Source: Ignicoccus islandicus DSM 13165 (lineage in GTDB: Archaea > Thermoproteota > Thermoprotei_A > Sulfolobales > Ignicoccaceae). Taken from it: a stretch of 32,000 nt of DNA. Each line of letters starts with the position of its first letter. Within the stretch, counting starts at the first letter, position 1. Location of the stretch: NCBI RefSeq assembly GCF_001481685.1, contig NZ_CP006867.1:240001-272000 (forward strand), written 5' to 3'. The notes below the pieces were generated by a model, which was not told where the DNA came from, searched no databases, and saw nothing but the letters and a program-made list of their open reading frames with translations. The translations under genes were made by a program, and so were the position numbers. Below are positions 1 through 32,000 of this stretch, piece after piece.

Positions 1-710
1 ATAGACTTCAAAGTTTCTACAATTTTCTTCCTCTGTTCTGCCTTCACGGACTTCTTCTCGACGTATGCTCTCTCGATAGGATCTCTACTTTTTTCCACCA
101 TCTGAACTAGCAAATCTTCGTTTATTGAGCCTATTACGTACTTTGGAGCAATATGGCCGATGGAATTAATTCCTTCAAAACACCTCTTTGCAGCTCTCTT
201 ATTGTAATGAGGTCCGCCTATCCATATTGCGGAAGGGAGGTCTTCCATTTCCTCGTAGTTTAAGACGGCCTTCGCGAGTATATCGTGATTCCTTGGATCG
301 GTCCAGTCTTCTAACGATGAGCCAATCTCTATAAAGACAATGCCCTTATTTATGGTCGGACCGTGGTGAGTTGCCTCGTAAACCACTTCGTAGTCCTCGC
401 GATAGTTGTACTTGCTCAACGCGTTCAAGAGCTTACATCCGATCTTTGGTAAAGCTATTGAAAGCGTTCTCGGTTGACCACCTAGTTTGGCTTCATCTGA
501 GAAGTTCCCTGTGAAGTGGACCGTGAAGGCCTTGACCCTTTTCTCGCTCGAATGTCTTGACAATACTATGAAGTCGTCTCCTTCGACTTCGCTGAAATCG
601 GAAAACGGAGCGTCTCTAGAGAGCGGATAAACTTCTATGCCTTCCTTCATTAGACGTTCTGCAACGCCCTTAGCGGCCGGGTCGTTGGGACTGTAAACTA
701 TCTTCAACAA
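1..710 (-). CDS. dtdA: D-aminoacyl-tRNA deacylase, archaeal DTD2 type (N-terminal ~235 codons; C-terminus runs off the left edge)
   Basis: Absent from the ORF track because it is open to the window edge. My minus-strand translation from TTG at 710/707 reads LKIVYSPNDPAAKGVAERLMKEG...FTVHFTGNF...VVYEATHHGPTINKGIVFIEIGSS...IWIGGPHYNKRA... and stays open to position 1. The HFTGN and ATHHGP blocks are typical of the DTD2/GEK1 family. Confidence 0.65.
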   Translation of the reverse strand, partial: MLKIVYSPNDPAAKGVAERLMKEGIEVYPLSRDAPFSDFSEVEGDDFIVLSRHSSEKRVKAFTVHFTGNFSDEAKLGGQPRTLSIALPKIGCKLLNALSKYNYREDYEVVYEATHHGPTINKGIVFIEIGSSLEDWTDPRNHDILAKAVLNYEEMEDLPSAIWIGGPHYNKRAAKRCFEGINSIGHIAPKYVIGSINEDLLVQMVEKSRDPIERAYVEKKSVKAEQRKKIVETLKS

Positions 711-862
711 GCTTCGTTCCCCGCCTTCCTTCAGTACGTTAAGTTAATCTAGTAGAAGCATCTGTCTTCTTTGAACTTATAGGTCCTTGTTTAATATCAT
801 CCAAACCCTAATTGAAGCTTCATTCAATAAAGGTAAAACGAAATGCTCTATCTATGGAATCT

Positions 863-1348
863 CATTCACCATCCCATGGTGAATTCTCATCTCCACCTCT
901 TGTCCAAATTTAATTTTCCATTTACTTACAATTAATTCACTCATTTCCTCAACCCTAACCATTTACGAAAAGAAACAATGGTCTCCTTAAGTACCTTCAG
1001 TTTCTACTAGACTTCCCAATTGTTAATTCCATTTCAATCCAATCATTCAACGTCGTATTTTCAAAACCAAATGTAATTTACCACTCTAGAGCTTAGACCA
1101 TCAGTACAAGCCCATTTCAAGATCGATCTTTACAATGAGAAGAAGCTTAGAGGGGTTAATAAGCGATCATGGGAACTCTGATGATCATGGGGATTTCTAC
1201 TCCAGCCTACCTTATACAAGCATATTCATGCATATATTGGACAACTACTTGAGTTCAAGTTCGAAGAGGGAAGGTGTGAATGTGGAAAGACAGATGAAGG
1301 GAAAGGGTTAAAAGATGGGGAATTGGTTGTTTAAATAGGAGGGTAACG
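863..1348 (+). promoter_or_regulatory. CRISPR leader 1 (486 bp), paralogous to 11737-12222
   Basis: AT-rich and non-coding, directly abutting repeat 1. Alignable over its full length with the sequence upstream of array 2. TATA-like TTTAAATA at 1330-1337 begins 19 nt before the first repeat. A 9-bp perfect inverted repeat sits at the distal edge (864-884). Confidence 0.75.
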
Positions 1349-2246
1349 GTAGAGTCCCAATAGGGAGTGGAAAGACCCTGTAAATTCAAGGCTAACGAAA
1401 AAGTATATGCAGTCGTAGAGTCCCAATAGGGAGTGGAAAGGAGGTTGAGTTTTAAACTTGGGTGGAGTATTAAAGCGAGTAGAGTCCCAATAGGGAGTGG
1501 AAAGCTTGTTCAGCTTTACTCTACCATTGATAACGAGCCAAGCAAGTAGAGTCCCAATAGGGAGTGGAAAGTACATTTGTTCGGCTTGGGGCTGTAATCC
1601 TATATAATTTTGTAGAGTCCCAATAGGGAGTGGAAAGTCGGCCTCGAGCCCCCTCGGGGCTTTAAGAGTCCCGTTTTCCTTGTAGAGTCCCAATAGGGAG
1701 TGGAAAGCCTCATCAACCAAAGCTGATAAAATTGCAGTGTATACTAACGTAGAGTCCCAATAGGGAGTGGAAAGAAGGAAATTGTAAAGCCACCTTAATT
1801 CGTCAAGCGTAAGTTTCGGGTAGAGTCCCAATAGGGAGTGGAAAGGGTGATTCTAATTTCGGCCTCGGCAAAGGACGGTACCTAGTAGAGATCCAAGAGG
1901 GAGTGGAAAGATCGATGGCAACGGTCGTTTTCGAAGCAATGAATGGCAGAAGTAGAGATCCAATAGGGAATAGAAAGGAAACCGCATTTAACGTCAGCGT
2001 CGCGTTGCACATTATTCTGTAGAATCCCAATAGGGAATAGAAAGATCGAAGAGAAGGTGGCTGAGCTGAAAGCAAAGTACAACGTTAGTAGAGTCCCAAT
2101 AGGGAATAGAAAGCCTGGTGTCATTGACTCTGTGTTTAATAAAGTTTTAACAAGTAGAATCCCAATAGGGAATAGAAAGCAGTACTAGTCTCTAATCATA
2201 CCGTTCTCATAAATAGAACAGTAGGGATCCAAGATGGAATAGAAAA
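1349..2246 (+). CRISPR. CRISPR array 1: 14 repeats of 26 nt, 13 unique spacers of 38-45 nt
   Basis: Repeats start at 1349, 1415, 1479, 1546, 1612, 1682, 1749, 1820, 1885, 1952, 2019, 2088, 2154 and 2221. Repeats 1-8 are GTAGAGTCCCAATAGGGAGTGGAAAG. Repeats 10-13 are GTAGAATCCCAATAGGGAATAGAAAG or close variants, and repeat 14 is degenerate (GTAGGGATCCAAGATGGAATAGAAAA). There is an internal TCCC/GGGA mini-hairpin. Orientation follows from the GAAAG 3' end, the upstream leader with TATA box, and repeat decay at the far end. Confidence 0.95.
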
Positions 2247-2433
2247 AAGGAGTTTCATAGTTACCAGCTCTCGTATCTCTCAACTCCTTGTCAAAATAAT
2301 CCGTATGTAGAGAATACGTTACTACCTTACCTATTTCCTTGAAATCGAACAATGGGTCAGAAAGACATCGAACGTGAGCTAGATACTAGCCCTTTTTTAC
2401 TTCGTTCCAATCCAGAGAGGTCGGTGGACCTCA

Positions 2434-3147
2434 ATGGCTGCTCAGAAGGGCGACGTCGTAGTTCTAGACTACGTCTTGAAGCTAAAGGATACTGGAGAAG
2501 TAATAGACACCACCTTAGAGGAAGTAGCTAAGGAGAGCGGTATATATAAAGAAGGTACCAAGTACGAACCTTTCGTAGTAGTTCTCGGCGAGGGTAGGTT
2601 GATACAAGGAATTGAAGAAGCCGTCGAAGGCATGGAAAAGGGCCAAGAAAAGGAGGTGGAAATTCCTCCAGAGAAGGCTTTCGGACCTAGGGATCCAAGT
2701 AAGATAAGGAGGTATACTGTAAACGAATTCAGGAAAGCGGGAATAAGGAACGTATATCCGGGTATGGTCGTTGAAATAGGGAACAACGTAGGCGTTGTTA
2801 AGGCAGTAAGTGGCGGTAGAGTGATAGTTGACTTCAACCACCCCTACGCTGGTAAGACCTTAGTAGCTAAGATAATACTAAAGGACATAATAAAGGACGA
2901 GAAGGAGAAGATTAAAGCATTAGTAAAGAGAAGGATGAAGGACGCTGAAGTAGAAATAAGCGACGGTAAGGTAGTGATAAAGGTTCCAGAGAAGTACTTA
3001 CTGGCTGAAGGTCTCCAATTAGCGAAGCTATCGATAGTCAATGACCTCTTTAGGTATACGAACGTTAAAGAGGTTGCGTTCATAGAGGAAATCAAGAAGA
3101 GGGAAGAGAAGGCTGAGACGCAAGAGTCTCAAGAGAGCTCCTCCTAA
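2434..3147 (+). CDS. FKBP-type peptidyl-prolyl cis-trans isomerase, long archaeal form with IF (insert-in-flap) and C-terminal domains
   Basis: 237 aa. GDVVVLDY...GEVIDTT...EPFVVVLGEGRLIQGIEEAVEGMEKGQEKEVEIPPEKAFGPRD...VDFNHPYAGKTL is the classic SlyD/archaeal FKBP signature. Confidence 0.85.
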   Translation: MAAQKGDVVVLDYVLKLKDTGEVIDTTLEEVAKESGIYKEGTKYEPFVVVLGEGRLIQGIEEAVEGMEKGQEKEVEIPPEKAFGPRDPSKIRRYTVNEFRKAGIRNVYPGMVVEIGNNVGVVKAVSGGRVIVDFNHPYAGKTLVAKIILKDIIKDEKEKIKALVKRRMKDAEVEISDGKVVIKVPEKYLLAEGLQLAKLSIVNDLFRYTNVKEVAFIEEIKKREEKAETQESQESSS

Positions 3148-3162
3148 TACTAAAATAAAAAT

Positions 3163-3681
3163 TCAGAAATGACCTTGCGGTCTTATTTCAACGGGCGCGT
3201 CTAGTAGCTCACTTAACACTTTCTCCAATTCCTCCTTTGGGGCGGGCCACCTCTTCCCCTTCCTGTCAACCCTTATTACGTACTTCTGAGTGCCATCGGG
3301 AGTCCAGACTATGTTGACTCCTCTTACGTCCAAAGGTATTAGCAATTGGGCAGCCATTTCCCTTGGATCGGCTCCCTTAACTACTACCCTAACCTTTCTA
3401 TTCAATTCCCTAGATAGGGCTTGACGTATCCTCCTAACTACGTCCTTGTCCCAATCGGGTAGTTTGAGTACTATTACTAATAGGTCGCCTAAGTCGTAGC
3501 TCTTAACGTACTCCGCGTCCTTCAGCTCCTTTATCCTTTCTTCCAAATCCAAAAGCTTCCTCATTATATCTACTTCGTATTCCTTCACTAAACCGCTACT
3601 AACTTTCCTCTGACAGCTCGGACAAAGAATACCGGTCTTGACGCATATAGTGTCTAATGGTATCTTCAACCTTGGCATCAC
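3163..3681 (-). CDS. Zinc-ribbon plus KH-like (NusA-like) putative RNA-binding protein
   Basis: 172 aa. N-terminal CxxC (ILCPSCQRK) is followed by a region resembling the archaeal NusA-like KH-domain proteins (VRVVVKGADPREMAAQLL...VRGVNIVWTPDG). Family assignment is from memory only. Confidence 0.4.
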   Translation of the reverse strand: MMPRLKIPLDTICVKTGILCPSCQRKVSSGLVKEYEVDIMRKLLDLEERIKELKDAEYVKSYDLGDLLVIVLKLPDWDKDVVRRIRQALSRELNRKVRVVVKGADPREMAAQLLIPLDVRGVNIVWTPDGTQKYVIRVDRKGKRWPAPKEELEKVLSELLDAPVEIRPQGHF

Positions 3682-3968
3682 CTCACTGTCTCCAGTCTTA
3701 AGGTATGATCCATCTAAGCCAAGCCCTTACGCGGATTAATTAACGGTTTCTTCAAACCAACCCGCTAGTAAACCCAATTAAGCAATTCCTTTCCAGACTA
3801 CTGTGAAGGAACGGTCCCCCAATTCGTATTAACTAATTGACCGCTCGCGCATCTAGAGACGCTACCTTGAGCGAGTTACCTCGGAAGTTCCGTTAGCAAG
3901 GAGACGGAACTGAAATTCACCAATAGCCATTAAACTTCATTAAAGGTTACGAAGGGTGGAGGAACGGT

Positions 3969-5015
3969 TTGTCTGAAGACTTCGTTTTGAGAACTGAAGG
4001 GCTGAAGAAGTGGTACAAGATAGGGGGCATTTTCTCAGTAAAAGGTTACGTTAGAGCCGTGGACGGAGTGGACGTGACCATTAGGAAGGGCGAAGTTTAC
4101 TGCGTAGTAGGGGAGAGTGGGTGCGGAAAGAGTACTTTAGCTAGGACGATAATGGGATTGGAGGAAATTACCAGCGGAGAGATCTACTTTAACGCATCCC
4201 CATCAACCGCTAAGCTACTCGAGAAGAAGGGAGAAAAGGTACACGGGACTATTGTTAAGTACAGTGAGCTTTCCGAGAAGGGCTTGAGAATACTGAAAAG
4301 GGACATGCAAATGGTTTTCCAAGACCCCTACGCCAGCCTAGATCCCAAGATGAAAATATGGGAAATCGTCGCAGAGCCCGTCTTGGTTCACAAACTGGCG
4401 AGCAAGAAGAAGGCGAGGGAAATAGCGGCTCAAGCGTTAGAGAAAGTTAAGCTCGGAGAGGAGTTCCTAGACAGATATCCACACGAGCTCTCAGGTGGTC
4501 AGAAACAGAGAGTAATGATAGCAAGGGCTCTCAGTATAAGCCCTAAATTCATCGTAGCGGACGAGCCAGTATCCATGCTCGATGTATCCATAAGGGCCGA
4601 GATAATACACCTACTCAAGGAAATAAGGGACAAGGAGAACGTAAGCTTAATGGTTATAACTCACGACTTGGCTACAACTCCTCACTTATGCGACAGAATT
4701 GGAGTAATGTATCTCGGTAAGATAGTGGAAGAGGGGCCTACGCGAGAAGTGATAGAGAACCCGCTTCACCCATATACCAAAGCCTTGATGGCAGCCGTTC
4801 TAGAGCCCAGTCCAGAGAACAGGAAGAGGAGAATAGAGGTCCCAATTAAGGGCGAAGTTGGGGTCCCTCCGGAAAGGGGTTGTCGCTTCCTCCCTAGATG
4901 CGTCCTAGTTGATCAGATAGAGGGAATTAGGCCCATGTGTTCCGAAAAAGAGCCCCCGCTCGTCGGAGACGGGCATAAGGTAGCTTGTTGGGGCGCCAAG
5001 GAGGTTCATTCGTAG
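3969..5015 (+). CDS. ABC transporter ATP-binding protein, oligopeptide/dipeptide (OppF/DppF) type
   Basis: 348 aa. Walker A GESGCGKST, signature LSGGQKQR, Walker B FIVADEPVSMLD, H-loop ITHD. The Opp/Dpp-specific C-terminal extension is present (NPLHPYTKALMAA...CRFLPRC). Confidence 0.85.
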   Translation: MSEDFVLRTEGLKKWYKIGGIFSVKGYVRAVDGVDVTIRKGEVYCVVGESGCGKSTLARTIMGLEEITSGEIYFNASPSTAKLLEKKGEKVHGTIVKYSELSEKGLRILKRDMQMVFQDPYASLDPKMKIWEIVAEPVLVHKLASKKKAREIAAQALEKVKLGEEFLDRYPHELSGGQKQRVMIARALSISPKFIVADEPVSMLDVSIRAEIIHLLKEIRDKENVSLMVITHDLATTPHLCDRIGVMYLGKIVEEGPTREVIENPLHPYTKALMAAVLEPSPENRKRRIEVPIKGEVGVPPERGCRFLPRCVLVDQIEGIRPMCSEKEPPLVGDGHKVACWGAKEVHS

Positions 5016-5075
5016 TTGCGAACTGAGTGCATAGCTTTTAGTTTACCTATTGGTCAGCAACCTATAGGACGCTAG

Positions 5076-5603
5076 ATGGATTATAGTTATATGGAAAGAG
5101 AAAAGATTAAGGACGAATTCATATCTATGTTCGAAGCCTTTATGTTTGAAATAGTACCAGAGAAGTTGAGGAAGTTTTTCGGTGAGGGAGCTCTCATCGC
5201 TCTAATGTACGATATAGTTAAAGATGCGTCTAAGAAGACGATAACCCGTTACGCACCGAGGAACGTGGTTGAGGCGATAGAGTACGCTTTAAAGCTTCAG
5301 CAAACGGTCTTCGGTGACTTCGAATTCCAAATTAGAGAACTAGGAGGGAAGGTCTGCGTTGAAGTAATCAAGTGCCCTCACCAGAAGTACGTCGATGGAG
5401 CACCGTATAGGTGCGTTCCGTGTATAGCCATGATAGCTGGAGCGATCGAATCTACTGGAAAGAGGGTTCAAGTGAATTACTTCGGTAGGAAAGTGGGGGC
5501 TAGGGAGCCGCACGTTGTAATAAAGATCGAAAAACACAAGCCGTTAGGTCACGATAGGTGCTTACTAGAGGTTCTAGTGTCCGAAGACGCTGGTTCCGAG
5601 TAG
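5076..5603 (+). CDS. V4R-like Cys-rich domain protein (function unknown)
   Basis: 175 aa. Pattern VCVEVIKCP...CVPCIAMIAGAIES...HDRCLLEVLV resembles the V4R (4-vinyl reductase-like) small-molecule-binding domain. Same architecture as the ORF at 25100-25633. Confidence 0.4.
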   Translation: MDYSYMEREKIKDEFISMFEAFMFEIVPEKLRKFFGEGALIALMYDIVKDASKKTITRYAPRNVVEAIEYALKLQQTVFGDFEFQIRELGGKVCVEVIKCPHQKYVDGAPYRCVPCIAMIAGAIESTGKRVQVNYFGRKVGAREPHVVIKIEKHKPLGHDRCLLEVLVSEDAGSE

Positions 5604-6468
5604 ACCCTCCATTACGGTTCCGAAGACGTAGCTTCCGAACGCCGTTATCATCAGCAACGTTACGGTCTCTAAGTACTCCCTCTTGAAGTCTTTCTCATTT
5701 ATAACTGAGCTATAGTATATGAAACCTCCTAGGATAATCAACGCTATTAATAGAGAGGCTGCGAAGGCCGCCCAAATGTTATGTATAAGGAAATATGGTA
5801 GGGCCAATAGTATAACTGACAATAGGTATGAGAGGCCAGTGACGCCGGCGCTCAAGGGCGCCTTGACTTCCGGATCGTGCTTAGCTTGGACGTAAGCTGC
5901 TCCGGTCATTGAGAGGGAGGCGGAGAAGCCCACTATCAGACCAGCTAATCCCGCTAGCACGGTGTTTAGCTGTAGCGCCGAGGAAGCCGGCGTGTACTCC
6001 AGTGACCTCTACTACGGCATCGGCGAGGCCCAGGGCAACGTAACCTAGGTACTTAACCCTAGGGTCCTCCACTTCGCTCATTAGGGCCCGTTCGTGTTCC
6101 ATTTCCTCCTCCAGTATTTCCTCGAGTTCCTTTCTCAACTGCTCGTCCTTTATCATTTCCTTTATCTTCTTATAGCATTCGACTGCGTTCTTTTCCGATA
6201 ACTCCATTTTCTTTAAGACGAATTGGACGCCTAATAACTTAGCGATTAGTTTAACTTTCTTTAGATCCACCTTGGGAGGTTCACACCTACTTATTTTCCT
6301 CCAAAACTCGAAGTGTTTCCTCTCTTGTTCAGCTATCCTCTTCAACTTCTCAGCGTTCTCCTTGTTTTTCTCGAGGGAAGCTAGGTAGCTGTAGATAGTA
6401 TAGGACTCCCATTCCTCTCTACACATTTCCTTGCCTATTTCCTCTAGCGAAAGTTGAGCTGAACTCAT
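5574..6468 (-). pseudogene. Ferritin-like/VIT1 (CCC1 family) iron transporter, split by a frameshift near 5960-5975
   Basis: ORF 5881-6468 encodes a ferritin-like (CCC1_N) domain (ExxH-type helices: AEQERKHFEFW, EEEMEHERAL) and the start of the VIT1 domain (LGLADAVVEVTGVHAGFLGAT). It then reads out of frame. ORF 5574-5960 continues the VIT1 membrane domain in another frame (LAGLAGLIVGFSASLSMTGAAY... plus three further TM segments). Confidence 0.6.
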
Positions 6469-6484
6469 TGCAGTAACCCACCAC

Positions 6485-6706
6485 TTACTCCAGTTCCGCG
6501 AACCTTTCAGTTAAGGCCGCCCCTATTCCCGAAAGGACTGCTATCGTTACGCTACCTAGGCTTAAGCTGCTGGCCAAGGAAGGGTCAATGGAGCTCCCTA
6601 TGGCTGATACAATGAAGGCCACTGCTAAGGAAATAAGGAGAATTAGCGTTAGCGCGTCGTTGACTTTAGACCAAAGCCCCGCTGCCATTTCTATAACCGG
6701 TTTCAC
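6485..6706 (-). CDS. Small membrane protein (2 predicted TM helices), function unknown
   Basis: 73 aa, hydrophobic. Its start overlaps the stop of the upstream TatD-like gene by 4 nt, suggesting co-translation. Confidence 0.4.
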   Translation of the reverse strand: MKPVIEMAAGLWSKVNDALTLILLISLAVAFIVSAIGSSIDPSLASSLSLGSVTIAVLSGIGAALTERFAELE

Positions 6707-7566
6707 GTAGGTGGCTCCACCTTAAAGACCTTGACCACGTTCTCTACATTAACTCTATATAGGTAGTCCTCCTCAACCAAGCCGTTCTCTAAGAGTTCTT
6801 TTTGGTTCCTTGCCATCTCCCATGGGTAGACTACTATTCCCGGCCTCTTCGGATCGTCTATGTGGTCGCTCTCAATGATATACTCTGGAGGCAAGGAGAC
6901 GACGTTCTCTAAAAGACCTTTAACTCCCGGGACAGTGCACCTAACTCCCTCTTCGATAGCGTACCTAAGCGTCTTGCCCCTCAAGTGATGCATTACTATT
7001 CTATCTGAATTGGTACCGTATCTTTCAATTCGTTCTTTTATATCGATCACGCTTACCTTACCGCCTTGCTCCAAATGTAAATGAACCACGGCATCGAAGT
7101 CCTTTGAGATTTGGAACGCCCTATCCATTATTTTCTCTGCTATTACGACAGAGATCGGATGGGTCTTGTAGTGTTGTCTCCCAACCTCGCCTATCCCATC
7201 GAGCTTGCCTTCCCTTAACCCCTTCTCGACTAGTTCGAGGACCTTTAGGCCGAGTTCCAGTACCTCGTGGGGCTGCATTCTACCCATGAACTTATCCACG
7301 TCAGCTGGATGGAAGCCGAAGAGGCACGATGCCTTCAAGCCGGCTTTCCTCGCCTTCTCGCACTCCCTTACAGTAATCTCAAGCGCCTTCTCGTATCCCT
7401 CAAAGGTTGCTTCCAACCCGTAGTGCCACGGACTCAACCCCACTATTGCAACGAACCATCCGCCTTCTTCCCTGAACTTAGGAGCTATCTTCTCCATACC
7501 TAAACCCTTGACTGGATTGGAATGCGTGTGGCCGTCCGCAATAGGTACCATTGGCTTTAACCCCAA
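6703..7566 (-). CDS. TatD-related metal-dependent hydrolase (TIM-barrel, COG1099-like)
   Basis: 287 aa. N-terminal DGHTH metal-binding motif, then GIGEVG and HLHLEQGG / MHH histidine clusters typical of the amidohydrolase/TatD superfamily. Confidence 0.65.
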   Translation of the reverse strand: MGLKPMVPIADGHTHSNPVKGLGMEKIAPKFREEGGWFVAIVGLSPWHYGLEATFEGYEKALEITVRECEKARKAGLKASCLFGFHPADVDKFMGRMQPHEVLELGLKVLELVEKGLREGKLDGIGEVGRQHYKTHPISVVIAEKIMDRAFQISKDFDAVVHLHLEQGGKVSVIDIKERIERYGTNSDRIVMHHLRGKTLRYAIEEGVRCTVPGVKGLLENVVSLPPEYIIESDHIDDPKRPGIVVYPWEMARNQKELLENGLVEEDYLYRVNVENVVKVFKVEPPT

Positions 7567-7593
7567 GACCTCGCTGTCGCGTTAGCTGATTAA

Positions 7594-7908
7594 TTGAGCG
7601 CAGCTCCCGTTTGGAGGGAAAGCGAAATGGAAGAGTTCGTGGAAGGGTTGAAGGAGGCCTTTGAGAAGGTTCTGTGCGAATTTACGGGAGACTGTTACGT
7701 TTGTTACGCCAAGAGAGGCAATAGATGGTACGTTATCGGAGCTTCCGAAGGCTCGATCGCATACGCTAAGGTGGCCCCTTACGAGGACCTCCCTCCAATT
7801 CAGAACTGCGAAGGTTTGCTCGCTTATCCCAAGGGCTTATTCGCCTTCGCTAAGGACCAGCGAGAACTGGCCAAGAAGGTTATTGAGAAGGTTGAGAAAC
7901 TAGGGTAA
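7594..7908 (+). CDS. Hypothetical small protein (true start probably the ATG at 7627)
   Basis: 104-aa ORF with protein-like composition. Its 3' end overlaps the convergent ABC ATPase gene by 29 nt. No family recognised. Confidence 0.35.
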   Translation: MSAAPVWRESEMEEFVEGLKEAFEKVLCEFTGDCYVCYAKRGNRWYVIGASEGSIAYAKVAPYEDLPPIQNCEGLLAYPKGLFAFAKDQRELAKKVIEKVEKLG

Positions 7909-8509
7909 CGACTCTTTCCCCCTCCGTTACCCTATCGAGTTGACCCACGGGGGCAGTGTAGATAATTGCAGTTCCTCTCTCAACCTCTTCCTTTAAGAGA
8001 TTGAGGAGGGCCTCCTTACCCGGAGCGTCTAGCCCAACGAATGGTTCGTCCAAGAGGAGTACCTTAGGCGAATGGAGGAGCGCCCTGACTAGTTCTAACC
8101 TCTTCCTCCAACCGAAACTCAATTCCATTGCTTTCTGCATACTTCTCTTGTCTAGACCTACCTCCTTGCAAAGCCTCGTAGCTCTCTCCATAGAAACGCC
8201 GTAGAGCTTCGAAAAGAGTTCCAAGTTCTCCCTTACTGTTAACTCGTCGTAGGTCATATTGAAATGCATTACCACTCCCAATTTCCTCTTAGCGTTGAGG
8301 CTCCAAGGCGGTTCGCCGTCTACTAAGACTTCCCCGCTGCTAGGCCTCTCTATTCCAGAGGCTATCTTGAGTATTGTGGTTTTGCCGGAACCGTTAGGTC
8401 CTTCCAGCCTAATTACTTCCCCTTCTTCAACTACCATATCGAAGTCTTTCAAGACGTATCTATCTAAGTACCTTTTAGAGACTTTGTTGAAGACCAGTAT
8501 CTCCTTCAT
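7880..8509 (-). CDS. ABC transporter ATP-binding protein (short, CcmA/ABC-2-like)
   Basis: 209 aa. Walker A GPNGSGKTT, signature-like FGWRKRLEL, Walker B LLLDEPFVGLD. Confidence 0.8.
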   Translation of the reverse strand: MKEILVFNKVSKRYLDRYVLKDFDMVVEEGEVIRLEGPNGSGKTTILKIASGIERPSSGEVLVDGEPPWSLNAKRKLGVVMHFNMTYDELTVRENLELFSKLYGVSMERATRLCKEVGLDKRSMQKAMELSFGWRKRLELVRALLHSPKVLLLDEPFVGLDAPGKEALLNLLKEEVERGTAIIYTAPVGQLDRVTEGERVVTLVSQPSQ

Positions 8510-8580
8510 TTCAGCTCGGGAGTATTGGAAAGGGAGAAATAAAACGTTTTCAGCAAGACTATCCTTAGGGGAAAGGCCTA

Positions 8581-8772
8581 GTGAAAAGGTTGAGAAAGGG
8601 ACTCATTAGCGATATAATAGCGGAATACTTAACTCCAATTAACATGCTCCTATTCATTACGTTCTTGATGATGATAGCTGTAATAGCTTGGTTCATCAAC
8701 GTTTGGTGGACCGTGGAGCAACAGAAGCTCTTGTTACTAAAGCAGTCTCAGCAAGCCGTCTCGGTTCCCTAA
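8581..8772 (+). CDS. Possible small membrane protein
   Basis: 63-aa GTG-start ORF with one strong hydrophobic helix (MLLFITFLMMIAVIAWFINVWW). Weak support. Confidence 0.2.
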   Translation: MKRLRKGLISDIIAEYLTPINMLLFITFLMMIAVIAWFINVWWTVEQQKLLLLKQSQQAVSVP

Positions 8773-9350
8773 AGGTAGCCCCTTACGAGGGCGTATCCCT
8801 TCTTTCTCTTCACCTCGACTTCTCTGAAGAGCTCTTTGAAGAGTTCCTCTGCCCGTTCACCGCCTTTAGCGAAAACCATTTGAAGCGATCCGCCCTTAGC
8901 CAGCCTCTCCGGAGCGCCCCTAATTACGCTCTCAACTACCTCTTTGCCTGCCGCGAGCGGCGGGTTACTTACTATAGTTGAAAATTCCCTCAAGCCTAAG
9001 GCATCCGTTGGCTCGTATAGGTTTCCTTGCAAGACCGTTACCTCTAAACCGTTTCTCTCAGCGTTCCTCCTGCTGGCCTTCACTGCTTGGGGGTTCACGT
9101 CCACCATGTATACGTCTAGTTGAGGGTTGAATGCCTTAGCGAAGAGCCCTATTGGCCCGTAACCGCAACCTATATCGAGAAGCTTCCCCTTGTCCGGTAT
9201 TTCCATCCACTCTATCAGTAACCTAGTTCCCAAATCTATTTGGGAACTGGAGAAGAGGCCCGGTGGTGTGGTTAGTACTAGCCTCACTCCCCTAGCTTCC
9301 AATACTATCTCTATCGGTCTCCCGCCTTTTCCCTTTTTATAGTAATGCAA
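8769..9350 (-). CDS. Class I SAM-dependent methyltransferase, small-domain (RsmC/RsmD-like) type
   Basis: 193 aa. SAM motif I LLDIGCGYGPIG, acidic loop MVDVN, catalytic-type IVSNPP motif. Confidence 0.8.
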   Translation of the reverse strand: MHYYKKGKGGRPIEIVLEARGVRLVLTTPPGLFSSSQIDLGTRLLIEWMEIPDKGKLLDIGCGYGPIGLFAKAFNPQLDVYMVDVNPQAVKASRRNAERNGLEVTVLQGNLYEPTDALGLREFSTIVSNPPLAAGKEVVESVIRGAPERLAKGGSLQMVFAKGGERAEELFKELFREVEVKRKKGYALVRGYL

Positions 9351-9406
9351 TTCTTACCCAAGCTTGAAAACTGCTCCTCCGTTATTGGTATTGCGGTGAA
9401 AGGCAA

Positions 9407-10330
9407 TTGTATAAGGTACCATTAAAGACTTTCAACTGGTTCATAGAGGTTCAAACGCCTTGTTCAGCTCACATGCACGGAATAGAAGAAGTTTACTATA
9501 AAGGCAGGAGTCAGTACCAAGAGATAGTCGTAGCGAAGCTCTGCAACGTCGGGAAGGCCCTCATATTAGACGGCAAAATTCAATCGAGCGAATACGACGA
9601 ATGGATTTATCATGAGAGCTTAGTTCATCCAGTAATGATCGCTCACCCCAATCCCAAGAGAGTCGCTATACTGGGAGGTGGCGAGGGCGCTACGCTAAGG
9701 GAAGTGTTAAAGTACGATGTAGAGAAAGTTGTAATGGTTGACTTGGATAGGGAGGTGGTAGAGGTAGCTAAGAAGTTCTTGCCGGAATGGCACAAGGGCG
9801 CCTTCGATGATCCGAGGACGGAATTAGTAATAAAGGACGGTAGGAAGTTCTTGGAAGAAACGGAGCCCGGGTCATTCGACGTAATTATACTTGATCTCGT
9901 CGATCCGTTCGAAGGTGGACCAGCCGCTAAGCTGTACACAAAGGAGTTCTATCAGCTAGTAAAGAGGGCTCTCAGGGAAGGAGGTATAATGGTTACGCAA
10001 GCAACTTCAACGTCCTATACGCTCAAGATGTTCTCAGTAATATATAGAACAGTAAAGGAAGTGTTCGCTAATGCTAACGGCTACCATTCCTTCATTCAAG
10101 CCTTCGATAGCACTTGGGGCTTCGTGTGGGGTTCCGATGCGATTAATCTAAACGAACTGAAGCCGGAAGAGGTAGATTCAAGGATAAAGGCAAGGGTTAG
10201 AGGAGAGTTGAGGTACTACGACGGTTTGACTCACCTGAGCATGACCAACTTACCTAAGCATGTCAGGAAAGCTATGGAAAGTGAGACCATTGTTAGTACC
10301 GATGAGAAACCCTTCCTTCTAGAAGTTTAG
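9407..10330 (+). CDS. speE: Spermidine synthase / polyamine aminopropyltransferase
   Basis: 307 aa. YQEIVV...LDGKIQSSEYDEWIYHE...ILGGGEGATLREVLK...VDLD...DVIILDLVDP are the canonical SpeE blocks. Confidence 0.85.
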   Translation: MYKVPLKTFNWFIEVQTPCSAHMHGIEEVYYKGRSQYQEIVVAKLCNVGKALILDGKIQSSEYDEWIYHESLVHPVMIAHPNPKRVAILGGGEGATLREVLKYDVEKVVMVDLDREVVEVAKKFLPEWHKGAFDDPRTELVIKDGRKFLEETEPGSFDVIILDLVDPFEGGPAAKLYTKEFYQLVKRALREGGIMVTQATSTSYTLKMFSVIYRTVKEVFANANGYHSFIQAFDSTWGFVWGSDAINLNELKPEEVDSRIKARVRGELRYYDGLTHLSMTNLPKHVRKAMESETIVSTDEKPFLLEV

Positions 10331-11676
10331 AGGAACTTATCTTTTAGTTCTTCGACGTACCTTACGCTGTCCTTTACGTCCACGAACTTCTTCTCGACTT
10401 CCTCAACGTCTTCAGCCTTTACTTCTTCCCTTCCCTTCCTATGAGCAACTATTCTGGCTGGCTGCATGAGGTGTATCGCGTACCTCAAGCTCCTCTGTTC
10501 GCCTATTTCACCTAGCTTCTTTACTGCGTCTTCACTCAACTTCACTCCTTCCTCTTCAGCTCTTATTCTAACTATTTCTTCGATCTCGTCCCTCGTGTAA
10601 GGCCTAGTTCTAACTATTAACAATCTGTCCAACATGTCCAGAGGCATTCCGTGGGGAGCTACTTCGTCTGTACCCCTTATTTTGGCCATGCCTCTGTTAG
10701 TTGCCAATACTATTATTGGCGCGAACTCCTTTTCCATCGCTCTTGATAGGAAGCTGAATACCTCGAGATCGAGCATGTGGGCGTCATCGATGAAGAGGAC
10801 GCCGGGCACTAGCTCGCCCTTGCCTTCCTTTAACCACTCGCTCACTAACTTATCAACTTGCTTCCTCACTTCGTCGCTAACGCTCTCCGGACCGAAGCCG
10901 GCAAGTAAGCTGAGCGGGGCTTGTTGAGCAGCGTAGTAAGTGTCTAAATCGTGAAGAGTTAAGGTGTGAACGACTTCCGTTTCTTTGAACACGGGACCCT
11001 TCGGTAGCTCAGTCTCTTTTATTAGCTTTATCCCACTACTCTCCTCCTCTTTGCTTTTAGCTCTCCCTATTTTGTAGACTCTTCCGGTATCCGCGTCTAT
11101 GGCTATCACGTCTCCCCTCCTAATGCCCAATTGCAGAAGTTGGTACGCTATTTCTTCATCAGCCCTCAGCTCCTTTTCGTCGTCCTCTGTTTCGAGAGTA
11201 ATGATAGCTTCCCTAGGCACCTTAACGTAGGGGTTGTAGGGATGCCTTACCATTTTGAACTTCAAGTTCTTTACTACGCCTTCATACACCTTTCTCTTTT
11301 CCTTTATTCTTATTCCTATTGCCCTCCTCATTGCTTGCATCAAGACCTCGCTCTTCCTTGGACTACCCATTATTTCGGAACCGCCTAGAGCAACGAAAGG
11401 CGTGTCTTCGCCGAGCTCCTTCGCTAACGCTATTGCAAGCGCCGTCTTACCGGTTCCAGGCGGACCAACTATCAGAACGCCCCTACCGGCCATTCTTCCT
11501 TCTCTTACCATCTCAACGACTAGTCCTAGAGCTTCCCTTGCCTCCTCTTGACCCACTAGCCCGTCTGCTACCTTCTTCGCCCTGCCTTTCTCATCAAGAC
11601 CCAAACCTCTTATATGAGTATGGAAGCCAACCCTTACTTCGCCCTTACTCGTCTTTGGTATTTCCTCAATTACCAC
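10327..11676 (-). CDS. TIP49 / RuvB-like AAA+ ATPase
   Basis: 449 aa. HTHIRGLGLD start block, Walker A GPPGTGKTALA, inserted OB-like domain II, Walker B VLFIDDAHMLD, sensor TNRG. This is the typical RuvBL1/2 (TBP-interacting protein) architecture. Confidence 0.85.
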   Translation of the reverse strand: MVIEEIPKTSKGEVRVGFHTHIRGLGLDEKGRAKKVADGLVGQEEAREALGLVVEMVREGRMAGRGVLIVGPPGTGKTALAIALAKELGEDTPFVALGGSEIMGSPRKSEVLMQAMRRAIGIRIKEKRKVYEGVVKNLKFKMVRHPYNPYVKVPREAIITLETEDDEKELRADEEIAYQLLQLGIRRGDVIAIDADTGRVYKIGRAKSKEEESSGIKLIKETELPKGPVFKETEVVHTLTLHDLDTYYAAQQAPLSLLAGFGPESVSDEVRKQVDKLVSEWLKEGKGELVPGVLFIDDAHMLDLEVFSFLSRAMEKEFAPIIVLATNRGMAKIRGTDEVAPHGMPLDMLDRLLIVRTRPYTRDEIEEIVRIRAEEEGVKLSEDAVKKLGEIGEQRSLRYAIHLMQPARIVAHRKGREEVKAEDVEEVEKKFVDVKDSVRYVEELKDKFL

Positions 11677-11736
11677 TATCTAATCCCCAGAGACAGATCA
11701 ATCATCGGTTATATTTAAGTTTTTGCATAAATTTAG

Positions 11737-12222
11737 CATTCACCATCCCATGGTGAATCCTCATCTCCACCTCTTGTCCAAATTAACTTTTCAATTTACT
11801 CACAATCAATTTACTCATTTCCTCAACCTTAACCATTTGAATTCAGAAATGATGGTCTCATTAAGCACCTTCAGTTTCTACTAGACTTCATAATGCTCAA
11901 TTCCATTTAAACCTAATCATTCAAAATTGCCTTTAAGAAATCAAATGCAATTTACCACTCTAGAGCTCAGACCATCAGTACATGGTCCTTTCAAGATCGA
12001 TCTTTACAATGAGAAGTTGCATTGAGGGGTTAATAAGCGATCATGGGAACTTTGATGATCATGGGGATTTCCACTCCAGCCTACCTTATACAAGCATATG
12101 CATGCATATATTGGACAACTAATTGAGTTCAAGTTCTGGAAGGGAAGGTGTGAATGTGGAAAGGAGAGCTAAGGGAAAGGGTTAAAAGATGGGGAATTGG
12201 TTGTTTAAATAGGAGGGCAACG
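11737..12222 (+). promoter_or_regulatory. CRISPR leader 2 (486 bp), paralogous to 863-1348
   Basis: Same length as leader 1 and alignable throughout, roughly 85-90% identity by eye. Same 9-bp inverted repeat at the distal edge (11738-11758). Same TTTAAATA box (12204-12211) beginning 19 nt before repeat 1. Confidence 0.75.
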
Positions 12223-12985
12223 GTAGAATCCCAATAGGGAATAGAAAGTCTCTTCCATCTCATTCACCTCATACTATACTACTCATGTGCAGTAGAATCC
12301 CAATAGGGAATAGAAAGCTAAGGAGGTCGGCGATATCGTCGAACCCCTCCTCTTGTAGAATCCCAATAGGGAATAGAAAGTTTCGTCATTGTGATGATCG
12401 AAGATGACCACTCTTATTCCTGTAGAATCCCAATAGGGAATAGAAAGAAACGATAGAGCACGTTCACTTCAGTACTTTCGTTTTCGAGTAGAATCCCAAT
12501 AGGGAATAGAAAGTAACGCAATACTCGGTTTTCTCTCGAGTTTCACGCCCGATCCGAGTGTAGAATCCCAATAGGGAATAGAAAGACCCCCGATTCTGTC
12601 CACAATCTCCCGTAAGATTTAAACATGTAGAATCCCAATAGGGAATAGAAAGCAACTTTACCGTTATAGTATCCGAGCGCTATCCTGTCCCTCGTAGAAT
12701 CCCAATAGGGAATAGAAAGAGACTCCGTATGATTCTTTAAAACGGTATAGGCTTCCATTGTAGAATCCCAATAGGGAATAGAAAGCTCGTTGAAATCGAA
12801 CTATCAAAGCACCATGCAATCATATCTAGTAGAATCCCAATAGGGAATAGAAAGACGCATCTTGGAGAAGCTGAACGTACCAATTCCGAAAGAAGTAGAA
12901 TCCCAAGATGGAATAGAAAGCCCTCCAAAACTTTGCCGTACTGGGTGGCTACGTGTTTGGTAGAGATCCATGATGAAATGGAAAC
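12223..12985 (+). CRISPR. CRISPR array 2: 12 repeats of 26 nt, 11 unique spacers of 37-46 nt
   Basis: Repeats start at 12223, 12292, 12355, 12422, 12488, 12560, 12627, 12694, 12760, 12829, 12895 and 12960. Repeats 1-10 are GTAGAATCCCAATAGGGAATAGAAAG. Repeat 11 carries two substitutions (CCAAGATGG) and repeat 12 is degenerate (GTAGAGATCCATGATGAAATGGAAAC). Confidence 0.95.
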
Positions 12986-13083
12986 TTATTTCCTTCATAG
13001 AAAATGAATGAAAAAAGTTCACTCAAGCGCGCGAAAACGAATGGATAAAATTGGTTCCGAATCGAAGCCAATTCGAAGTTCAC

Positions 13084-13090
13084 TTTAAAT
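13084..13090 (+). promoter_or_regulatory. TATA-like box upstream of the tRNA-like gene
   Basis: TTTAAAT begins 31 nt before position 13115, which is the right distance for an archaeal promoter. Confidence 0.35.
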
Positions 13091-13114
13091 TTCCAACTCG
13101 TCTCTGTAGAAACT

Positions 13115-13196
13115 GGCCCCGTAGCTCAGCCAGGAGGAGCGCGGGCCTTCGGAGCCGCTAGGGTCCCCGGGCCCGCTAATCCCGGTGGGGCTGCCA
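13115..13196 (+). tRNA. tRNA-Arg(UCG)-like gene with a canonical 5' half and an aberrant 3' half (possible pseudogene or chimera)
   Basis: GGCCCCG-UA-GCUC-AGCCAGGAG-GAGC-G-CGGGC-CUUCGGA gives a textbook acceptor, D-arm, anticodon stem and loop (anticodon UCG). Downstream, the anticodon-stem 3' strand reads GCCGC (3/5 pairs). The variable/T region is 5 nt too long and lacks GTTCRAAT (it reads CCGGG-CCCGCTAAT-CCCGG). The acceptor 3' strand TGGGGCT forces G-U pairs at 1-72 and 7-66. It ends in GCCA. Confidence 0.5.
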
Positions 13197-13264
13197 CTTA
13201 TATGCCCTATTTTGTAGCCCCAAAATATTGTTTGTCTTATTTAGGGGTTAGCTGAATGTTGCTA

Positions 13265-13705
13265 TTATTTTAACAGTTTTCTTACTGCTTCAGTTATAGT
13301 CCATATTTCTACTATTTTAGCCCTTCTTAGGTTTTGGAAGTCTTTGTCATTAGTTATTAGGATGCAGTGTGCTTTGAGGCATGTTGCAGCGTGGTATATG
13401 TCTGCGCTCTCTGTCTCCGGGAAATATTGTTTAACCCTATTAACGTCGTCGTTGCTCGGGCGCTCTAATTTGGCCTTATCTTTTATCAGTGAGTATAGGT
13501 GTTCCGCTTGTTCGCGTATTCTGGGGAGTCTAGTAGATAGTATTTTAAACCACTTCTCATATTCTTTGAGGAGTACATCATCTACAATTAGTTCAACCTC
13601 GGGGTCTAGTAGTAATTTTAGGAGGAGTTCTGTTGTTGTCGTGTAACCTGATTTGAATGCCGATATAAAGACATTTGTGTCAATCATGTATCTTTTGTTT
13701 TGCAA
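13265..13705 (-). CDS. vapC: PIN-domain ribonuclease toxin VapC
   Basis: 146 aa. MIDTNVF (first acidic residue), later conserved acidic positions and ILITNDKDF near the C-terminus. Overlaps the upstream antitoxin gene; the probable real start is the internal ATG at 13687. Confidence 0.8.
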   Translation of the reverse strand: MQNKRYMIDTNVFISAFKSGYTTTTELLLKLLLDPEVELIVDDVLLKEYEKWFKILSTRLPRIREQAEHLYSLIKDKAKLERPSNDDVNRVKQYFPETESADIYHAATCLKAHCILITNDKDFQNLRRAKIVEIWTITEAVRKLLK

Positions 13706-13940
13706 GCTCGTTGGCCTCCTCTTCTATCTCCCTCTCTATCGCACTTATCTCCAGTCCGGCTTTTGTCACTTCTTCAGCTATATCCCTAAGCATCTTCTCG
13801 ACATCTATCTTCTTCAAAACAATAAGGTCATCCCTAAGCCCTACAACCATGAATGCATCCCCTCTCCTAAGCTTGAGTTCTTTCCTAAGCCTACTAGGAA
13901 CTACTATTCTTCCCCTATCATCTATGACCACAACACTCAA
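13680..13940 (-). CDS. vapB: AbrB/SpoVT-family antitoxin VapB
   Basis: 86 aa. IDDRGRIVVPSRLRKELKLRRGDAF is the looped-hinge-helix AbrB/MazE motif. Lies immediately upstream of and overlapping a PIN gene. Confidence 0.8.
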   Translation of the reverse strand: MSVVVIDDRGRIVVPSRLRKELKLRRGDAFMVVGLRDDLIVLKKIDVEKMLRDIAEEVTKAGLEISAIEREIEEEANELAKQKIHD

Positions 13941-14196
13941 CCCATAACACCCATATTACCCATTTTACCCACCCATTATTTTAAACCTTGCCAACCAATA
14001 TGCTTAATACAATACACTTGATCATCGATGCTACGATACTATACCCGATTCTCTTGAAAACAAACATAGATATAGGTGCACGCCATAATCAGTACACTTA
14101 ACCGATCCTTACCTCATATGTTTAGATCTCGAAGGCCCCCGTACAGTCAAACCTCATTGTATTAAGTCTTTTCTTGGGAGGCTTAATTATGTGGCC

Positions 14197-14656
14197 TTAT
14201 AGTCTCTCTGTACCTATTATTTTGAGCCATGGTATACGCTTAAAGTCTTCGTCGAACGTTGCTAGCGATTCTATGTTGCTATGCTTGCAAGTTAAGACTA
14301 TTTGCGCATCGTTTGGTGCCAGTCTATAAAACTCAATTGCCTTTACTAGCTCGTCTGGGTCTTGATAATCCCTTAGCATGGTTACTTTGAAATCTCTAAT
14401 GAAGTCGCTAACCTTTTCTATGGCTTCTTCGGGAAATCCGTGCTTGGCTATATGCTTCCTAAAAGAGTATTTTCCCTTAACACCATATTTTTACCCGTGC
14501 AATCTTGGCGCCTACGATGTAGAGCAACTCATTGTATACTATCATAGGGATAGCCATACCTCCTATAATGGCCTCCCGGAGGATTTTCTCTGAGGTATTT
14601 GTTAGTTCTGTTTCAAAGAGGAAGTGATAGATGACATTTGTATCAAGGCATATCAC
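14197..14656 (-). pseudogene. PIN-domain (VapC-like) toxin gene, frameshifted in a T5/A5 run at 14488-14492
   Basis: From GTG at 14656 (overlapping the antitoxin stop as GTGA) my translation gives VICLDTNVIYHF...VYNELLYIVGAKIARVK and then a stop. After a 1-nt shift it continues YGVKGKYSFRKHIAKHGFPEEAIEKV...RLAPNDAQIVLTCKH...TFDEDFKRIPWLKII. All four PIN acidic positions are present across the two frames. Confidence 0.65.
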
Positions 14657-14889
14657 TGGGTTTGTGCCTCCTCCTCGAGCTCCTTGAACTCCTCAACAGA
14701 TGATTTCCCGAGAACACCTCTGTACCTTTTGATTAGTTCATCTATGTCCTCTTCCACTATCACCTTGTACTCTTTGCCCTCCTCAAGGTTGACGCTATTC
14801 AGCGGTTTTAGCACGCCCTTCTCATACTTCACTCTAACAACCTTGGACAAATCTTCCGCACCCATATCAAATGTGGCTCCATTAACCAA
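14653..14889 (-). CDS. DUF104 (AF2212-like) putative antitoxin
   Basis: 78 aa. VRVKYEKGVLKPLNSVNLEEGKEYKVIV matches the YENGVLKPLE...L.EG core of the DUF104 family, which commonly pairs with archaeal PIN toxins. There is a 4-nt stop/start overlap with the PIN gene. Confidence 0.7.
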   Translation of the reverse strand: MVNGATFDMGAEDLSKVVRVKYEKGVLKPLNSVNLEEGKEYKVIVEEDIDELIKRYRGVLGKSSVEEFKELEEEAQTQ

Positions 14890-15009
14890 TTAGCCTTTCC
14901 CCATACCGGGTGTTTCCAAATTATCAGCAATGGTATTCGCGGTGATAAGCGTTCCTAAAGAGCGTTTCCAATTCATGGTTTCACTTGGAAACATGGTTAA
15001 TATGTTATC

Positions 15010-15057
15010 GGCCTTCGGAACTAATGGTCGCAAGTTCGAGTTCCGGCGGGTCAGCCA
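15010..15057 (+). other. Orphan, decayed tRNA 3'-half-like sequence (att-like partial repeat of 13144-13196)
   Basis: GG-CCTTCGGA-ACTAA-TGGTC-GCAAG-TTCGAGT-TCCGG-CGGGTCA-G-CCA has exact tRNA register (loop 7, stem 5, variable 5, T-stem 5, T-loop 7, T-stem 5, acceptor 7, discriminator, CCA) and a GTTCGAGT T-loop. The T-stem strands do not pair and no 5' half lies upstream. It shares GGCCTTCGGA and CCGG-Y-GGG...GCCAC with the tRNA-like gene. Confidence 0.3.
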
Positions 15058-15066
15058 CCTTCGTAT

Positions 15067-15511
15067 TCACGGGATTACCTTGAGCCATGGAACACGCTTG
15101 AAGTCTTCGTCGAACGTAAGGATAGTATCTATATCGTAGTGCTTGCAAGTTAAAGCTATGATGGCGTCGCTTGGCAACAATCTAAACTCCGTTAGAACTT
15201 TATATAGCTCGTGCTCGGTGTACATGCTTGGTATTAGCCCTATTATCTAATCTCTTAAATAATTCTCTAACAGCGTTCACTACTTCCTCGGGGTACCCAT
15301 GTTTCTTTACCCATTTCTTGGCTAAGTATGCTCCCTTTACCCCGTGTATGTGTTCTAGGTAACGTCTCGTTGACGCATATATTATCTCGTTATGAACCAT
15401 CATGTCAATGACATAATCACCGGGATTCTCTTCTAGTATGGTTAACGCTTCCTCTGTTCTAGGTGTTTTATGGAGGATATAATATAGTACGTTAGTGTCC
15501 ACGAAAATCAC
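15067..15511 (-). pseudogene. PIN-domain (VapC-like) toxin gene, frameshifted near 15238-15250
   Basis: ORF 15200-15511 gives VIFVDTNVLYYIL...HNEIIYAS...HGYPEEVVNAVRELFKRLDN and then reads out of frame. A different frame continues IGLIPSMYTEHELYKVLTEFRLLPSDAIIALTCKH...TFDEDFKRVPWLKVIP to the stop at 15067-15069. Paralogous to 14197-14656. Confidence 0.65.
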
Positions 15512-15717
15512 GACTGCCAGGCCTCCTCTAAGTACCTCTCTAGCTCCTCCTCGCTAGACTCGCCGAGAATACCGATAATACCTTTCAGCCTCTCCCTAAT
15601 GTTCTCCTCAATCCTTATCCTTACTTCTTCACCTTCTCTAAGCTTGACGGGTTCTAGAGGCTTTAGCACACCCTTCTCGTATCTTACTCTTATAACCTTG
15701 GACAATTCTAGCCCCAC
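15508..15717 (-). CDS. DUF104 (AF2212-like) putative antitoxin
   Basis: 69 aa. VIRVRYEKGVLKPLEPVKLREGEEVRIRI. There is a 4-nt overlap with the downstream PIN gene. Paralogous to 14653-14889. Confidence 0.7.
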   Translation of the reverse strand: MGLELSKVIRVRYEKGVLKPLEPVKLREGEEVRIRIEENIRERLKGIIGILGESSEEELERYLEEAWQS

Positions 15718-16213
15718 TTATTACATTAGGTGCATTAGGGCAAATTAGCGCTTTACCCCAACCCTACAGCGTGTTTCCAGATTATTCGCCCTGATGCCTC
15801 TAGCGAACTTGAAGTTTCTTAGAAAACCATTAACCCCGACTCTCCAAGGACTCTTTCGTCAACGCCATATTTCGTCTTACCAATCCTGGGTACCAACTGC
15901 GGAACCGGATCTTAGAACAATTCCTTGCAGCCTCGCTCCCGCAATTGTTTTTCCATCGACCTCACGCAGTACGACCTCAGAACACCCTCGTAATCGATTG
16001 GATCTTCATTATAGGAGAGTAAGGCGCACTCCCCTAACGCCCCTTTCGACCCACGGAGCCCCTCGTCCTTTCAATTCGTTGCTATTTCGAAATTTGAGTT
16101 CAGTAACCCCATCGACGGTTCAGAATTTCATAAAGATTTCAATTAATTAAACTAAGACGTTGGAAGTCCCCGAAATTGCGTGAGGGGAAAGCTCTAAATT
16201 ACGGCAGAGGGGC

Positions 16214-17308
16214 TCAATAAGCCCCGTGCTTCTTGGCCCACTCTTCATACATCTTGACGGTCTCGGGCTTAACGCTAGGCTTCCTCCTCTTTAAGGCAGC
16301 CTTCACGTCTTCCATAGTTATAGGCCTCGGATCCCCTATGCCACCGGTTTCCTTGAAGAGCTCCCTCACGGTTATCATATGGGCGTCTCTCAAGATTGCG
16401 ACTATGTCTGCGGATGAATAGCCTTCGGTCAGCCTGACCAGCTCCTCAACGTCTATTCCGTTGTGGTTGAGCCTAGCTAAGGTTTTCTCTATTAAACGTC
16501 TTCTAGCCTCTTCATCGGGGAGAGGAATATATATTCTCTTTTCGAACCTCCTTATGAAGCCTTCGTCCAGTTTCCAAGGCTTGTTGGTAGCGGCGATAAC
16601 GTAAACGAAATACCTCTCCCCCTTGTCCTGAAGGCCATCCATCTCTTTCAAGAACTGGTTCCTTGCTCTGACTTCACCACCGACCTCGTTGGAGTACGTG
16701 CCCAGAAGGGAGTCGACCTCGTCAATGAATATTACCACGGGCCTGCCTTCCTTGGCTATTTCCCTAGCCTTCTTGAATATCTTTGCCACGTTCTTCTCTG
16801 CTTCGCCCAGCCACTTGCTCATAATTGTGGCAGCGTCAACGTAAATGAATTCTCCGTCTATCTCAGACGCTATAGCAGCAGCTAGCATGGTCTTTCCGCA
16901 TCCCGGAGGTCCGAAGAGGAGTATTCCCCTAGGCCATCCCAAGGGGAACAAGTCTGGCCTTTTAGTCGGAAATATTATCGCTTCTTCTATGGCCCTCTTC
17001 GCTTCCTCCAGACCTACTACGTCTTCCCACTTCACCTTGGGCTTGCTCTGGAGCTCTATTTCCTCTTCCTCCCCTCCTATGGGTTCTGGCATCATATCGC
17101 TTTGAAGCAGCTTTATCTTGTTATTTATATGGTCTAGATACTCTAAGTATACGTTCTTTAATGGGTGATCTGGTTCGAGCTCGAGGGCCTTCTTGATCAT
17201 ATTAGCAGCTATCTTGTAATTCTTTAAAGCTTCGTCTTTCTTACCGTTCTTTTCTAGTTGAAACGCCTTGTGGAGGTAACTGTGGGCCACTTGTTCAAGT
17301 TTCCCCAC
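16214..17308 (-). CDS. cdvC: CdvC / Vps4-like AAA+ ATPase with N-terminal MIT domain
   Basis: 364 aa. MIT-like helices (KAFQLEKNGKKDEALKNYKIAANMIKKALE), Walker A GPPGCGKT, Walker B VIFIDEVDS, second region of homology ATNKPW..D.GFIRRF. Last gene of a cdvA-cdvB-cdvC arrangement. Confidence 0.9.
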   Translation of the reverse strand: MGKLEQVAHSYLHKAFQLEKNGKKDEALKNYKIAANMIKKALELEPDHPLKNVYLEYLDHINNKIKLLQSDMMPEPIGGEEEEIELQSKPKVKWEDVVGLEEAKRAIEEAIIFPTKRPDLFPLGWPRGILLFGPPGCGKTMLAAAIASEIDGEFIYVDAATIMSKWLGEAEKNVAKIFKKAREIAKEGRPVVIFIDEVDSLLGTYSNEVGGEVRARNQFLKEMDGLQDKGERYFVYVIAATNKPWKLDEGFIRRFEKRIYIPLPDEEARRRLIEKTLARLNHNGIDVEELVRLTEGYSSADIVAILRDAHMITVRELFKETGGIGDPRPITMEDVKAALKRRKPSVKPETVKMYEEWAKKHGAY

Positions 17309-17312
17309 CTTT

Positions 17313-18116
17313 TCATCCCCTCTTCCTTATCGCTATCTTCCCTTCCTTCTCTAGCCTCTCCAGAGCCTTCCTAACCTCAGCCTCTGTGATACCTAGATGA
17401 GACGCGATCTTCTTAACGGAGAGCTTGTGTGCCCTACCGTATTGGTGATAGATCCTAATTACTTCGTAAACTTTCTCTACTACCTCATCGAATGAGTACT
17501 TCCTTATGGCACCGTCCGCCAACGCTACCGGTTGCGTTGATGGGGTAGACCAGTACGCGTTATTGTAAGCGTCGTTTAATTCCTTCTCTAATCCGCTATC
17601 GATAGGCTTCAATAGTTCGGTGGAGTCTATCATTACCTCTTTGAGAGCTTGTGCATTGGGAGTCGGCATATCGAGACCCTTCAACTCTATGAGTACGTTC
17701 TCAATATTGGACTTTGCCCTTTCAGCATACGGCAATAGCGCCCCTTCCAGTATAGCCTTCCTGTCTTCCAGAACCTCGTAGATCCTCTGAAGAGTGGCCA
17801 CTGCGTTTGCGTGGCTGGTTTCCTTTTCCATCTTCCTTAGTTCCATTTCAAGTAAGTTCTTCGTGGTCTTTAGATCCCTTACCTTCTTGCTTAGGTCCTT
17901 TATTTCTATTTCGAGCGCCCTAGCCTTCTCCTCTTCCTTTTCCCTAAGCGCCCTTAGGTACTCCTCTTTCCTCTCCTCTTTCAGTCTCTCTAATTCAAAT
18001 ATCTCTTCGTCTAGCTTCCTCACCAGTTCGTTTAGTTTTATTAACCTATCAATGTAAACGTGCTTGAGCCTCCTCCCTTGCTTCTTCTTTTTCCGAAAGA
18101 AAAGCCATATTACCAT
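17313..18116 (-). CDS. cdvB: CdvB, ESCRT-III (Snf7-like) protein with C-terminal winged-helix domain
   Basis: 267 aa. Long charged helical hairpin region followed by a wH-like C-terminus (LSVKKIASHLGITEAEVRKALERLEKEGKIAIRK). Positioned between cdvA and cdvC as in Sulfolobus. Confidence 0.75.
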   Translation of the reverse strand: MVIWLFFRKKKKQGRRLKHVYIDRLIKLNELVRKLDEEIFELERLKEERKEEYLRALREKEEEKARALEIEIKDLSKKVRDLKTTKNLLEMELRKMEKETSHANAVATLQRIYEVLEDRKAILEGALLPYAERAKSNIENVLIELKGLDMPTPNAQALKEVMIDSTELLKPIDSGLEKELNDAYNNAYWSTPSTQPVALADGAIRKYSFDEVVEKVYEVIRIYHQYGRAHKLSVKKIASHLGITEAEVRKALERLEKEGKIAIRKRG

Positions 18117-18165
18117 AGTAGCGCACCTCTTCGGAGTTTTCCGCGCTTATTCGAAAACGATGGGC

Positions 18166-18846
18166 TTAGTCGGACAAGTCTAGCATTATCGGTGGTACGC
18201 TAGGTTGGCTCACTTGGTGGTGAACGTTTTGAACGCCTTCGCTCTCCTCAGTGGGCTTCTCGAGCTTCTCTAACTTCTCTATCCACTCCTTAACGCTCTT
18301 CTTCTCCTCGTAAGCCATTTCCTTCTGATGCCTTATTGCGCTAGCAGCTTGCTGATACCTTTTGTCGCTAATCTCTCCAGCCATGTAGCTCATCTGGAGG
18401 TTTATCAAGGCCCTATCCATTTCGAGTATCTGGTCCTCTAACTCCCCTATCCTCTCCCTTAGCATCTTCTTTACGTCGCCTAGCTTACCCTTCAAGCTCT
18501 GTAGTTGTTGTTCCATTTTCTTCTTCATCTCAATTACTATGTCCTTGTTAACTTCGCTGTTACTCATCATGGTTTCTAGGGCCTTTATCCTCCTTATCGC
18601 TGTATCCATTTTCCTGTATATGCTCTTAGCCTCGGCCATCCATTCAGGAAGCACAACTACTTCTTCGCCCTTCTTAGAGAGCCTCTCAGAAGGTATTCTA
18701 GTGAACTTGTTACCTCCAACTGCTAACTCTACTGCCTCCACTTCTCCATCCACGTTGGAGTAAACGCTTACTAAGGTTCCAACTATCCTACCGAACGGGT
18801 CCTTTACGGGTTCACCGACGTACTTCTCTACGAGAGTTATCTCCAT
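18166..18846 (-). CDS. cdvA: CdvA, PRC-barrel plus coiled-coil cell-division protein
   Basis: 226 aa. N-terminal PRC-barrel-like segment (YVGEPVKDPFGRIVGTLVSVYSNVDGEVEAVEL), central coiled coil, and a short proline-containing C-terminal tail (PSVPPIMLDLSD) where the ESCRT-III-binding peptide is expected. Confidence 0.8.
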   Translation of the reverse strand: MEITLVEKYVGEPVKDPFGRIVGTLVSVYSNVDGEVEAVELAVGGNKFTRIPSERLSKKGEEVVVLPEWMAEAKSIYRKMDTAIRRIKALETMMSNSEVNKDIVIEMKKKMEQQLQSLKGKLGDVKKMLRERIGELEDQILEMDRALINLQMSYMAGEISDKRYQQAASAIRHQKEMAYEEKKSVKEWIEKLEKLEKPTEESEGVQNVHHQVSQPSVPPIMLDLSD

Positions 18847-18938
18847 ACCTAGGTCCCGTAGTAATACTAGGGTATCTCCTGACCCTTATTAAGGGGTAAA
18901 CCGGGAATCGCTTTTACCTACGAATTCGAAGACCTCAC

Positions 18939-19250
18939 TTGGTGAACGAGATAAGAATAAGCGAAGCGTTACGAGAAATGAAACTTGAGTTAGCTTACTT
19001 CGCATCCGGTGTAATTACAGCGGCCCTCTCACCGCTGACTGGGCCCTTCTCGATCGCTCTCTTCTGGATAGGAATGGCTTTACTGAGCATTGGATGGATC
19101 GCCATAGGAATTAAAATAAGGGCTCTCATACATCTCAAGAGGATCGAGGTTCTCAGGAGGGCAATAAGGGAAAATGTGGAGGGAGCTCCTAAACGAGAAG
19201 ATGGAGCAGCTAATGAAAATAACGAAAGTGGAAGTGGAAATGGAGGTTAA
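18939..19250 (+). CDS. Small membrane protein (2 TM helices), function unknown
   Basis: 103 aa. Two hydrophobic helices, then a charged low-complexity tail (NENNESGSGNGG). Confidence 0.4.
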   Translation: MVNEIRISEALREMKLELAYFASGVITAALSPLTGPFSIALFWIGMALLSIGWIAIGIKIRALIHLKRIEVLRRAIRENVEGAPKREDGAANENNESGSGNGG

Positions 19251-19800
19251 TTCAAGCAATTATTTGGAACTAGTTGTATTGAGCGATTTGATAACGTCCT
19301 TGAACGTAACCAAAGTTTACAGTCCCAAGGTTATAGGAACTGAATTGAAATATGTTGAGGGTCTCTTCGTACCCAAGTGGCGCTCGAAGAGGTTGGAGGG
19401 AACGAGGGAAGTGATAGGGAGCGTGTTGCCGTTCTTGATAGAGGGGGACGTGAAGGCCTCGCTCTGGTTTCAGTCTCCCCACCCGCAAGGCGGAGTACCG
19501 GACGTAATGATGAGCTTCGGATGGGAAGTTAGCGTTTCAGACAACATTGTAAACTTCGCGGAGCCAGCTTGGAGGATAGAGAGAATAGGTAGGTCCGTGA
19601 GGTTGGAAGGGCTTTGGTGGAAACCTGATTTAGTTATAGAAGTAAAGAGGACGCCGAAGAGGGCGAGAACGTATCCGGCGAGGAAGAGGTTGATGGTTTC
19701 CTTAGTTGAGGGAGAAGTGACCGGATGGGAAGTAGTGGAGCTGAGGTCCTTAAGGGAAGTCATTAGAAAGTTCATTCATGAACTTGCACACGTTTATTAG
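19174..19800 (+). CDS. Hypothetical protein (start probably an internal ATG at 19201-19240); possible nuclease-like KPDLVIEVKR motif
   Basis: 208-aa ORF with protein-like composition. WWKPDLVIEVKRTPK resembles a D...E-x-K restriction-endonuclease-fold core, but the spacing is atypical. No family recognised. Confidence 0.4.
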   Translation: MWRELLNEKMEQLMKITKVEVEMEVNSSNYLELVVLSDLITSLNVTKVYSPKVIGTELKYVEGLFVPKWRSKRLEGTREVIGSVLPFLIEGDVKASLWFQSPHPQGGVPDVMMSFGWEVSVSDNIVNFAEPAWRIERIGRSVRLEGLWWKPDLVIEVKRTPKRARTYPARKRLMVSLVEGEVTGWEVVELRSLREVIRKFIHELAHVY

Positions 19801-19832
19801 TTCCCTTGTGCACGAAGTAACGGAGTTAGGCC

Positions 19833-20474
19833 TTGGTGCAACTAGTCAAGATAGAGGTGGACGTCCATCAAAAATACTTGGAGAAGGCTCGTCAACTTAG
19901 AGAGATTTACGATAAAGCTGGAGTTAAGGTTTTCGAGCTACTAGGGAGTCCCGGATCGGGTAAAACGGCCTTAGCGGAAGCGCTGATAGATAGGATCAAG
20001 GACAAGTATTCCATATTGTACCTAGGAGGCGACGTGGCCTCTACTCTAGACGCAGAGAGGATAGCTAGACATGGGGTAGACGCTACCGAAATAAACACTG
20101 GAGGCATATGTCACCTCGAACCGGATCACGTTATGAAAGCTTTGAGTAACGTTGACTTGAGCAAGTACGATGTGATGTTTATAGAGAACGTCGGGAACCT
20201 CATATGTCCCTTCAGCTTCCCCTTGGGGGCTCACAAGAGGATAATGGTGGTATCCGTTGCAGAGGGCGAAGACAAGTTCGTGAAGCATCCAATGAGCACG
20301 AGGCTTTCCGACGTTATTGTAATAAGCAAAGTCGACTTAGCTCCCGCAATAGGCGTCAACGTTGAGAAGATGGAAGAGGACGCGAGGAAGCTCAATCCCA
20401 AAGCTCCGATAGTTAAAGTCTCCGTTAAGACGGGAGAAGGTTTGAACGAACTGGTTTCAGTGCTCGGCCTCTAA
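19833..20474 (+). CDS. hypB: Hydrogenase nickel-incorporation GTPase HypB (G3E family)
   Basis: 213 aa. P-loop GSPGSGKTA, CH motif GGICHLEP, ENVGNLICP and SKVDL blocks are diagnostic of HypB/UreG-type G3E GTPases. Confidence 0.85.
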   Translation: MVQLVKIEVDVHQKYLEKARQLREIYDKAGVKVFELLGSPGSGKTALAEALIDRIKDKYSILYLGGDVASTLDAERIARHGVDATEINTGGICHLEPDHVMKALSNVDLSKYDVMFIENVGNLICPFSFPLGAHKRIMVVSVAEGEDKFVKHPMSTRLSDVIVISKVDLAPAIGVNVEKMEEDARKLNPKAPIVKVSVKTGEGLNELVSVLGL

Positions 20475-20550
20475 CTCGCACCTCCGATTTTCTCCGAAAG
20501 ATATATTGATATTATCCCTATTCCTAATTAAGTGATAACGGGTTAACGCA

Positions 20551-21204
20551 GTGATGTTAGAGGTACTAGAGCGTAAGTTGAGCGAACTCAACGGACCCAT
20601 TGTCGCGGCTAACGTAGGCCCCCCAGACGCGGACAAGGTAATTGGTGGAAAGAGGGTTTGCAAGTTAGTAGTTGTAACTACGGAGGAAATGGCCGGTAGC
20701 TACTTCCCGTTAGGATTCGAAATGGTAGCTACTGACTTGGCAGTAGCTTACATGACCTTCAACGAGGAGGAAGCGGCTGCAATCGATAGGCTTAGGCAGT
20801 TGGGCGACGTTCTAATAGTGAGTAAGGCGAAGAGAGACGGAAAGTACTACGTCTTCGACGGCGTAATGATGGCTTACGAGGTCGCTACAGTGGGTAACTT
20901 GAGCTGGCACGTTCTCAAAGGCATCTACCCGCCCCTAATGGAGGGCAAGGAGTACCTCTACAAGGCGCCCATTGCCTTAAGCCTAATCGAATCGGTGGCT
21001 TCCGGGGGAGGGTTGAGCGTACCCGCCAAGGAGCTTTACCCTATTGAGGTAACTAAGGGGCTCACTACTAATGTGAAGGTTGACCCGAAGGCTGGGAAGA
21101 AGGAGGAAAGGTTCGAAGTTCCCGGAATTTTACTCTTGCCGGCCCTAGTCGCGAAGTGGAGAGCCCATCGTGTTAGCAGTAAGAAGGCTTCACCCGAAGG
21201 CTAA
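20551..21204 (+). CDS. Hypothetical protein, function unknown
   Basis: 217 aa with a coding-like composition. The 3' end overlaps the dUTPase start by 35 nt. No motif recognised. Confidence 0.45.
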   Translation: MMLEVLERKLSELNGPIVAANVGPPDADKVIGGKRVCKLVVVTTEEMAGSYFPLGFEMVATDLAVAYMTFNEEEAAAIDRLRQLGDVLIVSKAKRDGKYYVFDGVMMAYEVATVGNLSWHVLKGIYPPLMEGKEYLYKAPIALSLIESVASGGGLSVPAKELYPIEVTKGLTTNVKVDPKAGKKEERFEVPGILLLPALVAKWRAHRVSSKKASPEG

Positions 21205-21589
21205 GTTACCGAAGAGGTCCAATCCATGGGATGCGGGGTTGGACCTATTCTCTATTGAGAATGTAACTATAGGACCTTCCGAGCTGAAGGTAGTTAGAAC
21301 TGGAATAGCAGTCGCGATTCCCAGGGGGTTCGTCGGAATAATAAAGGACAGGTCCTCGAAGGCATTAAAGGGTTTACACTGCTTGGCGGGAGTGATAGAT
21401 CCGGGATATAGGGACGAGATAAAAGTAATAGTTATTAACTTGGGCAAGGAGCAAATTGAAATAACGGAGGGCGAGAGGTTCGCCCAGCTCCTCTTGGTCC
21501 CAATAGCCTACATGGATCCAATAGAGGTGGAGGAACTCCCTCCTAACGATGGAAGGTCGGGAGGTTTCGGATCAACGGGGATGAAGTAA
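21170..21589 (+). CDS. dut: dUTP diphosphatase (dUTPase)
   Basis: 139 aa. AGLDLFS, GVIDPGYRDEI and C-terminal RSGGFGSTG are the trimeric dUTPase motifs. Confidence 0.85.
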   Translation: MLAVRRLHPKAKLPKRSNPWDAGLDLFSIENVTIGPSELKVVRTGIAVAIPRGFVGIIKDRSSKALKGLHCLAGVIDPGYRDEIKVIVINLGKEQIEITEGERFAQLLLVPIAYMDPIEVEELPPNDGRSGGFGSTGMK

Positions 21590-21635
21590 CGACGGTCTCC
21601 TGAATTTAAGTGATGAGTCTTCTCTCCCCGACCCT

Positions 21636-22457
21636 TTACTTGCCGTACCTCCTCTTCCTCCTTTGATAGTCCCTAATCGCCCTCAAGATGTCTATCTTCC
21701 TTATTTCGGGCCAGTACATGTCCGCGAAATAGAACTCGCTGTAAGCCGATTGCCACAATAGGAAATTGCTTATCCTCTCTTCGCCGCTAGTCCTAATTAT
21801 TAGGTCTGGATCAGGGACGCCCGCAGTGTAGAGGTGCTCGCTTATCGTCTCTTCAGTTATCTCCTCGGGCTTTAGTTTCCCTTCCAATACTTCCATTGCT
21901 ATTTTCTTGACAGCGTCCACTATCTCTTGCCTACCTCCGTAGCATACGGCCACGTAAAGGTACCTCTCGTTATAATGTTGGGTAGCCTTTTGCACCTCTT
22001 CCGCTGCTTCCTTCAAGTACTTGGGCCACATTTCGCACTTCCCTATTACGTTAACCTTAACTTTATGTTCGTGAATTATCTTCTCCTTCGCGAGTTCCCT
22101 TAAACCGCCGCTTATCAGATCGAACAAATTCCTCCTCTCCTCTTCGCTCCTCCTAGTGCAGTTCTCGGTAGACATTGCGAAGACCGTGACGGTCTCTATA
22201 CCTAGGTCCAGTAACCAAAGCAATACTTCCCTCATTTTCTTGTAGCCTTCCTTGTGACCGTACCACTCCTTGAAGCCCTTCATCTTAGCCCATCGCCTGT
22301 TTCCGTCTGGAATTATGGCTACGTGGCGCGGTAGGGGTCTGGACTTCACTTCAGCCTCTAATCTCTTTTCGTAGATTCCGTAAACTGGTTTCAATAGCTT
22401 GTCAGTTACTCTGAATCCCTTCAACGCGATGTTGTACCTTCGCCTATTCAAAGGCAC
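21636..22457 (-). CDS. uppS: cis-Prenyltransferase (undecaprenyl/di-trans,poly-cis-polyprenyl diphosphate synthase)
   Basis: 273 aa. HVAIIPDGNRRWA, TVFAMSTEN, IRTSGEERISNFLLWQSAYSEFYF are the canonical UppS blocks. Confidence 0.9.
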   Translation of the reverse strand: MPLNRRRYNIALKGFRVTDKLLKPVYGIYEKRLEAEVKSRPLPRHVAIIPDGNRRWAKMKGFKEWYGHKEGYKKMREVLLWLLDLGIETVTVFAMSTENCTRRSEEERRNLFDLISGGLRELAKEKIIHEHKVKVNVIGKCEMWPKYLKEAAEEVQKATQHYNERYLYVAVCYGGRQEIVDAVKKIAMEVLEGKLKPEEITEETISEHLYTAGVPDPDLIIRTSGEERISNFLLWQSAYSEFYFADMYWPEIRKIDILRAIRDYQRRKRRYGK

Positions 22458-22495
22458 TATTCCAATACCCGTAGTTTCGAAGGCGCCTAATGATA

Positions 22496-23320
22496 TTAAA
22501 GTGGATTATTAGATTCAGAGAATTGGTACAGCTCTATCCTACCCCATCCACCTACAGCTATTTCGCTGTTCCTCCAGTAGGAGCTCTCCATCGATCTAGG
22601 TCCCATTCCCCTAAGAAGAAGGTTTCCTCGAGAATCATAGACTTCCGCAGTACCGTTCCAATCGAGTACGAATAGATACTTGCAATTGTCGCTCCAAGAG
22701 AGCGCCCTTACGTCGAAGAAGTCCCTCTTCCCCCAAACCATTTGGAAGCCTGTCTCTCCGTACCTCAAAACGTACAATTGTCCGGGCTCGAAGGTACCTA
22801 CTGCTATCAGATCGCCGCATACCTTGACCCTATTAACGTTCTCAGCTAATGGAAGCTTGTGTAGAACTTTCCCTTCCCTATTCACGGCATACAAGAAACC
22901 GTCGAACCCTGCCCCTAGTATGACGTCCTCGTACCAATCTACTGAGTATATGTGATTGTCCGTTTCCAAGTGCCATGCCACCTTTCCGTCCTTCATTAGT
23001 GCCATTCCATTGCAACAGAGGCCTATCGCGACCTCTTCTCCCTTTACAGCACACGAGTTGACCCCGTAATCGAGCGGAATCTCTTTAACCTCGTCTCCTA
23101 ATATTAGGACTTTCCTAGCCTCGCTCCCTATTAGGAGGTTTCCCGAGTAGGGTCTGACGCAAGTTAATCCGGCCGTAGACGTGTAAAGCACGTCAGCCCT
23201 CCCTTCCTCTAAGGCCAGTAAAGCGTTCTCGTTGACAGCCAGGACCGATCCGTTCTCGCGAATGTAAACGTCGTACACGTGTCCCTTCGTGGGAAACACC
23301 CACTTCCTTTCTATCTTCAA
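22496..23320 (-). CDS. Beta-propeller repeat protein (PQQ/WD40-like), function unknown
   Basis: 274 aa with repeated beta-strand-rich units (VLAVNENA, LLIGSEA, VAIGLCCNG, ILGAGFDGFLYAVNREGKV, LIAVGT). Shares the SxxNCKY(L/V) blade motif with the ORF at 30273-31874. Confidence 0.5.
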   Translation of the reverse strand: MKIERKWVFPTKGHVYDVYIRENGSVLAVNENALLALEEGRADVLYTSTAGLTCVRPYSGNLLIGSEARKVLILGDEVKEIPLDYGVNSCAVKGEEVAIGLCCNGMALMKDGKVAWHLETDNHIYSVDWYEDVILGAGFDGFLYAVNREGKVLHKLPLAENVNRVKVCGDLIAVGTFEPGQLYVLRYGETGFQMVWGKRDFFDVRALSWSDNCKYLFVLDWNGTAEVYDSRGNLLLRGMGPRSMESSYWRNSEIAVGGWGRIELYQFSESNNPL

Positions 23321-23380
23321 ACTCTTACCTAGAGCGCTTTCGAATGCTCCCAGTTAAAGCTCCTCCCTCGTAAGCTCCTT

Positions 23381-24100
23381 GTGGAGATGGTAATGAAAGT
23401 CGTTGGAATACTAGGTTCTCCTAGGAAATATGGATCCTCTTTCAAGGGCCTGATGCTAGCTCTCAAGGCGGCCGAGAAGTTCGGGGCTCAAACGGAGTTC
23501 TACCATTTGTACCAAATGGACATTAAGCCTTGTTTGGGTTGCGTCTCGGAAGACGTAAAGGTTTGTAGATATCCTTGCATTATAGAGGACGACATGAGGA
23601 AGCTATACGACGCTTTGATAGAAGCGGACGGCTTCGTAATAGCGACGCCCGTTTACTGGTATTCGCCTAGCGGCGTGGTAAAGAACTTCATTGATAGACT
23701 AACCGCGCTCGAGAACATGATACACATAGACGGTAAGAGCTGGTTGGATGGAAAGGTAGCGGGCTTCATTGCTACGGGTAACGATAGCGGAGCCATGATG
23801 GCCATCTCACAGCTAATGGTAATAATGAACTCAATGGGCGTTGTAATACCTCCTTGGAGTATGGCTTATACAAACGAACTAGTTGATCCCCTGGAAAAGG
23901 AGTCGTTCGTTACGGACGCGTTAAACGTTGGGAGGAACGTAGTTCTAATGGCAAAGGCGATGAAGGGAGAGGCGGTAAACAGATGGTATGATCCAGAACT
24001 TTATGAATGGTATGAAAAAGAACTTAAGGATTGGATAGTTGAGCTTGCGAGAGAGGAGGAAGCTAAGGCTGAGAAGCCTTGGAAACGCTTTACTTCCTAA
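23381..24100 (+). CDS. Flavodoxin-fold NADPH-dependent FMN reductase / iron-sulfur flavoprotein-like protein
   Basis: 239 aa. MKVVGILGSPRKYGSS start, Cys cluster CLGC...C..PC, and GFVIATPVYWYSPSGVVKNFIDR are typical of the Isf/NADPH-FMN reductase family. The likely true start is the ATG at 23393. Confidence 0.7.
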   Translation: MEMVMKVVGILGSPRKYGSSFKGLMLALKAAEKFGAQTEFYHLYQMDIKPCLGCVSEDVKVCRYPCIIEDDMRKLYDALIEADGFVIATPVYWYSPSGVVKNFIDRLTALENMIHIDGKSWLDGKVAGFIATGNDSGAMMAISQLMVIMNSMGVVIPPWSMAYTNELVDPLEKESFVTDALNVGRNVVLMAKAMKGEAVNRWYDPELYEWYEKELKDWIVELAREEEAKAEKPWKRFTS

Positions 24101-25002
24101 TTTCCGGCTACCATAGAAGCATTCCGGTCGAAGAGGTAATTGCCCTTCACGAGGCCGAGGGGTGCCCCTTTCAGCTCCTATCCGTTCATAACGGTCTCGT
24201 TTTAGGGAGGGGCGATCCTAAGTGTTCGATGAGGCTAACGTATAGGAGCGCATACGTAAAGGAGATTGGAACGGTAGGTTACGTTAGCGACGGGGTTTCA
24301 ACTACGGTCTTGAAAGAGCTTGACTGTGGGAAACTGAAGGTTCACGTTGTAGGGGGGTCGGAGGTTCCGGAGGTTCGTTTGGAAGGCAAAGGTACTTGCA
24401 GAGCAATAGCAACGGAAGACTTCATAGTTATAGGAAAGGAGTTGTCTAAAAGAGCTCACGGGAAGAGCGAGAAGGGCCCCTTCTTCTCCCCCGGTTCCAT
24501 GGATCCAATTTTAGCTAGGGCTATGGTCAACTTGAGCAGGCTTAAGAAGGGAGGGACTTTCCTTGACCCCTTCTGCGGGACGGGCGTTTTCGTTATGGAG
24601 GCATCTAAGGTAGCTAAACTGGGCTTATGTTTCGATTTAGATCCAGCAATGTGCTACGGGGGGAGGATAAACTTGAAGTGGGCTGGAGCTCTAAGCGATA
24701 ACGCCTTGACGGACTCCTTCTCACTCCCAATTAAGAGTAATAGCGTAGATGCCATAGCAACCGACCCTCCGTACGGAAGGAGCGTCGTTAGCTTGGCCCA
24801 CGATCCCATAGAGCTTTTCGCTTCCTTCTTAGGGGAAGCGGAAAGGGTACTCAAGCCCGGATCGTACGTAACGTTTGCCATGTCCAGTAAGGTTAGAGTC
24901 ATGGATGCAATAGGAACTACTAATCTGAAGTTGATGAAGTGTCACGTTCAGAGAGTACATAGGAGCTTGGCCAGATTGATTTGCACACTGAGAAAGGCGT
25001 AG
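24079..25002 (+). CDS. THUMP-domain tRNA (guanine(10)-N2)-methyltransferase (archaeal Trm-G10/Trm11-like)
   Basis: 307 aa. N-terminal THUMP-like region, SAM motif LDPFCGTG, catalytic ATDPPYG. Confidence 0.7.
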   Translation: METLYFLISGYHRSIPVEEVIALHEAEGCPFQLLSVHNGLVLGRGDPKCSMRLTYRSAYVKEIGTVGYVSDGVSTTVLKELDCGKLKVHVVGGSEVPEVRLEGKGTCRAIATEDFIVIGKELSKRAHGKSEKGPFFSPGSMDPILARAMVNLSRLKKGGTFLDPFCGTGVFVMEASKVAKLGLCFDLDPAMCYGGRINLKWAGALSDNALTDSFSLPIKSNSVDAIATDPPYGRSVVSLAHDPIELFASFLGEAERVLKPGSYVTFAMSSKVRVMDAIGTTNLKLMKCHVQRVHRSLARLICTLRKA

Positions 25003-25099
25003 TTAATTACGTTCCCGAAAAACGATGAATTGTGGCTGATTAACCATTTAAGCAGCTAACATATATATAACGATGCGTGAAGCTAGCTGGTTATGAGTC

Positions 25100-25633
25100 T
25101 TGAGGAACTCGGAGGAAGTTGAACGTGTGGTCAACGAAACTATTGAGGTAATTAAGGAGAGGGACGTTCCTCTCCAATCGTTAACCCTTGCCGCTCTCTT
25201 GGCTTCCCTACAACAACTCGGAATACTAACCCAGGGCACAGTAGCTACGTTGGCTAAGTACTTCTCGCTCAGAATAATTGCGTACATGATTTATCACAAA
25301 ATAGTTGATATGAACAAGAGCGTTGAAGAGAACCTAATGAGCGCCTTCAAGCAATACGGCTTCAAAGATAGCGAAATCTCTATAAACTCGAAAAATGGGG
25401 AAGTCGAGATAGATATTGTTACCGCTAAGTGTAAGCTGTGCCCTAAGGGCGTAGGCGGGGCGGAGCTGGAGGGGAATGCTTGCCCCGTTCCGTACCTCGT
25501 TTCCTACGCGTTAACTGCCATGGAGGGGAAGACGTGGAAGCCGGAGCTTATAAAGAACGGGTCTTCGGCCAAGTTGACTGTCGTTTCTAAGACGGGCGGC
25601 ATTTGTAGAATGAAGATTAAGAGAACTGAATGA
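25100..25633 (+). CDS. V4R-like Cys-rich domain protein (function unknown)
   Basis: 177 aa. VEIDIVTAKCKLCP...NACPVPYLVSYALTAMEG...GGICRMKIK has the same architecture as 5076-5603. Confidence 0.4.
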   Translation: MRNSEEVERVVNETIEVIKERDVPLQSLTLAALLASLQQLGILTQGTVATLAKYFSLRIIAYMIYHKIVDMNKSVEENLMSAFKQYGFKDSEISINSKNGEVEIDIVTAKCKLCPKGVGGAELEGNACPVPYLVSYALTAMEGKTWKPELIKNGSSAKLTVVSKTGGICRMKIKRTE

Positions 25634-26249
25634 GTAATTCCTCCGCGCTGGATACCAACTTACAGGCTACCGTCCAAGCCTTTAAGCTATCCTTCCAAAT
25701 GCTGTATAGCTTTCGCGCCTTTTTGATAGTGCTCCTCCTGAAATCTCCCCTGGGGAAAACGCCTATCCCAATAGCCGCATTGGTTTCAATTGCTTCCGAG
25801 ACCACCTCCGAGACTCTCCTAAGCTCGCCTTTTTCGTGCATTAGGATGAATTTCCCGTGATCCTTTACGAACTGAGACAAGTCGTCGTAGGCCTTCCATA
25901 TAAGGGGCTCTTCCGAATCACGGGGAACTTTCCCATATTGAAGTAATTGCGCCATTATCTCCTTGAAGGCATCGTAGTGCTTGGGAACTCTCTCGTCAGA
26001 CCTCACCTTGTAAACTTCGCCAGTTATCGTGTGGAAGTAGAGTTCCAGTAACCCTTCCCGATTCAAGACGGAGTCTTGGAGGATTAGTAAGGTGGTGTGG
26101 AGGATGTCCGGTCTACCTCTCTTCCACTTCTGGGGGAAGTTAGATAGCTTGTGGTAATGGTACCTCTTATCTATCAAGGGACCGTAAGGCCAATTGCTGG
26201 GAGCCAGCTCCAAGGAGGCTTCAAGCAGTATTACTTTCAACTTTCTCAA
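25617..26249 (-). CDS. nep1: Ribosomal RNA small-subunit methyltransferase Nep1 (Emg1, SPOUT family)
   Basis: 210 aa. LEASLE..., GRPDILHTTLLILQDS and LELYFHT are the Nep1 signature blocks. Confidence 0.8.
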   Translation of the reverse strand: MRKLKVILLEASLELAPSNWPYGPLIDKRYHYHKLSNFPQKWKRGRPDILHTTLLILQDSVLNREGLLELYFHTITGEVYKVRSDERVPKHYDAFKEIMAQLLQYGKVPRDSEEPLIWKAYDDLSQFVKDHGKFILMHEKGELRRVSEVVSEAIETNAAIGIGVFPRGDFRRSTIKKARKLYSIWKDSLKAWTVACKLVSSAEELLIQFS

Positions 26250-26922
26250 TTCCCTTCCCCAGTTTTAAGAGCAGTTCGGCCAATCTCTTAGGGTTCTTTG
26301 AGTATAAACGATAACTAGGGACGCCCGGCTTCTTCGAAACTAAGTCCACTGCCTTACTCTCTTCGACTACCTTAATTTCGTAGTCCTTTAATGGGAAAGG
26401 TATGTTGCCGAATGGTTTAATTTGTATGCCGCCTTCGGTTACCTTGTAGGACGTAATGGGTTTCGGAATTTCCGCCATTTTCTTCATTGCGTGCTTGTTC
26501 AAGAAGTAGTTTAGGACAGTGTATCCTTCGAAGTAGGCAACTATCGCTGCGAATCGATATACCGGGTTGGGGATGTGAGTTATAGTTGGCCACAAGGTGA
26601 AACCGAAGAGCAATAGAACCATTATTGGAAGGGAGCTGAAGAGGCTCTGACTCATCTGACCCTTCAAGATCCTTTCCATCTCTGGATCCGTTTCCAAGAG
26701 CTCCTTCGAGTTCTCCTCATAATGTACCTTTCCCTTAGGTCTTTCCATAGCCTTTTTCAAGTGTTTTCCGAAGTACTTGTACATTATTACCAGCATTAAT
26801 ATGAAGTAAATTACTAACAAGAAGCCGTAGTACTGAGGGAAGAACGACATTATAGTTGCAAATGTTAGCATGCTTGCTTGGGATAACAACATCGCCTTTT
26901 TACCGAACGGGTTCGGTTCCAT
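26221..26922 (-). CDS. Membrane protein (about 4 TM helices) with a soluble C-terminal domain, function unknown
   Basis: 233 aa. Hydrophobic segments at the N-terminus and mid-protein. The C-terminal ~80 aa is beta-rich (YKVTEGGIQIKPFGNIPFPLKDYEIKVVEE). Confidence 0.5.
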   Translation of the reverse strand: MEPNPFGKKAMLLSQASMLTFATIMSFFPQYYGFLLVIYFILMLVIMYKYFGKHLKKAMERPKGKVHYEENSKELLETDPEMERILKGQMSQSLFSSLPIMVLLLFGFTLWPTITHIPNPVYRFAAIVAYFEGYTVLNYFLNKHAMKKMAEIPKPITSYKVTEGGIQIKPFGNIPFPLKDYEIKVVEESKAVDLVSKKPGVPSYRLYSKNPKRLAELLLKLGKGIEKVESNTA

Positions 26923-26956
26923 TTCAAGTACCCATCCTCACCCATCGGTGCCCGTA

Positions 26957-28243
26957 TTATTGTTTGTCCCTAACGTCTATCTTTACTACCTTCCACTTGG
27001 CCTCTGCGGCGCTTTTGGGAACGACCTCGGTGGTAACCAATATGGCTGAGGAACTCCTCATTCTGATGCCTTTCATCAATCTTAGAACTTCCTCTTCTTC
27101 CTCGTCGAACCAATACCCGTCGGTTAAGATCACTACAGCGTCACCGAACCTCATTTTACTTAAAACGAACTTAAGGGGTTCCTCTGCTACAGTACCTCCG
27201 CCTCCCTTGAGGGATCTCAGTAAGTTCCTGAGCTTCGAGACGTTCCTCGAGTTGAGTACTTGATGTACTTCCGCGTCCCAAGAGACTACGTGAATTCTGT
27301 TGGCGTACTTAGCTGCTTCAATTACTTCGCCCGCGAATTGGGAGAGCTCCCTCTTCGTTATCGAACCGGAAGTGTCTACTAAGAACCATATGTCCGCGCC
27401 CCTCCTCACGTAGCCCGGGACGTTTTTCAATCCCCTCCTGTTGGGCCTTTGCCAAGTCCTGAAGCTCTTGCCCAATCCCTCCCTTAAGGAACTCCTGAGC
27501 TCCGTTCTCCACGATACCTTCGAAGAGAGGAACTCCTCTAGCCTCCTCTTCAAGCCTAGGGGCAAGTTACCCGCGCTCTTCTGGACTTCGATGGCCTCTG
27601 CCAAGGCTTGAGCCAACAACCTCCTCGTAGCAGACCTATCAACTACTGAGGTCTCTTTCACCTCTCTAGCGAACTCCTCATCGCCTTCCCAAACGGTTTC
27701 CCTCTTCCCCTCAACTATTTCCGTAGGCAAGTCTTCGAAGCCGCTCGCTCCCCCGTAAGCTTCTGCGAGGTTGGGGCTTCGGGAACCTATCTTCCCTCTG
27801 AGTTTATCGTATACTGTTTCGGCTGGGTCGTCTGGCAGAACTCCGAGGGTTTCGAAGGTCCTCCAAGTAACGGGTTTCGCCTTGATTATCCTAACGCTCA
27901 TGTTCTCTAAATCTTTAAGCATGTTCATTTCTTCAAGAATTCTGTTAACTTCAACGTCGCATGCCACGTTCCAAAGCTTCGGATCGACCTCACTGCCCTT
28001 CAGAGGAATCCAGTGCCCTAGGATGGCGTGAAGCATTTCGTGTACTAACAAACTGGCTAATTCCCTTTCGTTCGCCCTCGGTACCCATTCCTTCGGTATC
28101 ACTATGCTCATATTCCTGTAGTCAAAGAAAGCGGAAGGGGCGCCCTCTTGCACTTGTACTTTGAACTTCTTTAGTAATATCCACATCCCTATGTAGCTCA
28201 TTGCCAAGTAGTCCTTTGCTCTATTGAACTTAATCGAATCCAT
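26957..28243 (-). CDS. Putative metallopeptidase (HExxH, DUF2201_N-like) fused to a VWA domain (COG3864-like)
   Basis: 428 aa. N-terminal LLVHEMLHAILGH zinc-peptidase motif. C-terminal VWA domain with a MIDAS-type IWFLVDTSGS (DxSxS) and a VVILTDG strand. Confidence 0.75.
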   Translation of the reverse strand: MDSIKFNRAKDYLAMSYIGMWILLKKFKVQVQEGAPSAFFDYRNMSIVIPKEWVPRANERELASLLVHEMLHAILGHWIPLKGSEVDPKLWNVACDVEVNRILEEMNMLKDLENMSVRIIKAKPVTWRTFETLGVLPDDPAETVYDKLRGKIGSRSPNLAEAYGGASGFEDLPTEIVEGKRETVWEGDEEFAREVKETSVVDRSATRRLLAQALAEAIEVQKSAGNLPLGLKRRLEEFLSSKVSWRTELRSSLREGLGKSFRTWQRPNRRGLKNVPGYVRRGADIWFLVDTSGSITKRELSQFAGEVIEAAKYANRIHVVSWDAEVHQVLNSRNVSKLRNLLRSLKGGGGTVAEEPLKFVLSKMRFGDAVVILTDGYWFDEEEEEVLRLMKGIRMRSSSAILVTTEVVPKSAAEAKWKVVKIDVRDKQ

Positions 28244-28247
28244 TTCA

Positions 28248-28412
28248 TCACTCCCTTGCGAAGAAGGCTATGAAGCCGCACTTAGGGCACCTGAAGACCT
28301 CGACGTTCTTAACTTCGTTCGGTATGAAGCCCCCTACTAGGGGCATTTTCGAGGCTAGCTCGCCTAACTTACCTTCCATCTTCATTTCGGTTCCGCAAAA
28401 GGGACACTTCAT
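28248..28412 (-). CDS. Small zinc-ribbon protein (54 aa), not in the ORF track
   Basis: My translation is MKCPFCGTEMKMEGKLGELASKMPLVGGFIPNEVKNVEVFRCPKCGFIAFFARE, with two CxxC pairs. The ATG lies 3 nt after the VanZ-like stop, and the stop lies 4 nt before the VWA gene ATG. Confidence 0.5.
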   Translation of the reverse strand: MKCPFCGTEMKMEGKLGELASKMPLVGGFIPNEVKNVEVFRCPKCGFIAFFARE

Positions 28413-28415
28413 TAC

Positions 28416-28775
28416 CTATCCCACTTCCGTTACCCTAAAGGCCTTATAGGTTAACCACGCGCCAATTAACGAACCTAGAGCGTTGGCGAGTAAATCCCCC
28501 AAATCGAACGTCCTCCACGGAACGAACCACTGAGCTAACTCAGTTAGCCCCCCGAGAACGGCTGAAATTAGCATACCGTCCCATCCGTATAACGTCGCGG
28601 AAACGAACGAGTAAATTGCGAAGAGCGAGAAGTGCCTCAACGAGGATTGAGGATCGAACGGCAAATAGGTAATTTCCTCCACTTCCTTAACTACTTCCGC
28701 CGGAGCTATCGTCAACCCCCAAGCTATAGCTACCGTTAGGAGCGCCCAAACTGCCTTGAGAACCCTCTTCCACAT
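28416..28775 (-). CDS. VanZ-like family membrane protein
   Basis: 119 aa, about 4 TM helices. HFSLFAIY and ELAQWFVPWRTFDLGDLLANALGSLIG resemble the VanZ-like family pattern E..Q.F.P.R...D...N..G...G. Confidence 0.5.
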   Translation of the reverse strand: MWKRVLKAVWALLTVAIAWGLTIAPAEVVKEVEEITYLPFDPQSSLRHFSLFAIYSFVSATLYGWDGMLISAVLGGLTELAQWFVPWRTFDLGDLLANALGSLIGAWLTYKAFRVTEVG

Positions 28776-28792
28776 AATAACTCCCCCTCTCG

Positions 28793-29335
28793 ATGGCTGT
28801 GGGGCTTAGAAAGTTGAGTTCGTTCAACGTAACGGTGGCGTGTTGGAGAGGTAAGGAAGTAAAGGCCGAATTGGAACTGAAGAGCTACTGGGGCAAGAAC
28901 TTCGTAGTAGTGAGAAAGCAGCCTAGCCTGTTGATAGTAAAATACAACGGCGATCCGTTCGAAGCGGTCAAGAAGCTGAAGGAAGTGGTCGACCCTAGGT
29001 ACACCACTCTGCTAAAGGCCATACCTTACGACGCGAGCGTTCCAGCTGACATAGAGGAAGTTATAAAGGCAGTTGAGAAATTCTCTAAAAAGATAGGAGA
29101 GGGAGAGACCTATAGAATAACTTTGAAGGGACCCATCTACGAGTTCAAAGACGATGATTGGAGGGAGCTTCCGAAGGAGGAGGCTATTAGGAGGATAGCC
29201 GAGGTCATAGATAGGAAGGTAGACCTGGAGAACCCCGATTGGGTCGTATACATCAGGAGCTTGCCGTTGAGGGGAATTCAACAAGCCGGAGTGAGCGTTC
29301 ATAAGCCAGAGTGGATCTTTTCCGTTCAGCAATGA
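28793..29335 (+). CDS. THUMP-domain putative RNA-binding protein
   Basis: 180 aa. Stand-alone THUMP-like architecture (ferredoxin-like N-terminus, then YRITLKG...VDLENPDWVVYI). Assigned from memory of the COG1818-like family. Confidence 0.55.
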   Translation: MAVGLRKLSSFNVTVACWRGKEVKAELELKSYWGKNFVVVRKQPSLLIVKYNGDPFEAVKKLKEVVDPRYTTLLKAIPYDASVPADIEEVIKAVEKFSKKIGEGETYRITLKGPIYEFKDDDWRELPKEEAIRRIAEVIDRKVDLENPDWVVYIRSLPLRGIQQAGVSVHKPEWIFSVQQ

Positions 29336-29358
29336 GGTGTTGAACCATTTACTACGCT

Positions 29359-30018
29359 TTGAGACCTCCTAACGGGACTAAGAGCTACGATTACTGGCTC
29401 TTGAAGCAAGCCAGCTTAGCTAGGAGGTATTACATTGGAACGTTCTACGTTCCTTCAAAGAACCTTTACTCCCCCGTCTTCAGAAGGATAGGGAAGGCCG
29501 ACCCTAAGGCGTTCCTTACTATTACGGCGAGGGAGCTAAGGGACTCCTATAAAATGGTTTGCATTAAGGGTTGCGGCCAATGTTGCGAGAGGAACTCGAA
29601 CGCGGTAATATTTGAGGAGGAAGCGAGAGAGCTTGGAATACAGATAAGAGATAAACCCTCTTTCGAGGTCGAATTGGTTGACGGATCCAAATTGAAAGTA
29701 TATAGGCTAGACACTAGGAGGAACGGCCAATGCGTATTTTATAATAGGAGAAGGAAGACGTGTTCTCTAGGAAGAAACAGGCCGATATTATGCGTGATTC
29801 ACTATTGCTCGGCTTTCGCGGAAAGGGTTGAAAACGGGAGGAAGGTAATGTACGTTAAGGTTTCCGGTAAAGAGCTTGGGAACGGGCTAGTTGAAATGAA
29901 GTTCGAGAGAGTTAGCAACGAAGAGTGGGAAGAGATAGTAAGGATGGTGAAGAACGGGGTAAACGTTTGGAGAGCAGTAGCTGAAATACTGAGGAAGAGG
30001 AACTTAGGGAAAGCTTGA
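29359..30018 (+). CDS. YkgJ/UPF0153-family putative Fe-S or zinc-binding protein
   Basis: 219 aa. CGQCCE followed by GQCVFY...KTCS...RPILCVIHYC is the CxxCC...C...C pattern of the UPF0153 family. Confidence 0.6.
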   Translation: MRPPNGTKSYDYWLLKQASLARRYYIGTFYVPSKNLYSPVFRRIGKADPKAFLTITARELRDSYKMVCIKGCGQCCERNSNAVIFEEEARELGIQIRDKPSFEVELVDGSKLKVYRLDTRRNGQCVFYNRRRKTCSLGRNRPILCVIHYCSAFAERVENGRKVMYVKVSGKELGNGLVEMKFERVSNEEWEEIVRMVKNGVNVWRAVAEILRKRNLGKA

Positions 30019-30019
30019 G

Positions 30020-30107
30020 TGGTGCGGGGGGTGGGATTTGAACCCACGCAGGCCTACGCCATCGGGTCCTCAGCCCGACCCCTTTGGCCAGGCTCGGGCA
30101 CCCCCGC
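30020..30107 (-). tRNA. tRNA-Leu (anticodon GAG), class II with long variable arm, CCA encoded
   Basis: The reverse complement is GCGGGGG-TG-CCCG-AGCCTGGCCAAA-GGGG-TCGGG-CTGAGGA-CCCGA-TGGCGTAGGCCTGC-GTGGG-TTCAAAT-CCCAC-CCCCCGC-A-CCA. All stems pair and the T-loop is canonical. Confidence 0.9.
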
Positions 30108-30272
30108 GATTTCCCGGGAGCTTCACGAAGTTTTATTTATAAGTTTTTGCTTCCCTAGCTTCGACCCGACCGGACAACAGTCCATTCGATTTGAACGTTG
30201 CTCACAGTAGAGGATATACGGATAGGTGAGGGATAATATAGGGTTCACCACTATAAAGGTAAGGTTGTAACA

Positions 30273-31874
30273 TTGAAATCAATCACAGTAATCTTACTGA
30301 CTTTCATCTTAGCTAACGCGTTCGAGTTAAAATTAATGTGGAGTTTCGATGAACCTAGCGATCGAATAGAAGACATGGTCTTCTCCAGCAAAGGTAATCT
30401 CGGTATAGCCTCTTGGGATAATTGTGCGTACGTTGTTGACCTTAATGGCCATCAACTAGGTAAGACATGTGGAACTTGGGATATGGATGGGGCTGGGTAT
30501 TTTAATGGATTATTCGGTTTCGTTAATCTCGATAACTACGTGTATCTCATTAACAATAATGGTACTTTCTGGAAGAAGATATATGTAGGTGATTATCATC
30601 ATACTGCTATCGCACTCTTGAATAACGGTTTCGTTGCGTGCGATAGTTATTGCGCAAGATTTAATCTCAATGGAGAAAAACTATGGGATACTTACGTAGG
30701 CGCGTACGTTGAAGACGTGGCTATTCGTAAGGGTTACATATACGCAGCTAATAGTGGAAGCCAGAAACTTCAAGTAATCGATCTAAACACAGGTAAGGTA
30801 GTTAGTGAAATAAAGTACGAAAGAAGACCGGGTAGTGTAAGCGTTTGCAATGACTACTTGGCAGTTATAGCGGGGGAACTATACTTTTACGATATCAGTG
30901 ACCCAAGAAATCCGAAGTTGATTTGGAAGAGTACTGGACTAAACGTTGATGATAACGAACATTCTCCTGCCTTTTCTCCAAATTGTAAGTACGTTGCTGT
31001 GGCAGACAATTATTGGTTTATTACGTCTATCGGTAACAGTGAATTGAAGATATTTGACGTAAACGGTGATCTAATTTACTCAAAGTACTTGCCCGGAATT
31101 ACGTCCGTTGCGTGGTGGAACGATGTAATAGCTGTCGGCTACCTTAGCGGTAAGGTGGAATTATATCGCGTTATAAATTATACATCACCAATAGCTCGTT
31201 ATTCCGAAATAGAGAAGATGAATGGAGCGGGAACGCTCGTGATTCAAATAAAGCCCCTCTATGTCTACCAAGATGAGTTTTCTAAGGTACCAATAATAGG
31301 TAGGCTCTTAGTTGCCGGGCTCGTAAAGGCGCTTTACGGAAAACTGAGCTTAGATTCACTCTATGTTAGCGTAAAGGCTTATTTGGAAACGATCAACCTA
31401 GCTAAATCGTACTACATTCAAGCTGAGAAGTTCTTTAAGAATGGAGATTTCGTAAACTCCTTGGAAAAATTAAAAGTGGCCAAGGCACTATTACATACGA
31501 TTAATACCACCTACTCAAACTTAAAGGCTTCTTGGGAAAGAATCGAAACGCAGATGAGGTCCTTAGAGGAACGAATTGTTCCAGTTAGAGAAATACTCGT
31601 AAACGCTTGCGGAACCGATATAGGCGTGGACTGGAATAGTTCTATTGCAATCGAAAAGTTAAAGGAGTGTTCAACATCAATAGAAAAGATATTGAACCTA
31701 ATTGAAGCTCTTAAGCGATACAAGGGCTGGGAAGGTTTCTCGGCTTCATTGGTACTTAGAGACTTGACCGAGTTTGGAAATACAATTAAAGAGATGTACC
31801 CAAGAGTAGAAGATTTAAGCAATCGAATAATTGAACTGGAAACGAAGGCGAAATTGGTTTTAGAGAGTAATTGA
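30273..31874 (+). CDS. Secreted or membrane-anchored beta-propeller protein with a helical/coiled-coil C-terminal domain
   Basis: 533 aa. N-terminal signal/anchor (ITVILLTFILANAF), repeated propeller-like blades (LGIASWDN, VYLINNNG, IYAANSGSQKLQVIDLNTGKV, FSPNCKYVAVAD, IAVGYLSGKVELY), and about 200 aa of alpha-helical C-terminus. Confidence 0.6.
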   Translation: MKSITVILLTFILANAFELKLMWSFDEPSDRIEDMVFSSKGNLGIASWDNCAYVVDLNGHQLGKTCGTWDMDGAGYFNGLFGFVNLDNYVYLINNNGTFWKKIYVGDYHHTAIALLNNGFVACDSYCARFNLNGEKLWDTYVGAYVEDVAIRKGYIYAANSGSQKLQVIDLNTGKVVSEIKYERRPGSVSVCNDYLAVIAGELYFYDISDPRNPKLIWKSTGLNVDDNEHSPAFSPNCKYVAVADNYWFITSIGNSELKIFDVNGDLIYSKYLPGITSVAWWNDVIAVGYLSGKVELYRVINYTSPIARYSEIEKMNGAGTLVIQIKPLYVYQDEFSKVPIIGRLLVAGLVKALYGKLSLDSLYVSVKAYLETINLAKSYYIQAEKFFKNGDFVNSLEKLKVAKALLHTINTTYSNLKASWERIETQMRSLEERIVPVREILVNACGTDIGVDWNSSIAIEKLKECSTSIEKILNLIEALKRYKGWEGFSASLVLRDLTEFGNTIKEMYPRVEDLSNRIIELETKAKLVLESN

Positions 31875-31890
31875 TTTTCAACGTTCTTTT

Positions 31891-32000
31891 TCATGTTTGG
31901 ATTAAATTCCTTTGGCGAAGCCATGGACTAACAATTATCGTTCCCTTTTCAATTAATTCGACCACCTTCCAAGAGATTTCCTCTTGCTTTAGCCACTGAC
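31891..32000 (-). CDS. 3' end of an unidentified minus-strand gene entering from the right edge
   Basis: My translation from 31998 is QWLKQEEISWKVVELIEKGTIIVSPWLRQRNLIQT, ending at the stop at 31891-31893. Coding-like composition only. Confidence 0.3.
   Translation of the reverse strand, partial: QWLKQEEISWKVVELIEKGTIIVSPWLRQRNLIQT

Follow-up and report, generated by a model that had tools for sequence, protein, structure and literature searches.

A two-type CRISPR array in Ignicoccus islandicus with a mosaic switch zone between its repeat variants

Array 1 of Ignicoccus islandicus DSM 13165 is an ordinary CRISPR locus of a known kind and a new example in which two repeat types meet in a mosaic switch zone. 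It is one of two arrays in the window, i.e., the whole stretch of 32,000 nucleotides that was analysed (GC content, 46.3%). From the leader onwards, array 1 contains eight type-A repeats, two odd repeats (R9 and R10), three type-B or near-B repeats (R11–R13) and a degenerate terminal repeat (R14). The mosaic states of R9 and R10, failures of the four-gamete test, the number of substitutions under a strict copy model and the order of R12 together indicate that the switch between the types needs either several exact reversals or an exchange between repeat variants, by recombination or gene conversion. Our preferred explanation, proposed tentatively and with somewhat less than even confidence, is that repeat 1 was rewritten by recombination or gene conversion among non-identical repeats over a few acquisitions.

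Array 1 (+ strand, 1349–2246) comprises 14 repeats of 26 nt and 13 spacers, and array 2 (+ strand, 12223–12985) comprises 12 repeats and 11 spacers with a paralogous 486-bp leader in front (Table 1). Both arrays showed regular, near-identical 26-nt direct repeats, unique spacers of similar length, a leader before the first repeat and degenerate repeats at the distal end, as is characteristic of CRISPR arrays. Repeat matches within three mismatches numbered 22 in the window, compared with 0 expected from 100 shuffles. The spacers of both arrays (37–46 nt) were all unique, with no similarity between the arrays and no match elsewhere in the window. The orientation of the arrays was derived from the homologous 486-bp leaders, the degenerate repeats at the far end and the repeats ending in GAAAG. 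Tandem Repeats Finder reported nothing in the window, as expected for repeats interrupted by spacers, and a comparison with Rfam yielded no relevant family. Spacer 5 of array 1 (1638–1681) had a GC content of 61%, compared with 33%–57% in all other spacers. Read in the sense in which the array is transcribed, this spacer includes a terminator-like hairpin with a T run behind it (CGGGGCTTTAAGAGTCCCG TTTTCC).

Table 1. Repeats, leaders and leader elements of the two CRISPR arrays (positions within the window).
Feature	Position	Strand	Sequence or description
Array 1 R1–R8	1349, 1415, 1479, 1546, 1612, 1682, 1749, 1820	+	GTAGAGTCCCAATAGGGAGTGGAAAG, 8 exact copies
Type-A block, R1–R8 with spacers S1–S7	1349..1845	+	Eight exact copies
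Array 1 R9, mosaic repeat	1885..1910	+	GTAGAGATCCAAGAGGGAGTGGAAAG; old-type 5′ part GTAGAGATCCAAG and type-A 3′ end (G19, G21)
Array 1 R10, mosaic repeat	1952..1977	+	GTAGAGATCCAATAGGGAATAGAAAG; old-type 5′ part GTAGAGATCCA and type-B remainder
Array 1 distal type-B block	2019..2179	+	R11 (B), R12 (B with G6), R13 (B), spacers S11–S12
Array 1 R11 and R13	2019 and 2154	+	GTAGAATCCCAATAGGGAATAGAAAG, array-2 consensus, type B
Array 1 R12	2088	+	Type B except G6
Array 1 R14, degenerate terminal repeat	2221..2246	+	GTAGGGATCCAAGATGGAATAGAAAA
Array 2 R1–R10	12223..12854	+	All type B
Array 2 old end	12895..12985	+	R11, GTAGAATCCCAAGATGGAATAGAAAG; terminal R12, GTAGAGATCCATGATGAAATGGAAAC
Leader of array 1	863..1348	+	87.4% identity over 486 columns to the stretch before array 2
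Leader of array 2, paralogue of leader 1	11737..12222	+	From pairwise comparison of the leaders
Leader-proximal tract	1297..1343	+	47 nt shared exactly by the two leaders; no other 30-mer is repeated in the window
TATA-like box in the 47-nt tract	1330–1337	+	TTTAAATA, read directly from the sequence

Three positions, 6, 19 and 21, distinguish type A from type B. The first-pass annotation had described array 1 as a hybrid of two repeat types, with one form in the eight leader-proximal repeats, the array-2 consensus or intermediates in the distal repeats and differences at these three positions, and our comparison confirmed this description together with all of its coordinates and repeat sequences for array 1; R11 and R13 equal the array-2 consensus. 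It had also reported G6 as the sole change of R12 from type B and an ATCC variant common to R9 and R10, which differ in their 3′ parts. Both observations were borne out, the stretch common to R9 and R10 being GAGATCC. Two points had been missed: the G13 of R9, and the recurrence of the odd states of R9 and R10 in the terminal repeats of both arrays.

Ion S5 assemblies of the same clonal strain served as an independent check. They derive from the mock-community runs ERR9765777 and ERR9765779, synthetic communities (PMC9652401) containing I. islandicus DSM 13165 (GC content, 44.9%) and I. hospitalis (56.5%), and their contigs are 99.99% identical to the window. From position 2020 onwards, the window matched contigs L001 and L002 (one mismatch and one gap, respectively), and R11–R14 were exactly reproduced, among them R12 with its G6 and the degenerate R14. 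Arrays are hard to assemble, and these contigs start at 2020, beyond R1–R10, so that the variant repeats could in principle be sequencing or assembly errors in a repetitive region. However, R11–R14 recurred exactly in independent assemblies, eight identical type-A repeats with unique spacers cannot stem from random error, and the variants are substitutions at fixed positions rather than homopolymer errors. An artefact is accordingly very improbable. The break of the contigs at R11 was also considered as strain variation, which was rejected because the contigs come from the same clonal strain.

The character table showed that R10 differs from type B at positions 6, 7 and 8, its last 18 nt being equal to type B, and that R9 differs from type A at positions 7, 8 and 13. 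Both repeats carry A7 and T8, and R9 alone carries G13; these states are absent from types A and B. The odd states of R9 and R10 (G6, A7, T8 and G13) are those of the terminal repeats, R14 of array 1 (GTAGGGATCCAAGATGG...) and R12 of array 2 (GTAGAGATCCATGATG...). The 11-mer 5′ module GTAGAGATCCA occurred exactly three times in the 32 kb, in R9, R10 and R12 of array 2, the first 11 nt of the last being exactly those of the other two. Under random substitution, the chance that the states of R9 and R10 hit those of the terminal repeats was 1.4e-4 for three states and 4e-6 for four. Within array 1, the four-gamete test failed for positions 7/8 versus 19/21 and for position 13 versus 19/21. Since all four character combinations are present at these sites, no single-mutation tree fits without reversal or recombination. 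Incompatible site pairs numbered 6 in array 1 and 13 across both arrays. Array 1 thus combines character incompatibility with mosaic repeats that mix modules of the types, as expected of a recombinant or chimeric array.

The neighbouring pairs R11/R10, R10/R9 and R9/R8 differed at exactly three positions each, although insertion of the intervening spacer must have left the two members of each pair identical. After the switch, no change was found across the seven further units of array 1, and none across nine units of array 2. Such three-site jumps from R11 to R8, followed by none in later units, favour the recombination reading, although clustered changes are no proof in themselves, since acquisitions carry no time scale. 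R12, with G6 only, is the sole true intermediate and sits between two pure B repeats, i.e., out of order. Of the features expected of a simple stepwise replacement, array 1 has the uninterrupted variant block abutting the leader (R1–R8); ordered boundary intermediates on the direct A/B mutational path were not found in it among R9, R10 and R12.

A strict copy model, in which repeat 1 is the template for each new repeat and a mutation is either inherited by later copies or private, was evaluated by a dynamic-programming count. From R13 to R1 it required at least nine substitutions, compared with three on the direct B-to-A path. This result bears on the view that array 1 is an in-place record of point mutations, fixed successively in repeat 1 of a type-B array and forming a linear B-to-A series. 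Several observations agree with that view: the A block lies next to the leader, with the B block on the distal side, type B is the consensus of the sister array, R12 is a genuine one-step G6 intermediate, the adjacent R9 and R10 share A7/T8 as a single inherited change would produce, and repeat mutations are known to propagate (PMC4869251). The series would nevertheless need exact reversals, with positions 7–8 going from TC to AT and back and position 13 from T to G and back, and G6 would have to be gained, lost and regained, which raises the total to at least nine substitutions. Furthermore, the old terminal repeats show exactly the states of this excursion (P about 1e-4 to 4e-6), the four-gamete incompatibilities are left standing, and G6 is not a new mutation judging by the oldest repeats. 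We therefore regard a point-mutation record as unlikely. The first-pass annotation had read array 1 as a stepwise fossil record, which was not supported in view of the terminal-repeat states in R9 and R10, the four-gamete failures, the substitution count and the misplaced R12. Its proposal that point mutations became fixed in the first repeat of a type-B array was likewise not supported, as R9 and R10 are not B–A intermediates and G6 looks old. Overall, we find partial support for its interpretation.

The age of G6 was judged from the three oldest repeats, which served as a rough outgroup for polarity. They carried G6 in two of three, A19 in three of three and A21 in two of three cases, so that G6 looks ancestral rather than new, and the A6 of type B and the G19 of type A appear to be derived states. 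In type A, only G19, and perhaps also G21, would be clearly new. On this polarity, types A and B are most readily understood as sisters, each derived from an older G6/A19 repeat, and not as parent and child. The terminal repeats of the arrays, with 2–9 changes relative to type B, look like remnants of this older repeat form rather than products of random decay, and the same states recur in mid-array in R9 and R10.

We suggest that array 1 grew at the leader end, with each acquisition duplicating repeat 1. Spacer integration duplicates the leader-adjacent repeat (PMC4872114), and leader-end propagation of repeat mutations is likewise known (PMC4869251). Applied to the block, this established mechanism implies that, once repeat 1 was of type A, all later units (at least seven acquisitions) became type A as well. 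The first-pass annotation had inferred propagation through at least eight acquisitions; the unbroken A block fits the copying of repeat 1, but eight repeats prove only seven duplications of an A-type first repeat, and R8 and R9 must have been identical when spacer 8 entered. Its further suggestion that the locus stayed adaptation-competent after its repeat diverged is plausible, given that the leader–repeat junction is almost unchanged between the arrays.

Repeat 1 itself would not have changed by successive point mutations in a type-B repeat. R10 and then R9 could have been laid down during the switch as patchworks, in which the older-form 5′ module GTAGAGATCCA was combined with B-type or A-type 3′ ends, while the older repeat form would have persisted in the terminal repeats of both arrays. 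The donor repeats might have stood in arrays with a homologous leader, or in units since deleted from array 1, and repeat 1 was presumably rewritten more than once before the A form settled. A candidate donor for repeat 1 would be an array with A-type, R9/R10-type or GAGATCCA-type repeats. Recombination between homologous CRISPR arrays has been documented (Kupczok, Landan and Dagan 2015, PMC4524480). In array 1, this explanation is supported by the unbroken block of eight A repeats beside the leader with its conserved leader–repeat junction, by the confinement of the 11-mer to R9, R10 and R12 of array 2, by the 6 and 13 incompatible site pairs, by the nine versus three substitutions and by the low probability (1.4e-4 to 4e-6) of the coincidence between R9/R10 and the terminal states. 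Against it, no A-type or GATCC-type donor array was found in the collections scanned, and the two arrays have no spacers in common as marks of exchange. In addition, a type-B conversion tract copied from leader plus repeat 1 would also carry A6, which type A lacks; this excludes array 2 in its present form as the source of the last step.

The leaders provided a further view of the relationship between the arrays. Their homology begins at 863 and 11737, respectively, and extends up to the first repeat. At the leader–repeat junction, 47 identical nt (1297–1343) are followed by a single difference at 1344. The length of this identical run is not in itself significant (P = 0.08), which counts against the recombination reading, and the tract beside repeat 1 was rejected as proof of gene conversion on this ground. 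The tract includes the TATA-like TTTAAATA, a putative promoter element by its agreement with the archaeal TATA consensus. Differences between the leaders cluster in short, fully divergent blocks of 6–7 nt (1290–1296 vs. 12164–12170 and 965–970 vs. 11839–11844). These blocks are set in near-identical sequence and resemble small replacements more than scattered point mutations.

The short-read contigs of the clonal strain, L001 and L002, end inside R11 (2020) and 15 nt into leader 2 (11752). No repeated 30-mer within the window accounts for these breaks, and we take the assemblies to have been made with k = 31. On this premise, additional copies of the leader and of similarly flanked type-B repeats may exist in the genome, and the two breaks hint weakly at such copies as donors under the recombination reading.

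A crossover inside R10 ranked second, behind the rewriting of repeat 1. It would have joined an array of an A lineage (leader 1, R1–R9, S1–S9 and an old GATCC-type repeat) to a type-B remnant (S10–S13, R11–R14). No switch would then have taken place in situ, and R10, R9 and type A would represent the A lineage's own history from the old form. The repeats indeed form a nearly linear series, in which the old form with T13 and G15 gives R10, the addition of G19 and G21 gives R9, and T7 and C8 lead to type A; the exception is one private change at position 13 in R9. A crossover also accounts for old-type 5′ modules in mid-array, and the preserved unit spacing of 65–71 nt across the junction is what a crossover within a repeat predicts. 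Recombination from array to array is, as noted, documented (PMC4524480), and the first-pass annotation had itself named this scenario as one that would refute its model. However, the crossover would require positions 7, 8, 13 and 15 to have changed in parallel in both lineages, A and B, or concerted evolution in addition. Neither the partner array nor the reciprocal product was seen, and no mosaic boundary is visible in leader 1, which is simply a paralogue of leader 2. Taken together, we consider a crossover possible but doubtful.

The predicted RNA structures of the repeats differ along the same lines. Types A and B and R12 of array 1 are predicted to form the hairpin U7C8C9C10/G15G16G17A18 with an AAUA loop at −5.2 to −6.3 kcal/mol (type A, −6.3 kcal/mol). 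In the terminal repeat form (R14 of array 1), the register is shifted by one base, to U8C9C10A11/U15G16G17A18. R9, R10 and R11 of array 2 appear half-converted, with weak predicted hairpins of −1.4 to −2.9 kcal/mol (R9, −2.9 kcal/mol; R10, −1.7 kcal/mol). Positions 6 and 19 were considered as a compensatory pair, as they are opposed in an extended stem; the pair is A.A in type B or G.G in type A, i.e., not Watson–Crick covariation, and the idea was rejected.

In related archaeal systems, the last 8 nt of the repeat become the 5′ tag of the crRNA (PMC3491384). Positions 19 and 21 lie within the last 8 nt, and thus the presumed tag changes from AUAGAAAG in type B to GUGGAAAG in type A. Type A would accordingly alter bases −8 and −6 of the presumed 8-nt crRNA 5′ handle while keeping the hairpin. 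At the 3′ end, GAAAG is kept, and the bases before it are ATA (B) or GTG (A), against the motif ATTGAAA(N) defined for Cas6-type 3′ ends in PMC4869251. Type A is probably still usable by the same Cas6 and Cas1–Cas2. A broader reading would join these structural features to the recombination reading. The repeats of this lineage would switch between an older (UCCA-AGA-UGGA) and a newer (UCCC-AAUA-GGGA) hairpin register, and arrays with a shared leader would swap modules by gene conversion at repeat 1, a form of concerted evolution that would leave R9, R10 and R11 of array 2 half-converted. The handle GUGGAAAG would then define a functionally distinct crRNA class within one genome, with differing Cas6 efficiency or effector loading. 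We regard this combination as speculative and rather improbable.

The propagation of variants, degenerate terminal repeats and array recombination are all already described, and CRISPRDetect handles leader-end repeat variants via its 'alternative repeat' and 'dynamic adaption' options (PMC4869251). Array 1 resembles the propagation of a repeat mutation from the leader end (PMC4869251) in its contiguous variant block at the leader, its older form at the distal end and the duplication of the first repeat, but its boundary contains two mosaics and one out-of-order single-step variant. With recombination between arrays (PMC4524480) it shares a reticulate signal, incompatible characters and modules common to arrays with homologous leaders; in that work, however, the signal lay in spacer order across strains, whereas here it lies in repeat-internal characters within one genome and without common spacers. 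R14 of array 1 and R11 and R12 of array 2 are typical mutated leader-distal repeats (PMC12839519; PMC4869251). In contrast to the degenerate repeats described there, the terminal repeats of both arrays share A7, T8, G13 and T15 with the perfect hairpin UCCA-AGA-UGGA. Similarly, the 26-nt repeat, GAAAG end, short hairpin and long conserved leader recall the Cas6-processed repeats of Nanoarchaeum equitans (8-nt tag ATTGAAAG; PMC3491384), whereas the presumed tags AUAGAAAG and GUGGAAAG differ from AUUGAAAG, and no cas gene lies within the 32 kb.

If the mosaic reading is true, repeats within one genome change also by the exchange of segments between arrays, and not only by mutation of the first repeat. 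This would bear on the compatibility of repeat families with a shared Cas6 and Cas1–Cas2, and on treating repeat variants as time markers when array history is reconstructed. The two natural repeat variants, with their differing presumed 5′ handles, could also serve as material for testing the tolerance of processing and integration in a hyperthermophilic crenarchaeon.

Searches for relatives and donors returned few sequences. A degenerate repeat pattern had no match in genome, metagenome or viral contig collections, from which the source genome itself is apparently absent, and a looser pattern gave four single chance matches and no arrays in metagenome contigs. Exact-protein look-ups of flanking genes returned only Logan contigs of the mock-community runs, i.e., the same clonal strain (PMC9652401). 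Syntenic sites located with the TIP49 query in I. pacificus and a Desulfurococcales MAG contained no arrays, and array-derived open reading frames used as protein baits and in exact look-ups revealed no further ones. For protospacers, scans of viral contigs with the newest spacers and whole-array BLAST searches against phage and plasmid collections gave only chance-level matches to bacterial phages (E 0.3–0.9). No cas family was detected among the 30 open reading frames of the 32-kb window scanned against Pfam. In the relative I. hospitalis, nine CRISPR loci and 37 cas genes are reported to be dispersed over the genome (PMC3149612), which makes arrays remote from cas genes plausible in Ignicoccus.

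Genes between and around the arrays are of the housekeeping kind, including those for an FKBP isomerase, ABC ATPases, spermidine synthase, a TIP49-like ATPase, CdvA/Vps4 and dUTPase, among others. Array 1 lies between an upstream gene and the FKBP gene. The TIP49/RuvBL-like AAA+ ATPase (10327–11676, − strand; Pfam TIP49, E = 3e-133) has its start 60 nt away from that of leader 2, and its best matches are in I. pacificus (85% amino acid identity) and a Desulfurococcales MAG (78%). In the trailer of array 2 (13006–13056, + strand), a weak match to the C/D-box sRNA sR16 (17.6 bits vs. a gathering score of 70, E = 0.39) is probably due to chance. Just beyond array 2, a tRNA-like sequence (GCCCCGTAGCTCAGCCAGG...GGTGGGGCTGCCA; 13118–13195, + strand) received no call from ARAGORN, with introns also allowed, or from Rfam. 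Within it, at exactly 13127, one contig of the clonal strain ends, suggesting that this sequence is repeated elsewhere in the genome; it might be an incomplete tRNA copy marking an integration site. Directly after it lies a cluster of small PIN-domain genes (13265–15511) with AbrB/MraZ-like and AF2212-like partners in toxin–antitoxin-like pairs, in which a 111-nt stretch is repeated at 73% identity (14216–14326 and 15074–15184). This cluster may be a toxin–antitoxin island or the remnant of an integrated element. Further downstream, a Cdv cell-division cluster (16214–18846, − strand) encodes CdvA (18166–18846) and a Vps4/CdvC AAA ATPase (16214–17308), and an unassigned gene for a 267-aa protein within it (17313–18116, − strand) occupies the position expected of an ESCRT-III-like gene.
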